Shown: piece after piece, positions 1 to 46,233 of the stretch
Layout of the letters: each line of letters opens with the position of its first letter
Position numbering within the stretch: the first letter of the stretch is position 1
Sequence record: MZ726796.1
DNA length: 46,233 bases
Direction: 5' to 3' (one strand)
Origin: Escherichia phage vB_EcoS_ASO78B
Program-made: the position numbers and the translations under genes
The notes under the pieces: generated by a model
Seen by the model: the letters and a program-made list of their open reading frames with translations, nothing else
Told to the model about the DNA's origin: nothing
The model's database searches: none

Positions 1-444
1 ATGGCTAATCCAAACCCTGTAATGAAATTTTCCTCTGAGTACCAGCCTGCTGGCAGAGGATTGAGCTACAGAAACAGGCTTATTGAGGCATTAAAGCGTT
101 GCGGGCTTGGGGAGGAGGAATTCCTTGACGCATTCATCAGGACGTCAATCAAGATGACTGAGGAAAACCCGACTCAGGGTGTGCAAATGCTGAAGGAAAT
201 ATTCCTGCGCATCAGTCCTGTGCAGAAAAGTATGGCGCCTCCGGTTAATTTTAAATACCGCAAAGATGCCACGCCAGTTGAGCAGATAGAGGACGTTATT
301 CAATCTGTCTCCAGTGGCGAGCTTCCAATCGATGTGGCGTCTCAGGTTGTATCTATGATTAAGGTTGGCCTTGACGTGAAAGAGTTAACCGAACTCGCCG
401 CGCGCCTTGAGCGACTGGAGAAGTTACTGGAGCAACAACAGTAA
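1..444 (+). CDS. terminase small subunit (putative)
   Basis: 147-aa ORF starting at base 1; N-terminal NPNP..QPAGRG motif of the kind seen in small terminases; sits upstream of HNH and TerL. Confidence 0.55.
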   Translation: MANPNPVMKFSSEYQPAGRGLSYRNRLIEALKRCGLGEEEFLDAFIRTSIKMTEENPTQGVQMLKEIFLRISPVQKSMAPPVNFKYRKDATPVEQIEDVIQSVSSGELPIDVASQVVSMIKVGLDVKELTELAARLERLEKLLEQQQ

Positions 445-547
445 CTGATTTATAATAATTAATGCGGCAAAGGGTAGCTCCCTGCCCGGATTGGTCTCCG
501 GGCTGCCGCATCCAATCAATAGACCGCCTGTAACCGAGGATTCAAGA

Positions 548-1060
548 ATGCCATCATTAAAAGAGCTCGCTCTCACTCAGGAAAGACTTAAGCATCTACT
601 GCATTACAATCCAGATACTGGTGTTTTCACATGGGTTCAGCGCGCCTCAAAAAGCGTAAGAGTTGGTAATTCAGCTGGCAGTAAGAATAAGTCAGGCTAT
701 ATAGATATACGCATCGATAAGTCTTTACACAAAGCTCATCGGCTTGCGTGGCTTTACATTTATGGTGTGTGGCCCAATGGGAAAATAGATCACATCAATA
801 ACGTGAAGACAGATAACAGAATCTGCAACCTGAGAGAAGCAAGTAATAATGAAAACGGATGGAATGTTGGTAAACCATCGACAAATACGTCAGGAGTAAA
901 AGGTGTGAGTTGGGATGCAGAGAAAAATAAATGGAAGGCGCATTGCAGGGTTTTTGGGAAAAAATATACGGTAGGTAGGTTTTCATCACAAGAAGATGCT
1001 GAGAGAGCTGTGGCTGAGTTCAGAAATAAACATCACGGGGAGTTTTGTAATCATGGCTAG
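548..1060 (+). CDS. HNH-AP2 homing endonuclease
   Basis: HNH motif IDHINNVKTDNRICNLREA plus C-terminal AP2-like SGVKGVSW..GRF; GAGGA RBS before ATG 548; stop overlaps TerL start. Confidence 0.8.
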   Translation: MPSLKELALTQERLKHLLHYNPDTGVFTWVQRASKSVRVGNSAGSKNKSGYIDIRIDKSLHKAHRLAWLYIYGVWPNGKIDHINNVKTDNRICNLREASNNENGWNVGKPSTNTSGVKGVSWDAEKNKWKAHCRVFGKKYTVGRFSSQEDAERAVAEFRNKHHGEFCNHG

Positions 1061-2477
1061 AAAAAGACTCTCAAGTGTGGCAATAGAAAAACTCGAACAG
1101 GCAGTTGGAAACTCAACTGCAAAGCCTGAGTCTGCTGTGTTTGGCATTGTTGATCAGCTTCTTGCTGATGGCACGCCTAATGTTATAAAGCGCCTGAAAA
1201 TGACAGCAACAGGCGTCTCGGAAACAAACGAAGAGCCAACAATTCTTATACCAAAGCGAATGGAATTATTGCTTTATCCTCGTCGCTTCAAAGTGTTCTA
1301 TGGGGGCAGGGGGAGCGGAAAGACGGCTAACGTTGTGTCTTACCTGATAGAAAAAGCAAGATTCCGCAATAGTCGCGTTGGTTGTTTCCGGGAGATACAG
1401 AACTCAATCAAAGAATCAAGCTATGCCGAGTTGGTTGATGAGATAAACAGGAAAGGTCATGCTCATGAATATCGCTGCGTGGATGGAGAGATAACACACC
1501 ATACAACGAGATCAAAGTTTGTTTTTCGTGGCCTTTGGCGAAACATAACCGCCATCAAGGGCATGGCTGGCCTTACAGATGTTTTCTGTGAAGAATCCGA
1601 AAATATTAGTCAGGTTTCATGGGATACGCTAATCCCAACAGTCCGTGCCGCTGGCTCTGAAATTATTATTGTTTTTAACCCAAACAAAGAGACGGACCCG
1701 ACATGGACTAACTTTGTTGAGCCTTACATCGACAAGATGGTAGATGGCATATATCAGGATGATGACATTGTTGTTGTTAATGTTAACTACGTCCACAACC
1801 CGTGGTTCACTGAAGAACTTAAACAGCACATGAACCAGATGAAGGCAGTGGATTATGATCGCTATCTGTGGGTGTATGAAGGGTTATTCAACAAGCGTTC
1901 CGAAGAGGCCGTGCTTGGCGGGAAATGGCAAACGCTGGACTTCGAGCCATCTCCCGAATGGGGAGGGCCATATTATGGCATTGACTTTGGTTTTTCTCAG
2001 GATGCAACCGCAGCAACAGAATCATATGTAGAAGATTTGGGCGATGGACGCAGAAACCTGTATATCTATCGTGACTTTGCAAAGGTTGGCCTTGAGATAA
2101 CTGACACGCCGGAAGCGATGAGATCAGCATTCCCAAATTCAGAGAAGTACAGATGGTATGGGGATTGCGCAAGGCCTGAAACAATAAGCCATATACGCCG
2201 ATCTGGATTCGACATTCATCCGTGCGCAAAATGGCCGGGGAGCATTGAGGACGGTATTACGTGGCTGCGTGGGTGTGACAGGATTTACGTACACTCAAGA
2301 TGCAAGCACGTCATTGAAGAGATGACAATGTACAGCTACAAGGTTGATAAGTTAACGGGGAACATACTCCCTGACATAGTTGATAAATACAATCACGCGA
2401 TTGACAGTTTACGCTATGGCCTTGGTGATCACATCGTCCAGCGCGGTAGCGGGATGCTAATCCGGCGCAGGCGATAA
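1053..2477 (+). CDS. terminase large subunit
   Basis: Walker A FYGGRGSGKT near N-terminus, about 475 aa; start taken at MARKRL (ATG 1053), the track ORF begins upstream at 996. Confidence 0.9.
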   Translation: MARKRLSSVAIEKLEQAVGNSTAKPESAVFGIVDQLLADGTPNVIKRLKMTATGVSETNEEPTILIPKRMELLLYPRRFKVFYGGRGSGKTANVVSYLIEKARFRNSRVGCFREIQNSIKESSYAELVDEINRKGHAHEYRCVDGEITHHTTRSKFVFRGLWRNITAIKGMAGLTDVFCEESENISQVSWDTLIPTVRAAGSEIIIVFNPNKETDPTWTNFVEPYIDKMVDGIYQDDDIVVVNVNYVHNPWFTEELKQHMNQMKAVDYDRYLWVYEGLFNKRSEEAVLGGKWQTLDFEPSPEWGGPYYGIDFGFSQDATAATESYVEDLGDGRRNLYIYRDFAKVGLEITDTPEAMRSAFPNSEKYRWYGDCARPETISHIRRSGFDIHPCAKWPGSIEDGITWLRGCDRIYVHSRCKHVIEEMTMYSYKVDKLTGNILPDIVDKYNHAIDSLRYGLGDHIVQRGSGMLIRRRR

Positions 2478-2553
2478 ATCTGCACAACCGCACTTGACCA
2501 ATCTACACCGGGCGCATAGTATAATCTACATCAGGTTTATCGGAGATATCACT

Positions 2554-2760
2554 ATGCGCAGCTATGCAGGATTTACACAGGAGGAAAAAGAGCAGGTTTA
2601 TTCACTGGCACGGGCTGGTGTACCTGATGAGGTGATTTGCCGTCGGTATGACATCAACGAGGATTTCCTGCTGCGCGTTCTGGATGATGTTTTCGTTAAC
2701 CTGCAAGAGAAGCGCGGGTATAAGGGTATCTGCTGCAAGAATGATTTTTTGAGGGGGTGA
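2554..2760 (+). CDS. hypothetical protein
   Basis: 68 aa from ATG 2554 with GGAGAT RBS; upstream in-frame ATG 2494 lies inside the promoter region. Confidence 0.45.
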   Translation: MRSYAGFTQEEKEQVYSLARAGVPDEVICRRYDINEDFLLRVLDDVFVNLQEKRGYKGICCKNDFLRG

Positions 2761-2764
2761 TGTG

Positions 2765-2959
2765 ATGCTTAAGATAAGCAAGATGAGCAACAGAAGCAAG
2801 ATCGGAAGGATTGCTTTACTGCCATTTTTTGTTCCTGTGTGGTTATTGTGGGTTTTCTTTTCTGGTGCAAGGAATTTATTTGAGCGGCTTGAATTTTGGC
2901 AGGCAAAGGTTATGCAAAAATTCCATGATGTCATTGATAAGTGGTTTCCGATTGGTTGA
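2765..2959 (+). CDS. small membrane protein
   Basis: 64 aa, hydrophobic segment IALLPFFVPVWLLWVFF; GAGGGGG RBS; closely follows preceding stop. Confidence 0.4.
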   Translation: MLKISKMSNRSKIGRIALLPFFVPVWLLWVFFSGARNLFERLEFWQAKVMQKFHDVIDKWFPIG

Positions 2960-2967
2960 GGTGTGTG

Positions 2968-3156
2968 ATGATTATTAATGAAACGAAAAATTGCTATGAA
3001 CTGCAAGTTAGTCATAGTTTTGGTGATTACCCTATCATTATGCTTACTTCATTCCGTGAAGGTGATGATGTTAATTCTATCGGCATTGATAAACACCAAG
3101 CCACGCAACTAATCGAAGTTCTGCAGCGCTGGGTTAATGGCGAGGAGATTGAGTGA
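2968..3156 (+). CDS. hypothetical protein
   Basis: 62 aa from ATG 2968 after GAGGTG RBS. Confidence 0.4.
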   Translation: MIINETKNCYELQVSHSFGDYPIIMLTSFREGDDVNSIGIDKHQATQLIEVLQRWVNGEEIE

Positions 3157-3344
3157 TGAGCGTTTATTTTATTCATGCTGAAGCCGTGCTGAGTAACGGC
3201 TGCGTTGCTGAGAAGATAGGAAGAATCGCAATTGCTGATAGCGCCGTGACGGCGTTCGATAAATTCTTTTCTGATGACACGGTTGCCAAGCTACGAGAAC
3301 AAGGTATTGATGTTGTCATTGATAAGCTGGAAAAGGTGGAGTGA
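3156..3344 (+). CDS. hypothetical protein
   Basis: 62 aa; ATG overlaps previous TGA by 1 nt; GAGGAG RBS. Confidence 0.4.
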   Translation: MSVYFIHAEAVLSNGCVAEKIGRIAIADSAVTAFDKFFSDDTVAKLREQGIDVVIDKLEKVE

Positions 3345-3598
3345 TGGACTGGAATAAGGTTGAGCCTAAATACGGGCCGCATGTAATGAACCTTAAGATT
3401 GGTAAAATACATGTTGCAACGGTTTCATACAACTCAGCATCAAGGAACACAGACGAAAAATACCGTTGTTGCGTGCACCTCCCTGGAATGAGGAAGGAGT
3501 TAACAAGCACGAAACACAAAACAGAGGATGAAGCCATGCGCTTCGCGCAAACCATAGTGATTAAGTGGATTCTACTTGCTGGGCTGACATCACAATAA
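3344..3598 (+). CDS. hypothetical protein
   Basis: 84 aa; TGATG overlap with previous gene; AAGGTGGAG RBS. Confidence 0.4.
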   Translation: MDWNKVEPKYGPHVMNLKIGKIHVATVSYNSASRNTDEKYRCCVHLPGMRKELTSTKHKTEDEAMRFAQTIVIKWILLAGLTSQ

Positions 3599-3640
3599 AC
3601 ATCTCTGAGTACAGAAATCGCAACAAGTGACCATGATATA

Positions 3641-3665
3641 ATCCCCTTAATTGGGGATTTTTTTA
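3641..3665 (+). terminator. rho-independent terminator
   Basis: hairpin ATCCCC-TTAATT-GGGGAT followed by T7 run, just upstream of portal ATG. Confidence 0.6.
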
Positions 3666-3675
3666 TTGGTGACAT

Positions 3676-5088
3676 ATGTCAAAAATTGATGCATTAAACG
3701 CCTACATTCGCGACCGCGTGGCGAACAATAACCGGGCGATTCAGCAACAACGGCTTTGCGCTGGCGGGAAGAATCTCGACCAGAAGCGTGAGTTCATGTG
3801 GAAGGAGCTGGGCTACCCGCAGGAAATCACCGCAGAGATGTTCCGCTATGCCTATGAGCGACATCCAGCCGCCGCTGCTGGTATTAACCGCATTATTAAT
3901 AAATGCTGGCAGAAATACCCTGAAGTGGTAGAGGATGGTGAGGATGATAAGAACTCAACGCAGTGGGAGCTGTCCATCAACGACATGATGAAACGTGCTT
4001 ATCCGTTCATCAAAGAAGCTGACAAGCGCAACGCCATCAACCGCTATTCCGCCGTTATCCTGCAAATCCGCGATGGTAAGCAATGGAGTGAGCCGGTAGA
4101 CATCACCAAAACGCGCCGCATTAAAGATAAATCCATCGTCCGCTTTATTCCGGTGTGGGAAGAGCAACTACGCGTCAGTGCGTGGAATAACGACGAAACC
4201 AGCGAAGACTACGGAATGCCTGAGATGTACGAATATCAGGAAAGCGCCGTGGAAGACTTCGGCAGCGACGGCAAGCCTGAGCGTTCCGTGCAGATTCACC
4301 CTGACCGCATCATCATTCTGGCTGAGGGTAGTTTTGATGGCAGTATGTTCAGTGGCATCCCGATGCTGCGCGCTGGTTACAACAGCCTTATAGACATGGC
4401 TAAGGTTTCCGGTAGCTCCGCAGAAGGCTTCCTGAAGAATGCGAGCCGCCAGCTGGCAGTTAACTACACGAAGGATAACGTAACGCCAGCAAGCCTTGCT
4501 CAGTCAATGGGTGTCGATGTTGAAGAACTCACCGACATCATGAATGAGAACATTGAGGCACTGAATTCAGGCATCGACGCCGCTATGTTCACAATGGGGG
4601 CTGATGCAAAAGTTCTCGCCGTGACTCCAGCCGACCCGAAACCCACATGGGAAGTGGCTGCCAACCAGTTCGCCGCATCAATGGCGCTTCCATTCACCGT
4701 CATTTTCGGGCAGCAAACCGGACGCCTTGCGAGCGACGAAGACAAGATGCAGGAGGCGATGACCGCTAAGCAACGTCGCGAAACATGGGTTGACTATGTC
4801 ATCTCAATGTTCGTTGAGCGCATGATTCAGTTCGGCATCGTCGATAAAGCCCCGGCAAATGGCTACAAGGTTAAGTGGGATGACCTGCTGGCGCCATCAG
4901 AGCTGGATAAAGCGGAGTTGCTGGCTAAACTCGCCACTGCGAATAAGTCATTCTTTGATGCTGGTCAATCTGCGTTGTTGACCGTTGATGAGGCTCGCGG
5001 CATGGTTGGTATGGAGCCGATTGAACTCGACGAAAGCTATCGCGAAGACACACCACCGGAAGATGAAAATGAAGATAATCCGGTTTAA
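3676..5088 (+). CDS. portal protein
   Basis: 470-aa ORF between terminase and MuF-like head morphogenesis gene; size and position typical of siphovirus portal. Confidence 0.7.
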
Positions 5089-6019
5089 TGCCCGCCTTCC
5101 GCAACCGCGCATATCGCAGAGTCTGACAGACCCGTTAGGCGCTGCGACTCGCCTGTCAAAGATGGATAAGGTGATAACGCGCAAATACAAACAACTCAGG
5201 AATCGTGCGCTTGGGTTGTTCCGCACTATTCCGCATAGTCAGACTAACGCAGAATCAAGCGACATGTATTTCTATGATTTCAGTAGTGCGCGGGCAGCCA
5301 CGTTCATGGATGAGTTACAGGCGCTGATTGACGAGATTCTTCTGGAAGGTGATGATTTCGGTCACGGCAGGCTGTGGGCTAACGTGTTCATTGGTGATGC
5401 ATATCAGGCCGGCACACAGAAGGCAAACTCAGAGCTATCAAGCCTGTCTCCTGTTTATGCTGAGCAGAGGCCGATTGCCGCGATACTCTACAGTGAGCCT
5501 TATCTGAACCGGCTCCAGCTGGCTTATACGCAAGGATATTCAGACTGGCGCGGATTGAGTGATTATTCCCGTCAGCAACTGGCATCTGTCATCATGGAAG
5601 GCATTGCTCGTGGCGCAAATCCTCGTAACGTTGAAGCTGACATTGTTAAGCGTGTTGATGTGTCGCACAGCTACGCGAAGCAAATCGCACAGACGGAAAT
5701 TACCGGAACTCTGCGGCAGGCTAACAGGCGAGAAGTCATTGAGGCTCGCGAAGAGTTGGGTATTGAGACGGTGATGCTGTGGCAGTCGGCATTGATGCGT
5801 ACAACCCGTCAGACACACGCGGCAAGACATGGACGGTTTTACACGCCAGAAGAGATTGACACGTTCTATAGTGAGAATGGCAACAGATATAATTGTCACT
5901 GTGCGCAAATTCCAACACTGTTAATGGATGGCAAGCCAGTCATTCTTGAGTCATCACAGGAAAGGCTTGATAAGCAGCGTGAGGCTTGGCAATCGGCAAA
6001 CAAAAAGCCCTCTAAGTGA
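5069..6019 (+). CDS. head morphogenesis protein (Mu F / SPP1 gp7 family)
   Basis: C-terminal [17 protein letters not shown]...NCHC motif as in Phage_Mu_F domain; start overlaps portal 3' end. Confidence 0.75.
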
Positions 6020-6035
6020 GGGCTTGGTTTTATCT
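6006..6035 (+). terminator. rho-independent terminator
   Basis: hairpin AAGCCCTC-TAAGT-GAGGGCTT then GGTTTTA; stop codon lies in the loop. Confidence 0.6.
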
Positions 6036-6102
6036 TATCAGCATGAACAGAACAAATATTATTATCGCATAGCACAATATCTCTACGACGCTGAATATTG
6101 TT

Positions 6103-6726
6103 TTAATCATCCAGTTTAACGCCGGGAATCTTGCCTGCTGCGATGGCGTCGTAAACAGCCTCTGCCTCATCTGATCGATTGTGTTGGCGTTCAGCCTTCG
6201 TCAACGCACCATAAATTGCATCACAAATTCTCTCGCGCTTCTTATCTGCTTCTGTGCGGATGGGGCGAAATTTCAGCGTGCCACCATACGATGAAAATTT
6301 AACATACTGGACACCCTCAAAGGTATCGCACAGCATCACCACGCCTTGCGTCCCTACAATGTAATCAATTTTGCACTTCCACCATGTTTTCCCGGCATTG
6401 AGAGAGTATTCGCATTCGCACCCCACTTGCGGGACGCCTTCGCCGTTCCATGTTGGCTTTTGCGATGCGGCGAGTGCTGCTTTATATTGCCAATAGGTCA
6501 CTATCGACTCCCTGTGGTCGCAAGATAAAGGTATGTCCTCAATTCCATGCCAGTAATGCACAAGGCTATTCCCAGTGTGATGTTTCCATGAAAATCCATC
6601 ATAGTGTGGATTATTCGTGTCCCATACACACAGCGAACCATCATCATCTTGAGTAATTGACAGAGCATTATGAGGCCACCCGCCACGCTTAGGTAATTCT
6701 TTAACTAACAGGTCGATAAGTTTCAT
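6103..6726 (-). CDS. hypothetical protein (accessory island 1)
   Basis: 207 aa, Trp/Cys-rich; GGAGGAA RBS; last gene of a 5-gene minus-strand operon. Confidence 0.5.
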   Translation of the reverse strand: MKLIDLLVKELPKRGGWPHNALSITQDDDGSLCVWDTNNPHYDGFSWKHHTGNSLVHYWHGIEDIPLSCDHRESIVTYWQYKAALAASQKPTWNGEGVPQVGCECEYSLNAGKTWWKCKIDYIVGTQGVVMLCDTFEGVQYVKFSSYGGTLKFRPIRTEADKKRERICDAIYGALTKAERQHNRSDEAEAVYDAIAAGKIPGVKLDD

Positions 6727-6947
6727 TTTGTTCCTCCATCAGAAAATATTTCTTTATATTCACCCTCAACCTCGTACAGTTCACCCAGCTTAAATACCTC
6801 ATACGAGTTTTGACCGCCTTCGCGCCATGCGTGAACCTCATTCAGCTTTTCAGCCACCGCATTAGCCTCCTGTTCAGTTGGATAAATAGCAACAACATTT
6901 GATGAAACGCCGCATTCGATGCAACCAACATTAAATACAAGCCACAT
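6723..6947 (-). CDS. hypothetical protein
   Basis: 74 aa; stop overlaps start of downstream gene. Confidence 0.45.
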   Translation of the reverse strand: MWLVFNVGCIECGVSSNVVAIYPTEQEANAVAEKLNEVHAWREGGQNSYEVFKLGELYEVEGEYKEIFSDGGTK

Positions 6948-6949
6948 AA

Positions 6950-7213
6950 TTATTCTCCCAATGCCTTATTAACCACCGCACGCGCATTATCCGGAGCGCG
7001 ACGCTTGCTTGATGCTGTCCAGACTTTGCCGGAATGGTCGTCGTAGATTTCCAGTAGCTGCTGGAGTGCGGCGAGCATGGTCTTGTTATTGTCGTGACGA
7101 TACCCAACAGAAAACCCAAGCCAAAGCCAGTCCTTTTCTCTATCCGTCATGCCGCCAAAGTCAACAGAATCGAACCATTTGCTAAATAATTGGTGCACTT
7201 CGCGCTGCGTCAT
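6950..7213 (-). CDS. hypothetical protein
   Basis: 87 aa from ATG (MTQREV..) with GAGG RBS; track ORF extends to an upstream GTG. Confidence 0.45.
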   Translation of the reverse strand: MTQREVHQLFSKWFDSVDFGGMTDREKDWLWLGFSVGYRHDNNKTMLAALQQLLEIYDDHSGKVWTASSKRRAPDNARAVVNKALGE

Positions 7214-7221
7214 CGCCAACC

Positions 7222-7365
7222 TCACTTAATATATTCCACAATCTCGCACTCGCGCATCTGCACCAGACCAAATGGCGCAACCACTTTACCGCACGGGCGG
7301 ATTTTGATTTGCTCAAGGCTGAACACTCCGCAGCGTCCGTTTTCTTTGAATTTGACCATTACCAT
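7222..7365 (-). CDS. small hypothetical protein (47 aa)
   Basis: Hand-translated ORF below the track cutoff (MVMVKFKENGRCGVF..); GAGGAA RBS 6 nt upstream; fills the gap between neighbours. Confidence 0.3.
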   Translation of the reverse strand: MVMVKFKENGRCGVFSLEQIKIRPCGKVVAPFGLVQMRECEIVEYIK

Positions 7366-7368
7366 GAT

Positions 7369-7779
7369 TTATTCCTCAATATCTCGCCAGTCCATATTGG
7401 ACTCGTTTTGTCCGTACACCCCACCGTAAAAGCCTTCACCCGGCCATACGATTTCGCCGCCATAATATCCGTTTGAATCATTGCGATAGTCAATCACCAT
7501 GTCACCTTTGTTGGTTGTAATTTTCGCTCCGTAGTATTGAACGTAATCACAACCTGGTATATCACCCAAGTCAGGCATTGCCAAATCTTCACACCCAATA
7601 ATAGTAAATGGCAACCCTAGCGCAGGCATTTCAACTGATTCAATCCATGTATACGAGCAGCAATCAGCATCAACGCGAACAACCAGTTCCTCACCATTAT
7701 CACAAACAAAAAGCATAGCCAGCTTATCTTCTGCAATTTTCACATCAACAATTTTCTTACCAATCAGTTTGTTTTCCAT
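7369..7779 (-). CDS. hypothetical protein
   Basis: 136 aa from ATG 7779 (MENKLIGKK..) with GAGGTG RBS; Gly/Tyr-rich C-terminus. Confidence 0.5.
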   Translation of the reverse strand: MENKLIGKKIVDVKIAEDKLAMLFVCDNGEELVVRVDADCCSYTWIESVEMPALGLPFTIIGCEDLAMPDLGDIPGCDYVQYYGAKITTNKGDMVIDYRNDSNGYYGGEIVWPGEGFYGGVYGQNESNMDWRDIEE

Positions 7780-7811
7780 CTTCATCACCTCATTCGTCAC
7801 TTGATGTAGAT

Positions 7812-7840
7812 ACTATGCACCACCACTCAATCTACGTCAA
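7812..7840 (-). promoter_or_regulatory. sigma70-like promoter for accessory island 1
   Basis: minus strand reads TTGACG, 17-nt spacer, CATAGT; overlaps copies of the AATCTACRYCA motif. Confidence 0.4.
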
Positions 7841-7884
7841 TACCTGTTGTGATAGAATTAATCATTATTTGAACAGGAGGCAGA

Positions 7885-8163
7885 ATGAAACTATCGCAAC
7901 GCGGCAAAGATACGCTTGGAATCGCCGATGCCGTGGATATATCGCCTTACATCACCACTGAGACAACGCAGAGTCAGTTTGATGCGATGACAAGTCTCGC
8001 CACCGACATTGGCATTGACGCTTTCCGCAAATCAACACTTCTGAGGAAACACAACCTTCGCTGCTTCTCGTGTGCGGTTGCACATTTCATCGTGTGGGGC
8101 GAGAAGACCGACAACAAAGCAAAACGCAAAGCTGAAAAAGAGGTTTACTGGTATGGCTATTAG
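7885..8163 (+). CDS. T4/P22-type (GH24) lysozyme-like protein lacking the catalytic N-terminal region
   Basis: residues 28-75 align to the C-terminal half of P22 gp19-type lysozymes (QxQ[FY]DA..SL...IG..AF..ST.LR..NL), but about 45 aa containing the catalytic region are missing; strong AGGAGG RBS. Confidence 0.5.
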   Translation: MKLSQRGKDTLGIADAVDISPYITTETTQSQFDAMTSLATDIGIDAFRKSTLLRKHNLRCFSCAVAHFIVWGEKTDNKAKRKAEKEVYWYGY

Positions 8164-8617
8164 CAAAAACATGAAGGCATTTCTGAATATGCTGGCGTAC
8201 AGTGAGGGCACGGATAACGGGCGGCAGAAAACCAATAATCATGGATATGATGTGATTGTTGGTGGCTCACTGTTTACCGACTATTCCGATCATCCGCGCA
8301 AGCTGATTAGCCTGCCTAAGCTGGGCATCAAATCCACTGCTGCAGGGCGCTATCAGGTGCTGGCTAAGTTTTATGACGCGTATAAAAAGCAGCTGCGCCT
8401 GCCTGACTTCTCTCCCGCATCACAGGACGCTATTGCAATGCAGCTAATCCGTGAATGCAAGGCCACTGCCGACATCGAGGCAGGGCGCATTGCTGATGCA
8501 ATCCATAAATGCCGCTCCCGCTGGGCTTCATTGCCGGGTGCTGGCTATGGTCAGCATGAGCAGAAGCTGGATAAGCTGATTCAGGTATACAAGGATGCTG
8601 GTGGGGCTGTGGCATGA
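8153..8617 (+). CDS. R: endolysin, lambda R-like lytic transglycosylase
   Basis: near-colinear match to lambda R: AFLNMLAYSEGTDNGRQKT.NHGYDVIVGG.LFTDYSDHPRKL, WASLPGAGYGQ.E. Confidence 0.9.
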   Translation: MAISKNMKAFLNMLAYSEGTDNGRQKTNNHGYDVIVGGSLFTDYSDHPRKLISLPKLGIKSTAAGRYQVLAKFYDAYKKQLRLPDFSPASQDAIAMQLIRECKATADIEAGRIADAIHKCRSRWASLPGAGYGQHEQKLDKLIQVYKDAGGAVA

Positions 8618-8853
8618 AAAAGTTAAGCAACTGGCTGCTCGGCGCGTGGATTTCGTTCTGTTCACTGCTGCAGCTATGGCCTGATGCAATGATGCATGTG
8701 TGGGTAATGATGCCGGATGACCTGAAAGCGGCGCTGCCTCCAATTGTGGTCAAGGGTGTGAGCTATTCAATCATGCTGGTTGGTATCCTCGGCAAGATGC
8801 ACGGCATGAGGAAGGAAAACCGGAGGCTGCGCAATAATGTCGATTCTCGCTAA
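8614..8853 (+). CDS. holin (putative, two TMDs)
   Basis: 79 aa, two hydrophobic segments and a basic C-tail; ATGA overlap with endolysin stop. Confidence 0.55.
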   Translation: MKKLSNWLLGAWISFCSLLQLWPDAMMHVWVMMPDDLKAALPPIVVKGVSYSIMLVGILGKMHGMRKENRRLRNNVDSR

Positions 8854-9325
8854 ATACTGGCGACCGTTGGCAATTATTATAATTGTTGTGCTCTGCGCGC
8901 TATGGGTGCGTGGCGAAATCATCAGCTACGGCGACCAGCGATACGCAGACGGATATGAAAAAGCCGTCGCAGACCAGAAGGCTGCAGACGAACAAGAGGA
9001 GCAACGACGCAATGCAGAACTGCAAAAGATTCAGGCCGACGCACGGCAAAGGATTGACGCTGCGCGCAATGATGCTGTCAATGCTGCTGCTAAGTCTGGC
9101 AGGTTGCAGCAACAACTCGCAAACATCCGCAAGCAGCTCGTCGGATATTCCACCACTGAGTCCATTGGCAACCCAGCCGCAGAAACCGGAGTTTTGCTCT
9201 CCGGCGTGCTCAGCAAATCTGTCGAAAGAAATCGACAACTGGCAGATTACGCTGACCGGGCAAGGGAAGCAGGACTAGCGTGTGAGGCGCAATACAATTC
9301 GCTGCGCAATAAAAAAGCCCCGTAA
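8837..9325 (+). CDS. i-spanin (Rz-like)
   Basis: N-terminal TMD LAIIIIVVLCALWV followed by a charged coiled-coil-like periplasmic domain; immediately downstream of endolysin and holin. Confidence 0.75.
   Translation: MSILAKYWRPLAIIIIVVLCALWVRGEIISYGDQRYADGYEKAVADQKAADEQEEQRRNAELQKIQADARQRIDAARNDAVNAAAKSGRLQQQLANIRKQLVGYSTTESIGNPAAETGVLLSGVLSKSVERNRQLADYADRAREAGLACEAQYNSLRNKKAP
9069..9278 (+). CDS. o-spanin (Rz1-like lipoprotein), nested in i-spanin +1 frame
   Basis: MMLSMLLLSLAGC lipobox then Pro/Ser-rich 69-aa product, entirely inside the Rz-like gene. Confidence 0.7.
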   Translation: MMLSMLLLSLAGCSNNSQTSASSSSDIPPLSPLATQPQKPEFCSPACSANLSKEIDNWQITLTGQGKQD

Positions 9326-9336
9326 TGGGGCTTGCG
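9315..9336. terminator. bidirectional terminator
   Basis: hairpin AAGCCCC-GTAAT-GGGGCTT with A-run upstream and T-rich downstream; separates convergent units. Confidence 0.6.
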
Positions 9337-9356
9337 TTTACATCCACGGGTCATGC

Positions 9357-9515
9357 TCACCGATTGGCATTTTCTCCACCCTCTCGCTTCTTCCACATCT
9401 GCTTTAGTTGAAAATAAGCATACGCTTCATCGCCATCTTTTGCATTGCGCTCCATTTGCTCGCACCATACCGATGGTTTTGGTGCCTCACTCTGCTGGCA
9501 ATGTTGTTGGCTCAT
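9357..9515 (-). CDS. small hypothetical protein
   Basis: 52 aa from ATG 9515 with GAGGAA RBS; Cys-containing. Confidence 0.3.
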   Translation of the reverse strand: MSQQHCQQSEAPKPSVWCEQMERNAKDGDEAYAYFQLKQMWKKREGGENANR

Positions 9516-9795
9516 CAACAGATTCCTCAACCGCAGCTTCAACGATGCGCACCAGTGAACACTCAAGGTTAGGTGCATTGTAATTGCCAGCCAGAAACAG
9601 CACGCTACCCGTGCTAATCAGCACCTGTTTCGCGCTTGCCTGCGACAGATTCTGCACGATGAATTGCGCTGTTTCGGTGCCAATTTTAAGCACTGCACTG
9701 CCGTCGCTGTTCAGTGATACCAGTTGCGCTGATGTGTCAGCAATGTTGGTGTAGTTCGTGTTTCGTTGCGCGATGGTCATGTCGCAGAATGACAT
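9487..9795 (-). CDS. hypothetical protein
   Basis: 102 aa from ATG 9795 (MSFCDMT..) with AGGAG RBS 7 nt upstream. Confidence 0.45.
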   Translation of the reverse strand: MSFCDMTIAQRNTNYTNIADTSAQLVSLNSDGSAVLKIGTETAQFIVQNLSQASAKQVLISTGSVLFLAGNYNAPNLECSLVRIVEAAVEESVDEPTTLPAE

Positions 9796-9796
9796 T

Positions 9797-10012
9797 TTAT
9801 GCTCCTGTAGTGATATGGATTTTGCCGTTTTCGCCATATGTTGCCGATTCGATTGTTGCAGTGATTGTGGATACTCCATCAAAAGATGCGCCGAGATTGA
9901 AGTTAACCACACCGGCAACCCTGCGCCCATCCTGATCGACAATCATACTTCTGCCGTTAATCTGCTCAATATGAAGATATACGGGTTCATCATTTTTCGG
10001 TGGCGACATCAT
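9797..10012 (-). CDS. hypothetical protein
   Basis: 71 aa; start overlaps upstream stop. Confidence 0.45.
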   Translation of the reverse strand: MMSPPKNDEPVYLHIEQINGRSMIVDQDGRRVAGVVNFNLGASFDGVSTITATIESATYGENGKIHITTGA

Positions 10013-10500
10013 TTAACCTCTCCATTCAGTTCTTTTACAATTAACGTTGCGTAGCCAGCAATATCTTTCCAGCTATCATCATAGTTTGGGTCGCCATTCA
10101 GGATGCGCCCAATCTTGTGCTGAATCATGTCGAGTGCCTCGTGTTGGCTTGGTGTCAGGTTGTGCCAGCCATCAACTTCGCGCATCACATCTTTCAGCTC
10201 CTGCATAATTTCAGCGCCATCTTTGAATTTGCCGTATCGACTACCGCGTTCGGTGATGAGCTGTTCCACCACATCTACTTCCTGCTCGCCAATGCAATCA
10301 TTGTGGTCTTGCTCGTCGGTAATTGGCTCGCGGCATGCAATAACAACATCCCCGCAACCCTCAATCACTTCAATGCGACCAGCATAATCTATGCTTAGAT
10401 AGAAAATCTCACCAGTACTTCCTGACTTAACTACAAGATAAGCCGTGTCATGGCCAGCAAAATCATCCTCACAGCCTTTCAGATATTTCCATTTTTTCAT
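10009..10500 (-). CDS. hypothetical protein with conserved phage C-terminal domain
   Basis: 163 aa; C-terminal RYGKF...W..L...QHEALDMI..KIGR...G....DSW.DIAGYA resembles an all-alpha phage domain (family not assigned). Confidence 0.5.
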   Translation of the reverse strand: MKKWKYLKGCEDDFAGHDTAYLVVKSGSTGEIFYLSIDYAGRIEVIEGCGDVVIACREPITDEQDHNDCIGEQEVDVVEQLITERGSRYGKFKDGAEIMQELKDVMREVDGWHNLTPSQHEALDMIQHKIGRILNGDPNYDDSWKDIAGYATLIVKELNGEVK

Positions 10501-10691
10501 TTCATCGTCACCCGGTTATTTTCATCAACATTAAAATTCTCACGAATCATCTGGTACATCTCATCTTTAGGCATATCAGCCAGTGCCACATAGCAACGGG
10601 CAAAGTAGCGAACATCACGGAGTGTCAGCGGCTGACGCTTCTCCACAATGCTGGTGATAATGTCCATCGGCTCTCGTCGTGGTCTTGGCAT
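10497..10691 (-). CDS. hypothetical protein
   Basis: 64 aa, first gene of the minus-strand island. Confidence 0.45.
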   Translation of the reverse strand: MPRPRREPMDIITSIVEKRQPLTLRDVRYFARCYVALADMPKDEMYQMIRENFNVDENNRVTMK

Positions 10692-10794
10692 ATTTACTAC
10701 TCCTTTCGAAATTTATTATTGACTAATCTACATCAAGTAGTCAATACTGTTTCTACACCAACGATTCTATCACAATGAGAGAGGTGATGTGGAA

Positions 10795-10992
10795 ATGAGA
10801 TACAAAGAAATAGCAGAGAGATACCAGAAAGAGGTGCGCGAGGTTATGGACATACTTAACGTTCGCGAAGATACCATTAAGTTTGTGGAAACTGCCATGT
10901 GTTCACTGGCGCTTGAAGCGGAGGTTGCAGGTCGTGAAAAGGCTGACGAACTTATATCTGCGGTGGTTTATAGTTCAACCAGTAACGGTTGA
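10795..10992 (+). CDS. hypothetical protein
   Basis: 65 aa from ATG 10795 after GAGAGAGG RBS. Confidence 0.4.
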   Translation: MRYKEIAERYQKEVREVMDILNVREDTIKFVETAMCSLALEAEVAGREKADELISAVVYSSTSNG

Positions 10993-11052
10993 GGATGAAG
11001 GTTATCTGTGCGTTGAGCACGTTGTTATTAAATTCTACGGGAGAAATTATAA

Positions 11053-11247
11053 ATGGCGCATGACGAACTGTACGAACAATCGCTAATCCAGCGACTTAAT
11101 GAAGTTGAGCGCACACGCGAATGGCTGGAATGCGAGCTGCGAGAAGTGCGCAATCGTCTGCAACGTAAGCGCAGTCAGCAGAAGGACGTCATCGACTGGT
11201 CGGGTGATACGCCTAAATTTAATAACTTAGGAGAATGGATAAAATGA
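11053..11247 (+). CDS. hypothetical protein
   Basis: 64 aa, coiled-coil-like; GGGAGA RBS. Confidence 0.45.
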   Translation: MAHDELYEQSLIQRLNEVERTREWLECELREVRNRLQRKRSQQKDVIDWSGDTPKFNNLGEWIK

Positions 11248-11465
11248 GAAAGTTCAGCACGTTAGTTGATTTGATTCTCGCTGACATCAGAGAGTCAAAC
11301 GCCAGAAACAAAAAGTCAAGAAATCAGCGGCAGGATATTACTTTCCGCACACTGCTTAAACAATCAATGCGCAACAAGAAGGAATGGAGATACAGACGCG
11401 ACCGAGTCCTGATAAGGCTGTGCAAGTTGAACATGAACAAGATACTTAAGGACATGAGCAAATGA
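11244..11465 (+). CDS. hypothetical basic protein
   Basis: 73 aa rich in R/K; AGGAGAA RBS. Confidence 0.4.
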   Translation: MRKFSTLVDLILADIRESNARNKKSRNQRQDITFRTLLKQSMRNKKEWRYRRDRVLIRLCKLNMNKILKDMSK

Positions 11466-11710
11466 CAGCGCCATATATGCCGATGATGAATGAGGAAGGA
11501 ATTTTAGAATGCCCGTTATGTCAGGCGACAATTGCTCACGCCGACAGCATTAACGGTAAATGGGTTGTTGAATGCTACGAGTGTGGATGCAGGTCTGGGG
11601 TGTACATGACAGGTAAAGGAGCCATTGAATCATGGAATACCCGCAACGGACACCTCTACACCGCAGATGACTTCAATCAAGCAGCAGAGGAGCGCGATTA
11701 TGGATTATAA
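11462..11710 (+). CDS. Lar-family restriction alleviation-like zinc-ribbon protein
   Basis: CPLC..(18)..CYECGC plus downstream GAIESWNTR, matching the Lar-family pattern (CPFCG...C..C...AI.AWNRR) as recalled; ATGA-coupled to upstream gene. Confidence 0.55.
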   Translation: MTAPYMPMMNEEGILECPLCQATIAHADSINGKWVVECYECGCRSGVYMTGKGAIESWNTRNGHLYTADDFNQAAEERDYGL

Positions 11711-12188
11711 ATCGCAAATCATGCGCGTGATTATCAATCACCCAGGAGCAACGCGCGCATACATTGAGAAGCATTGCGGCGGCAAGCATTCAAGCACTAC
11801 AACGCATCGACTTCATGAAATGCTGGCGCTTGGATTCATTCGTCGCGAGAAGTCAGTGATTCGTGGTGGCAAGTGGCAGTACAAGTATTTTATCTCTGAT
11901 GATGCGGCAGGTATTGATGATGCAATTAAGTGCCATTTGCTTGATAACGCTGGCGCAGAGGTGAAAGAAATCAGTGGCGCAACTGGCATTGATTATCGCA
12001 TCGTGAAAAGCAGAATCCGCATCATGTTTCAGAGTGGCGATGTGGTTCGTAATTATGACCAGCACAAGAAGCTATGGCGCTATTCATGGAAACAACAGGA
12101 AATTAATGTAAGCAATCTGTTTAATTCGCTTCTGCGCAACGCAAGAGGTAATCATGGGAAAAGCCAAGCGCAAGAAACAAGAGTATGA
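11700..12188 (+). CDS. hypothetical protein, possible tandem winged-helix DNA-binding protein
   Basis: 162 aa from ATG 11700; two repeats resembling wHTH units; weak call. Confidence 0.4.
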   Translation: MDYKSQIMRVIINHPGATRAYIEKHCGGKHSSTTTHRLHEMLALGFIRREKSVIRGGKWQYKYFISDDAAGIDDAIKCHLLDNAGAEVKEISGATGIDYRIVKSRIRIMFQSGDVVRNYDQHKKLWRYSWKQQEINVSNLFNSLLRNARGNHGKSQAQETRV

Positions 12189-12313
12189 GCCACTGCCGCC
12201 ATGCGAAATGTCAGGAATGCCGCGACATGAGGATGTGATTCTTACTGAGGCAGAATGGCGCAAGGTGGCAAGGGTGCAAATCATGTTCCGCAAACTTGCT
12301 GAGGATGTACTAA

Positions 12314-12745
12314 ATGAGATGGGCTATTAAGCATAAATCTGGCAGAACTCTGTTTGTAACATCCGATGAGTTTATTGCCAATAACCGTAGAGAGATGGGC
12401 TGGATAGTTGAGGAAGTGAAGATGACGAGCAGAGAGCAGTTTGAAGAAGTGATGAGTGATAAGTACGAGTGGTTCAGTGATGCAATTGCTTGCGCTGATT
12501 TTTGCGGTGACGATGACCATGGCTACTATGTTGGTGGCGACTATATCTATCACGGAACTTCATGTTCAGAGGCTTTGTTCTGGTTATGGAGAGGATGGCA
12601 GGCATCACGCGCAGCAATTGAAGTTGCAACGCCGTGGCTATGTGGTGATGGTGATAACGATACCGAATGGACTCAAGGCTATAACGATGGTGTCATGGCG
12701 ACAGAGAAAGCAATTATCAGCGCAGGATTAAAGGTAAAAAAATGA
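12314..12745 (+). CDS. hypothetical protein
   Basis: 143 aa; GAGGA RBS; an alternative 58-aa ORF at 12154-12330 overlaps its start. Confidence 0.4.
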   Translation: MRWAIKHKSGRTLFVTSDEFIANNRREMGWIVEEVKMTSREQFEEVMSDKYEWFSDAIACADFCGDDDHGYYVGGDYIYHGTSCSEALFWLWRGWQASRAAIEVATPWLCGDGDNDTEWTQGYNDGVMATEKAIISAGLKVKK

Positions 12746-13068
12746 TTATCCCATTAAACGACATTATGAAAGCAGACATCATTCAGCTTGAAGATTATGA
12801 TATGCAACTGGCGTTTGAAATCGAAACTGTTGAGCGTCAGTTGCAGTACGCGGATAAGAATAACGACCGCGTATGGCATGAGAAAGCACTTAAAGCGCGT
12901 GACCACATGAAAAGAACACGAGCACTTATCAAAACTCGCCTTGATAAACTTTATTATGGCGAGGAAAGGTTATTGCACGGCGCAATTCTGGCGCAAATAC
13001 GCAAGGAAATGCCGATTGGTAAGTTCATGTCATACGTGCATCGCGCAAAACAGGAGGCTGGGTTATGA
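12742..13068 (+). CDS. hypothetical protein
   Basis: 108 aa; ATGA overlap with upstream stop. Confidence 0.45.
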   Translation: MIIPLNDIMKADIIQLEDYDMQLAFEIETVERQLQYADKNNDRVWHEKALKARDHMKRTRALIKTRLDKLYYGEERLLHGAILAQIRKEMPIGKFMSYVHRAKQEAGL

Positions 13069-13365
13069 TTCCATTACTGTGGATATTATCGGCCTACGCA
13101 TTCGCGAGGGTATTTGAGGCTGACACTCTGTACAAGATGATTTGCTATGGCGCTCTGTTCTGCCTTTCAGGCGCTGCTCTTGCATTTATGGATGATGTGA
13201 TTTCAGACTAACTCCGTATATCTTTTGTTCATCATGGGCTGCTATCATTTAATCAGGAGGTAGCCCATGAATATAATCCCTATCACTTACTTTCTCACGC
13301 TCTACGCGCTCACTGATTCGCCATTATTTGCACTGGCTACCGCCTCATGGTGCTATATCTCCCTG

Positions 13366-13374
13366 TGTTATAAT
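13366..13374 (+). promoter_or_regulatory. extended -10 promoter element (TGtTATAAT)
   Basis: TG-n-TATAAT about 30 nt upstream of scaffold/protease ATG. Confidence 0.4.
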
Positions 13375-13405
13375 TCGAGCACAAACTAACCGTGGAGAGT
13401 TAACC

Positions 13406-15288
<1,883 letters not shown>

Positions 15289-15290
15289 TA

Positions 15291-16361
15291 ATGGAAAAGA
15301 TTATTTTTACCAAAGACTTGGTAGCCAACTCCGCAGTAGTGGCTGACCAGTGGAAACACCTCACCATCGACCGTAAGGTATTCTGCAATGCAGAAGCTGA
15401 ACTGGCGAAAACTTACGGCGTGAACGCTACCGCACTGGTAACGAAAGATTACTGGCGCGACGTGGACAACGTCACCACCCGCGTTTTCCGCAACGAAGCT
15501 GGTCAGGATATGATGGCTGACCTGATGGGTATCGCGGCAAACATCAACATTGGTAAGACTGTGGCAATCAGCCGCATCGCTTCCGATGCTGGTAAGGTCG
15601 TCCGCACCCTGTCTGGTCAGGAACCGGAAGATCTGGATAAAACCCGCTACGATTACACTGGCGATGTGATCCCAATCTTCAAAACTGGCTACAGCCGCGA
15701 GTGGCGCGAACTGCTGGGCATGCAGTCTGAAGGTTTCGACCCGCTGCTGGACGATCAGGCTAACGTCACCTTCAACCTGCGTTCCGACATGGCGCAGTAT
15801 CTGCTGACTGGCGACCAGACTCTGAACGTGAACGGCGTTTACACTGGTTACGGCATCACCAACCACCCAAACACTGTTCAGGTTAACCTGAATGCTTCAG
15901 GCGGCCTGAATATCGACCTGCAAACCGCAACACCTGACCAAATCGTGACCTTCTTTAATCAGGATTTCCAGTCTATTCTGGATAAGCAGAACGTGTTTGA
16001 GCAGGTAACTCTGTGGGTTTCCCCGGCAGTACGTCGTAGCTTCATGCGTCCGTATTCTGACGCGGCAGGATTCAAAGGCGGCACAGTTGAGCAGTACATC
16101 ACGCAGTTCGGCAATGGTCGCATCGGCAAGATTGGCACCAACTTCCTGCTGACCGGCAACCATTTCGTTGGTTACGTTCGCAACGACATGTACATCCGTC
16201 CGCGCGTTGCTCAACCTGTTTCCACCTACGCCGCAGCCCGCGCAAACCCGCACGATAACTTCAATTTCCTCGTGTGGTCTGCTTTTGGTCTGCAAATTCG
16301 CAAGGATGCCACTGGCAAGTCCAGAGTATTCAACGGCTACGGCACGCAAACTCCGCAGTAA
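15291..16361 (+). CDS. major capsid protein
   Basis: 356 aa downstream of scaffold, followed by a strong terminator; positional and size-based call. Confidence 0.7.
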   Translation: MEKIIFTKDLVANSAVVADQWKHLTIDRKVFCNAEAELAKTYGVNATALVTKDYWRDVDNVTTRVFRNEAGQDMMADLMGIAANINIGKTVAISRIASDAGKVVRTLSGQEPEDLDKTRYDYTGDVIPIFKTGYSREWRELLGMQSEGFDPLLDDQANVTFNLRSDMAQYLLTGDQTLNVNGVYTGYGITNHPNTVQVNLNASGGLNIDLQTATPDQIVTFFNQDFQSILDKQNVFEQVTLWVSPAVRRSFMRPYSDAAGFKGGTVEQYITQFGNGRIGKIGTNFLLTGNHFVGYVRNDMYIRPRVAQPVSTYAAARANPHDNFNFLVWSAFGLQIRKDATGKSRVFNGYGTQTPQ

Positions 16362-16363
16362 TA

Positions 16364-16390
16364 AAAAGGGGCGAATAGCCCCTTTTAACT
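16364..16390 (+). terminator. rho-independent terminator
   Basis: AAAAGGGGC-GAATA-GCCCCTTTT directly after the capsid stop. Confidence 0.7.
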
Positions 16391-16400
16391 ATCAGAGGTT

Positions 16401-16784
16401 ATGATGACCAGCAAAGGCATTGAGCAAGAGATTCAGGACAAAGGCAGTGAAGCACCACGAGTAACCGGGCAACACATTGAAGGCATTATTGCTCAGGAGG
16501 CATATTTCACAGCAGAAGATGGTGCCTTTGGCAAAGCCATAAAAGCGAAACATACTGGTGGAGAGATAAACTACCAGCCGCACCAATCACTTTCTCTGCT
16601 GACGTTCTGCGTCCTGGTGCTGCGCAACGGCTTCACCGTCACCGGAGAGAGCGCCTGTGCAAGCCCGGAAAACTTTGATGCAGAAATTGGTCGGAAGATT
16701 GCCCGGCAGAATGCTGTAAACAAAATCTGGATGCTTGAGGGCTATCTCCTTAAGCAGAATCTTTCGGAGGTAAATAATGGCTAA
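16401..16784 (+). CDS. hypothetical protein
   Basis: 127 aa; AGAGG RBS. Confidence 0.45.
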   Translation: MMTSKGIEQEIQDKGSEAPRVTGQHIEGIIAQEAYFTAEDGAFGKAIKAKHTGGEINYQPHQSLSLLTFCVLVLRNGFTVTGESACASPENFDAEIGRKIARQNAVNKIWMLEGYLLKQNLSEVNNG

Positions 16785-16974
16785 ATACGAAGTCATCGCA
16801 CGCGGAATCTTTGTTAAAGAGAAAGGCAAGATCCGTGAGTTGCAGCTTGGCGAGGTGATTACCGAACCAGCCGAGCATCTGCTACCAAAGCTGCGCATCA
16901 TGCCAGAACTGGAAAAGTCTTTCGAAGTCGCAACACCACAACAAAAGACGACAAAGAAAAAGAAAGCAGAGTAA
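16777..16974 (+). CDS. hypothetical protein
   Basis: 65 aa; GGAGGT RBS; basic C-terminus. Confidence 0.4.
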   Translation: MAKYEVIARGIFVKEKGKIRELQLGEVITEPAEHLLPKLRIMPELEKSFEVATPQQKTTKKKKAE

Positions 16975-16976
16975 AC

Positions 16977-17003
16977 AAAACCCGCATAATGCGGGTTTTA
17001 TTG
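16977..17003. terminator. bidirectional terminator
   Basis: AAAACCCGC-ATAAT-GCGGGTTTTA between convergent + and - units. Confidence 0.65.
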
Positions 17004-17540
17004 CTACAGACGCATCGGCATAACAACAATCTTCGCAGTCTCGCCAGTTGGCGCACTAAGGCAGCAAGCTGCGGCATTTGTATTCCCATTCAATTCAAAC
17101 TTAACGCTACAGAATTTAGGATTAAACAGCTTCGCAGCTTTCTCGATATCCACAAGATAGCCAGCATTGAATCCGATGCAATCAGCAGCTTTCGTTTCCT
17201 TTGGTATCACGCGATCAATATCAGGGAATCGACCATCAATCTCTTCGCAGATACCAGCGCCAACCATCACGCCAGCTTCATTATGATATGTTGCAATTTT
17301 CGCCTTAGTATCAATGATTGCGCACTCATATCGCTTTGTTGGTGCCTTGCCAATCTTGATAATCACATTTTCTGTCAGCTTATTGTCATGACTGCTGCCA
17401 ATAAATGCACGATGACCGTCAGTTGATGCAATACGACCATCAGGCATAAAGCAAATACCATTCAGGTAGTAACGCACATCATTGCGAGCCTGAAATATTA
17501 ATGCTGATTCAAGTAATAGTTTGCTGATTTTTAGTTTCAT
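17004..17540 (-). CDS. truncated beta sliding-clamp (DnaN domain II-III) homolog
   Basis: DVRYYLNG, ASTDGHRA, IDGRFPD.DRVIPK and C-terminal KIVVMPMRL align to E. coli DnaN residues about 133-366; domain I absent, domain III shortened. Confidence 0.7.
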   Translation of the reverse strand: MKLKISKLLLESALIFQARNDVRYYLNGICFMPDGRIASTDGHRAFIGSSHDNKLTENVIIKIGKAPTKRYECAIIDTKAKIATYHNEAGVMVGAGICEEIDGRFPDIDRVIPKETKAADCIGFNAGYLVDIEKAAKLFNPKFCSVKFELNGNTNAAACCLSAPTGETAKIVVMPMRL

Positions 17541-17713
17541 CACTTCACCTTAATCATGTGCTGCTTTGCAACCTTCAGGCATTCTTCAAAAATGCCACCT
17601 TTCTTAGCGCTCTGATTGCGCTTGTAATACTGAATTGCCGCATCAACTGCCATCTGGTCGATGTCAGGCAGCTTGGCTCTTAATTGTTTTTCGATGAATT
17701 GTTCAGCGTTCAT
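17540..17713 (-). CDS. small hypothetical protein (57 aa)
   Basis: Hand-translated ORF (MNAEQFIEKQL..); stop overlaps the clamp-like gene ATG by 1 nt. Confidence 0.3.
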   Translation of the reverse strand: MNAEQFIEKQLRAKLPDIDQMAVDAAIQYYKRNQSAKKGGIFEECLKVAKQHMIKVK

Positions 17714-17954
17714 GATTTATCTTCACCCATCCTTTGCTTGCACCATGCGATACGATAAGTCCTTTCTTGCGCAACGCCTGAAGTCGGCGATCAAGGACTC
17801 GAAATCCCTCATGTGGTTTTGTTGCCAGCTTTTCACACTCTGCATGTATTCCGCTATGAATGCCTCCAGAGAAATGAATAGCCATGAACGTCATCGGCTC
17901 AACATAATCAAGCTCATCCATAATCATTGCGTCGAGTTCTTCATACTTGCTCAT
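17703..17954 (-). CDS. hypothetical protein
   Basis: 83 aa; C-terminal RVLDRRLQALRKKGLI may be a winged-helix DNA-binding element. Confidence 0.45.
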   Translation of the reverse strand: MSKYEELDAMIMDELDYVEPMTFMAIHFSGGIHSGIHAECEKLATKPHEGFRVLDRRLQALRKKGLIVSHGASKGWVKINHER

Positions 17955-18763
17955 CGCATCTTCTCCAGAATTGCCATGACCTCATGAATGTCAGCGACAG
18001 GAATCTGAATAAATTCCTCATCCTCTGCCACCACATGACCAGCAGGTAGAATTACATGGTCGGCTTGCTTCAACAGTTCAATCAGGCGGTCCACTGGCTT
18101 AATCTTCTTTGACTTCAGCACCTTCGCTGTGACCTTATCCTTGCCTTGCGCTTTAGCCTCTTCGACTGCCTCGTTGATAACTTTAACCGCATCATCACCA
18201 TGCTCGCGCGTTACCGCTACGGCGTTTGCATAGCTGATTTGCCCTGCGCTGATGCGAGCCTTCACTTCTGCTGGCACATCACCCAGTGACAGATGCATTT
18301 GCACGTCAGATACTGAACGACCTACCTTCTTGGCGATCTCTTCATTCGTCCAGCCAAAGCCTTTCAGTCTCGTATAAGCCTTCGCGCGCTCAAACGGGTC
18401 AAGTTGCTTTCCCTGACTGGATGAAACCATGAAGGCGATTTTATCTGCTTCGTCTCCGGTAAAATCCTTACACTCAATACGAACTATTGGTGCACCTCGT
18501 TCAATGGCACGCAATGCGCCGAGATAGCGATGCTGACCATCAAGAATGCGGATTCCCTTCTCGTCTGGAATGACTGTTAATGCTGGCAGTGGCTGACCTG
18601 ATTCCCAGCACTGCGCGAAATACTCCACATGCTGCTCATCTGCTTCACGGATGTTGTATCCTGGTTCCAGATAGATTTGCTCAACTGGCACTAGATAGGT
18701 TTTGTTAACAGCGATGCCGTTGCGCGTTTCTTTGTCTGAATAGATTTTGCTTAGTGTTTTCAT
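17951..18763 (-). CDS. ParB-like nuclease domain protein
   Basis: ParB/Srx-type motif IRILDGQHRYLGA in N-terminal half; 270 aa. Confidence 0.7.
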   Translation of the reverse strand: MKTLSKIYSDKETRNGIAVNKTYLVPVEQIYLEPGYNIREADEQHVEYFAQCWESGQPLPALTVIPDEKGIRILDGQHRYLGALRAIERGAPIVRIECKDFTGDEADKIAFMVSSSQGKQLDPFERAKAYTRLKGFGWTNEEIAKKVGRSVSDVQMHLSLGDVPAEVKARISAGQISYANAVAVTREHGDDAVKVINEAVEEAKAQGKDKVTAKVLKSKKIKPVDRLIELLKQADHVILPAGHVVAEDEEFIQIPVADIHEVMAILEKMR

Positions 18764-19107
18764 TGTTTCTTTCCTAATGCTTTCTTGATAGATTCTTCAG
18801 CCAACAGCAATTCTTCTGGGTATTGCTCATTCCAGTTTTGTTTGTATGCCTTGCTAAGCATTTTTTGCAGAGCTTCAAGCAACTCAGGTGCTGCTGCCAT
18901 TAAATTAAAGTCATGTTCAACAGATGAATCAATTTCCCATCGCACTCCATTAAATTTGGCTCCCTTGTTTGAATAAGCAATATTGCGAGAATCATCCCTG
19001 TGACATCCTGGAGTGTCATCAATGCAACTGGCTGGGTAAATTGCTGCGCAACCTCCACGGATGTCTGCAACCCAAGGCCGTTTCGTACCTTTGAATTCAT
19101 CTTTCAT
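18760..19107 (-). CDS. hypothetical protein
   Basis: 115 aa, first gene of the operon. Confidence 0.45.
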   Translation of the reverse strand: MKDEFKGTKRPWVADIRGGCAAIYPASCIDDTPGCHRDDSRNIAYSNKGAKFNGVRWEIDSSVEHDFNLMAAAPELLEALQKMLSKAYKQNWNEQYPEELLLAEESIKKALGKKQ

Positions 19108-19146
19108 TTCATCACCTCTAACATTTATTGTTGTTTCTACGTCATC

Positions 19147-19175
19147 ACTATAAACGCCGCACCAATCTACGTCAA
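19147..19175 (-). promoter_or_regulatory. sigma70-like promoter for the ParB/clamp operon
   Basis: minus strand TTGACG, 17-nt spacer, TATAGT; overlaps two copies of the recurring motif. Confidence 0.45.
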
Positions 19176-19222
19176 CTGGAATATGCTAAAATCATGCTAA
19201 TCAAACAATAGGAGATTTAAAC

Positions 19223-19342
19223 ATGGGTTCAACAAACGGTCCGTCTCGTTCGCGCGCTACTGGCAACACCAAAGCTGGCGGCAAAACCGGCGCAGTGAAG
19301 CCAAACGGCTCCACCCGTTCACCATCGCGCGGTAAGAAATAA
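19223..19342 (+). CDS. small basic Gly/Ser-rich protein (39 aa)
   Basis: Hand-translated; AGGAG RBS 8 nt upstream; TAATG coupling to next gene. Confidence 0.3.
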   Translation: MGSTNGPSRSRATGNTKAGGKTGAVKPNGSTRSPSRGKK

Positions 19343-19782
19343 TGTTCGGCGCAGATATTGCCATCATGATCATGTATGTGCTGGGATTCGCCTGCACGGG
19401 CATGGTCGCGTTTCTGGTGTTCATTCCGGCAATGGCGATGTCTGCGTATCTTGGATGGGTGCTTGTTGATTCATTTCCCGCCGAATATCTGTATTACCTT
19501 GCGCAGTCTATGGTCTGGTTGCTTCCGGCTATTGCACTGCGCAAAAGTACAAAGATGGCGCTCTGCGTGCTGGCGATGAGCCTTTACGAATGGCTGGTTG
19601 CGATTGAGTCATTCGTATGGGAATTTATCACGCCTGTAGAAACGCCGCTTCATGCGCAGTACGCATTTATTATTATCGGCATCCATCTGTTCATCCTTTT
19701 CATCACTTTTAAATGGGGCGGCGAAATTGGACATTATTCTTGGCGTGGTCGCCATTGTTTTTTCGCTGATTCAAATCTATAA
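19342..19782 (+). CDS. integral membrane protein
   Basis: 146 aa with 4-5 hydrophobic helices. Confidence 0.45.
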   Translation: MFGADIAIMIMYVLGFACTGMVAFLVFIPAMAMSAYLGWVLVDSFPAEYLYYLAQSMVWLLPAIALRKSTKMALCVLAMSLYEWLVAIESFVWEFITPVETPLHAQYAFIIIGIHLFILFITFKWGGEIGHYSWRGRHCFFADSNL

Positions 19783-19814
19783 GTGCTGGAAACATATCAT
19801 CAGCGAGACTCGCA

Positions 19815-20099
19815 ATGAACGAAACACTAAGGCAGGCCGCAGAGCAGGTTATAAGCGGGACGACGGGGCAGGTGATTGACAAGGCCGGATACGCTTCTAT
19901 TGGCACAGGTATCGGCCTGAAAGTTGCAGAGCAAGCACCTGTCACGCAATCTTATTTTGAGGCTATGATTCCACACAGCCTGACAGAGTGGGCGGCAGTA
20001 GCGTCAATCCTCGGCGCTCTGTCTCTGGTAATAAAGAACCTGTTTGAAATGTGGTGGAAGGTACGGGAGTCGAAGAAAAATGGCAGCACCAACACCTGA
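19815..20099 (+). CDS. membrane-anchored protein
   Basis: 94 aa with C-terminal TMD and basic tail; weak RBS. Confidence 0.35.
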   Translation: MNETLRQAAEQVISGTTGQVIDKAGYASIGTGIGLKVAEQAPVTQSYFEAMIPHSLTEWAAVASILGALSLVIKNLFEMWWKVRESKKNGSTNT

Positions 20100-20478
20100 A
20101 GAATTAGTAAGCCAGATGGCATCCCGTGGAATGACTATCACCACAACCGATGCGTCTGGCGTTCTGTGCCTTGTGGCGTCAATCAGTGAATGCCTTGAGC
20201 TGAACTACCCAAATGATGAATGCCGACAAAATGCGATCATGCTGTGGGCTTCAATCCTGATTAGCGCAAATACCGCAGGGCGCTACGTTACCAGTCAGAG
20301 CGCACCGTCTGGCGCATCACAATCATTCGCGTATGGCAGCAAGCCGTGGGTGGCGCTGTACAATCAGATGAAACTACTGGATACAGCAGGATGCACTGGT
20401 GATTTAGTGGAAGACCCTGACGGAAGCGGCAAGCCGTGGTTTGCGGTTGTGCGTGGTTCACGTTGCGGAGGTAGATAA
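20080..20478 (+). CDS. head-tail connector / adaptor protein (putative)
   Basis: about 133 aa from MAAPTPEEL; positional call. Confidence 0.35.
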   Translation: MAAPTPEELVSQMASRGMTITTTDASGVLCLVASISECLELNYPNDECRQNAIMLWASILISANTAGRYVTSQSAPSGASQSFAYGSKPWVALYNQMKLLDTAGCTGDLVEDPDGSGKPWFAVVRGSRCGGR

Positions 20479-20599
20479 TGACTACTGGCCAAATAAAAGT
20501 AAAAGTTGGCGTGCGTAGATATTGCTTATGGCCTATGGCTGTTCTTGCTCTACTGCGCATTCCTGTGCCAAAGTGGATGTTTACTATCGAGAATGCATC

Positions 20600-20941
20600 A
20601 TGACGAGTATTGCCCGGTTTTCCTATACGCAACCATGCACTATCTGGCATAAAAGCGGCACTGACAAGTACGGCAAGCCGACTTTTGATGCGCCAGTAGG
20701 CATCATGTGCGACTACGGCTTTAATGATGATGTATCGACCGACGCGAAAGGCAATGAGATTGTGCAGAAGAATACCTTCTGGACTGAGTATGTTGGTGCT
20801 AATGTTGGTGATTACATCATGATTGGTGCGGTAACAGAAGCTGACCCGCTAGCGGCTGGCGCAAACCAGATTCTGAATGTGATTAATTATGGTTCGACTT
20901 TCAATAGGGCAGAGCCACCTGATTTTGCACTGGTGACATAA
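20600..20941 (+). CDS. head closure / head-tail joining protein (putative)
   Basis: 114 aa from MTSIARF; preceded by a 41-aa ATGA-coupled ORF at 20477-20602; positional call. Confidence 0.35.
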   Translation: MTSIARFSYTQPCTIWHKSGTDKYGKPTFDAPVGIMCDYGFNDDVSTDAKGNEIVQKNTFWTEYVGANVGDYIMIGAVTEADPLAAGANQILNVINYGSTFNRAEPPDFALVT

Positions 20942-21339
20942 TGCCAGCGAAATTAAGAGGCATTCGCCAAGCCGTAGAAAGAACATCGCAGATTGTGGAT
21001 GAGATAATAGCCACGAAAGCCGTGCGTGCGATCAAGTCAGCTACATACATCATCCGCACCGAATCAGCCACGCTGACGCCAATTGATACGTCAACGCTGA
21101 TTAACAGTCAGTTTGATACCGTGGAAGTCAGCGGAATGCGAATCACTGGCAAGGTTGGTTACTCTGCAAAATATGCGCTGTACGTCCACAATGCCAGTGG
21201 CAAACTTGCAGGCAAACCGCGCAGCAACGGCAACGGCACGTATTGGTCGCCGAATGCTGAACCTAGATTCCTGACCAAAGCAGCGCAACGCACAAAAGAC
21301 CTTGTAGATAGCGTGATTAAGAAGGAGATGACACTGTGA
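20941..21339 (+). CDS. tail completion protein (HK97 gp10-like, putative)
   Basis: 132 aa; YALYVHN..G..YWSPN..PRFL pattern of the kind seen in gp10-family proteins. Confidence 0.45.
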   Translation: MPAKLRGIRQAVERTSQIVDEIIATKAVRAIKSATYIIRTESATLTPIDTSTLINSQFDTVEVSGMRITGKVGYSAKYALYVHNASGKLAGKPRSNGNGTYWSPNAEPRFLTKAAQRTKDLVDSVIKKEMTL

Positions 21340-21710
21340 ATATGCTTGAACTGGTTGACGCATATCTTCAGGATGCCGGATTGTATGATGGCTGGACTTC
21401 GCAGTTGCAGTTCTGGAATGACACCGGAGACGGCAGCGAGCAATTTATTGTCCTGCAATCCAATGGGGGTACGCAGGTGATGGATGGCCTCGGAGGTGAC
21501 TTCTATTTCTCATTGTATATTGTCGGCAAACATGGACAGTATAACGTGTCGGATGTTGACGCTAAAGCCAATGAGATTATCGAATACATCAAAACCCATC
21601 CGATCGATTCATGCGTTAACTACATCCAGTTGCAGGCTCCGCTCGGGCGACCAATGCTGACGGAAGAGAAGCGCCCTGTGCATGAGTTGCTTTTGCGGGT
21701 TGTGAAATAA
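21336..21710 (+). CDS. tail terminator protein (putative)
   Basis: 124 aa, last + strand gene before the major tail protein region. Confidence 0.4.
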   Translation: MNMLELVDAYLQDAGLYDGWTSQLQFWNDTGDGSEQFIVLQSNGGTQVMDGLGGDFYFSLYIVGKHGQYNVSDVDAKANEIIEYIKTHPIDSCVNYIQLQAPLGRPMLTEEKRPVHELLLRVVK

Positions 21711-21712
21711 AT

Positions 21713-21738
21713 AAAGCCGCACTTGGCGGCTTTTAATT
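21713..21738. terminator. bidirectional terminator
   Basis: AAAGCCGC-ACTTG-GCGGCTTT followed by TTAATT. Confidence 0.6.
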
Positions 21739-21912
21739 ATCTTTGCTTTTTATTGAGCTGATAGCATCATCAAATGACTCGAACCTTCCGGCATATCCCC
21801 CACTGGCAAGACTAAGCAAGTACCATTTGTTAATCATTGATATAGAAGCAATGCGCCTGTTGTGGTTGTCAGCGATTCGCCAGTAATCATTATGGATTTG
21901 TTGGATTACCAT
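21733..21912 (-). CDS. small hypothetical protein downstream of tRNAs
   Basis: 59 aa from ATG 21912 with AAGGA RBS; the longer track ORF would overlap tRNA-Arg. Confidence 0.3.
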   Translation of the reverse strand: MVIQQIHNDYWRIADNHNRRIASISMINKWYLLSLASGGYAGRFESFDDAISSIKSKDN

Positions 21913-21927
21913 CGTAATTTCCTTAAC

Positions 21928-22003
21928 TGGCACACCATGCAGGATTCGAACCTGCAACCAATAGCTTAGAAGGCTACTGCTCTGTCCGTTGAGCTAATGG
22001 TGT
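21928..22003 (-). tRNA. tRNA-Arg (anticodon UCU)
   Basis: 76-nt cloverleaf read by hand: 7-bp acceptor stem ACACCAT/ATGGTGT, D-arm GCTC-AACGGACA-GAGC, anticodon loop CTTCTAA, T-arm GCAGG-TTCGAAT-CCTGC, encoded CCA. Confidence 0.8.
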
Positions 22004-22009
22004 TTGATT

Positions 22010-22097
22010 TGGCGGATAGTACAGGATTCGAACCTGTGAACCGTTTCCAGTTTATCGGTTAGCAACCGACTGCTTTCGGCCTCTCAGCCAACTATCC
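22010..22097 (-). tRNA. tRNA-Ser (anticodon GCU), type II
   Basis: 88 nt with long variable arm; acceptor GGATAGT/ACTATCC, anticodon loop TTGCTAA, T-arm ACAGG-TTCGAAT-CCTGT, encoded CCA. Confidence 0.75.
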
Positions 22098-22567
22098 GTT
22101 TATTTAGTGCTGGTTTAAGCATTGCCAGCATGCTTTCCTAATATCCAGCCCCGTAACCCATACATACCCCTACATATGATTGCGATAATGCTGGATATTA
22201 AGTGTTGTGGTGGCCGGCACTGATCTCCGGCTTGCGATGTCACGAATTTGCTACAGTAGAACGTTCACTTTGCTACTGGTCATGAGCGCATCAGCCTGCG
22301 CATTCACCACAACGGAAAGAGCACTGGCTAACCAAGCGCGCAGACTCTTCACGATTATCTGCTCAATGCTCTTACCTGTTGCGTTCCCTGACTTATTAAT
22401 CACACCTCAGGGACGCAGTGCGCCGAATTTGTTTACAAGGAATCGGAATACCTTGCTGACTTACAGGCTATTACGCCGCCATCAGAACAACATCATCGTT
22501 TGCATTTATCTTTGTGGTCAGTTTCTAAAAAGTCCGCAAAGTCGCTCACGAAAACTATCTGAAATAC

Positions 22568-22596
22568 AATCTACACCACAAAATAATCACTGTCAA
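22568..22596 (-). promoter_or_regulatory. consensus sigma70 promoter driving the tRNA transcript
   Basis: minus strand TTGACA, 17-nt spacer, TAGATT; points toward the tRNAs about 480 nt downstream. Confidence 0.55.
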
Positions 22597-22602
22597 CACC
22601 TG

Positions 22603-22611
22603 TGATATAAT
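22603..22611 (+). promoter_or_regulatory. extended -10 promoter (TGaTATAAT) for the major tail protein
   Basis: TG-n-TATAAT 36 nt upstream of ATG 22648, back-to-back with the tRNA promoter. Confidence 0.5.
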
Positions 22612-22647
22612 CACCACGTTAGCAGCTAACACAATTCGGAGATCGAA

Positions 22648-23364
22648 ATGGCTATTTGTGCAAATGATAAGGGCGTTCTGGTTGGTCGCATGACCCGCCT
22701 GTTCCTTGCTGAAGGGTGCGGCGACGCAGTTCCGGATGCAGAAGACTGGAAATATTTAGGCTCAACCACCAGTAAAGGTGTTGACTACTCGCCGCAGACC
22801 ACCACGTCGGAAGCTGATACCACTGGCGGCTTTGTTTCCACTCTCGTTACCAGCTCTGATATGACCATCAGTGCAGAGGTTGAAATCCGCAAGAATGACC
22901 CTAGCGATGAATTTGGCTTCCATCGTCTGGTTGAAATTTACACCACTGAACTTAAAGCGCGTCGCCAGCCTTCCTTGTGGGTGCGTCAGGTGACTGGTGC
23001 GACTATCGTTACCGCGTACTGTAACATCACCAGCATCAGCTACGAAGGTGGCACGAACGACATCGTGACTGGCAGCCTTGAGTTCAAGGTTTATGATTCT
23101 GACAGCGTTACCGTCGAAAGCCTTGAACCTCTGGCGTTCACTACCGACCTGCAATCAACTGGCAGCACTGGCAGCCCGTTAACCGTTGCTGTTGAAGGTG
23201 GCGTCGCTCCTTACACCTACGTCTGGCGCAAAGATGGTGTGGTTGTTGGTAGTGAGTCTGGCGCTTCACTGGCAAGCCCAACCGCTGGCGTGTATACAGT
23301 TACCGTTACCGACTCATCTACTGACCCTGAAATTATTATCAGTACGGCCTGCACAGTATCCTGA
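22648..23364 (+). CDS. major tail protein with C-terminal Ig-like domain
   Basis: 238 aa; C-terminal 75 aa resemble a Big_2-type Ig domain (GVYTVTVTD); precedes chaperone and tape measure. Confidence 0.7.
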   Translation: MAICANDKGVLVGRMTRLFLAEGCGDAVPDAEDWKYLGSTTSKGVDYSPQTTTSEADTTGGFVSTLVTSSDMTISAEVEIRKNDPSDEFGFHRLVEIYTTELKARRQPSLWVRQVTGATIVTAYCNITSISYEGGTNDIVTGSLEFKVYDSDSVTVESLEPLAFTTDLQSTGSTGSPLTVAVEGGVAPYTYVWRKDGVVVGSESGASLASPTAGVYTVTVTDSSTDPEIIISTACTVS

Positions 23365-23371
23365 TAAAGAA

Positions 23372-23397
23372 AAAGCCCCGAAAGGGGCTTTGTTTAT
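23372..23397. terminator. bidirectional terminator
   Basis: AAAGCCCC-GAAA-GGGGCTTT flanked by A-run and T-rich tract. Confidence 0.7.
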
Positions 23398-23591
23398 TCT
23401 TGTGGAGGTCCCGGTAGCGGCATCCAGTGGTCGAAGGTGGTCTGTGCTAATTCATCATATTCGTTGTACCAGTCACTCCATAACTCCCCATCCCAACAAA
23501 AAACATTTTTCTGCACTACCTCATTCACGCATACCAAAACAGCGACGTTCGTAGGAGGCATCATCTCACTACACTTAATCCACTGGCTCAT
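23394..23591 (-). CDS. DUF551-like protein
   Basis: 65 aa: MSQWIKCSEMMP..VAVLV...WDGELW...HWMPLPGPP matches the DUF551 pattern as recalled. Confidence 0.55.
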   Translation of the reverse strand: MSQWIKCSEMMPPTNVAVLVCVNEVVQKNVFCWDGELWSDWYNEYDELAQTTFDHWMPLPGPPQE

Positions 23592-23962
23592 AATCCTTCC
23601 TCATTCATCTTCAGGAAAACAATCATGGCGGCGCGGAGTGCTCCTCGTGATGATATATCTCCAATAGCGCTGCATGAACTAAAGATAAAAAATCCATTTT
23701 TATATTTTTTATCATAAACAAGCGAATCGGCATCCCACTTACAAATCGAATGATGAAGGGATATTTTACTATCAACTATGATAGGCCATGCATCTTCTGG
23801 ATTATTGCATGGGTCAAATTCAATCTCGTTAAAGTCGGCATAAGAACCCGTATCACACTCGACAAATCTAACCGGCTCGCCATCATCATTAAATGACACG
23901 CCAATAATTAGCGCTACCGCCTTATTAATCTCAAAATCACTCATCTCTTCATAATTTTTCAT
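23588..23962 (-). CDS. hypothetical protein (NinX/DUF2591-like?)
   Basis: 124 aa; MSDFEINKAVA...NNPEDAWPII resembles NinX-type proteins; weak. Confidence 0.4.
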   Translation of the reverse strand: MKNYEEMSDFEINKAVALIIGVSFNDDGEPVRFVECDTGSYADFNEIEFDPCNNPEDAWPIIVDSKISLHHSICKWDADSLVYDKKYKNGFFIFSSCSAIGDISSRGALRAAMIVFLKMNEEGL

Positions 23963-24102
23963 ATCACCTTATCCTCATCAAAAATCACGCCAATCACACG
24001 AAGCAGGTCTTTCGCCATGCGCTCTGCTTCTTCGTAGTCATAACCTGCATCGACATACAAATCAGTGTAGAAAGTCAGGTCGGCTTTTGTTTGTTCGTTC
24101 AT
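23959..24102 (-). CDS. small acidic hypothetical protein (47 aa)
   Basis: Hand-translated; ATGA overlaps with both neighbours. Confidence 0.3.
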   Translation of the reverse strand: MNEQTKADLTFYTDLYVDAGYDYEEAERMAKDLLRVIGVIFDEDKVI

Positions 24103-24293
24103 TTCTTGTCGTCGCTCTTAACTAATGCCCAAACCAGTGCGGCGACCCAACCAATAAAACTCCATCCAACGAGAATATTCAGTACGCAGATTGCAGTCCT
24201 GTTTACGTGCTTGCGTTGAAGAGCCACAAAAGATGGCAGAAGGTACACAAATATCACCAAACCAACAAAAAACAACAAAATAACAACATCCAT
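24099..24293 (-). CDS. superinfection-immunity (Imm-family)-like small membrane protein
   Basis: 64 aa, two TMDs; YLLPSFVALQRKH.NR.AI.VLNILVGWSFIGWVAALVWAL matches the Imm-family signature as recalled. Confidence 0.55.
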   Translation of the reverse strand: MDVVILLFFVGLVIFVYLLPSFVALQRKHVNRTAICVLNILVGWSFIGWVAALVWALVKSDDKK

Positions 24294-24328
24294 GACTCAC
24301 CTCATTCATCACTCGTTTCGATGACTTG

Positions 24329-24358
24329 AATCTACATCACCACCTCGCAGGTGTCAAC
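24329..24358 (-). promoter_or_regulatory. sigma70 promoter for the Imm-like operon
   Basis: minus strand TTGACA, 18-nt spacer, TAGATT, about 35 nt upstream of the Imm-like ATG. Confidence 0.5.
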
Positions 24359-24368
24359 ACCACTGAGA

Positions 24369-24377
24369 TGATATAAT
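24369..24377 (+). promoter_or_regulatory. extended -10 promoter (TGaTATAAT) for the tail chaperone/tape measure operon
   Basis: TG-n-TATAAT just upstream of ORF 24398. Confidence 0.45.
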
Positions 24378-24397
24378 CAACATCAGTCAAATTCAGG

Positions 24398-25114
24398 ATG
24401 CAAAACATGAGCTATCGCACGCCACTAACAGAAATCGGAGAGATGCGCATCTCGCTTTCTGACAGGAGTTTCTTCTTTAAGCCATCATTCCGCGCAATGA
24501 ATGAAATCGGCACACCAAAAGAAATCGTCGAGGTGTACGCAAAACTCAATGGCATTGATTATGTTGCGCCATTGCAGCACGTGGAATACCTGCCATTTGG
24601 CGCGCAGATGCAGGTTATGAAAACCATCAGCAAGCCTGTTTATGGTCGCCATGTGCTGAGTGCGGCCTATATCGTAATGCAGTCATGCTGTGAAGATGAT
24701 ATCTCTGCGCTGATTGGCGGATGGAAGCCAACTCCGCGCGGCGTGCGATACGTGCCGGGCATCATGCCAGTGAACGACATTATTATTATTGCGCGGAACC
24801 TGATGGAGCACGGCATTATTGGCAAGTCACCGCTCAAAGTGCCTGAGCGTCTGGAAGAGCAAGGCAAGAAAACCACAAACGAATTTCATGCGTCGCAATA
24901 CATCATCTCAGCACGCACGCATTTCGACATGACGCGTGATGAGGCCGAAAACCTGTCCATGACAGAGTTTCAGATGATGATTAAGAATAAATATCCAGAG
25001 CCGAAAGGGTTAACGAAAGAAGAGCGCGCGGCAGAGTACGATCAGGCTAAAGCAGACCGTGAGCGCATGAAGGCACTGGCTGAACGCAAAGCGAAAAAAG
25101 CGAGGAATACATAA
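24398..25114 (+). CDS. tail assembly chaperone (putative)
   Basis: 238 aa between major tail and tape measure; basic/acidic C-terminal tail; stop overlaps tape measure ATG. Confidence 0.5.
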   Translation: MQNMSYRTPLTEIGEMRISLSDRSFFFKPSFRAMNEIGTPKEIVEVYAKLNGIDYVAPLQHVEYLPFGAQMQVMKTISKPVYGRHVLSAAYIVMQSCCEDDISALIGGWKPTPRGVRYVPGIMPVNDIIIIARNLMEHGIIGKSPLKVPERLEEQGKKTTNEFHASQYIISARTHFDMTRDEAENLSMTEFQMMIKNKYPEPKGLTKEERAAEYDQAKADRERMKALAERKAKKARNT

Positions 25115-27486
25115 TGGCTGAAGAAGTAGGCGGAATTGTCTATGAAGTCGGGATGGATGTTAAAGGTCTGAAAGCTGGCGCGACAACAGCCAATAAGGCT
25201 TTGGATGACCTTGAATCATCACTGAATAAAACCACTGGTGAGCTTAACAAACTGGACAAAGGCGCACGCAATGCTGGCAGCGGAATGAAGAATGCTGGCG
25301 GTGCAGCTTCAGGGCTTAAAACCAGCATGTCCATGTTGGCTGGTGCAATATCCGTGTCGTTGATTATCGAATGGGGGAAAAGATTCCTTGAGGTTGCTGA
25401 TAACATGACACAGCTTCAGGCAAGAATTGCTCGCCTGTCAACTGATGCAAAAACTGCGAACGAAACATTCAGTTCACTGGCAAATATCGCATCAACCACT
25501 GGCGCAAGCCTCAGTGATACAACGAAGTTATGGGAAACGTTAACATCATCACTGAAAGAGGCTGGCGCGACAAATGCGCAGGTGCTTAACCTTACTGACA
25601 CTCTGCAAAAAATAGGTCGAATCGGCGGCTCTTCAACCGAGGAAATGGCGAACGCCTTACGTCAGTTCGGTCAGTCAATCGCATCTGGCACAATCCGCGC
25701 CGAAGAATTTAACTCCATCCTTGAACAGATGCCTGAACTTGCGCGCCAGATAGCCGCTGGACTTGGCATTTCAATGGGTGAGCTTCACGCCAGAATGCTT
25801 GACGGCAAACTGACGGCAGAAGATGCGCTAAATGCCATTCAGGACAGAACAAGCGTAGTCAATGCTGAGTTCGCAAAACTACCGCGCTCTATATCTCAGG
25901 CTACTGGCAGCCTTGAAACATCCTTTGCAAAAATGATAGCAAGCATAAACGATGCAACCGGAGCCAGTTCCACTTTTGTTTCTGTTATTGATTCCATCAC
26001 TTCAGCAATAAACAGACTTACTGGTCAAACTGTAAGTGCGGCAGAGGTTATTTCTGATTTGACGTCAACTGCCGAAATGTTCAGTCGCAGGGCAAGAACC
26101 TGGTCGTGGGTTGGCATTGACGGGTGGGCAGCACAAAATCAGGCAATAGCGGCGGTAGCAAATCAGGCTGCAACTTTGGTTTCAGACATGGATGCCGTAA
26201 CGAAGTCAACAGGAGAAGCAGCAAAAGCTCAGGCTCATTTGACAGTACCGAAAGCAGCAGAGAAAGACAAAAAGAAAAAAGGCAAGAGCGCCGAAGAACG
26301 ACAAGCTGAGTCAGTCGCTGAAAAGCTGGAGAAATTACGCCAGCAAACCATGCTCAATGCAACATCTACCAGCGAACTATCCCGCGAGCAAGCAATCCTC
26401 AACGCGCAGCAATCACTTGGCAAAGCTGCCACTCAGGAGCAAATAAAACTGGCTGGCGAGTACGCTGCGAAGATTTGGGACCAGAAGAATGCATTGAAGG
26501 AACAGGCTGCTGCGGAGAAGGAAAAGCAGCGCGTAGAACAATCATATCAGGGATTACGTGCCATTGCGTCACCAACGACTGGCATTGACAGTGAATACCA
26601 GCAACGTATGGCTGACCTTGACGCCTACGCCGCAGCATATCCGCAGAAAATCACGGAGATTGAACAGACTAGAGCAGCAATTGAAGCACAATACCGCCAG
26701 CAGCGAATGGATGCGATGTGGGCTGAATGGCAGCAACAAAGCCTCGGTGCGCAACTGTTCGGTACGGCGCTTGATTCGGCAATGAGCACAGCATCAAACA
26801 GCATCACCGGATTACTCACCGGAACAATGAGCGTTCAGGATGCCATGCGCAGCCTCGGCTCTACGGTGCTTAACTCACTGGTAAACAGTTTTGTCGAGAT
26901 GGGCGTGCAGTGGGTGAAATCTGCGGTTATGGGTCAGACAGCTCAGGTAGCAGCAACCGCTACGACAACGGCGGCGCAAACGGCAGGACTGGCAACCACA
27001 ACAGCAGCGTCGACGGCGGCGGCAGCCACCACTACCGCAGCATGGACCCCCGCTGCAATCGTTGCATCAATAGGTTCATTCGGCGGTGCGGCTGCAATTG
27101 GTGTAGGCGCGGTTCTCGGTGCACTAGCGATGGGTATTGCTGGCAAGCGCAAGAATGGCGGCCCTGTTAGCGCCGGAAGCATGTATGAAGTGGGCGAGGG
27201 AAATGCACCAGAAATATTCCAGGCGAGCACAGGCAGGCAATACATGATCCCTGGCAACTCAGGAAAGGTTATCAGCAATAAGGATATTTCCGGTGGAGGG
27301 GGCGGTGTTGTTGTTTATAATAATGTTTACAATAATTCAAGCAACGCCAGCGCAACAAGCAATGCAAGAGATAATGGTGACGGTTCGATAACGATTGAGA
27401 CTTTTATCTCTGACATGGACGAGGGAGGCCCAATGAGCCAGTCAATTTCAAGAAACTTTAACGCCAACAGAAGGGCGACAGAGTAA
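25114..27486 (+). CDS. tail tape measure protein
   Basis: 790 aa, long helical Ala/Gln/Glu-rich regions, Ala/Thr/Gly-rich hydrophobic block. Confidence 0.85.
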   Translation: MAEEVGGIVYEVGMDVKGLKAGATTANKALDDLESSLNKTTGELNKLDKGARNAGSGMKNAGGAASGLKTSMSMLAGAISVSLIIEWGKRFLEVADNMTQLQARIARLSTDAKTANETFSSLANIASTTGASLSDTTKLWETLTSSLKEAGATNAQVLNLTDTLQKIGRIGGSSTEEMANALRQFGQSIASGTIRAEEFNSILEQMPELARQIAAGLGISMGELHARMLDGKLTAEDALNAIQDRTSVVNAEFAKLPRSISQATGSLETSFAKMIASINDATGASSTFVSVIDSITSAINRLTGQTVSAAEVISDLTSTAEMFSRRARTWSWVGIDGWAAQNQAIAAVANQAATLVSDMDAVTKSTGEAAKAQAHLTVPKAAEKDKKKKGKSAEERQAESVAEKLEKLRQQTMLNATSTSELSREQAILNAQQSLGKAATQEQIKLAGEYAAKIWDQKNALKEQAAAEKEKQRVEQSYQGLRAIASPTTGIDSEYQQRMADLDAYAAAYPQKITEIEQTRAAIEAQYRQQRMDAMWAEWQQQSLGAQLFGTALDSAMSTASNSITGLLTGTMSVQDAMRSLGSTVLNSLVNSFVEMGVQWVKSAVMGQTAQVAATATTTAAQTAGLATTTAASTAAAATTTAAWTPAAIVASIGSFGGAAAIGVGAVLGALAMGIAGKRKNGGPVSAGSMYEVGEGNAPEIFQASTGRQYMIPGNSGKVISNKDISGGGGGVVVYNNVYNNSSNASATSNARDNGDGSITIETFISDMDEGGPMSQSISRNFNANRRATE

Positions 27487-27514
27487 AAAAAAGCCCCTCA
27501 CGGGGCTTTTTTTA
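27485..27514. terminator. bidirectional terminator
   Basis: A8-GCCCC-TCAC-GGGGC-T7 between tape measure stop and the convergent KilA-N gene stop. Confidence 0.75.
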
Positions 27515-28162
27515 AATCTTATCAGCGCATTTACGTACTACCCTCGGTATCGTTTCTTTCAGTTCATCCCATGAGTTGACCGCTTCCATATCCAGAAGCG
27601 TGACAAGAGACTTCTGGATGTCACTGCGTAACTGGTTAGTTTTTGCGTCCTGAGAGTCCCATGTGTCAAATCCGGTAACTTCACGGATATCTATCGACTC
27701 CTTTACTGCCTTTGCCACCTGAATGAAATGACCACTATGACCAATCCTGCCCTCTGTGCGTTCAAGCATTCTGCTGACGGCAGCATTAAGTTCCACGAAG
27801 CTTACCGCACCAATATTTCGCAATTCAACCTGCCTCTGCGTAATGAATCTGTCGATGACGAGGAAATGGAAATATGTGCTGTATTGCTCTGCTATATATA
27901 CAGCCAGATGCAAGCAAGCAAAAGTGGAACCATTTCTACCTCGTGTTGATTTTATTGCGCTATCGATACCAAGCTGCTTTTCGCACTCAGCCTTGAAATC
28001 CTTAAACGCATCAGTTGCCATTACCTGTCGTATTTCTCTCGTCCCCATCCCATTATCCAGTCGCCAGCGATTCATCTGGTTAACAAGCTCATTAACGTTA
28101 ATAAAATTTTCACGGTCGAAAGTGATCTCTCCGTACGGGAACTCTAATGTTTGCAGTTTCAT
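27512..28162 (-). CDS. KilA-N domain protein
   Basis: 216 aa; N-terminal region with INVNEL..W and IKSTRGRNGSTFACLHLAVYIAEQYSTYFHFLVIDRF fits the KilA-N pattern (RGG..GTW.HP.LA...A.WLSP.F.V.V). Confidence 0.5.
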   Translation of the reverse strand: MKLQTLEFPYGEITFDRENFINVNELVNQMNRWRLDNGMGTREIRQVMATDAFKDFKAECEKQLGIDSAIKSTRGRNGSTFACLHLAVYIAEQYSTYFHFLVIDRFITQRQVELRNIGAVSFVELNAAVSRMLERTEGRIGHSGHFIQVAKAVKESIDIREVTGFDTWDSQDAKTNQLRSDIQKSLVTLLDMEAVNSWDELKETIPRVVRKCADKI

Positions 28163-28191
28163 GATTATTTCTCCTGTTTAATATAACAATT

Positions 28192-28217
28192 AAATTCTAC
28201 ATTCAAATGTAGAATTT
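28192..28217. promoter_or_regulatory. 26-bp palindromic operator overlapping the KilA-N promoter
   Basis: AAATTCTACATT-CA-AATGTAGAATTT, perfect 12-bp arms; on the minus strand it fills the spacer and -10 of a TTGCAA, 18-nt spacer, TAGAAT promoter. Confidence 0.6.
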
Positions 28218-28336
28218 TTGCAAGCTATTTTAGACAGCAAAACACCACCGAATAGATACATTTTAAACATGCTCAGGCTGGGGTGGCGAAACTTGCTCCG
28301 TGCTAAAATACATCAACAAAGCGAAGAGGATTTCAC

Positions 28337-32135
<3,799 letters not shown>

Positions 32136-32174
32136 TACAATATACATCAAATTCACACAGGAGCATTTATTATA

Positions 32175-34211
32175 ATGGCTACCACACCAACCAATAAACC
32201 AATTCCGTCCGAAGACCCTCGTGATCTTAAATTTAATGCCGGGAAGATTGACGAGGTTGTAAGTGGCGACAACCACTACTACACCGACCGATTCGGCGTG
32301 CGCCGCTGGACGATTGCTGGGTTCCAGTACACTGCAGAAGAAGCTATCCGCAACTATGGCTACATCACGATGGATAGCTTCGAAGGTGGTGCGACACTGA
32401 CATTGCCTAATCAGGTATTGCGCTATGAGGCTACTGGCGAATATTACAGATGGGATGGTGCATTTCCTAAATCTGTAGGTGCTGGCTCAACTCCGGCAAC
32501 AACTGGAGGCATTGGTTTAGGCGCATGGTTAAGTGTTGGTGATGCTACTCTGAGGAGTGATTTAAATAAACCAAATGGCTTATCTTATATAGGAACTGCA
32601 TCATCAGTTTCTGAGTTATCATCAATATCAGGATCAATCGGCGATTCCATAATTCTTGATTCGTATGTGAGCGGGTTTAATCTTGGTGGTGGTATTATGG
32701 TAGCTGTTAGCGAGGATACCACTATAGACAATATTGTTACCTTCTCAGGAAGTGGGGTGGTATGGAAAAGAAAATTCTTCAACGGCACCGTGGACGTGTA
32801 TGATGCTGGCTATACTGGAACCGAAGATTTGGCGGTATTCATCAACAAAATAAACTCTGCCGGATTTGACTGTGTAGTTCCTGTTTCTGGTGAGATAACA
32901 ACACCGATTGTTTTAGACATAGCAAAAGGCGCACTTATTGGAAAAAATAAATGTACTTTAACAGAGTCTGCTTCCGTAACCGGTGACTACTACCTAACCA
33001 TTATTAATACAGGCGCGGATTACACTAACAGAGATGCAGTTAACGCAACTGCTTTGATGAGTGGCGTGTCATTCGTCGGGAAAGGTTCCAGGAAATTGGC
33101 TATCGGTGGTTCTACTAGTGGTGAAGTATCAGAGTTAAGAATCTCTAATAGTGGGTTTATCTCAACTGCCGGAATTGAGTTTCTTGATAATGCATATCGT
33201 ATCCTTTTTGATAAATGTACGTTGTCCAGAAGTTTTACAAATTCTGCTATTTTCAATTCACCAGCGAATTCAGGTGAGGTTATAAAATTTAATCACTGCT
33301 GGATGGTTGACAACGGCGGACCTTTCACGTTTGTTAATGGTCAATTTATATTCGATAGCTGCTCACTTCCTGCTGGTAAGAAAGCAGGTTATTTCGACCC
33401 TGCTATAGCACTATCTGATAATGCTACGGTTGTTTTTTCCAACGGAAATATAGAATATCAGCCTGGTCAGAGTTTTGTTGGCTTTACCGTTGCAGGAAGT
33501 TCAAGATTAAGCATCAAAGACTCAACAGTATTACTGCCTGTCGGATTTAGTTCTGTTCCTGTGGTAAGTAACGATGACGGCGTGGTTATTCTTAGCAATT
33601 GCTCCCTGCCTTTGTACGGGAACACTACTATTGCCACTGGATTCCCTACCAGGCAGTTAATTGGAGGCTCTAGCCGCAAAGTTATATCCAGAGGTTGCTT
33701 CCCTCGAGCAGGGTTTGTAATAGCTAACTGGGATTTAGGTGCAATAGTTAGTCCGTTTATAAATAGTTTAAGCAACGGTTCAGGACAGTTTTTATCTACA
33801 TCCAACTGGTCATTAGCTCAAACTGGGGTGGGTGTTGTTACGGCATCACATAACAATGATGTACCTAACGACCTTATGTTCACAACATCAATAATTATTA
33901 ATGTCCCATCCTCTGATGCTTCAGCTAACTTCACCCAATCGGTTATTGATTGTGAGCCTGGTAGATATTTCCAGTTTGGTTTTTGGGCTAAAAATACAAC
34001 AACCACCCTAGCGTCAATTAGATTCCTGGACCAGTCTGGAAATGCTGTAGCAGATTCCATAGGGTATAACATCCCAGCGGTAGGCACATTCAATTTTTAT
34101 GCCTTGGTGGATTCAGTCCCTCAAGGAGCATATAAGGCTGAGGTTAATTTTAATGTTGGTAAATCAATTGGCAGTTTAACAATACACAATGCAGTGTATG
34201 GTTTAATATAA
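32175..34211 (+). CDS. tail fibre / tailspike with beta-helix-like C-terminal domain
   Basis: 678 aa; conserved N-terminal anchor DPRDLKFNAGKIDE; C-terminal two-thirds visibly AT-rich with repetitive beta-strand-like segments. Confidence 0.7.
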   Translation: MATTPTNKPIPSEDPRDLKFNAGKIDEVVSGDNHYYTDRFGVRRWTIAGFQYTAEEAIRNYGYITMDSFEGGATLTLPNQVLRYEATGEYYRWDGAFPKSVGAGSTPATTGGIGLGAWLSVGDATLRSDLNKPNGLSYIGTASSVSELSSISGSIGDSIILDSYVSGFNLGGGIMVAVSEDTTIDNIVTFSGSGVVWKRKFFNGTVDVYDAGYTGTEDLAVFINKINSAGFDCVVPVSGEITTPIVLDIAKGALIGKNKCTLTESASVTGDYYLTIINTGADYTNRDAVNATALMSGVSFVGKGSRKLAIGGSTSGEVSELRISNSGFISTAGIEFLDNAYRILFDKCTLSRSFTNSAIFNSPANSGEVIKFNHCWMVDNGGPFTFVNGQFIFDSCSLPAGKKAGYFDPAIALSDNATVVFSNGNIEYQPGQSFVGFTVAGSSRLSIKDSTVLLPVGFSSVPVVSNDDGVVILSNCSLPLYGNTTIATGFPTRQLIGGSSRKVISRGCFPRAGFVIANWDLGAIVSPFINSLSNGSGQFLSTSNWSLAQTGVGVVTASHNNDVPNDLMFTTSIIINVPSSDASANFTQSVIDCEPGRYFQFGFWAKNTTTTLASIRFLDQSGNAVADSIGYNIPAVGTFNFYALVDSVPQGAYKAEVNFNVGKSIGSLTIHNAVYGLI

Positions 34212-34240
34212 AAAAACCCCGCTTCGGCGGGGTTAGTTTT
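34212..34240. terminator. bidirectional terminator
   Basis: A7-CCCCGC-TTCG-GCGGGG-TTAGTTTT between tail fibre and convergent SSB. Confidence 0.75.
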
Positions 34241-34244
34241 ATCA

Positions 34245-34730
34245 TCAGAAGGGTATTGAATCGTCGAAGTCCATTGGAGGCTCATTTCCTCCTTGTGGGC
34301 TTTGTTGTTTTGGTGGCTGTTGTTGTCTTTGCGGTTGCTGGCCTGATTGCTGGCGTGGTTGTTGCTGACCAGAATCATCACGTTTACCGCCAAGCATCTG
34401 CATGACGCCGCCCATCTGTGGAATGACAATCTCAGTGGTATATCGGTCTACGCCGTTGCTGTCAGTCCATTTTCTAGTGCGCAGCTGGCCTTCGATGTAA
34501 ACCTGAGAACCTTTGCGAAGGTATTCTCCTGCAACTTCTGCAAGTTTTCCGAAGATGACCACGCGATGCCATTCAGTCTGCTCTTTCTTTTCTCCTGTCT
34601 GCTTATCTTTCCACTGCTCAGATGTTGCAACTGAAAGATTGGCAATTGCAGAGCCTGATGCTGAATATTTAACTTCCGGGTAGTTACCGAGAGTGCCGAC
34701 AATAATTACTTTGTTTACGCCGCGTGCCAT
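34245..34730 (-). CDS. ssb: single-stranded DNA-binding protein
   Basis: OB-fold N-terminus ([11 protein letters not shown]), Gln/Pro-rich linker and acidic C-terminal tip DFDDSIPF. Confidence 0.9.
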
Positions 34731-34733
34731 TTA

Positions 34734-35393
34734 TTAAAATCCTTCAATTGGAGTTGGTTTATGTTCGGTTTTTTCTTCCTGCGGTTCTGGATGTTGAGGT
34801 TGCGGTTTGGCCAGTTTTGCAGGGTTGAATGATTCGCCTGATACCATGAATTTAGCCTTCATCTCTTGGTAAGCACCAACAATAACGCGAGTTGCTGCAT
34901 CGTCTCCACGGAACGCCTTGTATTCATCGCCATAGATTGAAGCTAACTCTTCCATGCTGGCTGCGTTGCGAATCAATGCGACAGCATCCTTTGGCGATTT
35001 GCGAGCAGCATTACCGTCATCATCAGCCTGAGCAATGCCAAACATTGCTGCGATGGAATATCTTCGCGCATATGTCATTGCCGAGCCGTACCCCTGCGCA
35101 TCCTTCTTAGCAACTGGCATTGGCATCACTGACGACATGTACTCACCGGACTCATGCATTATCGTTGTTTCAAGTTTAAGCACATCCATTGAATCACCAT
35201 CAATGGCATTCTGGATGATTATAAGTCCGTTCGCCTCAAGCGCAGGACGTATTGCATCAAGAAACGACTCAAGGTTTGCGTAGTTGCTTTTCAGGTGTGG
35301 GTTTTTTGCATTTTTCTTTGCTCCGCTACTCATCACCTTTCGAGCTTCAACCAGCGCCTTAATCAGGTTGGCTTTCTGTTCCGAGAAAATCAT
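34734..35393 (-). CDS. ERF-family single-strand annealing protein
   Basis: GSAMTYARRYSIAAMFGIAQADDDG resembles the P22 Erf core (GATSSYARKY..LFGIDDAKD). Confidence 0.7.
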   Translation of the reverse strand: MIFSEQKANLIKALVEARKVMSSGAKKNAKNPHLKSNYANLESFLDAIRPALEANGLIIIQNAIDGDSMDVLKLETTIMHESGEYMSSVMPMPVAKKDAQGYGSAMTYARRYSIAAMFGIAQADDDGNAARKSPKDAVALIRNAASMEELASIYGDEYKAFRGDDAATRVIVGAYQEMKAKFMVSGESFNPAKLAKPQPQHPEPQEEKTEHKPTPIEGF

Positions 35394-35409
35394 TTCATCA
35401 CCTCACTAA

Positions 35410-36348
35410 TTATAAATTAAACTGTTTTTTGAACCACTCAGGCGTTTCCATTTCTATGACAGGATTACCCATTGAATAACCCGGCCACGAATTGGCTTTT
35501 TTGCACGCTTTGTAAATTTCCATTGCACCATGCAACTGAATTCGACCAATATGCAACTGCTCTTCCGTTAATCTAATTAACGCAGGAATAAACGGAGCTT
35601 TCTTTTCCTGAACTAAAAGGTTTACCGAACGCGGTGCATGACCGTATGCCGCAACAAACATATCGTGTTGCATCGCCATTTTCATAAAGTAACCAAGTCG
35701 CGCAGCATGGCGAAAAAACTCATCAGGCTTGGCGCTCACCGCTGTCTTGTAGTCAATGATGTCTCCACCTTTGGTAAGGCAGTCAAAGCGAACTTTTGCT
35801 TTTTCTCCATTAAGCTCACCAAGAATTGACACCTCAGCATAAGCACCAGAAAGAAGACTGCTGTAATAGCTATTTGCGTGGATTACAGCACGCATTTGCT
35901 GAATAGAGTCATAATCACTGCCTTCCAGCATCTGCTTTCCTGCAGCAGCTTTTTCCGCCTCTTCACGGATTACATCGTAAATTTTCACTGGCTCGCCAGT
36001 TGCACGAATGATTTTGATCACATCAGATTTAGACTTTCCTGAAAGTCCTTTAATGCCTCGTTCTTTCGCCCATGAGTTCATGTCACTGACAGTAACTAGC
36101 AGGTCATCACCAAAATCTTCTTTTGTTGGCATACGAGCATATTCAGCATCGAAACGCTCAGGTTCAAGAAGAGCTGTATGGCTACCAGTACCAAAAATGA
36201 GAGCCTTTGATTTCTCATCTTCTTCGTCTTTGTAGCGCCAAGCTGCAGGGCATCTGTCATACAGATTCCACAGACCAGAGCCATTAATATGCTCTGTGTC
36301 GGCGTGGTAATCCTGATTGCTTAATTCATTATTGAAATAGACTTTCAT
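35410..36348 (-). CDS. PD-(D/E)XK family exonuclease
   Basis: 312 aa from ATG 36348; D...DYKT catalytic-type motif (GGDIIDYKT); adjacent to ERF and SSB. Confidence 0.65.
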   Translation of the reverse strand: MKVYFNNELSNQDYHADTEHINGSGLWNLYDRCPAAWRYKDEEDEKSKALIFGTGSHTALLEPERFDAEYARMPTKEDFGDDLLVTVSDMNSWAKERGIKGLSGKSKSDVIKIIRATGEPVKIYDVIREEAEKAAAGKQMLEGSDYDSIQQMRAVIHANSYYSSLLSGAYAEVSILGELNGEKAKVRFDCLTKGGDIIDYKTAVSAKPDEFFRHAARLGYFMKMAMQHDMFVAAYGHAPRSVNLLVQEKKAPFIPALIRLTEEQLHIGRIQLHGAMEIYKACKKANSWPGYSMGNPVIEMETPEWFKKQFNL

Positions 36349-36385
36349 TGTTAACCTCACTCATCATCACGTAAATGAATCTACA

Positions 36386-36862
36386 TCAATCTACATCGGA
36401 AAGCAAGCCAAAATAGAAAAGCGTGGCTTTTTTTAGTTGCTCAAGACCATAAGCGATAGCGGCGTAGTGACCGAGTCTGCACATCTCAGTTAGCACGGCA
36501 TACTGGTCTTTGCTCACTCTGCTCTTACTTTTGTCACGGCGCTTTGCCTCAATCATTCCACAACTGTGCTTCACTCCAGGCGTCATTATCACGTTGTCGC
36601 CTATTCCAGTCTTAACCCCCATCTTCTGGCGTTTCAGTACGAACTGGATGCGGCTGGACGTGCCTGTTTCATTCGGGACGTGAAACCAGAGCACGTCAGG
36701 GAATTGGCTTTGCATCCATGTGCCGTAACCCATCTGTTCAGTCTCCTCTTTCGGGCATTCCCCACGATAACCGCTATCAAATACCCATATACCGCTATCA
36801 AGCTGCTTCACTTTGTTCTCCTGCAAAATCTTTTCTGTGGATGATGTCGCGACCTTTATCAT
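36386..36862 (-). CDS. VRR-NUC domain nuclease
   Basis: GDNVIMTPG...GMIEAKRRD...SKDQYAVL pattern; start uncertain because the 5' end overlaps the helicase. Confidence 0.6.
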   Translation of the reverse strand: MIKVATSSTEKILQENKVKQLDSGIWVFDSGYRGECPKEETEQMGYGTWMQSQFPDVLWFHVPNETGTSSRIQFVLKRQKMGVKTGIGDNVIMTPGVKHSCGMIEAKRRDKSKSRVSKDQYAVLTEMCRLGHYAAIAYGLEQLKKATLFYFGLLSDVD

Positions 36863-38720
36863 TAATGCGGTGCGTGATGCGTTTTGGCGCTTTAATCAAT
36901 GCCGCATACATCATGAATTGCTTGGCGTTTTGGCATTTCAGTATTTTCCCCGCCATTGACTTATCATCAAGGTGAGGAAAGACCGCCTTTGCCTTGAACA
37001 TGTTTTTCATGTGAGTTGCGCCACCATAAGGGTAGAAAACTTCGTTAGCCCAGCCTTCTTTGCCATCACAACGATTAATCCAGTAGCGATACAAAATACC
37101 TTCTCCATCCTTAGTTAACTGGACTTTGAAATCCATAACATCAGCCCACTCATTATCGGTATACGCACGCTCATTAAGTGCCGCATTCGGGTCGCGCAAA
37201 ACATGATCGCAATGTCGGCAATAACGCGCAGTGGGGTCGTTTTTAGTGCCGCAGCCATCATCAAAAATACGGATTCCGTGCTTATCGAAACCGCAACGGA
37301 TGTAACTGAAAAACTCCTCGCAACGACCGTCTGGCGATAATGCATCTTTGCCAATGCAGCGGCGCGCATATGGGCTGTTCATTGTCCCGCACTTCGGACA
37401 CGGAACCTGTTCACCACTGCGTTTTGAACGTTGCGCTTCAGCCTCTTCAAGGATTGGGTCTTCATACAGCTGACCAAGCTCAAACATCGTGCCTGAGAAA
37501 TCAAGAACCAGATGATCTTCTTTATGATACCCGGCATCAATTTGCTCTTTCTTCAGCAAGCGCATCCCGCGACCAAGCAACTGGACAAGGAGAGTTAGCG
37601 ACATTATTTTTCGTAATATGCAGCTCGTATCCCATAGCGGAATGTTGACACCAGTGGTAAGGGCTGCTATCTGGAATGTGAATTTTTTGCGCCCGGTGTA
37701 TGCATCTTTTAGAGCCTTCCTTCTGGCTTTTGGCCCCATATCTTCTGTAACTATTGAATAGCTTCCTTCAGGTAGGTATTTTGCCGCCTCCTGACAGTGC
37801 TTCTTGCCAGCACATGTAATCAATACTCCGTTTCTGTTTTTAGTCAGCTCCATAACCTTTAGCATTATTTTCTGCGTCAGCGTACCTTGTTCAAGGATTT
37901 CTTTCTGCATCTGCTTGAGCTGCTCGGTGGTAAAGTCCTGTGTGCCATCAACATCTGAACCATGAAACTCGGAAAGGTCATAATGCAGACTATCAACATC
38001 ATGAAGACCAAAAATTGTTGGCACAAGAAAGCCGTTTTCAACCATGTACTTGGTGTCTATATTGATAATCTCTTTCTTCCAGAAAGCGCCTTTTATTGAT
38101 GTAGTTCCGCGAAACGGTGAGCCTGTATAACCTATTATTCTCAACTCATGGCCGTGCTTATCTTTGCACCTTTTCATTAGCTCATTAATTATCACTGCAT
38201 ACTGCGTATCACCATCATTAACAACATCAATGTCATTAACCATATGATTTTCATCGATAAGCAGGAATCTTGGGCAAAAGTCAGAAAGCGCACCTTTTGC
38301 AATAACATTCCCTGATTCATCATTTTTATCAAACAAAGCATTTACAACAGTACCCTCAGAACCACAAATTATTGGATACGTAGAACTTTTCCTCCCCAAC
38401 GAAGCGCTGAATAGCGAGTTTCTTACACCAAGCGACCATAGCTCTTCCGCATCTTGCTCCACTATTTCGCCCTGTCTTGATAAAATCATCCCTGAATAGC
38501 CCATTTCCTGAAAACGCTTTGCTATCATGGCAATCATCAGTGACTTTCCGCTACCGACGCTTGCTGTTACATAGCTTGGACCAACATAATGGCGGATCAC
38601 ATCACCAGTTAACTTATATATCAACCACTGATATGGTCTTGGCTCGATATCACCAGTATCCAGATAAGATTTCAGTAGATTAATATCAATCTCTGAAATC
38701 ATCTTGTCTATTTTATGCAT
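36798..38720 (-). CDS. SF2 DNA helicase (DExH box) with C-terminal zinc ribbons
   Basis: Walker A SVGSGKS, LLIDENH DExH box, C-terminal CPKCG...C and CRHC pairs. Confidence 0.8.
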   Translation of the reverse strand: MHKIDKMISEIDINLLKSYLDTGDIEPRPYQWLIYKLTGDVIRHYVGPSYVTASVGSGKSLMIAMIAKRFQEMGYSGMILSRQGEIVEQDAEELWSLGVRNSLFSASLGRKSSTYPIICGSEGTVVNALFDKNDESGNVIAKGALSDFCPRFLLIDENHMVNDIDVVNDGDTQYAVIINELMKRCKDKHGHELRIIGYTGSPFRGTTSIKGAFWKKEIINIDTKYMVENGFLVPTIFGLHDVDSLHYDLSEFHGSDVDGTQDFTTEQLKQMQKEILEQGTLTQKIMLKVMELTKNRNGVLITCAGKKHCQEAAKYLPEGSYSIVTEDMGPKARRKALKDAYTGRKKFTFQIAALTTGVNIPLWDTSCILRKIMSLTLLVQLLGRGMRLLKKEQIDAGYHKEDHLVLDFSGTMFELGQLYEDPILEEAEAQRSKRSGEQVPCPKCGTMNSPYARRCIGKDALSPDGRCEEFFSYIRCGFDKHGIRIFDDGCGTKNDPTARYCRHCDHVLRDPNAALNERAYTDNEWADVMDFKVQLTKDGEGILYRYWINRCDGKEGWANEVFYPYGGATHMKNMFKAKAVFPHLDDKSMAGKILKCQNAKQFMMYAALIKAPKRITHRINDKGRDIIHRKDFAGEQSEAA

Positions 38721-39241
38721 TATTTTACCCTACCAAATTCACCATGATACTTTTTTGATGCTTCCGCATAAACTTTTGCTGCTTCTTCTTTTGTATCATA
38801 TCTGCCGAGCCATATTTTTTTATTATTTACATGTATAGAGCAAGTCCATTTTTTTGTTTGCTTACAAAAACCAACCCCTTTTACACCGGATGTGTTATGG
38901 CTTGGAATCCTCATGTTTCTTAAATTTCCATTAAAGTTTGTTTCTCTTAGGTTTTCTATCCTGTTATTCAATCTATTACCATCTTTATGGTCTATTATTA
39001 ACTCAGGCCAATAACCATGCACTAAAGCCCAAATTATTCTATGAACCTTTATATCAACCCCTAAAAATCCAACCTGAAGATATCCACTTACAGTCTTCGA
39101 ACCTGCAATAGCGCCACGTTTAACCCTGTTTGTTGTTGTTCTTTTCCATATGAGATTTATTCCGTCATATGAAAAATACTCCCGCAGCGTGGATACTGGT
39201 ATTGACTTCTCTTTTAACTTCATCAATTCGAAATCATTCAC
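38720..39241 (-). CDS. HNH-AP2 homing endonuclease (paralog of 548-1060)
   Basis: IDHKDGNRLNNRIENLRE HNH motif and SGVKGVGF..GRY AP2-like region; 1-nt overlap with helicase start. Confidence 0.8.
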   Translation of the reverse strand: MNDFELMKLKEKSIPVSTLREYFSYDGINLIWKRTTTNRVKRGAIAGSKTVSGYLQVGFLGVDIKVHRIIWALVHGYWPELIIDHKDGNRLNNRIENLRETNFNGNLRNMRIPSHNTSGVKGVGFCKQTKKWTCSIHVNNKKIWLGRYDTKEEAAKVYAEASKKYHGEFGRVK

Positions 39242-39303
39242 TTTACGTTACCCTCACTCAGTGTTACGCTTAAAGCATACAAACAGTAACAGATGGAGTC
39301 AAC

Positions 39304-40254
39304 ATGTTTTATTGGGAAGAGATACAACAAAAGATGATTGGAAATTGGGAGGCGGCATTACTGTCAATAGTCAACATAGACAGGAAAATTTTTTCTGGGA
39401 AACATCAACCATGCCCTCATTGCATGGGGGTTGATCGGTTCCGCTGGGATAATCACTTCGAAATCAAAGGCGATGGCGGCGCAATATGCAATCAGTGCGG
39501 GTCAGGTAGCGGCATGAACTGGCTGATGAAACTTTCAGGCATGAACTTCCCTGAAGCACTAGAGGCGCTTGGTGGATTCCTGAATATGCACCCACGCGAA
39601 AAGCTGGAGGCAATCAGGAAGGAGTTGCCGAAGATAAATTACAACGATGACTTCATCACCGAGCAGGAAGTCGCCGCAATCATGTCTAAAACTACGCGTG
39701 TCTCGATGAATGAGTGGACTTTGACAAATGGTATTGGTTGTGACGTTAACGTCGTCAGAGGCAAATCTGGAGAGCTTATTGCGGTTGAGATGGTGCGTGC
39801 TGATACAATGAAGCCGTGCAACGTAGCATTCATTGGCATGGATGGTGATTCATTCAGAACGTTTTTCCGCGCAGGATACAACAAGGACTCAGCCATCAAC
39901 GGCAAACTCACACGCGGCGCGATAAGCACAATCGGAGAAGATAATGGAAAGTTCATTTATCTGGTATCTGATTATGCCGATGCGTGGAAGTGCCATTACT
40001 TCACTGGCGCGCATGTCTGGTGCTGCTGGTATCCTGAAAACATGTGGGAAGTGGTGCGTTCTGTTAGCGATGAGATGAAGGCACGGTTACGCTGCATAGT
40101 TAATTATAAATTTGACGAACTTTGTGCTGCGGAAAATGCAGGACTTCCGGTGATGTTGCCTGATGATGCTGACACTATCAGGATGGCGAAGCGAATCAGA
40201 AGAAAGATTTATGACGCTGGCGAGTTGATAGAAAAAATGTCAGTAAGCAGATAA
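39304..40254 (+). CDS. DNA primase (zinc-ribbon N-terminus)
   Basis: GKHQPCPHCMGVDRFRWDNH...CNQCGSGSGMNWLMK matches the primase zinc-binding ribbon pattern; only + strand gene inside the minus-strand module. Confidence 0.65.
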   Translation: MFYWEEIQQKMIGNWEAALLSIVNIDRKIFSGKHQPCPHCMGVDRFRWDNHFEIKGDGGAICNQCGSGSGMNWLMKLSGMNFPEALEALGGFLNMHPREKLEAIRKELPKINYNDDFITEQEVAAIMSKTTRVSMNEWTLTNGIGCDVNVVRGKSGELIAVEMVRADTMKPCNVAFIGMDGDSFRTFFRAGYNKDSAINGKLTRGAISTIGEDNGKFIYLVSDYADAWKCHYFTGAHVWCCWYPENMWEVVRSVSDEMKARLRCIVNYKFDELCAAENAGLPVMLPDDADTIRMAKRIRRKIYDAGELIEKMSVSR

Positions 40255-40257
40255 AAG

Positions 40258-40283
40258 AAACCCTCCAATAGGAGGGTTTTTGT
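40258..40283. terminator. bidirectional terminator
   Basis: AAACCCTCC-AATA-GGAGGGTTTTT. Confidence 0.7.
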
Positions 40284-40699
40284 TATTCCTTGAACTCTGG
40301 CGCTTCAGTCCAGAAGGCTACATTTCGCAGCGACTTACCCGTGTGATTGCACCAGTATATGCCTGAGTCATCATACTTCGCAGTAACCTTTACGCGATCA
40401 GCATCAATAACAACAACCTCCTGTCCATCTTTAGGGTCGAAAAGACGCGCATCTTTCCAGTTAGCAATCTCATTAAGTGAAAGAATGACATAACCAGGAA
40501 GATAAGAGCCGACATCAGCGATGTGAACTATAGTTCTCTCTGTTCTCTCTCCTGTGTAGTCTCCATTCCACTCATAAAGAATAATCGTGTCTCCAACCTT
40601 AAAATCACGATCGTTCTTTCTTAGTTCCGCCTTCTTGTGTCCGGTGACTACAGGCCAGAAGTGCTCAGGTAAAATTTTAAGTTCGTGTGTTTTGCTCAT
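40283..40699 (-). CDS. DUF3850 / ASCH-like (PUA-fold) domain protein
   Basis: N-terminal HELKILPEHF..V.TG.KKAELRKNDRDFKVGD matches the DUF3850 pattern as recalled; about 60-aa C-terminal extension. Confidence 0.55.
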   Translation of the reverse strand: MSKTHELKILPEHFWPVVTGHKKAELRKNDRDFKVGDTIILYEWNGDYTGERTERTIVHIADVGSYLPGYVILSLNEIANWKDARLFDPKDGQEVVVIDADRVKVTAKYDDSGIYWCNHTGKSLRNVAFWTEAPEFKE

Positions 40700-42276
40700 T
40701 ACAACCCCCTCATAAATCTCATGCGCTTAACGGCAGCAGAAAGATAATTTCTAACAGTTGAGTTCATCCGCAGACCATCCCATGAACCATCACTACACAT
40801 CTTAATTGCTCTTGGATTATCCCTGTCCAGCATTAGTGGTGAATGTTTGTTCTCCTCAATGGCAAGAAGAACTTCATAAACAAATTTATCCGGCGTTAAT
40901 GTGATATTATTCGAGTCAGCAGAATTGATTATCTTTTCAACTCTGTCACGGCACAGCTTGTTCTTTATAACAGACAAATAAGGCGTTTTAATGAATGCCT
41001 GCGATTCACAAATTCGCTTTATTTTTTCAACAATGTTCGACCACTCAGTATTCTCAAGCCCATCAAATGCCTGTTCACCCTCAAGGAATCTTTTCAGCCC
41101 TGCGAGGTGTTCAAGAACCGTGAGATAACCCCACTCGATATGCTCCGTCGTCACTGATGGTGTCATCCCCCGCCGACTTGACAGATCGGTATACGCCGCC
41201 AGAGTTGCAAGATCGACAATCATTAGACCCATACGAGGGATAACATCGCCAACAACACCATCGCAATCACCAAGCTCACTTTCCAGTTTCATAGACAGAT
41301 ATCTGTGCAGTTTTTTCGCATTATCATCAGCCCACACAACGTTAGTTTTCGCGGTAAGAACCCTACCTTTCCACTCATTGATTATTTTTCTTGAAAGCGT
41401 ACCACTCACTTCCACATCCTTCATTGCTGGCATTTCCTCACCAGCAAGATGACCAAGCTGGAACAGCACGCGCCCCATACCGCCATCCTTCTGCCATGAA
41501 CGCGCAGCATCTATTCCCTGCTCTGGCGTGACAGTAATCAGCGGAACAAATTTTGCGTTTTCAATTCCACCGTCTTTTGTTGCAAGTTCGTACTCATTCA
41601 TTGCCGACTTTAGCGCGCGCCCAACGCTGTGGTCCATCATCGCAAGGCGCTTATAATCTATGACTCCTTTCCCATCATCGCCACCAGTAAGTGGCACTAT
41701 CCATCCCTCAGCACTTGCTGCCGCCATGATGCGTTTTGGGTTTTGTTCCCAAGTAAGGTTTTCAAGCAACTCCTTGATTATTGGTCTGTTAGGCACCCAC
41801 ACTCCGCCATCAGTTAGGCCTCTATACCACGCCATCGTACCGCCAAGATATGCATTGCGCGGGTTGTTCCAGTCTTCAAGATGTTGCTTGTCATCGTTCA
41901 CAACGTAGAGCAAAGACCCACCTCCGGCAATCAGGTCTAACTGCATCTGTTTCGTCGATGTTGATTTAGATGCACAAACTCTGGAACCTATTCCCAGCTC
42001 ATTGGCATATGCCCTGACGAAACTCACCGGTGCACCCTTACCTGCACCAGAGCGAGCTACCAGAAATATGCCAGTATTGCAGATACTACCTGTTGGACCA
42101 ATCAAGTATCGTCCAGCCATCGCCTGAGCAAGGCCCAAAGCGCCAGTTAATCGATATCTTTCCCCTCCCTCACGGCGCTCAAACCCCCTTGCGATCTCAT
42201 CCATAAACTCACCAAGTGCCCCGGGAGTCTCCCGATTTATGCCCATAGCCAGAGACTCAAAATCAATCGAACTCAT
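40699..42276 (-). CDS. large hypothetical protein (525 aa)
   Basis: start taken at MSSIDF (ATG 42276) with GGAGGGTG RBS; GAGKG segment is not a canonical Walker A; ATGA-coupled to the DUF3850 gene. Confidence 0.5.
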   Translation of the reverse strand: MSSIDFESLAMGINRETPGALGEFMDEIARGFERREGGERYRLTGALGLAQAMAGRYLIGPTGSICNTGIFLVARSGAGKGAPVSFVRAYANELGIGSRVCASKSTSTKQMQLDLIAGGGSLLYVVNDDKQHLEDWNNPRNAYLGGTMAWYRGLTDGGVWVPNRPIIKELLENLTWEQNPKRIMAAASAEGWIVPLTGGDDGKGVIDYKRLAMMDHSVGRALKSAMNEYELATKDGGIENAKFVPLITVTPEQGIDAARSWQKDGGMGRVLFQLGHLAGEEMPAMKDVEVSGTLSRKIINEWKGRVLTAKTNVVWADDNAKKLHRYLSMKLESELGDCDGVVGDVIPRMGLMIVDLATLAAYTDLSSRRGMTPSVTTEHIEWGYLTVLEHLAGLKRFLEGEQAFDGLENTEWSNIVEKIKRICESQAFIKTPYLSVIKNKLCRDRVEKIINSADSNNITLTPDKFVYEVLLAIEENKHSPLMLDRDNPRAIKMCSDGSWDGLRMNSTVRNYLSAAVKRMRFMRGL

Positions 42277-42568
42277 CAATACACCCTCCATACGCGCAAG
42301 AATTTACCCGGGATAACACCATGTTTCACCGTTAACACAGCACCCACCCTGTCAGCCTCAATTTTTAGCGCTTTCTGAAGTGACGCCACTGTCATCTGAA
42401 AACCTCGCTCTATGTCGTATGCGTAGCACCCATCTCTGCCACCAATCAAAATTGAAGTTGAATACCCGTTCTCAAAGTAAAACTGACACCCATCAGGAAC
42501 GGTAAGATTATTTATCACGTCGTTAGCAAGCGATGTCGTAACAGGGAATATCGGCGCGCAACTCATAC
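42276..42568 (-). CDS. hypothetical protein
   Basis: about 97 aa from MSCAPIF; 1-nt overlap with the 525-aa gene. Confidence 0.4.
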
Positions 42569-42573
42569 TCACC

Positions 42574-42804
42574 TCACTCAACTCGCTTAATGTGCAAAAC
42601 TTCATCGAAATATGAGCACGTTCTGAATTTCATCCCGAAATCCTCACCAACCCTTCCGAGACACGCGCGAAATCTTTCAACAGACAGCCCTTTATCTGCA
42701 ATATCCTCATAAGAAATCGAATTAACCTGACCAACATCAATATGTTTTGCAATGCGATACACGAACTCCATCTTTGAACCGTCACGATACATTTTGTTTC
42801 TCAT
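42574..42804 (-). CDS. hypothetical protein (first gene of the minus-strand module)
   Basis: 76 aa from MRNKMY with GGAGG RBS; next to the AT-rich control region. Confidence 0.4.
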   Translation of the reverse strand: MRNKMYRDGSKMEFVYRIAKHIDVGQVNSISYEDIADKGLSVERFRACLGRVGEDFGMKFRTCSYFDEVLHIKRVE

Positions 42805-42967
42805 AGTAACCTCCATCCGCATTCCAATAGTAACTATAGATAAAAAATAAAATTAACGCAACACAAAACAGGTCTAACCAGCAACAACAGCTACCACAAT
42901 TAACAACTGGTAAGACCACCATCTCATATCTGATATGTGTGGATGGTGCCTGTCGTTCAATTTGCAC

Positions 42968-43400
42968 TCGATTTTTACCTAATTTACCGTATATTTATTG
43001 GTCAGTTTTTTGCATAACTAATTGATTTATATGATTTTACCGGTTTTACCGGAACTCTAATGAGTATTTTCATCATTGAGAGTGTCAGTATATTAATTGG
43101 TCTAATTTTTAAAGAACTCCAATAAAATCAATATATTAATATAAGAAAGTAACTTACTTACTTATATAGGATTTACCGGGTAAAACCGGTAACTCCTCCG
43201 CAGCCCGCGTCATTACTGGATTGATTTTTACCACCTGTAGGTAAATACAGTAGTTTTTAAGTCAGGATTGTTTTTGTAAGATGTTGATTACCGGTACTTT
43301 ATTTGAAAAACCGGGATTTACCGGGTTTTTGTGGTGTGATTAATAATCGCGCAATTGGTCATGTTTCACCAGAACCCACTAATGCGACACCTGAAAATCA
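42968..43400. repeat. AT-rich divergent control region with ACCGG iterons
   Basis: at least 7 copies of TTTACCGG/ACCGG[GT] at 43034-43051, 43171-43190, 43285-43296, 43306-43329; inverted TTTACC..GGTAAA at 43225-43245; no ORF. Confidence 0.6.
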
Positions 43401-43401
43401 T

Positions 43402-43430
43402 ATTGACGTAGAGTCACAACTGATGTAGAT
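43402..43430 (+). promoter_or_regulatory. sigma70 promoter for the right-end + strand genes
   Basis: TTGACG, 17-nt spacer, TAGATT, 30 nt upstream of ATG 43461; both hexamers sit within copies of the recurring motif. Confidence 0.5.
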
Positions 43431-43460
43431 TGAACTCATCGAAACAACGAGGGTGAAGAG

Positions 43461-43646
43461 ATGAGCAAAGAAAGCACGTACAGCATCGACCAGATGAAGT
43501 TATTCAGCGATATATGCATGGCATTATCACAACAGGTTCCGAGCCTTCCTGCTGACATGCGTTCAAATGCAATCATTGATGCAGCAAACATGATTTGCGA
43601 GGCTTATGCGATAACTGAAGATGAATATAAGGATTCGAAGAAATGA
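43461..43646 (+). CDS. hypothetical protein
   Basis: 61 aa; GAGGGTGAAGAG RBS. Confidence 0.4.
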   Translation: MSKESTYSIDQMKLFSDICMALSQQVPSLPADMRSNAIIDAANMICEAYAITEDEYKDSKK

Positions 43647-43738
43647 CAGGCGCAACACTCGGGCTTATCGCCAGCCTGGTTATCGTGGCATTCATCATTA
43701 TCGCAGTGGCAGTTTCAAAATCAGGGTATAAGGAGTGA
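43643..43738 (+). CDS. small single-TM peptide (31 aa)
   Basis: Hand-translated MTGATLGLIASLVIVAFIIIAVAVSKSGYKE; ATGA-coupled to the upstream gene. Confidence 0.3.
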   Translation: MTGATLGLIASLVIVAFIIIAVAVSKSGYKE

Positions 43739-43741
43739 AAA

Positions 43742-43900
43742 ATGAGCAACAAACCAATCCAACCAACAGAAGAAATGATTGAGGCGGGTATCCGTGAAGT
43801 TATTGAAAACTTCGATATCGACTACCTCACTGATGATGAGCTAAGCGATGCCGTTGTGTTCATCTGGCAGGCAATGTATCAGGCGCACGTGGAGAAATAA
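43742..43900 (+). CDS. small acidic hypothetical protein (52 aa)
   Basis: Hand-translated; AGGAG RBS 6 nt upstream. Confidence 0.35.
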   Translation: MSNKPIQPTEEMIEAGIREVIENFDIDYLTDDELSDAVVFIWQAMYQAHVEK

Positions 43901-43903
43901 CAA

Positions 43904-44086
43904 ATGGCAAAAACCATCTATCGTCGCGAGAAGCTGGAACAAGAACTCGGACACGTTGGTGCGCAGAACTTCATGAACAAGCAGGCACGCAATGCAATGG
44001 AATCTATCCGCGTAAATCGAGTTGTGCGCGTGTTTAATGGTGAAGGTAAGCGCAGAGTAATGGATGAGCTGATTATCGTATTCTGA
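43904..44086 (+). CDS. hypothetical basic protein
   Basis: 60-aa track ORF. Confidence 0.4.
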   Translation: MAKTIYRREKLEQELGHVGAQNFMNKQARNAMESIRVNRVVRVFNGEGKRRVMDELIIVF

Positions 44087-44122
44087 CATCGATTCAGCGC
44101 TTTTATTTTTAATGGTGATGAT

Positions 44123-44356
44123 ATGGCAAAAGTGAAAACATACGAGTTCTGGTTTGTGCAGAACAAAATGTATGCGAGCAAAACAATCAAGAAAGTGCGT
44201 TGGTGGAACAAGTGGTTAATCATGTCCGGCTGCATCGTGCTGGAAAAGTGCAAATTCAAAGCGATTGATATCACTGATGAGGACGCGCTCACAATCGCAA
44301 AGATTGAGTTTGAGGAAGATGGCTATTACGAAGAAATCATGGGGGTTAGGGTATGA
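44123..44356 (+). CDS. hypothetical protein
   Basis: 77-aa track ORF. Confidence 0.4.
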   Translation: MAKVKTYEFWFVQNKMYASKTIKKVRWWNKWLIMSGCIVLEKCKFKAIDITDEDALTIAKIEFEEDGYYEEIMGVRV

Positions 44357-44697
44357 GTGAAGTAAAGCGTTATGACATGAGGGTTTCATTTGGTGGAGTT
44401 GAATCTTACGAATCACCATGTGGTGATTATGTTGACTACGATGACTACGCGGCACTGCAAGCTAAATGCGCGGCGCTTGCGGCGGAGAATGCTGGGCTGA
44501 AGACAACACACCCTCAACCGTTCGGACCTGAGATGATGAAGGCTCTTGATGCGTATGAGAAGCATCAGGATGAAGTGCCGGAGGTTGGAATGCTTGATGC
44601 ATTTTTCATCTTGCGCGACAGCATCCGTGTTAAAACCCCAGCCACCGATGCTTTCCTTGCTGAAGTGCGGGCGCAGGGGGTTGAGAGGGCACCTTAA
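44353..44697 (+). CDS. hypothetical protein
   Basis: 114 aa; ATGA overlap; Ala-rich coiled-coil-like segment. Confidence 0.45.
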   Translation: MSEVKRYDMRVSFGGVESYESPCGDYVDYDDYAALQAKCAALAAENAGLKTTHPQPFGPEMMKALDAYEKHQDEVPEVGMLDAFFILRDSIRVKTPATDAFLAEVRAQGVERAP

Positions 44698-44745
44698 TGA
44701 AATATATGACGGTGTAATTGTTAATAAGAAAGAAGGAAACTCAGC

Positions 44746-45612
44746 ATGATCACTATTACCAAAGAGCGACTGCTGACAATCCAGCAGTGGCGCGAAACAT
44801 ACGGACCGGGTAGCAACGTTGTACTGCCAGCAGAAGAAGCGGAAGAACTGGCACGAATTGCTCTGGCAGCGCTGGAAGTCGAGCCGATAGGTTTCCGTTG
44901 CAGGCGCAATGATAACCTTGGTGATTGGAGTTACGTATATCATCGAGAGCCAGATGATTTTGAGCGCAAACATTTAGTGATAGAGGGTATTTACGCCGCC
45001 CCTCCAGCGCAAGTAGTACCGGAAGAAAAACCAATGCCTAATCCTCTTAGCATGTACGCGGTTGATGCTGTTGCCGCTATTGCAGAGGTGAGAGGCTGGA
45101 ACGCCTGCCGTGCAGCTATGCTTCAGTCCGGAAACTTTCGGGAAAACAAGAATTCGTCAACCAATAATTTTAGGGAAATCGCGGAAACGTCAACCAACTA
45201 TCCGGTAATTCCTAGTGAGGTGTTGTCCGCAATCCAGAAGGTTGCCAAGATTCGTGCCGATTTCGATGATTTTGACGGTGACAGGCGAGGTATCGGTGAT
45301 TGTCTGGATGAGGCTGAGCAAGAGCTTATCGTTACCATTAACAAATATGCCAGTCAGTTGGCAGCAGAACCGATAGCGACTAATGACGTTCGAGAGCAAA
45401 CAGCCGTTCCGCCAGTTCCTGTAATACAGGCTGATGTCGCGCAGGCAATTGAAAAACTCAAACGGAAATTAGTGGAATGCAATCGCTATAACTACTGCGA
45501 AGATGCAGTTAAGGGCGTTGAGTATGCCTGCCGCGCTGCCATGCTTCAGCGCTCAGAGCCTGTAACAGATAACACCAACCAGCAATTCGAAAGCCTGGCC
45601 AAAAGCGAATAG
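44746..45612 (+). CDS. hypothetical protein with internal repeat
   Basis: 288 aa; motif ACRAAMLQ occurs twice (about residues 118 and 265). Confidence 0.5.
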   Translation: MITITKERLLTIQQWRETYGPGSNVVLPAEEAEELARIALAALEVEPIGFRCRRNDNLGDWSYVYHREPDDFERKHLVIEGIYAAPPAQVVPEEKPMPNPLSMYAVDAVAAIAEVRGWNACRAAMLQSGNFRENKNSSTNNFREIAETSTNYPVIPSEVLSAIQKVAKIRADFDDFDGDRRGIGDCLDEAEQELIVTINKYASQLAAEPIATNDVREQTAVPPVPVIQADVAQAIEKLKRKLVECNRYNYCEDAVKGVEYACRAAMLQRSEPVTDNTNQQFESLAKSE

Positions 45613-45775
45613 CTACCCGTTCATATTAATTATCAGTGCGCTCTATGTGGCGCACGCTTTAGTGGAGGAATACATATGACCAGACACCAACGGCGCCGAT
45701 ACACCACTGGCGCTAAAATATTCCTTGCTGTTTATCTGATGGCATTGGTTGCTGCTATCGCAGGAGTTTTGCATT

Positions 45776-45955
45776 ATGTTTAATGATATCAGCGACGCAA
45801 TGCAAAACATGTGGGAACGCTACTGGAACAGCATGAAGACATGCCACTACATGATGGTGCAGATAGGTAATTACATTGAGGTTGTGCCTGATAGTGGTGT
45901 GCATGACATTAAGTGCATGTGCTCAACGAGGGATTATGCTAATGCAAACAACTAA
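45776..45955 (+). CDS. hypothetical protein
   Basis: 59 aa from ATG 45776 with AGGAG RBS; a 35-aa TM peptide ORF at 45676-45783 precedes it. Confidence 0.3.
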   Translation: MFNDISDAMQNMWERYWNSMKTCHYMMVQIGNYIEVVPDSGVHDIKCMCSTRDYANANN

Positions 45956-46115
45956 AGCCAATGTTTGGCAGCTCGCAAAGCAGCACGAATTAGACGATTT
46001 TATCGCGAAGGTTGCAAAGGCATTCCCTGACGCGCTTGAAATCGTTCATGTGCAGACTCGCAATGAAAACGCATGGTGCTATGCTGGCAAGCGTGATAAT
46101 GATGGTGTACAATAA
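45942..46115 (+). CDS. hypothetical protein
   Basis: 57 aa from ATG 45942 with GAGGGA RBS. Confidence 0.3.
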   Translation: MQTTKANVWQLAKQHELDDFIAKVAKAFPDALEIVHVQTRNENAWCYAGKRDNDGVQ

Positions 46116-46160
46116 GCGCATAACCACCATTGCTTTCACTTATATCATCACCCAACCTTT

Positions 46161-46188
46161 AACCCGCCTTGTGCGGGTTCTTTTTTAT
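46161..46188 (+). terminator. rho-independent terminator
   Basis: AACCCGC-CTTGT-GCGGGTT then T6. Confidence 0.7.
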
Positions 46189-46233
46189 CTGTGTTAAACT
46201 AACGACATCGAAATACGAAAAGACGAAAACAGA

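What the first reader, a model, noticed from the sequence alone, without database searches (positions are those of the whole stretch)
9357..10691. Second strand-inverted island downstream of the spanins
Five minus-strand genes (64, 163, 71, 102 and 52 aa) are bounded by the bidirectional terminator at 9315-9336 and a divergent promoter region with motif copies at 10725-10760. The 163-aa protein has a well-conserved-looking C-terminal all-alpha domain (RYGKF..QHEALDMI..DSW.DIAGYA) that I cannot confidently name.
Basis: inference. Interest (0 to 1): 0.5.

Follow-up and report, generated by a model that had tools for sequence, protein, structure and literature searches.

The report
Small accessory operon with DUF6378 protein
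This is a real but ordinary five-gene accessory operon of a Skatevirus-type coliphage; its 163-residue protein carries a widespread phage helical domain of unknown function (DUF6378), and deleting that gene in a close relative still gives viable phage.

Summary
Five tightly packed minus-strand genes (64, 163, 71, 102 and 52 aa) run from a conserved back-to-back promoter region (10715-10748) to an intrinsic terminator hairpin (9315-9333). The window is Escherichia phage vB_EcoS_ASO78B, a Skatevirus-like siphophage.

The conserved core is a translationally coupled pair. The first gene encodes a basic 64-aa protein with predicted winged-helix topology. The second encodes the 163-aa protein, which has a fast-evolving N-terminal alpha/beta domain and a near-invariant C-terminal four-helix domain. 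That domain is Pfam DUF6378.

Published genome-reduced mutants of Skatevirus seszw lack the DUF6378 gene in about two thirds of roughly 70 sequenced genomes. Every sampled genome keeps the 64-aa gene. The 71, 102 and 52-aa genes are variable cargo.

This is a catalogued family of unknown function. Interest is low to moderate.

The parts
9315..9333 (-). Intrinsic terminator hairpin (AAGCCCC-ATTAC-GGGGCTT) followed by TTTTTTATT on the minus strand. It ends the leftward operon 24 nt after the last gene. The Rz stop codon (9323-9325) lies in its loop. On the plus strand the tail is a weak U-tract.
9357..9515 (-). 52-aa gene (phrog_1312, unknown function). Variable cargo, present in 9 of 26 relatives.
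9487..9795 (-). 102-aa acidic protein (phrog_16624, unknown function). Present in 11 of 26 relatives. Its seszw homologue (gene 81) is deleted in several viable mutants.
9797..10012 (-). 71-aa gene (phrog_38236, unknown function). Present in 9 of 26 relatives and absent from Bas81 and seszw.
10009..10500 (-). 163-aa two-domain protein (phrog_17775), 100% identical to the hypothetical protein ASO78B_023.
10021..10275 (-). C-terminal DUF6378 four-helix domain (residues about 76-160). Near-invariant residues are R85, Y89, G90, F92, K103, E121, H128, K129, R132, N135, G136, D142, W144, D146, G149 and Y150.
10321..10500 (-). N-terminal small alpha/beta domain (residues 1-60), specific to the Skate/Rouf phage group. 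It is 32-95% identical among relatives or missing. It is followed by an acidic disordered linker (residues 61-75, 10276-10320).
10497..10691 (-). 64-aa basic protein (pI 9.0) with predicted winged-helix topology (H-S-H-H-S-S). It is the first gene of the operon, has a strong Shine-Dalgarno sequence and is translationally coupled to the 163-aa gene. Present in 25 of 26 relatives and in every sampled seszw mutant.
10715..10744 (-). Leftward sigma-70-type promoter (TTGACT, 18-nt spacer, AATAAT; 10 of 12 matches) that drives the island.
10719..10748 (+). Rightward sigma-70-type promoter (TTGACT, 18-nt spacer, AATACT) overlapping the leftward one back to back. The two -35 boxes form the inverted repeat TTGACTA-N12-TAGTCAA.
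10726..10736 (-). Copy of the phage-wide motif TTGAYGTAGAT, in the spacer of the leftward promoter.

Best explanation
The region is a genuine leftward operon of Escherichia phage vB_EcoS_ASO78B, a Skatevirus-like phage. It is read by host RNA polymerase from one arm of a conserved back-to-back promoter and ends at an intrinsic terminator that overlaps the end of the Rz spanin gene.

Its conserved core is a coupled gene pair. The first gene encodes a basic 64-aa protein with predicted winged-helix topology. This is probably a DNA-binding regulator, possibly acting on the promoter and motif region (inferred). The second encodes the 163-aa protein. The 71, 102 and 52-aa genes are interchangeable cargo of unknown function.

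The 163-aa protein is a DUF6378-family protein. A fast-evolving, lineage-specific N-terminal alpha/beta domain is joined by an acidic linker to a near-invariant four-helix bundle. That bundle is a widespread, modular phage domain. It occurs alone, in tandem, or behind many different N-terminal domains. It lives mostly in replication and recombination modules, and sometimes directly beside nucleotide-pool enzymes.

Most likely mechanism (inference, about 35%): the bundle acts as a dimer. It uses its invariant basic/acidic face (R85, K129, R132, D142, D146) to bind, and perhaps hydrolyse, a nucleotide or a nucleotide- or DNA-metabolism partner. The variable N-domain adapts it to the host.

It is not a detectable MazG-type enzyme, and it is dispensable for growth in the laboratory.
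For: - Gene structure, coupling, promoter and terminator.
- Phage identity: (100% identity, contig of 46,233 bp); relatives.
- The promoter and inverted repeat are conserved even in the Klebsiella Rouf-like phages, where the 64-aa protein is only 54% identical.
- The 64-aa gene and the DUF6378 gene are adjacent in 25 of 26 relatives. The C-domain is 79-93% identical; the N-domain is 32-95% identical or absent.
- Family assignment: Pfam DUF6378 above cut-off; 143 of 148 homologues hit it.
- Structure: AlphaFold2 pLDDT 88, with four helices at 73-158. The viral-structure (BFVD) matches are DUF6378 or uncharacterised proteins, down to E = 1e-11.
- Architectures among 150 representatives: 69 standalone, 67 with an N-terminal extension, 9 with a C-terminal extension, and tandem duplicates.
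- Gene context: TS-like hydroxymethylase, NTP-PPase, DUF6378, dCMP deaminase; MazG-like, DUF6378, TS-like, dCMP deaminase; PurZ, MazZ-like, DatZ, VRR-NUC-like, DUF6378 in two phages.
- Census of 51 non-redundant loci: SNF2 helicase, PolA, Cas4-like nuclease, Sak4-like ATPase and SSB are common; a MazG-like gene occurs in 7.
- Dispensability: the seszw homologue (gene 1) is cleanly deleted in about 49 of 70 GenBank seszw genomes, including the 35,993-bp mutant. The 64-aa gene was intact in 28 of 28 sampled. PMC9825161 classes genes absent from isolated mutants as non-essential.
- 64-aa protein: winged-helix-like secondary structure and pI 9.0.
Against: - No biochemical function is known for any DUF6378 protein. 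Only three papers in the library mention the domain, all as an annotation.
- Nucleotide-enzyme neighbours occur in only about 8 of 51 loci, and none is present in this phage.
- E121 and H128 are replaced in distant members (Acinetobacter and Vibrio phage proteins). Part of the conserved set may therefore be structural salt bridges and aromatic core rather than an active site.
- The winged-helix reading of the 64-aa protein rests on predicted secondary structure alone. Fold searches were exhausted, and the Pfam DpnI hit at E = 0.057 is below threshold.
- That the 64-aa gene was kept in the mutants does not prove it is essential.
Confidence: 0.55

Rival explanations
1. The C-terminal domain is a MazG-like all-alpha NTP pyrophosphohydrolase that cleans or reshapes the dNTP pool. 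This is the enzyme class implied by the reader's 'nucleotide hydrolysis assay'.
For: - It is a small four-helix domain, and tandem-duplicated forms exist, as in MazG.
- It has E121-x-x-[ED]124 and D142-x-x-x-D146 motifs that loosely recall EXXE...EXXD.
- It lies next to nucleotide-pool genes in several phages.
Against: - No MazG, PRA-PH or dUTPase_2 Pfam hit in 148 members, even at E<=10.
- hhalign probability is below 1% against three MazG-like neighbour proteins and against a seven-sequence MazG-like profile.
- The same genomes already carry a separate MazG-like gene right beside it, so it is not a replacement.
- E121 is not conserved in distant members.
Confidence: 0.1
2. The protein is an anti-defence or host-takeover factor. 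The invariant C-domain engages a conserved target, or sequesters a nucleotide immune signal. The rapidly changing N-domain tracks a variable host factor in an arms race.
For: - The N-domain is 32-95% identical or swapped while the C-domain stays 79-93% identical.
- The protein is acidic (pI 4.6).
- It is non-essential in the laboratory host.
- It sits in an accessory island that shares a divergent promoter with the cluster holding a Lar-like anti-restriction gene.
- It is a small helical protein that may oligomerise.
Against: - No PADLOC hit, and no match to solved anti-defence proteins.
- In most other phages the domain sits inside replication modules rather than host-takeover islands.
- Skatevirus phages are reported as markedly sensitive to restriction-modification and Old systems (PMC11990801).
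Confidence: 0.2
3. The 64-aa and 163-aa proteins form a regulatory pair. The winged-helix protein binds the promoter or motif DNA, and the DUF6378 protein modulates it or RNA polymerase, timing the early-to-late switch.
For: - The two genes are translationally coupled and always adjacent.
- They lie next to a conserved inverted repeat and a genome-wide motif.
- The 64-aa protein has predicted winged-helix topology and a basic pI.
Against: - DUF6378 occurs in hundreds of other phages without any homologue of the 64-aa protein.
- The DUF6378 gene can be deleted while the 64-aa gene is kept.
- No DNA-binding features are seen in the acidic DUF6378 domain.
Confidence: 0.1
4. The protein is structural or lysis-associated, because it lies between the lysis cassette and head genes.
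For: Position only: it lies downstream of the spanins and upstream of head genes.
Against: - It is on the opposite strand, with its own sigma-70-type promoter and terminator.
- It is deleted in viable seszw mutants.
- Homologues elsewhere lie in replication modules.
- No structural PHROG or Pfam hit.
Confidence: 0.03

Closest known systems
Pfam PF19905 (DUF6378), as found in standalone proteins such as Brucella phage Pr gp47 and Mannheimia phage 587AP1 gp46
   Same: The HMM match is above the curated cut-off. It has the same ~80-residue all-alpha domain and the same motif set: R-x-x-x-Y-G-x-F, K-I-G-R-I-L-N-G-D-P and D-S-W-x-D-I-x-G-Y.
   Different: Here the domain is fused to a Skate/Rouf-specific N-terminal alpha/beta domain and paired with a 64-aa winged-helix-like gene. 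It sits in an accessory island rather than in the replication module. It scores lower against the Pfam model (28 bits) than distant members do (42-50 bits), so it is a divergent subfamily.
Unnamed 'YDVL-AW-NPALQHLIKKAL' family of 64-115-aa enterobacterial phage and prophage proteins (491 proteins, no Pfam domain)
   Same: Profile-profile probability is 95-96% (E = 1e-8) against the DUF6378 profile. It can replace DUF6378 behind the same N-terminal domain and the same 'DLNDCIGAPE' linker (P0216, P0232, P0247).
   Different: It is shorter and lacks most of helices 2-3. It is not detectable as DUF6378 by HMMER. Its function is equally unknown.
MazG-like all-alpha NTP pyrophosphohydrolases (MazG, HisE/PRA-PH, phage MazZ)
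   Same: Both are small helical-bundle proteins that exist as single and tandem domains. Both are found in the same nucleotide-metabolism gene clusters.
   Different: No similarity in sequence, profile or fold was detected. They are encoded side by side as separate genes.
Nucleotide modification associated domain 1 (NMAD1 / Pfam DUF1599)
   Same: One viral protein 43% identical to this domain carries that name in UniProt/BFVD. From memory, NMAD1 is also a small helical domain found near nucleotide-modifying enzymes.
   Different: No PF07659 hit for any of about 160 family members scanned. I could not obtain DUF1599 sequences to run a profile-profile test, so this is a lead and not a result.

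Membership tests
Pfam DUF6378 (PF19905) | Match to the family HMM above the curated gathering score | tested here: met
   28.2 bits against a cut-off of 27.1, residues 79-154. 143 of 148 homologues hit the model.
Pfam DUF6378 (PF19905) | All-alpha domain of about 80 residues with the family's conserved motifs | tested here: met
   The AlphaFold2 model has four helices at 73-158 with pLDDT 96-98. Near-invariant residues are listed. Foldseek matches BFVD models labelled DUF6378.
MazG-like all-alpha NTP pyrophosphohydrolase | Sequence or profile similarity to MazG, PRA-PH or dUTPase_2 families | tested here: not met
   No such Pfam hit at E<=10 in 148 + 9 members. hhalign probability is 0.1-0.3% against MazG-like neighbour proteins and a seven-sequence profile.
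MazG-like all-alpha NTP pyrophosphohydrolase | Fold similarity to solved MazG-type structures | tested here: not met
MazG-like all-alpha NTP pyrophosphohydrolase | EEXXE...EXXD metal-binding glutamate/aspartate motifs conserved across the family | tested here: inconclusive
   E121-x-x-[ED]124 and D142-x-x-x-D146 are present in close members. E121 is replaced in distant members (Acinetobacter phage protein), and the spacing differs from EXXD.
MazG-like all-alpha NTP pyrophosphohydrolase | Mg2+-dependent hydrolysis of (d)NTP to (d)NMP + PPi | not testable with these tools
   Needs a biochemical assay.
NMAD1 / DUF1599 (PF07659) | Match to the family HMM or profile | tested here: not met
   No PF07659 hit in any scanned member at E<=10. 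The only link is a UniProt name on a 43%-identical BFVD entry. A profile-profile test was not possible.
Phosphofructokinase (label of phrog_474 and phrog_1167) | PfkA- or PfkB-type kinase domain | tested here: not met
   Only the DUF6378 part of phrog_474 is matched (profile positions 138-214). No kinase Pfam domain was found in this protein or in 148 homologues. The label appears to be a propagated annotation.
Winged-helix DNA-binding proteins (64-aa gene product) | H1-S1-H2-H3-S2-S3 topology | tested here: met
   AlphaFold2 model, pLDDT 80: H8-19, E22-23, H24-34, H42-52, E53-55, E60-63.
Winged-helix DNA-binding proteins (64-aa gene product) | Significant match to a known winged-helix family or structure | tested here: not met
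   The best Pfam hit is the DpnI C-terminal region at E = 0.057, 13.5 bits against a cut-off of 26.7. The PDB profile search gave nothing below E = 0.36.
Intrinsic (rho-independent) terminator | GC-rich hairpin immediately followed by a U-tract | tested here: met
   On the minus-strand RNA: GCCCC-AUUAC-GGGGC followed by UUUUUUAUU, dG -14.6 kcal/mol. On the plus strand the tail is UUGCGUUUAC, so bidirectional action is doubtful.
Sigma-70-type promoter | -35 and -10 hexamers with 16-18-nt spacing, conserved in relatives | tested here: met
   TTGACT, 18-nt spacer, AATAAT (10 of 12 matches) leftward; TTGACT, 18-nt spacer, AATACT (9 of 12) rightward. The core is conserved in 17 relatives, although the leftward -10 is weaker in many. 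Transcription starts were not mapped.

The most novel reading that the evidence does not exclude
DUF6378 could be a previously unrecognised class of small all-alpha nucleotide-acting or nucleotide-sensing module, distinct from MazG, that phages deploy beside their dNTP-pool enzymes. In Skate/Rouf phages it would be coupled to a rapidly diversifying N-terminal adaptor, making a host-specific counter-measure. One example would be action against dNTP-depleting or nucleotide-signalling immunity. A second family, which Pfam does not cover, would serve as an interchangeable alternative head on the same adaptor.
Probability: 0.15. Interest if true: 0.7.

Novelty: already known. Interest (0 to 1): 0.3.

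Why it matters
The island itself is an ordinary accessory operon of a sequenced phage. Its main protein belongs to a catalogued domain family.

The value lies in the domain. DUF6378 is very common, with about 6,500 clusters at 50% identity. It is unusually well conserved for a phage protein and has no known function. It recurs beside enzymes that rewrite the nucleotide pool, including aminoadenine (Z-genome) and hydroxymethyl-pyrimidine clusters.

This work narrows the options. The domain is not MazG-like. It is modular, possibly dimeric, and dispensable in the laboratory. The work also points to a tractable system for finding its function: seszw deletion mutants already exist, and natural N-domain swaps are available.

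Tried and rejected
- **Phosphofructokinase (PHROG label).** No kinase domain is present; the label looks like annotation carry-over.
- **DUF3310/SaV-like identity of the alternative C-domain.** This was my own recollection. It is not supported: there are no Pfam hits, and all 120 listed homologues carry no Pfam domain.
- **NMAD1/DUF1599.** There is only a name on one BFVD entry. No HMM hit was found, and I could not get sequences for a profile test. The Iyer et al. 2013 paper is not in the library.
- **PDB matches.** Sequence and profile searches of the PDB found nothing for the 163-aa or 64-aa proteins. The weak hit of the 64-aa protein to a HisIE PRA-PH helix (E = 0.36) was not confirmed by hhalign and is treated as chance.
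- **AFDB50 fold search.** This library was unavailable.
- **Metagenome contigs.** The contigs encoding two representatives were too short to show context.
- **Cluster names.** Source names for ten representative clusters gave nothing.
- **Homologues of the other island parts.** No homologues of the 64, 71, 102 or 52-aa proteins, or of the N-domain, were found in 63 diverse DUF6378 loci.
- **Other negatives.** No PADLOC or NCBIfam hits. No Rfam family in 9000-11200. No meaningful repeats beyond the promoter inverted repeat and the motif.
- **Supplementary tables.** The tables of PMC9825161 are not in the library, so I read gene status from the deposited mutant genomes instead.
Full report
**Identity of the window.** The 163-aa product is 100% identical to 'hypothetical protein ASO78B_023' of Escherichia phage vB_EcoS_ASO78B, on a contig of exactly 46,233 bp. 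Nucleotide relatives at 83-92% identity are Salmonella, Escherichia and Shigella siphophages of the Skatevirus cluster: Akira, 64795_sal3, BS5, LPST10, swi2, Bas81, Skate and seszw. Klebsiella Roufvirus-like phages are more distant. PMC11990801 describes the cluster as small O-antigen-dependent siphoviruses that are sensitive to restriction-modification and Old systems.

**Check of the observation.** The five minus-strand ORFs are exactly as described:
- 64 aa at 10497-10691
- 163 aa at 10009-10500
- 71 aa at 9797-10012
- 102 aa at 9487-9795
- 52 aa at 9357-9515

They are packed like an operon. The 64/163 and 163/71 junctions are ATGA overlaps. The 71/102 junction has a 1-nt gap, and 102/52 overlap by 29 nt. 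The first gene has a strong AAAGGAG ribosome-binding site. Each product matches a PHROG family of unknown function, with E-values from 1e-13 to 1e-96. The same genes are annotated in Bas81, Akira and seszw. No Rfam family lies in 9000-11200.

**Terminator.** The hairpin AAGCCCC-ATTAC-GGGGCTT lies at 9315-9333, 24 nt past the last gene. The Rz stop codon is in its loop. On the minus-strand RNA the hairpin is followed by UUUUUUAUU, a textbook intrinsic terminator. On the plus strand the tail is UUGCGUUUAC. 'Bidirectional' is therefore only half supported.

**Promoter region.** The leftward promoter is TTGACT, an 18-nt spacer, then AATAAT (10744 to 10715; 10 of 12 consensus matches). The rightward promoter is TTGACT, an 18-nt spacer, then AATACT (10719-10748). 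The two overlap back to back, and their -35 boxes form the unique inverted repeat TTGACTA-N12-TAGTCAA. The core AGTATTGACTAAnTGAyGTAGAtnnGTCAA is conserved in 17 relatives. These include Klebsiella phages whose 64-aa protein is only 54% identical.

TTGAYGTAGAT occurs 14 times with at most one mismatch, against 1.7 expected. There are exact copies at 7801, 7830, 10726, 19165 and 36379, mostly in divergent or intergenic regions.

**Conserved and variable parts.** I compared 26 relatives by tblastn.
- The 64-aa gene is present in 25.
- The DUF6378 C-domain is present in all 26, always immediately downstream of the 64-aa gene.
- The 71, 102 and 52-aa genes are present in only 9, 11 and 9.

Within the 163-aa protein the C-domain stays 79-93% identical. 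The N-domain ranges from 95% down to 32%, is replaced by other cores, or is missing altogether (a 100-aa standalone form in L036). The operon is therefore a conserved pair plus interchangeable cargo.

**The 163-aa protein.** The AlphaFold2 model, built with 148 sequences, has mean pLDDT 88. It shows:
- a small alpha/beta N-domain (residues 1-60)
- a disordered acidic linker (63-71)
- a four-helix C-domain (helices at 73-89, 92-107, 117-135 and 141-158, plus a short helix at 110-114), with pLDDT 96-98

Pfam places residues 79-154 in DUF6378, at 28.2 bits against a cut-off of 27.1. 143 of 148 homologues hit the same model.

The exhaustive search found 6,553 cluster representatives at E<=1e-3. 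Identity over residues 78-163 is 50-70% in proteins that are otherwise unrelated. Among the best 150, 69 are standalone domains, 67 have N-terminal extensions, 9 have C-terminal extensions, and a few are tandem duplicates. The tandem forms hint at a dimeric working unit.

Near-invariant residues among close members are R85, G86, Y89, G90, F92, K103, W112, E121, H128, K129, R132, N135, G136, P138, Y140, D142, W144, D146, G149 and Y150. In distant members E121 and H128 are replaced. The Y-G-x-F turn, K129/R132 and D142/W144/D146/G149/Y150 persist. The domain is mildly acidic (median pI 5.4), and the whole protein has pI 4.6. That argues against direct DNA binding.

The same N-domain and its 'DLNDCIGAPE' linker are also found fused to a different, shorter C-terminal module. 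That module has the motif YDVL-AW-NPALQHLIKKAL and belongs to a family of 491 proteins with no Pfam domain. It is related to DUF6378 at 95-96% hhalign probability.

**Tests against known families.**
- *MazG-like NTP pyrophosphatases*, the obvious candidates for an all-alpha nucleotide hydrolase. They are not supported. There are no Pfam hits even at E<=10. hhalign probability is below 1% against MazG-like proteins encoded next to DUF6378 genes and against a seven-sequence profile of them. Those genomes carry both genes side by side.
- *Phosphofructokinase*, the label of phrog_474. It has no basis in domain content.
- *NMAD1.* Foldseek against viral models found 21 matches at E<=1e-3. All are DUF6378 or uncharacterised proteins. 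One 43%-identical entry is named 'Nucleotide modification associated domain 1'. Weak matches (E = 0.01-0.2) go to HAD/PNKP-phosphatase fusion proteins. I could not test the NMAD1 link, so it remains a lead.

**Gene context elsewhere.** Several clusters tie the domain to nucleotide metabolism.
- In a Manatee Spring podovirus the order is DNA polymerase, thymidylate-synthase-like hydroxymethylase, NTP-PPase, DUF6378, dCMP deaminase.
- In Achromobacter phage SE2 it is MazG-like, DUF6378, TS-like, dCMP deaminase.
- In Vibrio phage J2 and Burkholderia phage Bm1 it is PurZ, a small MazZ-like protein, DatZ, a VRR-NUC-like protein, DUF6378. This is the aminoadenine (Z-genome) cluster. The same genes recur in an IMG/VR contig.
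- In Brucella phage Pr and a Mannheimia P2-like phage it sits among helicase, nuclease, SSB and replication genes.
- PMC13432834 lists it next to ThyX in a Faecalibacterium phage.

I also ran an unbiased census of 51 non-redundant loci. The most frequent neighbours were SNF2 helicase, PolA, Cas4-like nuclease, Sak4-like ATPase, SSB, RusA and NinB-like genes. MazG-like genes appeared in 7 loci, TS-like plus dCMP deaminase in 3, and PurZ plus DatZ in 3. The general association is with DNA replication and recombination. A recurrent minority links directly to nucleotide-pool enzymes. This phage has no such enzymes of its own.

**Knockout evidence.** PMC9825161 applied iterative CRISPR genome reduction to Skatevirus seszw and deposited about 70 genomes.
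- seszw gene 1 is the homologue of the 163-aa protein (N-domain 71% and C-domain 93% identical).
- Gene 2 is the 64-aa homologue.
- Gene 81 is the 102-aa homologue.

About 21 of the 70 genomes keep gene 1. In the rest only 2 x 44 bp remain, including in the 35,993-bp and 36,655-bp mutants. Gene 81 is also deleted in several. Gene 2 was intact in all 28 sampled genomes. The paper classes genes absent from isolated mutants as non-essential. These mutants descend from shared lineages, so the counts are not independent events, but viability is clear.

**The 64-aa protein.** It is basic (pI 9.0). AlphaFold2 predicts the canonical winged-helix order H-S-H-H-S-S at pLDDT 80. It has a sub-threshold match to the DpnI winged-helix region. 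Its position beside the conserved inverted repeat and its retention in all sampled mutants make a DNA-binding regulator plausible. This is inference only.

**Conclusion.** The finding is real and correctly drawn, but it is an ordinary accessory operon. Its notable protein is a member of a catalogued domain family of unknown function. It is not a detectable MazG-type enzyme, and it is dispensable in the laboratory. The most likely role is an accessory one in nucleotide or DNA metabolism, carried out by a dimeric helical bundle with a host-adapted N-terminal adaptor. An anti-defence role is a credible rival.

Noticed in passing
window 7801-7811(+), 7830-7840(-), 10726-10736(-), 19165-19175(-), 36379-36389(-), plus 9 one-mismatch copies: The 11-mer TTGAYGTAGAT occurs 14 times against 1.7 expected. 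Most copies lie in divergent or intergenic regions, and the motif is conserved in relatives. It is probably a phage-wide operator or promoter element. What binds it is unknown; the 64-aa winged-helix-like protein is one candidate.
   Followed up: partly
P0216, P0232, P0247, P0273-P0392; window 10276-10320 (linker): The N-domain and the 'DLNDCIGAPE' linker of the 163-aa protein are also found joined to a different short helical module (YDVL-AW-NPALQHLIKKAL). That module belongs to a family of 491 proteins with no Pfam domain and is remotely related to DUF6378 (hhalign 95-96%). The linker looks like a module-exchange junction.
   Followed up: partly
L095-L098 (Salmonella phage seszw and mutants), genes 2 and 3: The 64-aa homologue (gene 2) is intact in all 28 sampled genome-reduced seszw genomes. 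In the two smallest mutants I inspected (35,993 and 36,655 bp), gene 2 and the first rightward gene (gene 3) are both kept, while their neighbours are deleted. The two genes flanking the divergent promoter may be essential or quasi-essential.
   Followed up: partly
L009 1481-4267 (Vibrio phage J2), L010 1050-4139 (Burkholderia phage Bm1), L057: The gene order PurZ, small MazZ-like protein, DatZ (HD), VRR-NUC-like protein of about 145 aa, DUF6378 is conserved in unrelated aminoadenine (Z-genome) phages. The ~145-aa protein is annotated 'DNA helicase' or 'type III restriction endonuclease' but carries a PD-(D/E)xK-type motif.
   Followed up: partly
phrog_474, phrog_1167; L010 3453-4139: These PHROG families, and a GenBank product, are labelled 'phosphofructokinase' although the matched region is only the DUF6378 domain. 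No kinase domain is detectable, so this is probably a propagated mis-annotation.
   Followed up: yes
window 8837-9325 and 8883-9278: The Rz-like spanin gene contains an embedded out-of-frame ORF with a lipoprotein-like signal (…LLLSLAGCSNN…), consistent with an Rz1 o-spanin. The Rz stop codon lies in the loop of the terminator hairpin.
   Followed up: no
window 7885-8163 and 8072-8617: A 92-aa ORF overlaps the start of the endolysin ORF. Akira annotates two adjacent 'endolysin' CDS here, while Bas81 annotates one. The true start or arrangement of the endolysin gene is unclear.
   Followed up: no
window 10500-10691 (64-aa protein), residues 23-54: The best PDB sequence match (E = 0.36) is to the helix carrying the metal-binding motif of the HisIE PRA-PH (MazG-superfamily) domain. 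hhalign did not confirm it, so it is probably chance.
   Followed up: yes

What the first reader, a model, noticed from the sequence alone, without database searches (positions are those of the whole stretch)
11462..11710. Lar-like restriction-alleviation candidate among early small genes
The 82-aa zinc-ribbon protein (CPLC, CYECGC, then GAIESWNTR) matches the architecture I recall for the Lar family, which relieves type I restriction. It sits in a run of ten short coupled genes (10795-13211) typical of early host-takeover genes, including a possible tandem wHTH protein.
Basis: partly seen in the sequence, partly recalled or inferred. Interest (0 to 1): 0.5.

Follow-up and report, generated by a model that had tools for sequence, protein, structure and literature searches.

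The report
Lar-family zinc-ribbon gene with swappable core
This is a real small phage gene of the known Lar ("restriction alleviation") zinc-ribbon family, already labelled that way in related phages; its anti-restriction role is untested and not backed by published plating data, but its middle part exists in about 29 very different, exchangeable versions.

Summary
The ORF at 11462-11710 (+) is real and reads as described: 82 aa with CPLC, CYECGC and GAIESWNTR. It passes Pfam's cut-off for Lar_restr_allev (36.6 vs 28.6 bits). It aligns without gaps to the founding Rac-prophage Lar (30% over 53 aa). Orthologues in related phages (Bas77-81, ZK22, DS8) are already annotated "Lar-like". As a family call, the finding is correct but ordinary.

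The functional label is weaker. The protein falls below NCBIfam's Lar subfamily cut-off (30.0 vs 39.6 bits) and is not a RalR equivalog. Published plating data show ordinary, site-number-dependent EcoKI restriction of relatives that carry orthologues (EOP 0.02-0.2 with one site, about 1e-3 with two).

- Residues 9-20 and 58-82 are held by purifying selection.
- The zinc-ribbon core (residues 21-57) occurs as about 29 deeply divergent allotypes.
- Each allotype is itself under purifying selection (dN/dS 0.03-0.25).
- Allotypes are exchanged between phage lineages.
- The 21-residue tail is specific to this phage clade.

Best reading: a small counter-defence protein whose variable core recognises a polymorphic target, most likely type I restriction-modification enzymes. 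The target is inferred, not shown.

The parts
11462..11710 (+). Lar-family zinc-ribbon gene (82 aa plus stop)
   Evidence: ORF. Pfam PF14354 36.6 bits against a gathering score of 28.6. PHROG 599. BLASTP to Rac Lar, E 9e-9. Syntenic orthologues in all loci examined.
11448..11452 (+). AAGGA Shine-Dalgarno-like sequence, 9 nt before the Lar ATG. The ATG overlaps the stop of the upstream gene (ATGA at 11462-11465).
   Evidence: Read directly from the sequence.
11462..11485 (+). Residues 1-8 (MTAPYMPM), a clade-specific N-terminal extension. Homology to generic Lar proteins starts at M9.
   Evidence: Alignment with distant Lar proteins and Rac Lar. Some orthologues start at the MPMMN position.
11486..11521 (+). 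Residues 9-20 (MNEEGILECPLC), the conserved N-terminal Lar motif with the first zinc knuckle (C17, C20).
   Evidence: N10, L15, C17 and C20 are invariant in 57 distinct sequences despite synonymous variation: L15 uses 5 codons and C17 splits TGC/TGT 29:28.
11522..11632 (+). Residues 21-57, the hypervariable zinc-ribbon core: beta-hairpin 25-38, second knuckle C38/C41 (11573-11575, 11582-11584) and the start of helix 51-59. The window carries allotype 11.
   Evidence: 8-14 different residues per column. Mean pairwise DNA distance 0.52, bimodal, against 0.11-0.14 in the flanks. About 29 allotypes at 60% identity or more. Within-allotype dN/dS 0.03-0.25. AF2 pLDDT above 90.
11633..11644 (+). Residues 58-61 (WNTR), the family signature motif at the end of the helix (WNKR in Rac Lar).
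   Evidence: W58, N59 and R61 are invariant. They align with Rac Lar.
11645..11707 (+). Residues 62-82 (NGHLYTADDFNQAAEERDYGL), a clade-specific conserved C-terminal tail outside the Pfam domain, predicted as a helix (68-79) at low confidence.
   Evidence: The Pfam match ends at residue 62. G63, L65, Y66, D70, E77 and R78 are invariant with synonymous variation. Only about 6 of 5787 family clusters extend through it. pLDDT 48-60. Tail identity is 0.88-1.00 in the flank-selected control.
11687..11692 (+). GAGGAG, which is Lar codons E76-E77 and also the Shine-Dalgarno sequence of the next gene (ATG at 11700).
   Evidence: Sequence. There is almost no synonymous variation at codons 76, 77, 80 and 81.
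11235..11465 (+). Upstream neighbour (DUF7301, PHROG 1785), occupying a presence/absence slot that is independent of Lar core type.
   Evidence: Pfam DUF7301, E 2e-23. The slot is empty in about half of the loci and holds an HNH endonuclease in some, with no association with Lar allotype.
11700..12188 (+). Downstream neighbour, a tandem winged-helix protein (PHROG 1687 'MarR family'), translationally coupled to Lar by an 11-nt overlap.
   Evidence: PHROG 1687, E 6.5e-56. The AF2 model shows two wHTH units, residues 3-65 and 70-130. Foldseek hits are multi-WH proteins and MarR regulators.
10795..13211 (+). Run of nine short, mostly overlapping + strand genes that contains the Lar gene.
   Evidence: ORF coordinates. 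Each gene matches a PHROG family. The same order is seen in Bas80.
10718..10745 (.). Palindrome ATTGACTA-N12-TAGTCAAT in the divergent intergenic region. It provides back-to-back TTGACT -35-like boxes, making it a candidate bidirectional promoter/operator upstream of the cluster.
   Evidence: Promoter scan: 10 of 12 matches on the - strand and 9 of 12 on the + strand. Sequence. Consensus matches only; 11 sites were found against 7.5 +/- 2.8 expected in the region.

Best explanation
SHOWN.
- 11462-11710 encodes an 82-aa C4 zinc-ribbon protein of the Lar family (Pfam PF14354).
- It sits in an overlapping, translationally coupled run of small accessory genes in a roughly 46-kb Skatevirus-like siphovirus.
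- The protein has three layers. First, a conserved N-terminal motif with the first Cys pair. Second, a 37-residue ribbon core that exists in the phage population as about 29 deeply divergent allotypes; each is under purifying selection and they are exchanged between phage lineages. Third, the family's WNTR motif followed by a conserved 21-residue tail found only in this phage clade.

INFERRED.
- It is a small protein-binding counter-defence factor made from the head of the rightward operon.
- The conserved tail and N-terminal motif carry the common function.
- The variable ribbon surface sets which variant of a polymorphic host target is recognised.
- By homology with Rac Lar, the most likely target is a type I restriction-modification complex. 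Lar, like lambda Ral, lets type IA enzymes methylate unmodified DNA instead of cutting it.
- Any one allotype would then work only against some systems.

The target and the effect on restriction are not demonstrated for this protein or any close orthologue.
For: Family:
- Pfam above the gathering score and PHROG 599.
- Gapless 30% match to Rac Lar with ligands and WN-x-R in register.
- Structural neighbours in BFVD are Lar-annotated, probability 0.99-1.0.
- Confident zinc-ribbon-plus-helix model.

Real and important gene:
- Intact in 59 of 59 loci and in 9 of 9 flank-selected genomes.
- Counts of phage records with the gene block and with a Lar match nearly coincide: Escherichia 19 vs 19, Shigella 4 vs 4, Salmonella 126 vs 124.

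Specificity-module reading:
- Core DNA distance is 0.52 and bimodal, against about 0.12 for flanks and termini.
- Within an allotype dN/dS is 0.03-0.25. Window vs L003 has saturated synonymous sites (20 of 22.8) but only 10 replacements. The cores are therefore functional and old, not drifting.
- In L009 vs L036 the Lar gene is 83-100% identical in DNA while flanks are about 45% and the adjacent gene is 35% identical in protein.
- The nearest relative of 27 of 29 allotypes is another allotype of the clade.

Mechanism by analogy: Ral and Lar alleviate restriction by stimulating the methyltransferase (PMC10286901). Ral sensitivity maps to the HsdM N-terminal domain and is limited to type IA (PMC12707154).
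Against: - No functional test exists for this clade.
- Bas77-80 carry orthologues and one EcoKI site each, and plate at 0.02-0.2 on EcoKI. Bas81 has two sites and plates at 6e-4 to 2e-3. All plate at about 1e-4 to 1e-2 on the type I system EcoCFT_I. This is what unprotected phages would show, so any alleviation is weak, allele-specific or absent. Those phages carry other allotypes (Bas80 type 16, Bas81 type 4; the window is type 11), and no knockout control exists.
- The protein is below NCBIfam's Lar cut-off.
- The known Ral-sensitive determinant, the HsdM N-terminal domain, would not obviously require about 29 different cores.
- The Bas63 Lar-like gene matters on hosts lacking an intact type I system.
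- The loci and protein hits were retrieved through conserved-terminus words, which inflates apparent terminus conservation. The flank-selected control mitigates this but has only 9 genomes.
Confidence: 0.42

Rival explanations
1. It is a counter-defence or host-takeover factor aimed at something other than type I R-M (for example type IV restriction or another immune system). Alternatively, its core varies to escape host sensors that recognise the protein itself. The Lar name would then be historical only.
For: The PhageMaP preprint reports that the Bas63 Lar-like gene 32 is more important in hosts whose type I systems are not intact, and suggests type IV systems (PMC11482910). Orthologue-bearing phages are restricted normally by EcoKI and EcoCFT_I. 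Many discrete, old allotypes maintained side by side and transferred between lineages fit an arms race with a diverse target or sensor.
Against: No target is known. PADLOC and NCBIfam give no other lead. The only experimentally characterised homologue acts on EcoKI (King and Murray 1995, cited). The Bas63 observation is indirect.
Confidence: 0.27
2. It is a small nucleic-acid- or polymerase-binding zinc ribbon with a regulatory or replication role in the phage's own programme, perhaps working with the adjacent tandem winged-helix protein. It would have no role in restriction.
For: The only PDB fold matches are generic zinc ribbons of the transcription and translation machinery: aIF2-beta, TFIIB/Brf1 and Elf1. 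Some annotators call orthologues 'zinc-binding domain of primase-helicase'. The gene is universally retained and translationally coupled to a DNA-binding-type neighbour.
Against: None of the PDB matches is significant (none at E <= 1e-3). A housekeeping partner would not favour about 29 divergent cores. The tail stays conserved where the neighbouring wHTH protein drops to 35% identity, which argues against co-evolution with it. The Pfam and PHROG family match is to Lar, not to primase zinc fingers.
Confidence: 0.15
3. It is a RalR-type DNase toxin, as now annotated for the Rac homologue. It would damage host DNA and might be controlled by an antisense RNA.
For: RefSeq names b1348 'endodeoxyribonuclease toxin RalR' with the sRNA antitoxin RalA. 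PMC4041452 reports non-specific DNase activity. The window protein is homologous to it.
Against: The RalR equivalog model scores 23.3 bits against a cut-off of 113. There is no Rfam match and no convincing antisense promoter-terminator pair across the gene. The gene is embedded in a coupled operon of a lytic-type phage rather than being a stand-alone toxin-antitoxin locus. No recognisable nuclease motif is shared. Hypervariability of the core is hard to reconcile with a catalytic site.
Confidence: 0.07

Closest known systems
Lar / RalR of the Rac prophage of E. coli K-12 (b1348, 64 aa)
   Same: Same Pfam family. 30% identity over 53 aa without gaps. Both CxxC pairs and the W-N-x-R motif are in register. 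Both are small single-domain zinc-ribbon proteins encoded by phage-derived DNA.
   Different: The window protein has an 8-residue N-terminal extension and a conserved 21-residue C-terminal tail that Rac Lar lacks. It fails the RalR equivalog and Lar-subfamily cut-offs of NCBIfam. It lies in a coupled operon of a virulent-type siphovirus, with no RalA-like antisense RNA. Its restriction-alleviation activity is untested.
Ral of phage lambda
   Same: Possible functional analogue: a small phage protein that relieves type IA restriction by enhancing de novo methylation through HsdM (PMC12707154; PMC10286901).
   Different: No sequence relationship: the Pfam scan at E <= 1 lists no Ral family. Ral is not a Cys4 zinc ribbon. 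The shared mechanism is an inference by way of Lar.
Lar-like proteins of Skatevirus-cluster phages (Bas77-81, ZK22, DS8, IME207, swi2) and Roufvirus-like Klebsiella phages
   Same: True orthologues: same position, same termini and tail, and already annotated 'Lar-like restriction alleviation protein'.
   Different: The window carries a rarer core allotype (type 11). It has only 5 near relatives among 105 sequences, and the best GenBank phage match is 79.7%. It is 21-30% identical in the core to the alleles of Bas81, ZK22, S192 and others.
Gene 32 of Felixounavirus Bas63 (Lar-like)
   Same: A Lar-family gene of a virulent coliphage with some experimental data on conditional importance (PMC11482910).
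   Different: Different phage family. Its phenotype was seen on hosts without intact type I R-M. No direct comparison with the window protein was made here.
HsdS target-recognition domains of type I R-M systems (evolutionary analogy only)
   Same: Conserved framework segments flank highly divergent, discrete, recombinationally exchanged modules. That is the pattern found here for the Lar core. The HsdS side of the analogy comes from established knowledge of type I systems.
   Different: Unrelated protein and fold. No evidence links Lar allotypes to HsdS variants.

Membership tests
Pfam PF14354 Lar_restr_allev | Profile score at or above the curated gathering score, covering the whole domain | tested here: met
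   36.6 bits against 28.6, E 5.5e-9. Residues 14-62 match profile positions 3-58 of 58. For comparison, Rac Lar scores 53.5 bits and the Bas80 orthologue 37.0.
Pfam PF14354 Lar_restr_allev | Four Cys zinc ligands arranged CxxC...CxxC | tested here: met
   C17, C20, C38 and C41 are invariant in 57 distinct orthologues and align with the Cys pairs of Rac Lar. Zinc binding itself was not measured.
Pfam PF14354 Lar_restr_allev | Helix after the ribbon ending in the W-N-x-R motif | tested here: met
   WNTR at residues 58-61, invariant W, N and R. Helix 51-59 in the AF2 model, pLDDT above 90. Rac Lar has WNKR.
NCBIfam TIGR03655 anti_R_Lar (Lar subfamily) | Score at or above the curated cut-off (39.6 bits) | tested here: not met
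   30.0 bits, E 4.9e-7. It is the best NCBIfam match but below threshold.
NCBIfam NF007260 RalR (type I toxin-antitoxin DNase toxin, equivalog) | Score at or above the equivalog cut-off (113 bits) | tested here: not met
   23.3 bits.
RalR/RalA type I toxin-antitoxin system | Partner antisense small RNA antitoxin next to or overlapping the toxin gene | tested here: not met
   No Rfam match in 10000-14000 on either strand. No minus-strand promoter-like or terminator-like site was reported within 11462-11710. The gene sits in a coupled operon. A novel sRNA cannot be excluded by these scans.
RalR/RalA type I toxin-antitoxin system | Non-specific DNase activity and toxicity | not testable with these tools
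   Needs purified protein and expression tests. Only the Rac protein has been assayed (PMC4041452).
Restriction-alleviation proteins (functional class: Lar, Ral) | Raises plating efficiency of unmodified phage on type IA R-M hosts and enhances modification | not testable with these tools
   Only indirect data exist. Orthologue-bearing Bas77-80 (one EcoKI site each) have EcoKI EOP 0.02-0.2. Bas81 (two sites) has 6e-4 to 2e-3. There is no sign of strong protection, but no isogenic knockout exists and the alleles differ from the window's.
Lambda Ral family | Sequence similarity to Ral | tested here: not met
   No Ral family appears among Pfam matches at E <= 1.
Diversity-generating retroelement target (considered as a source of the variable core) | Template repeat matching the variable region, plus a reverse transcriptase nearby | tested here: not met
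   No repeat of the core region in 10600-13400. Neighbouring genes have no RT match. Variation is between genomes and in discrete old alleles.

The most novel reading that the evidence does not exclude
The Lar-like gene of this phage clade is a two-part counter-defence module. A conserved tail (with the N-terminal motif) delivers a common activity or docks on a conserved partner. A library of about 29 interchangeable zinc-ribbon cores, kept in the phage population by frequency-dependent selection and passed between lineages, each recognises a different variant of a polymorphic host immune component, for example different type I R-M families or specificity subunits. It would be the phage-side mirror of the modular, shuffling specificity domains of type I enzymes.
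Probability: 0.2. Interest if true: 0.65.

Novelty: new member of a known kind. Interest (0 to 1): 0.33.

Why it matters
As a family call it matters little, because annotation pipelines already give orthologues this label.

The value lies in two cautions and one lead.

Caution 1: 'Lar-like restriction alleviation protein' is a homology-derived label attached to thousands of proteins (5,787 representative clusters here). It rests on one experimentally studied protein that is now also described as a DNase toxin.

Caution 2: in the only clade relatives with plating data, the label does not predict resistance to EcoKI.

Lead: this small gene is a sharply bounded island of extreme, structured polymorphism in an otherwise about 90% identical gene block, with a clade-specific conserved tail. 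That is the signature expected of a specificity determinant in a host-phage arms race. The natural allele series (about 29 cores on one scaffold) is a ready-made experimental system for finding what Lar-family proteins bind.

Tried and rejected
1. Chance ORF. Rejected on synteny, purifying selection, coupling and the family match.

2. Core variability as relaxed constraint on a tiny fold. Rejected because within-allotype dN/dS is 0.03-0.25 with saturated synonymous sites and the distance distribution is bimodal.

3. Ongoing positive selection by point mutation among close alleles. Not supported, since close pairs show purifying selection. A few pairs have dN/dS of 0.4-0.9 or only replacements, but on 1-6 changes.

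4. A DGR-type mutagenesis target. No template repeat and no RT.

5. Two-gene unit with the upstream DUF7301 gene. Rejected: that slot is an independent presence/absence polymorphism with no association with Lar allotype.

6. Cores imported from unrelated Lar proteins. Rejected for 27 of 29 allotypes, whose nearest relative is another allotype of the clade. The first comparison was misleading because conserved flanking residues inflate identity.

7. Decoupling of core and flanks as something special to Lar. Not special: all adjacent roughly 200-nt segments of the block have uncorrelated distance matrices (rho about 0), meaning pervasive recombination. What is special is the depth and bimodality of core divergence.

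8. Solved-structure relatives. None by sequence or by fold at E <= 1e-3.

9. Internal sequence repeat in the wHTH neighbour. None by BLASTP. The duplication shows only in the predicted structure.

10. Host-genus specificity of allotypes. Types 26 and 16 occur in both Salmonella and Escherichia/Shigella phages (contig-length matches), so there is no simple host-genus association. This was not analysed formally.

11. The L001/L023 panel used the wrong coordinate frame for L001 and is disregarded.

12. The sampling-bias worry was addressed with 9 genomes selected through flanking DNA only.
Full report
**Observation.** The ORF at 11462-11710 on the + strand is present as described. It encodes 82 residues: MTAPYMPMMNEEGILECPLCQATIAHADSINGKWVVECYECGCRSGVYMTGKGAIESWNTRNGHLYTADDFNQAAEERDYGL. 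CPLC is at residues 17-20, CYECGC at 38-43 and GAIESWNTR at 53-61. Its ATG overlaps the stop codon of the upstream gene (ATGA), and AAGGA lies 9 nt upstream. Its last 11 nt overlap the start of the next gene.

In 10795-13211 I count nine + strand genes, each matching a PHROG family. Seven of the eight junctions overlap by 4-35 nt.

**What the window is.** The window is essentially a complete genome of about 46 kb. It is a siphovirus of the 'Skatevirus' cluster, which includes Escherichia phages Bas77-81, C1, swi2 and ZCEC08, Shigella phages DS8 and Sf11, and many Salmonella phages. The closest GenBank records are about 90% identical over about 70-76% of a 24-kb segment. In Bas80 the same gene order is annotated, and the orthologue is already called 'Lar-like restriction alleviation protein'. 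The same label appears in ZK22, DS8, Bas81 and others.

**Family membership.**
- Pfam PF14354 (Lar_restr_allev) matches residues 14-62 over profile positions 3-58 of 58, at 36.6 bits against a gathering score of 28.6.
- PHROG 599 matches at E 4e-12.
- I fetched the founding member, ralR/lar (b1348) of the Rac prophage. BLASTP gives a gapless 53-residue alignment at 30% identity, E 9e-9, with both Cys pairs and W-N-x-R in register.
- AlphaFold2 on 46 homologues gives a confident model for residues 11-60 (pLDDT above 90): a beta-hairpin zinc ribbon (25-38) followed by helix 51-59. A second, low-confidence helix covers 68-79.
- No solved structure is related by sequence or by fold at E <= 1e-3; the only matches are generic zinc ribbons.
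- Among predicted viral structures the nearest neighbours are Lar-annotated proteins, probability 0.99-1.0.
- Two stricter tests fail. NCBIfam's Lar subfamily model TIGR03655 scores 30.0 bits against a cut-off of 39.6, and the RalR equivalog model scores 23.3 against 113.

The protein is therefore a member of the broad Lar family, but it is not a close functional equivalent of the one characterised protein.

**What the family label is worth.** Lar was defined genetically as relieving EcoKI restriction and enhancing modification, like lambda Ral (King and Murray 1995, cited). [quoted passage not shown] The same Rac protein has since been described as a non-specific DNase toxin, controlled by the sRNA RalA (PMC4041452; RefSeq annotation).

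An exhaustive profile search finds 5,787 representative clusters with this domain. Many carry 2-5 tandem copies. I found no mechanistic or structural study of any of them.

A preprint on Bas63 reports that its Lar-like gene is conditionally important on hosts whose type I systems are not intact (PMC11482910).

**Published plating data on close relatives.** The completed BASEL collection describes Bas77-81 as 'markedly sensitive to RM systems' (PMC11990801). I took site counts from its S2 Table and plating efficiencies (EOP) from its S1 Data.

| Phage | EcoKI sites | EOP on EcoKI (three replicates) |
|---|---|---|
| Bas77 | 1 | 0.08, 0.04, 0.1 |
| Bas78 | 1 | 0.03, 0.02, 0.03 |
| Bas79 | 1 | 0.1, 0.03, 0.08 |
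| Bas80 | 1 | 0.2, 0.08, 0.04 |
| Bas81 | 2 | 7.5e-4, 1.8e-3, 6.4e-4 |

On the type I system EcoCFT_I (2-3 sites) all five plate at about 1e-4 to 1.5e-2.

This is the site-number dependence expected of unprotected DNA, so there is no sign of strong alleviation. The data have limits:
- There is no isogenic knockout.
- A Ral-like effect can be modest.
- Bas80 and Bas81 carry allotypes 16 and 4, whereas the window carries allotype 11.

The window itself has 3 EcoKI sites against 7.4 +/- 2.7 expected.

**Comparative anatomy, the new part.** I retrieved 58 related viral loci and 45 protein clusters.

Relative to the window, the Lar protein is only 53% identical at the median. Most neighbours are 86-96% identical.

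The divergence is sharply localised. Mean pairwise DNA identity runs as follows:

| Segment | Mean pairwise DNA identity |
|---|---|
| Upstream gene g2 | about 0.88 |
| g3 slot | about 0.2 |
| Lar codons about 4-13 | 0.83 |
| Lar core | 0.41-0.52 |
| Lar tail and downstream gene | about 0.9 |

Per codon, residues 21-57 have 8-14 different amino acids per column. The following residues are invariant or nearly so: N10, L15, C17, C20, C38, C41, W58, N59, R61, G63, L65, Y66, D70, E77 and R78. Many of them show free synonymous variation. L15 uses five codons, R61 uses CGC/AGA/AGG, and C17 splits 29:28. The termini are therefore held by selection on the protein. Codons 76-82 are an exception: their nucleotide invariance is explained by the overlapping Shine-Dalgarno sequence (GAGGAG, 11687-11692) and start of the next gene.

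**How the core varies.**
- Nei-Gojobori counts over all pairs give core pS 0.76 and pN 0.52, against termini pS 0.56 and pN 0.14.
- Pairs whose termini are nearly identical at synonymous sites (pS 0.05-0.15) still have saturated cores (pS 0.74, pN 0.40).
- Within a core type the core is strongly conserved, with dN/dS of 0.03-0.25. The window and L003 differ at 20 of 22.8 synonymous sites but by only 10 replacements.
- Clustering 88 distinct cores gives about 29 allotypes at 60% identity or more. Most between-type identities are 10-30%.
- The core DNA distance distribution is bimodal.
- The nearest relative of 27 of 29 allotypes is another allotype of the same clade, so they diversified in place.
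- Alleles move. L009 and L036 belong to subclades whose adjacent gene is only 35% identical in protein and whose flanks are about 45% identical in DNA. Their Lar genes are nevertheless 83-100% identical in DNA.
- Adjacent segments of the whole block have uncorrelated distance matrices. Recombination is therefore pervasive here. What is special to Lar is the maintenance of many old, discrete alleles.

**Sampling control.** Both retrieval tools rely on conserved words, which could exaggerate terminus conservation. I therefore fetched nine genomes found only through 2.6 kb of flanking DNA. All nine have the gene with a conserved tail. In the eight scored quantitatively, tail identity to the window is 0.88-1.00 and core identity is 0.21-0.30. 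The ninth, ST1UNAM, was read by eye and carries allotype 16.

**The extensions.** Alignment with distant Lar proteins shows that homology begins at M9. The tail after WNTRNG is absent from generic Lar proteins, including Rac Lar. Only about six of the 5,787 clusters extend through it.

**Interpretation.** The pattern has three elements: universal retention, a conserved clade-specific tail, and a constrained but highly polymorphic, horizontally exchanged ribbon surface. It is what one expects of a binding protein whose variable face tracks a polymorphic partner. By homology, the first candidate partner is the type I R-M machinery. That link is inferred, and the plating data give it no support for EcoKI.

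Alternatives I considered:
- Another defence target, or escape from a host sensor.
- A regulatory or replication zinc ribbon.
- A RalR-like DNase. This is the least likely. The equivalog score is far too low, there is no antisense RNA, the gene sits in a coupled operon, and a hypervariable core is hard to reconcile with catalysis.

**Side-claims.** The downstream gene (11700-12188, PHROG 1687) is predicted with high confidence to be two consecutive winged-helix units, residues 3-65 and 70-130. Early expression remains untested. A perfect palindrome, ATTGACTA-N12-TAGTCAAT at 10718-10745, supplies back-to-back -35-like boxes in the divergent intergenic region. Consensus matches in this region are no more frequent than in shuffles.

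**Verdict.** The gene is a new member (a rare allotype) of a known kind. The structured polymorphism and the clade-specific tail are the only features that raise it above routine.

Noticed in passing
window 11235-11465 (and the same slot in L003-L069): The DUF7301 gene upstream of Lar occupies a presence/absence slot. The slot is empty in about half of the related loci, filled by one of two DUF7301 types in most others, and holds an HNH homing endonuclease in L048, L052 and phage ZCEC08. Slot content is independent of Lar allotype.
   Followed up: yes
window 10718-10745: A perfect 8-nt palindrome, ATTGACTA-N12-TAGTCAAT, lies in the intergenic region between the divergent gene blocks. It gives back-to-back TTGACT -35-like boxes, making it a candidate bidirectional promoter/operator, possibly for the nearby winged-helix protein.
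   Followed up: partly
window 11700-12188: The PHROG 'MarR family' protein is predicted as two consecutive winged-helix units plus a C-terminal helix. The halves share no detectable sequence repeat. Orthologues split into two subclades, about 88% and about 35% identical to the window's.
   Followed up: yes
proteins P0047, P0050, P0054 and others: Lar-type zinc-ribbon units often occur as 2-5 tandem copies within one protein of 100-450 aa. At least 76 of 147 top non-clade hits have two or more units by a regex that undercounts (P0047 has five units by eye). This suggests a modular binding domain.
   Followed up: partly
L001 4760-5005 (Bas80), L067 541-786 (ST1UNAM) and other allotype-16 alleles: Allotype 16 has a one-residue deletion in the second zinc knuckle (MCECGC, that is CxC instead of CxxC), yet is conserved and widespread.
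   Followed up: no
window 12314-12745: This 143-aa gene (PHROG 343) is another variable member of the block. It has a median identity of 49.5% and is detectable in only 32 of 59 loci; shorter or different genes occupy the position in ZK22, 6947 and Bas81.
   Followed up: no
whole window (sites at 29775, 36479, 42021): Only 3 EcoKI sites (AACN6GTGC) are present, against 7.4 +/- 2.7 expected from shuffles. Relatives Bas77-80 have a single site each. This may reflect avoidance of type IA sites, which would itself reduce the need for an anti-restriction protein.
   Followed up: partly
window 11053-12188 and the aligned loci: Pairwise distance matrices of adjacent roughly 200-nt segments are uncorrelated (Spearman rho about 0), even within one gene. 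This indicates very short recombination tracts throughout this phage group.
   Followed up: partly
window 10009-10500 (- strand): This 163-aa protein matches DUF6378 just above the Pfam cut-off. It also matches PHROG 474, labelled 'phosphofructokinase', a label that looks unreliable for a domain of this size.
   Followed up: no

What the first reader, a model, noticed from the sequence alone, without database searches (positions are those of the whole stretch)
17004..17540. Free-standing truncated beta sliding-clamp (DnaN domain II-III) homolog
The 179-aa product aligns by eye with E. coli DnaN from about residue 133 to the C-terminus: DVRYYLNG is identical, ATDGHR and DGRFPD..RV[IL]PK are conserved, and the protein ends in VVMPMRL like DnaN. 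Domain I is missing and domain III is shortened, so it cannot form a normal head-to-tail clamp ring alone. It could co-assemble with or cap the host clamp (hijacking or poisoning host replication or repair), or serve a phage-specific clamp function. It sits in a translationally coupled operon with a ParB-like protein, an association I do not recognise as described.
Basis: partly seen in the sequence, partly recalled or inferred. Interest (0 to 1): 0.85.

Follow-up and report, generated by a model that had tools for sequence, protein, structure and literature searches.

The report
Phage-borne truncated sliding-clamp pocket module
A small phage gene encodes only the part of the bacterial DNA sliding clamp that forms the docking pocket for polymerases and repair enzymes, without the parts that close the ring, so it probably captures clamp-binding proteins rather than acting as a clamp; the family is common in phages but I found no study of it.

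Summary

Sixteen of the 18 residues of the clamp-binding-motif (CBM) pocket are identical to E. coli. They are also the most conserved columns across 134 diverse family members (p = 9e-7). The family (PHROG 3007, mislabelled "RusA-like resolvase") occurs in 274 phage records, almost always at 170-215 aa. Contexts vary: a lone antisense gene inside head modules, early operons of temperate phages, next to DNA methyltransferases. The ParB-like neighbour is specific to the Skatevirus/Roufvirus lineage.

Best reading (inferred): a ring-incompetent pocket module that captures CBM-bearing host proteins off the clamp. The main rival is a loader-independent open clamp like herpesvirus UL42/UL44, supported by a basic pI and a predicted homodimer. 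Capping or co-assembly with the host ring is unlikely. It is a new variant of a known kind and has not been characterised experimentally.

The parts
17004..17540 (-). Short DnaN-like gene (178 aa). It comprises clamp domain II plus the second half of domain III, keeps the CBM pocket, and has no ring interfaces.
17540..17713 (-). 57-aa gene (phrog_4439, unknown function). Its stop codon overlaps the start of the short-clamp gene. It is always immediately upstream in the Skatevirus/Roufvirus cluster and absent elsewhere.
17703..17954 (-). 83-aa gene (phrog_7185) in a variable slot. Phage Bas78 carries a C5-cytosine methyltransferase at this position.
17951..18763 (-). ParB-like protein, 270 aa (HTH_ParB and KorB domains; DGQHR motif in the N-terminal domain).
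18760..19107 (-). First gene of the operon, 115 aa (phrog_1273, unknown function).
19147..19175 (-). Sigma-70-like promoter candidate (TTGACG-17-TATAGT, 10 of 12 matches) just upstream of the operon. This is a consensus match only.
16974..17002 (.). Bidirectional intrinsic-terminator hairpin between the converging head genes and the operon (AAAACCCGCAUUAUGCGGGUUUU followed by a U-tract).

Best explanation
The gene encodes a ring-incompetent 'pocket module' of the bacterial beta sliding clamp. It keeps domain II and the adjoining half of domain III, which are the two pieces that together form the hydrophobic pocket into which clamp-binding motifs (CBMs; QLxLF or QLxLxF) of polymerases and repair proteins dock. 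It has lost everything needed to close a ring.

Most likely mechanism (inferred): the protein, perhaps as a two-fold homodimer, is made from its own promoter. It binds the CBMs of host clamp clients in solution and so diverts them from the host clamp. Candidate clients are Hda, Pol II/IV/V, MutS/MutL, the delta subunit and RecB. This would make it a competitive decoy serving host takeover. The multivalent Pol III holoenzyme-clamp-DNA complex, which this polymerase-less phage needs, would be less sensitive to a monovalent competitor.

Shown: homology, fold, the exact truncation, pocket conservation, absence of the interface segments, and wide phage distribution.

Inferred: peptide binding, the identity of the clients, and the direction of the effect.
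For: - Pocket: 16 of the 18 pocket residues listed in PMC11139829 are identical to E. coli; the exceptions are L177 to A and V344 to T.
- Family conservation: across 134 members drawn from clusters at 50% identity, the columns conserved at 90% or more are D21 R23 Y25 L26 G28 T40 G42 H43 P106 Y128 M174 P175. These correspond to beta D150 R152 Y154 L155 G157 T172 G174 H175 P242 Y323 M362 P363. Pocket columns have a mean top-residue frequency of 0.73 against 0.37 for the rest (Mann-Whitney p 9e-7).
- C-terminus: 99 of 134 members end in MPx[RK], and 87 of those have 2 or fewer residues after it, as in DnaN.
- Ring interfaces are absent.
- Consistent short architecture: the best 150 of 2020 representative clusters are nearly all 170-215 aa.
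- Independence from replisome type: this phage has SSB, Erf, an ExoVIII-like nuclease, a helicase and a primase but no DNA polymerase. Dhillonvirus AV129 has its own PolA, and neither its PolA nor its helicases carry a CBM.
- Accessory-type locations: a lone antisense 'moron' gene flanked by terminators inside head modules, and early-left or early-right operons of temperate phages.
Against: - No binding data exist, and no client has been identified.
- The pocket columns are also the most conserved part of true DnaN, so their retention shows the pocket is in use but not for what.
- A general decoy would risk starving a phage that depends on host Pol III. My avidity argument for selectivity is reasoning, not evidence.
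- The family has shifted to a basic pI (query 8.64; family median 8.25, against 5.80 for the equivalent E. coli segment). It keeps Lys/Arg on the helices and loop that face DNA in beta. A pure decoy does not need these.
- The AF2 linked-dimer model predicts a confident homodimer (pTM 0.78). This fits a structural DNA-bound role at least as well.
Confidence: 0.4

Rival explanations
1. Loader-independent open clamp or tether, working like herpesvirus UL42/UL44. The protein dimerises through its orphan half-domain, so that two half-domains rebuild one complete clamp domain. The result would be an open three-domain arc with a basic concave face that binds DNA directly without a clamp loader. Its pockets would then recruit CBM-bearing enzymes to phage DNA: host Pol III in polymerase-less phages, and Pol I, ligase and others elsewhere.
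For: - The linked-homodimer AF2 model has pTM 0.78 with a disordered linker. Unplaced halves would give about 0.5 by my estimate, so this implies a confident relative placement.
- Residues 121-125 and 145-149 become beta strands in both copies of the dimer model but not in the monomer model.
- Basic shift: pI 8.64, family median 8.25, with 64% of members above 7.5.
- Lys/Arg are conserved at positions 11, 19, 134, 137 and 142, and a G-K-[IV]-P-K/A-K loop replaces helix alpha2 of domain II. All of these lie on elements that line the DNA channel in beta.
- In a lambdoid phage the gene sits directly before the O/P-like replication genes.
Against: - The dimer geometry could not be inspected, because no coordinates were available. 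Foldseek of the dimer model was uninformative (TMq 0.33).
- Linked-copy homodimer predictions can be artefacts.
- One DNA-lining helix has been lost.
- Host beta and its loader are available to these phages anyway.
- The phage PolA in Dhillonvirus has no CBM.
- The gene behaves as a mobile accessory gene rather than a fixed replisome part.
Confidence: 0.3
2. One reading: the fragment co-assembles with, or caps, the host beta ring, for example by binding an opened clamp interface, and so poisons host clamps.
For: It is a clamp-fold homologue with exposed sheet edges. Dominant-negative fragments are a known viral strategy (general knowledge).
Against: - Both halves of the beta dimer interface are missing: I78/R103/F106 in domain I, and I272/L273/E298/E304 in the first half of domain III.
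- The residues under strongest selection map to the pocket, not to edges.
- The exposed edge of domain II normally pairs in cis with domain I, which is never free in the host protein (established structure of beta).
Confidence: 0.05
3. ParB-coupled hybrid. The ParB-like protein, from a family whose members include CTP-gated DNA-sliding clamps, provides the DNA loading. The short DnaN, perhaps through the 57-aa protein, provides a polymerase-docking pocket. Together they would form a surrogate clamp.
For: The genes are translationally coupled in one operon. The order ParB-like, variable slot, 57-aa gene, short clamp is conserved from Skatevirus to Roufvirus.
Against: - The short clamp occurs without ParB in most other lineages.
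- The only CBM-like strings in ParB (QMHLSL, and QLDPF read directly from the sequence) lie in structured ParB motifs.
- The ParB-like N-domain has DGQHR instead of the GERRxR CTP-binding motif.
- No interaction was tested.
Confidence: 0.05
4. It is a RusA-like Holliday-junction resolvase, as RefSeq and Pharokka annotate it, or else a decaying and functionless gene fragment.
For: PHROG 3007 carries the label 'RusA-like Holliday junction resolvase'. The label has been copied into many records.
Against: - No RusA Pfam hit appears even at E <= 1.
- The fold is unambiguously a clamp.
- The family keeps its length, termini and motifs across 274 phage records and more than 150 clusters at 50% identity, which excludes decay.
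Confidence: 0.02

Closest known systems
Bacterial beta sliding clamp (DnaN, E. coli P0A988; Pfam PF00712/PF02767/PF02768; TIGR00663)
   Same: Homologous sequence and fold over domain II and the second half of domain III. The CBM pocket is nearly identical (16 of 18 residues). The C-terminus is the same (VVMPMRL).
   Different: It is half the size. There is no domain I and no first half of domain III. One inner helix is lost and there are no dimer-interface residues. The pI is basic rather than acidic. It scores below the curated cut-offs of every DnaN model (TIGR00663 36 bits against 137.65; Pfam 16.5 and 11.9 against 27).
E. coli beta* (the 26-kDa UV-inducible product of an internal start in dnaN, domains II-III; Skaliter, Paz-Elizur and Livneh, J Biol Chem 1996; recalled from my own knowledge, not retrieved here)
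   Same: It starts at almost the same point of the clamp (about residue 135), lacks domain I and keeps the pocket.
   Different: Beta* keeps the whole of domain III and was reported to act as a processivity clamp, probably as a trimer. It is made from the host dnaN gene. The phage protein lacks half of domain III and is a separate, ancient and diverse gene family.
Herpesvirus processivity factors UL42 (monomer) and UL44 (two-fold C-shaped dimer)
   Different: There is no sequence relationship. UL42 and UL44 have two complete domains and bind their own viral polymerase. The phage protein has 1.5 domains and a pocket of the bacterial type.
Engineered monomeric beta (I272A/L273A)
   Same: A ring-incompetent clamp with an intact pocket. 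The review read reports that it binds the delta subunit about 50-fold more tightly than dimeric beta, which shows that an off-ring pocket can capture clients.
   Different: It is a laboratory mutant of full length with three domains.
Phage proteins that target the host clamp (Twort Gp168, PDB 7evp; Mu MuC, PMC12867686)
   Same: These are phage strategies aimed at the clamp-client hub.
   Different: They bind to host beta. The present protein imitates part of beta.

Membership tests
Beta sliding clamp DnaN | Three clamp-fold domains of about 366 aa that pass the curated model cut-offs | tested here: not met
   The protein is 178 aa. There is no PF00712 hit. PF02767 scores 16.5 and PF02768 11.9 bits against a cut-off of 27. 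TIGR00663 scores 36.2 against 137.65.
Beta sliding clamp DnaN | Sequence and structural homology to the clamp domains | tested here: met
Beta sliding clamp DnaN | Head-to-tail dimer interface (I78, R103, F106 with I272, L273, E298, E304) | tested here: not met
   All of these residues lie in segments with no counterpart in the protein.
Beta sliding clamp DnaN | Clamp-binding-motif pocket (subsites I and II) | tested here: met
   16 of 18 residues are identical, and these are the most conserved columns of the family. Actual peptide binding was not tested.
Beta sliding clamp DnaN | Closed ring that encircles DNA and is loaded by the DnaX complex | not testable with these tools
   This needs biochemistry. 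The missing interfaces make it unlikely.
E. coli beta* (domains II-III) | Complete domains II and III | tested here: not met
   DnaN ~254-313 is absent and helix 197-208 is replaced by a loop.
PHROG 3007 | Full-length match to the profile | tested here: met
   E 4.2e-62, residues 1-178 on profile positions 1-186 of 190.
RusA Holliday-junction resolvase | RusA domain or fold | tested here: not met
   No RusA hit at E <= 1 in Pfam. The fold is a clamp.
UL42/UL44-type open processivity factors (works like, not homologous) | Clamp fold without ring closure | tested here: met
UL42/UL44-type open processivity factors (works like, not homologous) | Basic DNA-binding face, with DNA binding that needs no loader | tested here: inconclusive
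   pI is 8.64, family median 8.25, with conserved Lys/Arg on channel-equivalent elements. No coordinates and no binding assay were available.
UL42/UL44-type open processivity factors (works like, not homologous) | Two-fold homodimer forming a C-shaped clamp (UL44) | tested here: inconclusive
   The linked-dimer AF2 model has pTM 0.78 and new strands at 121-125 and 145-149. The geometry was not inspectable.

The most novel reading that the evidence does not exclude
Two copies pair through their orphan half-domains and rebuild one complete clamp domain. This would give a two-fold symmetric, open, three-domain arc with a basic concave face and two bacterial-type CBM pockets. It would be a bacteriophage counterpart of the herpesvirus UL44 C-clamp. 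Such an arc could bind DNA without any clamp loader and bring host Pol III or maturation enzymes onto phage DNA. A further possibility is a D2 tetramer ring of 12 beta-alpha-beta-beta-beta units, made of 4 x 3 units instead of 2 x 6 or 3 x 4. Either would be a clamp stoichiometry and assembly principle not seen before.
Probability: 0.2. Interest if true: 0.85.

Novelty: new variant of a known kind. Interest (0 to 1): 0.62.

Why it matters
The beta clamp pocket is the central docking hub of bacterial replication and repair, and it is a validated antibiotic target. Here a large, ancient phage family has pared the clamp down to that pocket: 274 phage records and more than 150 clusters at 50% identity.

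- If it is a decoy, it is a natural, genetically encoded competitor of clamp-client interactions. It would show which host clients phages need to neutralise.
- If it is an open clamp, it is a new clamp architecture and a loader-free way of recruiting host polymerases.

Either way it corrects a widely propagated mis-annotation ('RusA-like resolvase'). It is also directly testable, because close relatives of this phage (Bas77-81) are in the public BASEL collection.

Tried and rejected
- CBM-like motifs in this phage's own proteins. The only hits in real genes lie in structured regions: QLDLI sits between the Walker A and B motifs of a 530-aa P-loop protein found in just 10 phage records, and QMHLSL sits in the ParB HTH. 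I rejected both as partners.
- CBM search in Dhillonvirus AV129 PolA and helicases: none found.
- Shared downstream partner gene. The two 245-aa neighbours in Vibrio XM1 and Klebsiella IME279 are unrelated. The small upstream ORF in Proteus ZX7 is unrelated to the 57-aa gene.
- Foldseek of the linked dimer against PDB was uninformative, because the alignment is sequential (TMq 0.33).
- The afdb50 fold library was not available.
- Model coordinates cannot be reached from the script environment. I therefore could not inspect interface geometry, surface electrostatics or the pocket shape.
- Literature searches for a described short phage clamp found nothing relevant. The BASEL paper does not mention the gene. 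I could not retrieve the beta* papers and cite them from memory.
- I considered RecB as a client because of a 2025 preprint reporting a RecB CBM. I could not test this.

Full report
**What is there**

Window 17004-17540 (minus strand) is a 178-aa ORF starting at an ATG. An AAGGTGA Shine-Dalgarno sequence precedes it. Its ATG overlaps the TGA of the upstream 57-aa gene by one base. A strong hairpin terminator follows directly after the stop codon (16974-17002, dG -19.1 kcal/mol, z -6.2).

It is the last of five minus-strand genes with overlapping starts and stops:
- a 115-aa gene
- a ParB-like gene of 270 aa
- an 83-aa gene
- a 57-aa gene
- the short clamp gene

These sit behind a sigma-70-like site, TTGACG-17-TATAGT, at 19175-19147. 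The operon lies antisense inside the head-gene cluster of a siphovirus. The phage is about 90% identical over this region to Salmonella phages Akira and INT55, Escherichia phage swi2 and the BASEL phages Bas78-81. The BASEL paper places Bas77-81 in the Skatevirus cluster.

**Is the similarity real?**

Yes.
- phmmer against PDB sequences returns only beta sliding clamps. The best E-value is 2.4e-12, with query 7-153 aligned to DnaN 136-288.
- BLASTP against E. coli DnaN (sequence) splits the match in two. Residues 7-120 align to DnaN 136-250, which is domain II. Residues 122-178 align to DnaN 317-366, which is the second half of domain III.
- TIGR00663 gives E 3e-9 but only 36 bits against a cut-off of 137.65. 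The Pfam domain II and III models also fall below their cut-offs. The protein is therefore a homologue of DnaN but not a DnaN.

**Structure**

The secondary structure reads beta-alpha-beta-beta-beta, then beta-(loop)-beta-beta-beta, then (beta)-alpha-beta-beta-beta. Three differences from DnaN follow from this:
- Domain I is absent.
- DnaN ~254-313 is absent.
- The second inner helix of domain II (DnaN ~197-208) is replaced by a 9-residue loop.

From the known clamp structure, the retained half of domain III is the half that abuts domain II. The deleted half is the distal one, which carries I272 and L273. Together with the domain I residues I78, R103 and F106, these form the dimer interface (residue list from the review read). 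Neither side of the ring-closure interface exists in this protein.

**What selection has kept**

The review lists 18 residues that form the clamp-binding-motif (CBM) pocket. Sixteen are identical in the window protein.

Across the 134-member alignment the columns conserved at 90% or more are D21 R23 Y25 L26 G28 T40 G42 H43 P106 Y128 M174 P175. These correspond to beta D150 R152 Y154 L155 G157 T172 G174 H175 P242 Y323 M362 P363. Nine are pocket residues and three are their immediate neighbours.

Pocket columns have a mean top-residue frequency of 0.73, against 0.37 elsewhere (p 9e-7). The MPx[RK] motif lies within two residues of the C-terminus in 87 of the 134 members. The conserved function of the family is therefore almost certainly the docking of a CBM-type peptide. 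This is an inference from conservation, because no binding was measured.

**The family**

- PHROG 3007 matches over the full length (E 4e-62), but it is labelled 'RusA-like Holliday junction resolvase'. No RusA signal exists. The label has spread into RefSeq records.
- tblastn finds the gene in 274 phage records from Salmonella, Escherichia, Klebsiella, Vibrio, Proteus, Burkholderia, Pseudomonas, Acinetobacter and other hosts.
- An exhaustive search of 1.84 billion representatives gives 2020 clusters at E <= 1e-3. Of the best 150, 133 are 165-220 aa and most of the rest are shorter fragments. The truncated architecture is thus old and stable.
- It is rare on plasmids, and there it sits in prophage-like regions.

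**Genomic context**

The ParB-like neighbour is specific to one lineage.
- The order ParB-like, variable slot, 57-aa gene, short clamp holds from Skatevirus to Roufvirus. The 57-aa gene is confined to that cluster (146 records).
- In Kagunavirus Schulenburg and Dhillonvirus AV129 the gene is a lone antisense gene inside the head module. In Schulenburg terminators are annotated around it, and the AV129 depositors flagged it as a possible moron.
- In the lambdoid Hafnia phage yong1 it lies between cII and the genes for a replication initiator (as annotated in the record) and a DnaC-like helicase loader.
- In Vibrio XM1, Klebsiella IME279 and a metagenomic contig it is within two genes of a Dam methyltransferase, with SSB or helicase genes nearby.
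- In two plasmid-borne prophage-like regions it lies in the early operon downstream of the repressor gene; one of them runs on to xis-int.

The window phage has SSB, Erf, an ExoVIII-like nuclease, an SF2 helicase and a primase, but no DNA polymerase. AV129 has its own PolA, and neither that enzyme nor its helicases carry a CBM. The gene is therefore independent of the phage's replisome type.

**Mechanism**

The firm core is a ring-incompetent clamp fragment that retains the client-docking pocket. Two directions remain open.

(a) Decoy. My preferred reading, at 0.40, is that it captures the CBMs of host clamp clients off the ring.
- This fits its accessory, mobile, moron-like distribution and its indifference to replisome type.
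- The review's report that monomeric beta binds delta about 50-fold more tightly than the dimer shows that an off-ring pocket can work.
- The multivalent holoenzyme-clamp-DNA complex should resist a monovalent competitor. That would spare the Pol III that this phage needs. This point is reasoning only.
- Candidate clients are Hda, Pol II/IV/V, MutS/L, delta and RecB. A CBM in RecB was reported in a 2025 preprint.

(b) Loader-independent open clamp, at 0.30.
- The family is basic: pI 8.64 here and a median of 8.25, against 5.80 for the equivalent E. coli segment.
- It keeps Lys/Arg on the elements that line the DNA channel in beta.
- AF2 on a linked dimer gives pTM 0.78 and new strands at 121-125 and 145-149 in both copies. 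This suggests that two orphan half-domains complete each other, as in the UL44 C-clamp.
- I could not inspect that model.

Capping or co-assembly with host beta (0.05) lacks any interface. A ParB-coupled surrogate clamp (0.05) cannot be general.

**Comparison with known systems, and novelty**

The protein works like part of DnaN but fails three defining features of DnaN: three domains, the dimer interface, and the curated model scores. The nearest precedent is E. coli beta*, which starts at the same point but keeps all of domain III (recalled from my own knowledge; the papers were not retrieved).

Full-text searches found no description of this phage family. Annotation pipelines have already noticed the homology itself ('DNA polymerase III beta subunit'). 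What appears to be undescribed is the precise pocket-only architecture, its conservation pattern and its breadth.

Verdict: a real feature and a new variant of a known kind. Interest 0.62.

Noticed in passing
window 17004-17540; RefSeq records of relatives such as L001 17516-18052: PHROG 3007 is labelled 'RusA-like Holliday junction resolvase'. The label is copied into many RefSeq and Pharokka annotations, although the protein is a clamp homologue with no RusA signal.
   Followed up: yes
window 17703-17954; L011 1698-2495 (Bas78): The slot between the ParB-like gene and the 57-aa gene is variable. It holds an 83-aa gene here and in swi2, and a 265-aa C5-cytosine DNA methyltransferase in Bas78 and some relatives.
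   Followed up: partly
L004 6380-7045; L009 3259-3960; L014 4225-4953; L011 1698-2495: DNA methyltransferase genes (Dam-type in three cases, C5-type in one) lie beside or near the short clamp gene in four otherwise different phage contexts. This could be mere co-location in early operons or a functional link. It is unexplained.
   Followed up: partly
window 17951-18763: The N-terminal domain of the ParB-like protein carries DGQHR where canonical ParB has the GERRxR CTP-binding box (weak TIGR03187 DGQHR hit). It may therefore not be a CTP-gated clamp.
   Followed up: no
window 34245-42291: The replication and recombination module has SSB, Erf, an ExoVIII-like PDDEXK nuclease, an SF2 helicase with zinc ribbons, a primase and an ASCH/DUF3850 protein, but no DNA polymerase. 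The phage must use a host polymerase.
   Followed up: partly
window 40699-42291: A 530-aa P-loop protein (Walker A motif GAGKG) has only a weak 'primase' PHROG hit. It is present in just 10 phage records and is 53% identical to its counterpart in swi2, so it is a mosaic, fast-evolving replication-module gene of unknown role.
   Followed up: partly
window 38720-39241: An HNH endonuclease with an AP2 DNA-binding domain is inserted between the helicase and primase genes. It is probably a homing endonuclease.
   Followed up: no
L003 4962-5483; L005 2682-3194; window 17004-19107: In three different siphovirus lineages (Kagunavirus, Dhillonvirus, Skatevirus) the short clamp gene sits antisense at a comparable place among the head-module genes. 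This suggests a recurrent insertion site for accessory genes.
   Followed up: partly
window 16989-17426 (+): A 145-aa plus-strand ORF lies entirely antisense to the clamp gene. It is most likely spurious.
   Followed up: no

What the first reader, a model, noticed from the sequence alone, without database searches (positions are those of the whole stretch)
19342..20099. Membrane-protein cluster in overlapping frames upstream of neck genes
Three overlapping reading frames encode a polytopic membrane protein (146 aa), a possible 50-aa single-TM peptide and a 94-aa protein with a C-terminal TMD and basic tail. The 94-aa protein has holin-like topology although the lysis cassette is elsewhere. A frameshift or sequencing error, an antiholin/second holin, or an injection-related membrane protein are all possible.
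Basis: inference. Interest (0 to 1): 0.35.

Follow-up and report, generated by a model that had tools for sequence, protein, structure and literature searches.

The report
Conserved overlapping holin-like membrane genes
Three small membrane-protein genes written in three overlapping reading frames at the head of this phage's neck-and-tail operon are all real; the 50-residue one is missing from public annotations, and the 94-residue one looks like a distant cousin of the phage T7 holin, so the cluster is probably an accessory lysis-timing device and not a sequencing error.

Summary
The window is a Skatevirus/E1-like siphophage, about 95% identical to Bas81, Skate, Akira and seszw. ORFs of 146 aa (19342-19782), 50 aa (TTG, 19727-19879) and 94 aa (19815-20099) lie in three frames, and the 50-aa ORF bridges the other two. 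The 50-aa ORF is a real gene that inspected records leave unannotated. It is open, TTG-initiated and preceded by an invariant SD-like GGGGCGGCGAAA in 82 related loci. It stands alone in lineages that lack the 146-aa gene. Its frame alone shows purifying selection (pS 0.63-0.91 vs pN 0.11-0.35). Even 23-43%-identical relatives of the 94-aa protein carry a small TM ORF overlapping their start. The 94-aa family resembles class II holins, best the T7 gp17.5 family (hhalign 60%, E 9e-5; 0/120 hydropathy-preserving shuffles reach it), but is below Pfam thresholds. Most homologues sit just upstream of the DUF7370 neck gene. Two remote ones end a lysis cassette. A canonical lysis cassette lies at about 8150-9325. 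In genome-reduced seszw mutants the 146-aa gene and the small ORF's start are dispensable. Frameshift or sequencing error is rejected, and so is the 'lipoprotein' label. A lysis-timing function is inferred, not shown.

The parts
19184..19192 (+). Extended -10 promoter-like element TGCTAAAAT in the divergent intergenic region; presumed start of the rightward operon
   Evidence: Read from the sequence. The equivalent TGATAAAAT is present in Klebsiella phage ZC2 and TGATACAAT in L082. The consensus scan found no full -35/-10 site on the + strand. Inference only.
19223..19342 (+). 39-aa very basic Gly/Ser/Thr/Pro-rich ORF (9 K/R, no D/E), first gene of the operon in Skate-like phages
   Evidence: phrog_34767 at E 6e-25; annotated in Bas81 and Skate; present only in loci that also carry the 146-aa gene. 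Function unknown.
19342..19782 (+). p146: polytopic inner-membrane protein (4 predicted TM helices), an optional accessory member of the module; its last ~19 codons are an unconstrained tail overlapped by the small gene
   Evidence: phrog_14688 at E 4e-93. TMHMM 4 TM in the E1 record. Homologues at 49-76% identity in L005, L075, L084 and L089. Absent from Roufvirus, L082, L087, L088, L090 and L092. Cys18 of the supposed lipobox is not conserved. The tail has dN/dS of about 0.75-2.1 in its own frame and AF2 pLDDT below 50. Deleted in about 52 viable seszw mutants.
19715..19726 (+). SD-like translation-initiation element GGGGCGGCGAAA of the small gene (it also encodes KWGGE of p146)
   Evidence: GG(C/T)GGCGAAA is invariant in all 78 loci and in L082-L085, including lineages where it is intergenic. 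The anti-SD duplex is -7.0 kcal/mol, against -3.6 for p94 and -3.0 for p146.
19727..19879 (+). Small gene: 50-aa single-pass membrane peptide, TTG start, N-terminal TM (about residues 2-19), conserved Y-K/R-C-W-K-x-I-I...NER juxtamembrane motif, variable basic tail; not annotated in the records inspected
   Evidence: Open with a TTG start in 78/78 loci, always 88 nt upstream of the p94 ATG. Stands alone in phages lacking p146. pS 0.63-0.91 vs pN 0.11-0.35 in this frame only. Third-codon-position excess 240 vs 122 and 121, p=2e-4. Small TM ORFs sit upstream of all remote p94 homologues examined. No CDS in the Bas81, Skate, E1, ZC2, pYD38-A or CF-SP1 records. One cluster in 5.8 billion.
19815..20099 (+). 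p94: class-II-holin-like membrane protein. It has an invariant GQVIDKAGYxSIGTG motif, a weakly hydrophobic Gly-rich segment (about 24-40), a strong TMD (about 56-78) and a basic C-terminal tail
   Evidence: phrog_13738 at E 4e-60. Family alignments A1 and A2. 27 representatives at E<=1e-3 among 1.84 billion. Hydropathy parallels S21. hhalign vs the T7 gp17.5 family: 60%, E 8.7e-5, 0/120 local shuffles. hhalign vs the S21 family: 28-38%. AF2 helix 56-89 has pLDDT 82-92. The 3' two-thirds is retained in all 70 host-less (mainly seszw) records.
20080..20478 (+). DUF7370 protein (neck/head-completion region), start overlaps the p94 stop by 20 nt; conserved downstream neighbour, context only
   Evidence: PF24085 at E 3.7e-36 and phrog_786. 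Follows the p94 homologue in Skate, Roufvirus, L082, L084, L087, L088, L089 and L090. A tail-terminator family (PF23842) lies three or four genes downstream.

Best explanation
The region encodes a conserved inner-membrane gene module written in overlapping frames. The core is a pair of genes. The first is a 36-55-aa peptide (50 aa here) with an N-terminal transmembrane helix and a basic cytoplasmic tail. It is translated from its own strong SD and a weak TTG start. The second is a ~90-115-aa protein (94 aa here) built like a class II holin: a weakly hydrophobic glycine-rich first segment, a strongly hydrophobic second helix and a charged C-terminal tail. A polytopic protein (146 aa here) is an optional third member placed upstream. 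Its 3' end was overprinted onto the start of the small gene. I propose that p94 is a diverged T7-gp17.5-type holin-like protein that accumulates in the cytoplasmic membrane together with the structural proteins. I further propose that the small peptide, and p146 where present, are its partners or regulators (antiholin- or co-holin-like). Under this view the module tunes membrane permeabilisation and lysis timing alongside the canonical holin-endolysin-spanin cassette 11 kb away. Shown here: the genes are real, overlapping, conserved and membrane-type, and p146 plus the small gene are dispensable in the laboratory. Inferred: the holin relationship (moderate support), the partnership of the proteins, and any role in lysis.
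For: - **The small gene is real.**
  - It has an invariant TTG and SD and an open frame in 82 loci.
  - It stands alone where p146 is absent.
  - Purifying selection acts only in its frame.
  - Its SD duplex of -7.0 kcal/mol is the strongest of the three genes.
- **The pair is ancient.** Every remote p94 homologue inspected (23-43% identity; L086-L094) has a small TM ORF overlapping its start. Two of these were called by gene finders.
- **The three-frame trio recurs with non-homologous polytopic proteins** in L091, L093 and L094.
- **p94 looks like a holin.**
  - The only annotated families hit by family members are holins: PF04971 in 7/31 members, PF16080, PF10746, and phrog_20 (best E 1.4e-6), 4237, 1350 and 920.
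  - hhalign vs a T7 gp17.5 family profile gives 60% probability, E 8.7e-5 and score 27.2. Local-8 shuffles give a mean of 10.9 and a maximum of 22.0 (0/120 reach the observed score).
  - Negative controls: P2 holin Y gives 2.4%, and the reversed profile gives 0.1%.
  - The hydropathy profile parallels S21, including a Gly-rich segment as weakly hydrophobic as S21 TMD1 (KD 0.42 vs 0.37).
- **Some genomic contexts are lysis contexts.**
  - In L091 and L093 the trio closes a lysis cassette (Peptidase_M15_4 or Amidase_2 endolysin plus a 3-TM holin).
  - In L092 the pair lies just upstream of the terminase genes.
  - T7's own holin lies between the tail fibre and small terminase genes, far from its lysozyme.
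  - P2's holin lies between head-completion and tail genes.
- **Dispensability fits a timing modulator.** About 52 viable CiPGr seszw mutants lack 19342-19774, and one lacks 19308-19899 (PMC9825161).
Against: - **No family membership.** No member reaches any holin family's curated threshold. The window protein scores 13.7 bits vs a cut-off of 26 for PF04971.
- **The profile match is partial.** The similarity covers only the TMD and tail (about 40 columns). For the S21 family, 6/100 hydropathy-preserving shuffles do as well.
- **TMHMM sees one helix.** In the E1 record only one TM helix is predicted in p94. The Gly-rich segment contains D22, K23 and K36.
- **No second holin is needed.** The phage already has a complete cassette with a soluble lambda-R-type endolysin, a 79-aa holin and Rz/Rz1.
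- **In most lineages the neighbour is a neck gene.** p94 is translationally linked to the DUF7370 neck gene rather than to an endolysin.
- **p94 was never fully lost.** None of the 70 host-less (mainly seszw) records lacks the p94 3' part, although 65% of seszw genes are removable (PMC9825161). That would be odd for a redundant holin, though deletion may be polar on DUF7370.
- **No experimental data exist** for any member.
Confidence: 0.42

Rival explanations
1. The genes are host-takeover or superinfection-exclusion 'moron' membrane proteins (like HK97 gp15, T4 Imm/Sp or P22 SieA). They would sit in the inner membrane and block DNA entry of competing phages or modify the envelope, with no role in lysis.
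For: PHROGs files phrog_13738 under 'moron, auxiliary metabolic gene and host takeover'. p146 is sporadic, is replaced by non-homologous polytopic proteins and is dispensable in the laboratory. Positions at operon starts or just after lysis cassettes (L091, L093) are typical moron sites. The resemblance to holins is below family thresholds.
Against: The small-plus-p94 pair is not sporadic. It holds a fixed position across genera down to 23% identity and is translationally linked to a core neck gene. It was retained in all 70 host-less (mainly seszw) records. No PADLOC or NCBIfam hit. These phages carry a separately annotated Imm-type gene.
Confidence: 0.2
2. p94, with the small peptide, is functionally tied to virion head-tail joining. 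It could be a membrane anchor or assembly factor for neck/tail completion. Alternatively it could be a hydrophobic virion protein released at infection to help DNA cross the inner membrane.
For: In Skatevirus, Roufvirus and five further lineages the gene directly precedes, and usually overlaps, the DUF7370 neck gene. It lies between the major capsid gene and the tail-terminator gene. p94 was never fully deleted in the 70 host-less (mainly seszw) records.
Against: In L091, L093, L092 and L094 the module occurs without DUF7370 or neck genes. In the viable mutant seszw_180S the first 28 residues of p94 are replaced by foreign sequence. No similarity to any solved virion protein. The Skate annotators cite E1 mass-spectrometry evidence for the major tail protein only. 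The E1 paper itself could not be read.
Confidence: 0.15
3. The small ORF is only a regulatory upstream ORF. On this reading its translation, not its product, controls initiation at the weak p94 ribosome-binding site.
For: The small ORF always overlaps the p94 start (by 17-68 nt). It has a stronger SD (-7.0) than p94 (-3.6) and a weak TTG start. Its C-terminal ~20 residues are unconstrained.
Against: Residues 1-29 are under clear purifying selection at the amino-acid level. They always form a hydrophobic helix followed by a basic juxtamembrane stretch, even where the sequence has diverged beyond recognition. That is not expected for a pure leader. A coupling role may still coexist with a functional peptide.
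Confidence: 0.06
4. The overlap is an artefact: a sequencing error or frameshift has split one gene, or a programmed +1 frameshift fuses p146 to the TM helix encoded in the small frame.
For: Three frames are used within 760 nt. The p146 tail looks non-functional.
Against: The identical layout occurs in more than 80 independently sequenced genomes and metagenomic contigs. The small ORF has its own conserved SD and TTG, and it is free-standing in Roufvirus, L082, L087, L088, L090 and L092, where no upstream gene exists. p146 and p94 are separate PHROG families, each matched end to end.
Confidence: 0.01

Closest known systems
Phage T7 gp17.5 (class II holin, Pfam PF10746 Phage_holin_2_2, holin superfamily II)
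   Same: Both are small proteins with an N-proximal Gly/Ala-rich weakly hydrophobic stretch (T7 PIVGTGVADV; here SIGTGIGLKV), an S-L-N/T-E-W motif entering a strong TMD, and a Lys-rich C-terminal tail. This is the best profile-profile match (60%, E 8.7e-5). Both genes are encoded inside the late structural/packaging gene block, far from the endolysin gene.
   Different: p94 is 27 residues longer, with a conserved IDKxGY motif and a longer inter-segment loop. It is below Pfam thresholds. It is accompanied by an overlapping small TM gene that is not annotated next to T7 17.5. The phage also has another holin in a canonical cassette.
Phage 21 S21 pinholin/antiholin (S21-68/S21-71, Pfam PF04971)
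   Same: The hydropathy architecture is the same: a SAR-like TMD1 of equal weak hydrophobicity, then TMD2, then a K/R-rich tail. The TMD2-tail segment aligns (WAAxxxxLGxL...KxRExxK). The logic of a holin controlled by a second TM element is shared.
   Different: In S21 the inhibitor is the protein's own TMD1 plus a dual-start isoform. Here the candidate regulator is a separate peptide encoded in another frame. The S21 similarity does not clearly exceed a hydropathy-preserving null (6/100). The endolysin here has no SAR signal, so a pinholin is not required.
Phage P2 lysis-timing genes Y and lysA, embedded between head-completion (L) and tail-completion (R, S) genes
   Same: Membrane lysis genes are embedded in the head/tail completion operon. 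A non-essential ~140-aa polytopic membrane protein (LysA) modulates timing next to a holin (annotation).
   Different: There is no sequence relationship: p146 vs LysA gives 0.2% and p94 vs Y gives 2.4%. In P2 the endolysin lies in the same block; here it does not.
Rz/Rz1 spanin genes (overlapping or embedded genes in different frames within lysis cassettes)
   Same: This is the precedent for two lysis membrane proteins encoded in overlapping frames. The window itself has such a pair at 8837-9325.
   Different: The small peptide has no lipobox and no outer-membrane signal. p94 has no periplasmic coiled-coil. The phage's genuine Rz/Rz1 pair is elsewhere.

Membership tests
Holin superfamily II (Pfam PF04971 S21-type, PF10746 T7-type, PF16080 HP1-type) | Sequence scores above the family's curated (gathering) threshold | tested here: not met
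   The window p94 scores 13.7 bits vs a cut-off of 26 for PF04971. Among 31 family members, 7 hit PF04971 (best E 1e-3), 2 hit PF16080 and 1 hits PF10746, all below threshold.
Holin superfamily II (T7 gp17.5 type) | Profile-profile similarity beyond what TM composition and hydropathy order explain | tested here: inconclusive
   Against the T7 family: 60% probability, E 8.7e-5, score 27.2, 0/120 local-8 shuffles reach it (maximum 22.0), 0/40 global shuffles, reversed profile 0.1%. Against the S21 family: 28-38%, and 6/100 local shuffles reach it. The match covers only ~40 C-terminal columns.
Class II holins | Small protein with two TMDs (N-in, C-in) and a highly charged C-terminal cytoplasmic tail | tested here: inconclusive
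   The strong TMD at about 56-78 and the basic tail are present. The first segment (about 24-40) is as weakly hydrophobic as S21 TMD1 (KD 0.42 vs 0.37) but contains K36 and is flanked by D22 and K23. TMHMM in the E1 record calls one helix only.
Holins in general | Gene adjacent to, or co-transcribed with, an endolysin gene | tested here: not met
   In the window the endolysin is 11 kb away, next to another holin. The same holds in L090. Two remote homologues do lie at the end of endolysin-containing cassettes (L091, L093).
Holins in general | Forms lethal membrane lesions at a programmed time; complements a holin-defective phage | not testable with these tools
   This needs expression and complementation experiments.
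Antiholins (for the small peptide and p146) | Binds the holin and delays triggering | not testable with these tools
   Only indirect support: obligatory gene pairing and overlap, and dispensability.
Bacterial lipoproteins (current database label of p146) | Conserved lipobox Cys after a signal peptide with a basic n-region | tested here: not met
   Cys18 is Phe or Tyr in the L005, L089 and L075 homologues. The N-terminus is acidic (MFGAD). The protein has 4 TM helices. The label stems from a PROSITE PS00013 pattern hit in the E1 record.
Rz/Rz1-type spanins | An inner-membrane protein with a periplasmic coiled-coil plus an outer-membrane lipoprotein | tested here: not met
   No lipobox in the small peptide or p94. 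The genuine Rz (8837-9325) and embedded Rz1 (LAGC lipobox) lie elsewhere in the window.
Programmed ribosomal frameshift products | The downstream frame lacks independent initiation signals and depends on the upstream ORF | tested here: not met
   The small ORF has its own invariant SD and TTG, and it stands alone in lineages without any upstream ORF.

The most novel reading that the evidence does not exclude
The small peptide and p94 form a previously unrecognised two-component membrane device that is functionally coupled to head-tail joining. Its near-universal translational linkage to the DUF7370 neck gene would reflect a checkpoint that links completion of virions to membrane permeabilisation and lysis triggering. 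It would then be a distinct, widespread class of overprinted lysis regulators (small TM peptide plus T7-like holin relative), not merely a redundant second holin.
Probability: 0.1. Interest if true: 0.8.

Novelty: new variant of a known kind. Interest (0 to 1): 0.45.

Why it matters
First, the small gene is conserved and selected but almost never annotated: one protein cluster among 5.8 billion for the Skatevirus form. Several hundred deposited Skatevirus, Roufvirus and related genomes should probably gain it, and the 'lipoprotein' label of its neighbour should be dropped. Second, the three-frame overprinting of membrane genes has been kept across lineages that share only 23-43% identity, and it has been rebuilt with unrelated polytopic partners. 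This is a clean natural example of overlapping-gene evolution, with measurable hand-over of selective constraint from one frame to the next. Third, if the pair is a holin-like protein with a trans-acting TM regulator, it adds a new genetic format for lysis control beside dual-start motifs and separate antiholins. It would also help explain why many phages carry 'extra' holin-like genes in structural operons. These phages (Bas77-81, seszw, Skate) are tractable on E. coli K-12 and Salmonella and are used in therapy and biocontrol work, so lysis-timing determinants have practical value.

Tried and rejected
- **Family libraries.**
  - Pfam, PHROGs, NCBIfam and PADLOC scans of the window proteins gave only self-families or sub-threshold hits.
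  - PDB sequence searches with the p94 family profile, the DUF7370 protein and its profile found nothing significant. The best was 7kln 'head completion protein gp1' at E 0.28.
- **Structure prediction.**
  - AlphaFold2 of p94 (mean pLDDT 64.5; only helix 56-89 confident) and of p146 (mean 61.2) was too weak for fold searches, so none were run.
- **Other homology tests.**
  - The P2 LysA/Y analogy was tested and rejected as homology (0.2% and 2.4%).
  - S21 homology looked striking by eye but did not clearly beat a hydropathy-preserving shuffle (6/100). It is reported as architectural similarity only.
  - BLASTP of p94 vs T7 gp17.5 is not significant (E 0.32).
- **Other signals in the DNA.**
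  - The terminator-like hairpin at 19741-19754 inside the small ORF is not conserved in ZC2 and was dismissed.
  - Rfam found no RNA family in 19050-20250.
- **Literature and mutant data.**
  - The E1 virion mass-spectrometry paper (PMC2293211) and the CiPGr supplementary tables are not held. Virion association and the formal 'removable gene' status of p94 could therefore not be read directly.
  - I checked whether the cassette holin is deleted in seszw mutants, which would have implied compensation by p94. It is retained in all 70 host-less records.
  - The non-conserved upstream ATG at 19652 (75-aa version) was rejected as the start because CF-SP1 and Roufvirus lack it.
Full report
**What the window is**

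The 1.4-kb stretch around the finding is 95% identical to Escherichia phage TanjaMuster_Bas81 and to Salmonella phages Akira, Skate and seszw. It matches 203 phage records in all. These are Skatevirus/E1-like siphoviruses of 45-48 kb.

The finding lies just right of a divergent intergenic region. To the left, on the minus strand, are a ParB-like gene and a RusA gene. To the right, on the plus strand, an operon runs through DUF7370, several small neck-type genes and an HK97-gp10-like gene to the major tail protein.

**The observation**

| ORF | Coordinates | Length | Start | Frame |
|---|---|---|---|---|
| p146 | 19342-19782 | 146 aa | ATG | 1 |
| small ORF | 19727-19879 | 50 aa | TTG | 2 |
| p94 | 19815-20099 | 94 aa | ATG | 0 |

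- p146 and p94 do not overlap each other. The small ORF bridges them.
- Hydropathy analysis and the TMHMM features deposited with phage E1 agree that these are membrane proteins. TMHMM gives 4 helices in the p146 homologue and 1 helix at residues 59-81 of the p94 homologue.
- The small product has a hydrophobic helix at about residues 2-19, followed by a basic tail.
- A canonical lysis cassette lies elsewhere. It comprises a lambda-R-like soluble endolysin (about 8150-8617), a 79-aa two-TMD holin (8614-8853, DUF7940) and Rz (8837-9325) with an embedded Rz1 carrying an LAGC lipobox.

**Is the 50-aa ORF a gene?**

It is not annotated in the Bas81, Skate, E1, ZC2, pYD38-A or CF-SP1 records. Only one protein cluster (two sequences) among 5.8 billion matches it. 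Four lines of evidence nevertheless say it is real.

1. **Conserved frame and start signals.**
   - In 78 of 78 related loci the frame is open and starts with TTG exactly 88 nt upstream of the p94 ATG.
   - It is preceded by an invariant GG(C/T)GGCGAAA.
   - Four further loci from two more lineages show the same.
2. **It stands alone where p146 is absent.** Roufvirus-type Klebsiella, Vibrio and Aeromonas phages and the L082/L083 lineage lack p146 altogether. They keep the small ORF as a free-standing first gene with the same TTG and SD. This rules out a split gene or a frameshift product.
3. **Selection acts only in its frame.**
   - I examined the 81 nt not shared with p94. In the small frame, pS is 0.63-0.91 and pN is 0.11-0.35.
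   - The p146 frame and the third frame show dN/dS of about 0.75-2.1.
   - Across six lineages, pairwise differences fall 122, 121 and 240 on codon positions 1, 2 and 3 (binomial p=2e-4).
   - Constraint hands over from one frame to the next. The p146 tail varies at the small gene's wobble positions. The stretch shared with p94 varies at p94's wobble positions. So residues 1-29 of the peptide are selected and its last ~20 residues are free.
4. **Its ribosome-binding site is good.** The predicted anti-SD duplex is -7.0 kcal/mol, as good as those of neighbouring genes. It is better than those of p146 (-3.0) and p94 (-3.6).

The conserved C-terminal 'KWGGEIG' of p146 is simply this SD-plus-TTG read in another frame. 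No Rfam family explains the conserved nucleotides.

**How old is the arrangement?**

A profile of the p94 family found 27 representatives at E<=1e-3 among 1.84 billion proteins. I retrieved contigs for nine remote members (23-43% identity).

- **The small ORF is always there.** Every contig has a 36-55-aa ORF with an N-terminal hydrophobic helix and a basic juxtamembrane stretch overlapping the start of the p94-like gene. The start codon is TTG or ATG. Two of these ORFs had been called by gene finders (L090, 49 aa; L092, 46 aa, with ...YNCAKHVINRIKEDER, clearly related to ...YKCWKHIISETRNER here).
- **The polytopic member is optional.**
  - A p146 homologue (53% identity) precedes the pair in L089.
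  - In L091, L093 and L094 a polytopic protein precedes the pair in the same three-frame layout. The L091 protein shows no detectable similarity to p146.
- **Conclusion.** The core is the small-peptide/p94 pair. A polytopic partner has been added repeatedly, overprinting the start of the small gene.

**What is p94?**

Within Skatevirus and Roufvirus the motif GQVIDKAGYxSIGTG, W59-A-A, and the K74/F77/E78/W81/K82/R84 positions are invariant.

- **Family hits.** The window protein itself hits only its own PHROG (phrog_13738, 'membrane protein'). Across 31 family members, the only other annotated families hit are holins:
  - PF04971 (S21) in 7 members;
  - PF16080 (HP1) in 2 members;
  - PF10746 (T7) in 1 member;
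  - phrog_20, 4237, 1350 and 920.

  All of these are below curated thresholds.
- **Hydropathy.** The profile is the S21 profile: a Gly/Ala/Ser/Thr-rich segment no more hydrophobic than S21's SAR-like TMD1, then a strong TMD, then a basic tail.
- **Profile-profile tests.**

| Comparison with the p94 family profile | hhalign probability | Controls |
|---|---|---|
| S21 family | 28-38% (E 3-6e-4) | 6/100 shuffles preserving local hydropathy reach it |
| T7 gp17.5 family (9 Autographiviridae holins) | 60% (E 8.7e-5, score 27.2) | local shuffles: mean 10.9, maximum 22.0 (0/120 reach it); 0/40 global shuffles reach it; reversed profile 0.1% |
| P2 holin Y | 2.4% | none run |

  - The S21 match is therefore architectural and not proof of homology.
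  - The T7 alignment covers the S-L-N/T-E-W juxtamembrane motif, the TMD and the tail.
- **Structure.** AlphaFold2 is confident only for helix 56-89.
- **Verdict.** I regard p94 as a probable, but not proven, distant relative of T7-type class II holins. It is not a member by any curated criterion.

**Genomic context**

- In Skatevirus, Roufvirus, L082, L084, L087, L088, L089 and L090 the next gene, usually overlapping the p94-like stop, is DUF7370. A tail terminator lies three or four genes downstream, and where the upstream region is visible the capsid genes lie upstream. These phages keep their lysis genes elsewhere.
- In L091 and L093 the trio instead closes a lysis cassette containing an M15 or Amidase_2 endolysin and a 3-TM holin.
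- In L092 the pair lies two genes upstream of the terminase genes.
- Holins embedded in structural blocks have precedents: T7 17.5 between the tail fibre and small terminase genes, and P2 Y between head-completion and tail genes.

**Dispensability**

The 'Salmonella phage seszw' records are CRISPR-generated genome-reduced mutants (PMC9825161).

- Clone seszw_60S lacks 19342-19774, that is p146 plus the TTG and TM helix of the small gene.
- Clone seszw_180S lacks 19308-19899 and carries an in-frame fusion of the 39-aa ORF to residues 29-94 of p94.
- Of the 70 records that name no host (mainly the seszw set), only 18 retain the p146 interior, but all 70 retain the 3' two-thirds of p94. All 70 also retain the cassette holin.
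- So p146 and the small peptide are non-essential in culture, as lysis-timing modulators usually are. p94 was never fully lost. That could mean it matters, or only that its deletion is polar on DUF7370.

**Mechanism proposed**

This section is inference. Transcription probably starts at an extended -10 element at 19184-19192 and produces the operon's leader genes. The small peptide would insert N-out/C-in. p94 would insert with its strong TMD out-to-in and its basic tail in the cytoplasm, and its Gly-rich segment would be either membrane-embedded or released, as in S21.

The obligatory overlap, the strong SD with a weak TTG for the peptide, and the weak SD of p94 would fix the ratio and the co-localisation of the two products. 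I propose that the peptide (and p146 where present) restrains or assists a T7-type holin-like p94. The module would then adjust when the membrane is permeabilised, alongside the cassette holin. I put this at about 0.4.

**Rivals**

- Superinfection-exclusion or moron membrane proteins: about 0.2.
- A neck-assembly or ejection role, suggested by the DUF7370 linkage: about 0.15.
- A purely regulatory upstream ORF: about 0.06.
- An artefact or programmed frameshift: about 0.01.

**Corrections to existing annotation**

The 'lipoprotein' label of p146 comes from a PROSITE pattern hit in the E1 record. The Cys is not conserved and the protein is polytopic. The small gene should be added to the annotation.

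**Novelty and score**

The components are of known kinds: holin-like proteins, small TM regulators and overprinted genes. The conserved three-frame module, its unannotated small member and its habitual position in front of the neck genes appear undescribed in the annotation and literature I could search. I rate it a new variant of a known kind, with interest 0.45.

Noticed in passing
window 19223-19342: A 39-aa ORF with 9 Lys/Arg, no acidic residues and a Gly/Ser/Thr/Pro-rich composition (phrog_34767). It occurs only in loci that also carry p146. A crude codon-position count was confounded by indels.
   Followed up: partly
window 19342-19782 (p146); E1 record L097 3631-4071: The 'lipoprotein' product name now spread through PHROGs and many GenBank records traces to a PROSITE PS00013 pattern and a SignalP 2.0 call in phage E1. 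The Cys is Phe or Tyr in homologues, and the protein has 4 TM helices.
   Followed up: yes
window 8150-9325: A complete lysis cassette. It comprises a lambda-R-like soluble endolysin, a 79-aa two-TMD protein (Pfam DUF7940, annotated as holin) and Rz, with an embedded Rz1 (LAGC lipobox, about 9069-9278) in another frame.
   Followed up: partly
L081 (MZ375330.1, seszw_180S) 1524-1808: A viable genome-reduced mutant carries an in-frame fusion of the first ~28 codons of the 39-aa basic ORF to residues 29-94 of p94. So p94's N-terminal 28 residues are dispensable, or p94 function is.
   Followed up: partly
L091 2398-2880 and L093 1545-2042: Two ~160-aa polytopic proteins resemble each other by eye. 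The L091 protein shows no detectable similarity to p146, yet both occupy the same position and overlap the small TM ORF in the same way. This suggests repeated recruitment of a polytopic partner.
   Followed up: partly
window 19147-19192: The divergent control region holds a minus-strand sigma-70-like promoter (TTGACG-17-TATAGT, 19175-19147). It overlaps a plus-strand extended -10 (TGCTAAAAT, 19184-19192) that is conserved in Roufvirus and L082.
   Followed up: partly
window 19741-19764: A terminator-like hairpin plus T-run (TGGCGTGGTCGCCA TTGTTTTTTC) lies inside the TM-coding part of the small gene. It is not conserved in Klebsiella phage ZC2, so it is probably fortuitous.
   Followed up: partly
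database records P0003 and H37 (OR544125.1): Near-identical copies of this phage region are labelled 'Staphylococcus aureus' (a TPA protein, 96% identical to p94) and 'Acinetobacter phage vB_AbaM_AB4P2' (93.9% DNA identity). These are probably mislabelled or contaminant records.
   Followed up: no
window 20080-20478: DUF7370 shows a weak Pfam co-hit to E217_gp27 in L088 and a non-significant PDB hit to a 'head completion protein gp1' (7kln, E 0.28). It is likely a head-tail adaptor-type protein, but this is unproven.
   Followed up: partly

What the first reader, a model, noticed from the sequence alone, without database searches (positions are those of the whole stretch)
21928..22647. tRNA pair transcribed from a consensus promoter through a 480-nt ORF-poor leader
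tRNA-Ser(GCU) and tRNA-Arg(UCU) lie on the minus strand. The only strong promoter pointing at them (TTGACA-N17-TAGATT, 22568-22596) is about 480 nt upstream. The intervening sequence has no convincing ORF and contains a 10-bp inverted repeat (AATATCCAGC at 22137-22146 and GCTGGATATT at 22189-22198) and a hairpin at 22115-22133. The leader may encode a structured ncRNA or be a decayed gene.
Basis: partly seen in the sequence, partly recalled or inferred. Interest (0 to 1): 0.5.

Follow-up and report, generated by a model that had tools for sequence, protein, structure and literature searches.

The report
Phage tmRNA mimic with anti-tmRNA arm
The supposedly empty leader in front of two phage tRNA genes encodes a widely conserved, unannotated RNA that copies the message part of the bacterial ribosome-rescue RNA (tmRNA), lacks its tRNA part and instead carries an arm complementary to the host's own tmRNA, which suggests that many enterobacterial phages tamper with ribosome rescue and protein tagging.

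Summary
tRNA-Ser(GCU), tRNA-Arg(UCU), the TTGACA-N17-TAGATT promoter and the inverted repeat are all real. The leader, however, is neither empty nor a decayed gene.

Its first ~180 nt (22561..22381, minus strand) form a tmRNA-derived RNA with four parts:
- A 42-nt 5' arm homologous to the antisense strand of host ssrA nt 68-108.
- A linker that keeps the frame-setting U(-5) and A(-4).
- A 10-codon tag frame (ANDDVVLMAA, then UAA UAG).
- A stop-codon hairpin and two H-type pseudoknots, supported by covariation.

No tRNA-like domain (TLD) of the tmRNA type is present.

The same core occurs in T1-like, Vi1-like, Felix-O1-like, N4-like, P1-like and lambdoid phages, and in 137 of 5426 complete E. 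coli genomes. It is never annotated and no Rfam family reaches threshold. All 129 sampled copies keep exactly 10 codons, with synonymous variation. The arm pairs about twice as well with host tmRNA as with its own message, and it fits enterobacterial-type tmRNA best.

Downstream lie a cargo-bearing hairpin and a tRNA-like domain, then the tRNAs.

My best reading is that this phage RNA anneals to host tmRNA and masks or replaces its tag template. That mechanism is inferred, not shown.

The parts
22568..22596 (-). sigma-70 promoter TTGACA-N17-TAGATT; the predicted transcription start is about 22561-22559
   Evidence: 10 of 12 positions; only minus-strand site in 3 kb. Both hexamers are conserved, with a variable spacer, in other T1-like genera (pYD38-A, L081, L095, L064, L096).
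22516..22557 (-). 5' arm UAGUUUUCGUGAGCGACUUUGCGGACUUUUUAGAAACUGACC, antisense to host tmRNA (ssrA) nt 56-107
   Evidence: The family HMM matches the minus strand of ssrA nt 68-108, E=1.5e-4. Smith-Waterman against dinucleotide shuffles: 2 of 1000 reach the window's score, 0 of 1000 for L107, O26 and SJ46. Duplex energy is -41.8 kcal/mol against -28.2+-2.8 for shuffles. Pairing with the host beats pairing with its own message in 24 of 24 members. No better partner exists in the phage window. Net -17.5 kcal/mol after opening costs.
22504..22515 (-). Linker ACAAAGAUAAAU upstream of the resume codon; U(-5) and A(-4) are invariant
   Evidence: Invariant columns T65, A66 and A67 of alignment A1. 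They correspond to U85/A86 of E. coli tmRNA, the frame-setting nucleotides (PMC2481249). ARAGORN recognises the equivalent Mordin sequence as a resume consensus.
22468..22503 (-). tmRNA-type tag reading frame GCA AAC GAU GAU GUU GUU CUG AUG GCG GCG UAA UAG = ANDDVVLMAA**
   Evidence: Sub-threshold Rfam tmRNA hits. All 129 family copies have 10 codons plus a stop, in 15 peptide variants and 30 nucleotide versions. Codon 10 uses GCT, GCC, GCG and GCA, and the stops are TAA, TAG and TGA. The HMM matches the sense strand of ssrA nt 80-127, E=6.7e-4.
22456..22485 (-). Stop-codon hairpin (helix-5-like): CUGA...UCAG outer stem and GGC...GCC inner stem, with UAA in the loop
   Evidence: helix 1: 4 of 4 pairs with compensatory changes, 100% paired. 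Helix 2: 83% paired.
22423..22455 (-). Pseudoknot a: S1 CAAGG/CCUUG; S2 loop CCGA with downstream UCGG
   Evidence: helices 3 and 4: 6 of 9 pairs with compensatory changes (for example CCGA/UCGG to CCAG/CUGG and CCAA/UUGG). RNAalifold finds S1 independently.
22381..22422 (-). Pseudoknot b: S1 CGCAC with loop GUGUG; S2 GUCCCUGA/UCAGGGAAC; conserved loop GAUUAAUAA
   Evidence: helices 5 and 6: 5 of 8 pairs with compensatory changes. RNAalifold finds S1.
22310..22381 (-). 'Module C': long imperfect hairpin CAACAGGUAAGAGCA.../...UGCUCUUUCCGUUG enclosing a variable 40-nt insert
   Evidence: Inverted repeat I2, 22314-22326/22364-22376. It is in the MFE and centroid folds. It recurs downstream of 68 and upstream of 49 of 129 cores with unrelated inserts.
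22204..22313 (-). tRNA-like 3' domain: 7-9 bp closing stem (GU)UGUGGUG/CACCACA(AC), D-like hairpin GCGC-AGGCUGAU-GCGC, variable arm, T-like hairpin GCCGG-AGAUCAGUG-CCGGC abutting the closing stem; the two loops can kiss (GCUGA/UCAGU)
   Evidence: Inverted repeat I3, 9 bp perfect, present in the MFE and centroid. Found in 21 loci, with 95% sequence identity in the 13-sequence alignment A2 and a variable arm of 32-175 nt. 96% of cells pair against 25-48% when slid. The only covariation is the loop-loop kiss in L033, two compensatory pairs. Neither ARAGORN nor Rfam calls it a tRNA.
22137..22202 (-).
   Evidence: Found only in close T1-like relatives. L096 shows one compensatory U-A to C-G change.
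22108..22135 (-).
   Evidence: Not conserved in L064 or L096.
22010..22097 (-). tRNA-Ser(GCU)
21928..22003 (-). tRNA-Arg(UCU)
   Evidence: AGA is used at about 8.9 per 1000 codons in the window's long ORFs (rough).
21733..21912 (-). Small protein gene (59 aa) with an AAGGA Shine-Dalgarno sequence; last gene of the operon
   Evidence: phrog_35112, E=1.1e-38, function unknown. No Pfam hit.
21713..21733 (.). Bidirectional intrinsic terminator AAAGCCGC-CAAGU-GCGGCUUU

Best explanation
The region is a phage RNA operon on the minus strand: promoter, tmRNA-derived RNA, cargo hairpin, tRNA-like domain, tRNA-Ser, tRNA-Arg, a 59-aa gene, then a terminator.

The promoter-proximal ~180 nt are a derivative of the host ribosome-rescue RNA (tmRNA/SsrA). 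This RNA keeps the message half: the frame-setting linker, a 10-codon degron tag frame, a stop-codon hairpin and two pseudoknots. It has lost the tRNA-like half. At its very 5' end it carries an arm that is the antisense of host tmRNA nt ~56-107, which covers the 3' half of pseudoknot 1, U85/A86, the resume codon and tag codons 1-6.

Inferred mechanism: the arm seeds on the single-stranded tag region of host tmRNA and zips into PK1. This masks the host's own tag template and places the phage resume codon 12 nt beyond the end of the hybrid helix; in the host it lies 10 nt after PK1. Host Ala-tmRNA and SmpB would then rescue stalled ribosomes but read the phage template, adding AANDDVVLMAA-type tags in place of AANDENYALAA.

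Shown here: the homology to both strands of ssrA, peptide-level selection on the tag, the pseudoknots, the absence of a TLD, the preferential and host-type-specific complementarity, and the wide distribution. Inferred: that annealing occurs in vivo, that the hybrid is read by ribosomes, and what the altered tag achieves.
For: **Identity**
- Rfam tmRNA models give the only non-tRNA hits, all below threshold, and they fall on the tag region.
- The family HMM hits the ssrA sense strand at nt 80-127 (E=6.7e-4) and the antisense strand at nt 68-108 (E=1.5e-4).

**The tag is translated**
- 129 of 129 copies have exactly 10 codons plus a stop, in 15 peptide variants.
- Ala, Leu, Val and stop codons vary synonymously.
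- U(-5) and A(-4) are invariant, matching the A86/U85 determinants (PMC2481249).
- The tags fit the ssrA-like ClpXP degron motif but never end in the host's YALAA (10.1101/2024.01.29.576913).

**Structure**
- 90.7% of cells pair against 33-43% when partners are slid.
- 16 of 24 pairs are compensatory, and 0 of 500 shuffles reach the observed values.

**The arm targets host tmRNA**
- All 23 non-Mordin members pick the same site, starting at nt 56; Mordin pairs from nt 80. Duplex energies run from -34 to -50 kcal/mol.
- Mean energy is -41.6 with the host against -19.0 with the RNA's own message; the host is better in 24 of 24.
- Smith-Waterman against dinucleotide shuffles: 0-2 of 1000 reach the score in four lineages.
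- Net -17.5 kcal/mol after opening costs, and the cofold MFE contains the hybrid helix.
- Nothing in the 46-kb phage, on either strand, pairs as well.
- Among 80 ssrA genes with an identical tag start, the arm's upstream half fits Enterobacterales (mean -21.4 kcal/mol) and Vibrionaceae/Aeromonas (mean -18.7) ssrA better than the other genera sampled (mean -12.6), with some overlap between the groups.

**No TLD in cis**
- ARAGORN calls tmRNA in 0 of 129 copies.
- In T1-like phages the transcript starts 2-4 nt before the arm.

**Distribution**
- 649 phage records match the leader.
- At least 120 IMG/VR contigs carry the core pattern.
- 137 of 5426 complete E. coli genomes carry it.
- It sits in tRNA arrays, between Q and the holin, and between dmt and tciA in the P1-like phage SJ46.
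Against: - There is no expression, processing or interaction data of any kind.
- A message domain supplied in trans to host tmRNA has no precedent that I know of. A hybrid helix of about 45 bp is bulky and would be a plausible RNase III substrate.
- PK1 tertiary stability is not modelled in the energy estimates.
- Specificity across the whole E. coli transcriptome was not tested. By extrapolation from the phage-genome background, a few other sites of similar energy could exist.
- Mordin's arm is weak (-23 kcal/mol).
- No trans-covariation with divergent host tmRNAs could be shown. The scan for Aeromonas-type arms found only host ssrA genes.
- The per-column substitution analysis of the arm was inconclusive because of alignment ambiguity.
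- Sense-strand similarity of the single window sequence to ssrA is not significant on its own (79 of 500 shuffles).
- Part of the complementarity could be a relic of an ancestral inverted duplication of ssrA.
Confidence: 0.45

Rival explanations
1. Pure anti-tmRNA antisense RNA (inhibitor or sponge). The arm anneals to host tmRNA, blocks its tag template or triggers RNase III/E cleavage, and so shuts down trans-translation tagging. The message-like body serves only as a stabilising or mimicking scaffold, for example to bind S1 or SmpB or to co-localise with tmRNA, and is not itself translated.
For: The complementarity evidence is the same as for the best explanation. No TLD is present. A phage RNA that inhibits tmRNA has a precedent in the TLD-only RNA of mycobacteriophage DS6A (PMC4131195; PMC11915505).
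Against: - It does not explain peptide-level selection: exactly 10 codons in 129 of 129 copies, four Ala codons at codon 10, all three stop codons, and conservative amino-acid replacements.
- It does not explain the invariant frame-setting U(-5)/A(-4).
- It does not explain why the RNA's own message has diverged away from its own arm.
Confidence: 0.25
2. Coding piece of a multi-piece phage tmRNA. A phage-encoded tRNA-like RNA supplies the acceptor function and associates with the core. Candidates are the 3' domain at 22313..22204, a permuted tRNA-like gene as in Mordin, or the TLD-3'-like segments seen in some prophage arrays.
For: - ARAGORN calls a permuted tmRNA in Mordin with the tag ANDNVFLAVA**.
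- A real permuted tRNA-like gene lies in Mordin's array.
- A tRNA-like domain follows the core in the window and in at least 21 loci, with a D/T-loop kiss.
- Some prophage arrays hold a segment like the tmRNA 3' end.
- Two-piece tmRNAs exist in nature (PMC11915505).
Against: - ARAGORN's Mordin model is a composite: its 5' domain lies inside a genuine tRNA-Lys.
- The 3' domain is absent from roughly 70-80% of cores, including free-standing ones such as Pollock and ESP2949-1.
- Its closing stem has U3-A70, not the G3-U70 alanine identity, and CCA is not conserved.
- Nothing in the phage window is complementary to the arm, whereas host tmRNA is.
Confidence: 0.12
3. Evolutionary relic or passive spacer. 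A captured, inverted-duplicated fragment of ssrA now serves at most as a structured leader or processing platform for the tRNA operon, with no action on trans-translation.
For: The element lies upstream of same-strand tRNAs in 53 of 129 copies. Complementarity to ssrA could stem from the origin of the sequence. No experimental data exist.
Against: - It is conserved across at least six unrelated phage groups and hundreds of genomes.
- There is strong purifying selection on the tag frame and on pseudoknot pairing.
- The arm stays matched to the host while the RNA's own message diverges.
- 74 of 129 copies have no tRNA nearby.
Confidence: 0.06
4. The leader is protein-coding, as in the 'hypothetical proteins' annotated in relatives (for example the 132-aa plus-strand ORF at 22207-22605).
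For: GenBank relatives annotate hypothetical proteins over the region. There is a weak hit to phrog_26260, E=1.7e-5.
Against: The frame carries stop codons in 57 of 94 family members. There is no Pfam hit. The substitution pattern follows RNA pairing and the sense-strand tag frame. The PHROG covers exactly the antisense of the conserved RNA core.
Confidence: 0.02

Closest known systems
tmRNA (SsrA; Rfam RF00023 and the permuted families RF01849-51 and RF04321)
   Same: - Resume codon GCA preceded by the conserved U(-5)/A(-4).
- A 10-codon tag beginning AND and ending in small hydrophobic residues.
- A double stop placed in a hairpin (helix 5).
- Consecutive H-type pseudoknots after the frame.
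- Profile-level sequence homology to ssrA nt 80-127.
   Different: - No tRNA-like domain: no acceptor stem with G3-U70, no tmRNA T arm, no 3' CCA.
- No PK1.
- Only two pseudoknots downstream of the frame.
- Carries an arm antisense to ssrA.
- Scores below every Rfam tmRNA threshold.
- Tags never end in YALAA.
Two-piece (circularly permuted) tmRNAs of alpha- and beta-proteobacteria and cyanobacteria
   Same: They show that message and acceptor functions can reside on separate RNA chains held together by base pairing. This is the principle behind the proposed host-phage hybrid.
   Different: In natural two-piece tmRNAs both pieces come from one gene, and the coding piece still carries the 5' half of the TLD. 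Here the proposed partner would be the host's intact tmRNA, and the joint would be an intermolecular helix that replaces PK1.
TLD-only tmRNA of mycobacteriophage DS6A (Hudson et al. 2014, PMC4131195)
   Same: A phage-encoded partial tmRNA that is thought to interfere with the host's trans-translation.
   Different: It is the mirror image. [quoted passage not shown]
Prophage-encoded base-pairing RNAs that target host regulatory RNAs (anti-sRNAs such as AgvB and AsxR of EHEC prophages; recalled from memory, not checked here)
   Same: A phage or prophage RNA whose 5' region is complementary to an abundant host non-coding RNA.
   Different: The target here is tmRNA. The complementarity is far longer (about 37 pairs over 52 nt). 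The RNA also carries a translatable tag template.
Large structured phage RNAs that travel with tRNA genes (GOLLD, ROOL)
   Same: Unannotated, highly structured phage RNA modules located next to tRNA genes.
   Different: No sequence or model similarity (no Rfam hit). The hosts and the architecture are different.

Membership tests
tmRNA (SsrA) | tRNA-like domain: 5'/3' acceptor stem with G3-U70, T arm, 3' CCA | tested here: not met
   ARAGORN finds no tmRNA in the window or in any of 129 oriented family loci. No Rfam tmRNA hit covers a TLD. The transcript starts at the arm. The downstream tRNA-like domain has U3-A70 and no conserved CCA.
tmRNA (SsrA) | Message domain: resume codon with upstream A(-4)/U(-5), and a short tag frame ending in hydrophobic/Ala residues plus a stop | tested here: met
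   The determinants are from PMC2481249.
tmRNA (SsrA) | Pseudoknots flanking the tag frame | tested here: inconclusive
   Two downstream H-type pseudoknots are strongly supported by covariation. No PK1 lies upstream: RNAalifold proposes only an invariant hairpin there, with no covariation.
tmRNA (SsrA) | Reaches the Rfam gathering score of a tmRNA family | tested here: not met
   Best score is 27.3 bits against a cut-off of 47 (RF04321), and 16.4 against 84 (RF01850). Homologs score similarly.
tmRNA (SsrA) | Alanylation and SmpB-dependent entry into stalled ribosomes | not testable with these tools
   Needs biochemistry.
Two-piece (permuted) tmRNA | Acceptor piece (T arm, 3' acceptor strand, CCA) encoded just upstream of the coding piece in the same transcript | tested here: not met
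   In the window the promoter and a divergent tail gene lie immediately upstream. ARAGORN's permuted call in Mordin is a composite that uses part of tRNA-Lys.
Trans-acting antisense RNA against host tmRNA (proposed class) | Extended, conserved complementarity to one defined site of the target, better than to self and to the phage genome background | tested here: met
Trans-acting antisense RNA against host tmRNA (proposed class) | Arm co-varies with the tmRNA sequence of divergent hosts | tested here: inconclusive
   The arm fits the Enterobacterales/Vibrio-type PK1 region best. No family members adapted to other tmRNA types were found. The substitution analysis was ambiguous.
Trans-acting antisense RNA against host tmRNA (proposed class) | Physical interaction and an effect on the target in vivo | not testable with these tools
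   Needs RIL-seq or CLASH, Northern blots and genetics.
tRNA / tRNA-like structure (3' domain 22204-22313) | Cloverleaf-like four-way architecture with a 7-bp closing stem abutting a T-like arm, and a D/T loop interaction | tested here: inconclusive
   The stems are present and 96% paired, but nearly invariant. Only the loop-loop kiss shows two compensatory pairs, in one lineage. The T loop is 9 nt rather than 7. ARAGORN and Rfam tRNA do not call it.
Protein-coding gene (decayed or hypothetical) | An open reading frame conserved across homologs | tested here: not met

The most novel reading that the evidence does not exclude
A natural RNA that reprograms host tmRNA in trans. The phage RNA anneals to host Ala-tmRNA, silences the host tag template and supplies its own. 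Ribosome rescue continues, but rescued proteins receive a phage-specified C-terminal tag with altered protease or adaptor specificity. This would be the first message domain donated in trans to a tmRNA, a new way for viruses to take over a host quality-control pathway, and a module shared by T1-, Vi1-, Felix-O1-, N4-, P1- and lambda-like phages.
Probability: 0.3. Interest if true: 0.95.

Novelty: new variant of a known kind. Interest (0 to 1): 0.85.

Why it matters
- **Biology.** Trans-translation is close to universal in bacteria, is a drug target, and is known to influence the growth of some phages. Apart from complete tmRNAs and one TLD-only RNA in actinobacteriophages, the literature I could search names no phage factor that acts on tmRNA itself. 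A widespread, conserved phage RNA that pairs with host tmRNA and carries its own degron template would show that common enterobacterial phages, including therapy candidates and prophages of pathogenic E. coli, manipulate ribosome rescue and protein turnover.
- **Testability.** It would also make the question of what determines template choice on tmRNA directly testable with a natural trans system.
- **Annotation.** Hundreds of phage genomes carry 'hypothetical proteins', and at least one PHROG, that are probably miscalls over this RNA. A covariance model would correct those annotations.

Tried and rejected
- **Rfam.** Scans at permissive thresholds on the window and 14 homologous loci found no family above threshold except tRNAs and STnc100 elsewhere.
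- **ARAGORN.** It calls no tmRNA in the window or in 129 family loci. The single permuted call, in Mordin, turned out to be a composite.
- **Direct BLAST of the leader against ssrA.** This gave only weak hits (E=0.19). The sense-strand Smith-Waterman score of the single sequence is not significant. Significance appears only with the family profile.
- **An intramolecular role for the arm.** RNAalifold proposes only an invariant hairpin with no covariation. The arm pairs poorly with its own message.
- **Canonical TLD by eye.** GGGGCUGG at 22192 resembles the tmRNA 5' end, and CCACCA at 22213 resembles a 3' end. Neither forms an acceptor stem: the former is one strand of the lineage-specific hairpin, and the latter is the closing strand of the 3' domain.
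- **Protein-coding reading.** Rejected.
- **Trans-covariation.** The scan of viral contigs for arms adapted to Aeromonas/type-2 Vibrio tmRNA returned only host ssrA genes at prophage borders and unrelated coding sequence.
- **Per-column substitution analysis of the arm.** Inconclusive because of indels in the alignment.
- **Literature.** Searches for phage tmRNA-like, anti-tmRNA or ssrA-like RNAs and for the tag peptides themselves found nothing relevant. The supplements of the 2025 tmRNA database paper held no phage list.
Full report
**Observation.** ARAGORN finds two genes in the 46-kb window, at exactly the stated coordinates: tRNA-Arg(tct) at 21928-22003 and tRNA-Ser(gct) at 22010-22097, both on the minus strand. 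Rfam agrees, with 70.9 and 57.5 bits. The only minus-strand sigma-70-like site within 3 kb is TTGACA-17-TAGATT at 22596..22568. A bidirectional terminator lies at 21713-21733. Between tRNA-Arg and the terminator sits a 59-aa gene with a Shine-Dalgarno sequence. It belongs to phrog_35112 (E=1e-38), of unknown function. It is part of a 13-bp hairpin. The small hairpin exists as well. The window is a T1-like siphophage; its relatives include Sf11, IME207, KFS-SE2 and Bas77-81. The RNA operon lies in inverse orientation just upstream of the major tail protein gene.

**What the leader is.** A permissive Rfam scan gave, besides the tRNAs, only sub-threshold hits of tmRNA models on 22594..22422. The sequence there reads AAAGAUAAAU GCA AAC GAU GAU GUU GUU CUG AUG GCG GCG UAA UAG CCUG. 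E. coli ssrA reads AAAAAAUAGUC GCA AAC GAC GAA AAC UAC GCU UUA GCA GCU UAA UAA CCUG. The phage tag is therefore ANDDVVLMAA, against the host's ANDENYALAA.

BLAST shows the leader is not private to this phage. 649 phage records match it. The shared block starts almost exactly at the predicted transcription start. Matches come from several unrelated phage groups:
- T1-like phages.
- Ackermannviridae (CBA120, KP6).
- Felix-O1-like phages; in Mordin the element sits inside a 17-tRNA array.
- The N4-like phage Pollock.
- Phage 7-11.
- The P1-like phage SJ46, between dmt and tciA.
- Lambdoid prophages of E. coli, between the Q antiterminator and the holin.

These contexts are documented. The core is present in 137 of 5426 complete E. 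coli genomes. It is always chromosomal and never annotated.

**The tag frame is under selection as a coding sequence.** In 129 copies, counting the window and the GenBank loci, the frame is always 10 codons plus a stop. There are 15 peptide variants: ANDDLMMVAA, ANDDVVLMAA, ANEEMYLAVA, ANDEQFLAVA, ANDDLMLMAA, ANDNTFLAVA and others. The 30 distinct nucleotide versions show several coding signatures:
- GCT, GCC, GCG and GCA all appear at codon 10.
- TAA, TAG and TGA all appear as the stop.
- Leu is CTG or TTG, and Val is GTT, GTA or GTG.
- Asp/Glu/Asn replacements are conservative.

The scan pattern fixed only the first three codons, so the length and stop conservation are genuine observations. 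U(-5) and A(-4) before the resume codon are invariant. In E. coli tmRNA these are U85 and A86, and A86 is the main frame-setting nucleotide and nearly universal (PMC2481249). The tags fit the ssrA-like ClpXP degron motif [L/F/Y/W]-[L/A/R]-L-A-A, or LVA, defined by a recent screen. Yet none ends in YALAA, the ending that is almost fixed in gammaproteobacteria (10.1101/2024.01.29.576913).

**Structure.** I aligned 24 diverse cores. On that alignment, a stop-codon hairpin and two consecutive H-type pseudoknots give the following:
- 90.7% of cells pair, against 33-43% when the partners are slid.
- 16 of 24 pairs have compensatory changes.
- 0 of 500 shuffles reach the observed values.

RNAalifold finds the two S1 stems on its own. 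Together with the tag frame, this is the body plan of a tmRNA from the linker through about PK3.

**What is missing.** There is no tRNA-like domain of the tmRNA type. ARAGORN calls no tmRNA in the window or in any of the 129 oriented loci. No Rfam tmRNA model reaches threshold. In the T1-like phages the transcript begins 2-4 nt before the conserved block. ARAGORN's one permuted-tmRNA call, in Mordin, borrows its 5' domain from a genuine tRNA-Lys and is a composite.

**The 5' arm.** The first 42-46 nt are highly conserved: GUUUUCGU, a variable spacer, GCGACUUUGCGG, then UUUUAGAAACUGACC. They are not similar to the sense strand of ssrA; they match its complement. Several lines support this:
- Smith-Waterman against the reverse complement of ssrA aligns the arm to nt 68-106. 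Only 2 of 1000 dinucleotide shuffles reach the window's score, and 0 of 1000 do so for L107, O26 and SJ46.
- A profile HMM of the family hits the ssrA locus twice. The arm matches the minus strand at nt 68-108 (E=1.5e-4). The linker, tag and stop hairpin match the plus strand at nt 80-127 (E=6.7e-4).
- RNAduplex places 23 of 24 diverse arms on the same site starting at nt 56; Mordin's pairs from nt 80. Energies are -34 to -48 kcal/mol, with Mordin at -23. The same arms reach only -12 to -28 on their own linker and tag region. The means are -41.6 and -19.0, and the host is better in 24 of 24.
- The phage's own message reads CCACAAA where the host has CCGCAAA. No phage tag contains the host's ACGAAAAC. 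So the arm matches the host rather than itself.
- After paying the opening costs of both RNAs, the net energy is -17.5 kcal/mol for the full helix. It is -7.1 for the seed on the single-stranded tag region. The cofold MFE contains the hybrid helix.
- Apart from its own template strand, no site in the 46-kb phage on either strand pairs as well. The best is -36.5 against a background of -19.8+-4.1, while ssrA gives -41.8.
- I fetched 80 ssrA genes from many genera that share the identical tag start. The arm's upstream half fits Enterobacterales best (mean -21.4 kcal/mol), then Vibrionaceae/Aeromonas (mean -18.7), then the other genera (mean -12.6), with some overlap between the groups. It is therefore tuned to the PK1 region of these phages' hosts, not merely to the tag.

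**The rest of the leader.** Three further elements follow the core.
- Module C (22381..22310) is a long imperfect hairpin with a variable insert. The same stems recur upstream or downstream of the core in half of the loci, with unrelated inserts.
- A highly conserved domain follows (22313..22204). It has a 7-9 bp closing stem, a D-like hairpin, a variable arm of 32-175 nt, and a T-like hairpin that abuts the closing stem. The stems pair in 96% of cells but hardly vary. The only covariation is a double compensatory change in L033 that preserves a 5-bp kiss between the two loops. The architecture is tRNA-like, but it has U3-A70 and no conserved CCA, so it is not an alanine-accepting TLD.

The core is the autonomous unit. 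Only 26-37 of 129 copies have the 3' domain. 55 of 129 have a tRNA within 1.5 kb, always on the same strand and downstream in 53. Free-standing copies with their own terminator exist, as in Pollock.

**Not a protein.** The plus-strand 132-aa ORF weakly matches a 46-aa PHROG just where it is antisense to the core. That frame carries stop codons in 57 of 94 family members, and there is no Pfam hit. The 'hypothetical proteins' annotated in relatives are therefore probably miscalls.

**Mechanism.** Two facts need explaining together. One is a tag template that is evidently read by ribosomes yet has no TLD. The other is a 5' arm that is maintained complementary to the very part of host tmRNA that holds the host's template.

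The most economical reading is that the phage RNA anneals to host tmRNA. This would mask U85/A86, the resume codon and codons 1-6, and unfold PK1. It would present its own resume codon 12 nt beyond the end of the hybrid helix, where the host's lies 10 nt beyond PK1. Host Ala-tmRNA and SmpB would then resume translation on the phage template. Natural two-piece tmRNAs show that separate chains held by pairing can work (PMC11915505). From memory, PK1 can be replaced by a simple hairpin in E. coli; I did not check this here.

I give this reading 0.45. The pure-inhibitor variant gets 0.25; it has a mirror-image precedent in the TLD-only RNA of phage DS6A (PMC4131195). A phage-encoded acceptor partner gets 0.12. 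All of these are inferences, because no expression or interaction data exist.

**Novelty.**
- The tag peptides appear in no searchable paper.
- Searches for phage tmRNA-like, anti-tmRNA or ssrA-like RNAs found nothing relevant.
- The 2014 tmRNA survey lists phage ssrA only in mycobacteriophages and Bacillus phage G.
- The 2025 database keeps only sequences complete from 5' to 3' end, which would exclude a TLD-less form.

I rate it a new variant of a known kind, a tmRNA derivative. The mechanism would be categorically new if the hybrid model is right.

Noticed in passing
L007 (Citrobacter phage Mordin) about 975-1060, and on to about 1130: A circularly permuted tRNA-like gene sits inside the tRNA array. 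It reads T arm GAAGG-UUCGAUU-CCUUC, 3' acceptor strand ACCCUUC, G, CCA, a 4-nt linker, then the 5' acceptor strand GAAGGGU and a D-arm-like segment. Further on, GCUAAAUAGUC|GUC CCA UGA resembles the E. coli ssrA resume context AAAAAAUAGUC|GCA.
   Followed up: partly
L087, L107, L125, L076 and L092 (prophage arrays), about 250-330 nt downstream of the core: The segment GGUGCUGGGUUGAUCUCCAGCCGUCAGCUCCACGAAAC resembles the tmRNA 3' end GCGGGUUCAACUCCCGCCAGCUCCACCA (T arm plus CAGCUCC acceptor strand). It lies between two module C hairpins and may be a TLD remnant. Rfam did not call it.
   Followed up: partly
L005 2741-2954 (Klebsiella phage KP6); L008 2404-2523 (SJ46); L125 3641-3722: Rfam STnc100 (RF02076) hits lie about 1 kb from the core. 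The KP6 hit is above the gathering score (49.7 against 47); the other two are below it. This is another ncRNA travelling in the same phage RNA-module regions.
   Followed up: no
window 22387-22512 (+), and phrog_26260: A 46-aa PHROG of unknown function matches the translation antisense to the conserved RNA core. The frame is broken in 57 of 94 homologs, so the PHROG and the 'hypothetical proteins' annotated in relatives are probably miscalled ORFs.
   Followed up: yes
window 21733-21912 (-): A 59-aa gene with a good Shine-Dalgarno sequence is co-transcribed after tRNA-Arg. It belongs to phrog_35112 (E=1e-38), function unknown, with no Pfam hit.
   Followed up: partly
window 22310-22381 (-), and many loci: Module C stems (..ACAGGUAAGAGCAUU / AGUGCUCUUUCCGUUGU..) recur around different 'cargo' inserts, some with T-arm-like GGUUCGAAUCC sequences. 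They flank both the core and the 3' domain. They look like processing stems (RNase III type?), but this is unexplained.
   Followed up: partly
window 22511-22518 and 22575-22582: An 8-nt perfect inverted repeat links ACCACAAA of the linker with the promoter spacer. One arm lies upstream of the predicted transcription start. Its meaning is unknown.
   Followed up: no
window, all long ORFs: AGA is used at about 8.9 per 1000 codons and AGC at about 14.6 per 1000, in a rough ORF set. The AGA figure is several-fold above what I recall for E. coli, which is consistent with the phage carrying tRNA-Arg(UCU).
   Followed up: partly
L003 (CBA120) and L005 (KP6), immediately upstream of the core: In Ackermannviridae the core is preceded by a long hairpin (CUGUUUGAG...CUCAAACAG). 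The GUUUUCGU motif is tandemly duplicated there (GGUUUUCGUUUUCGUU).
   Followed up: no
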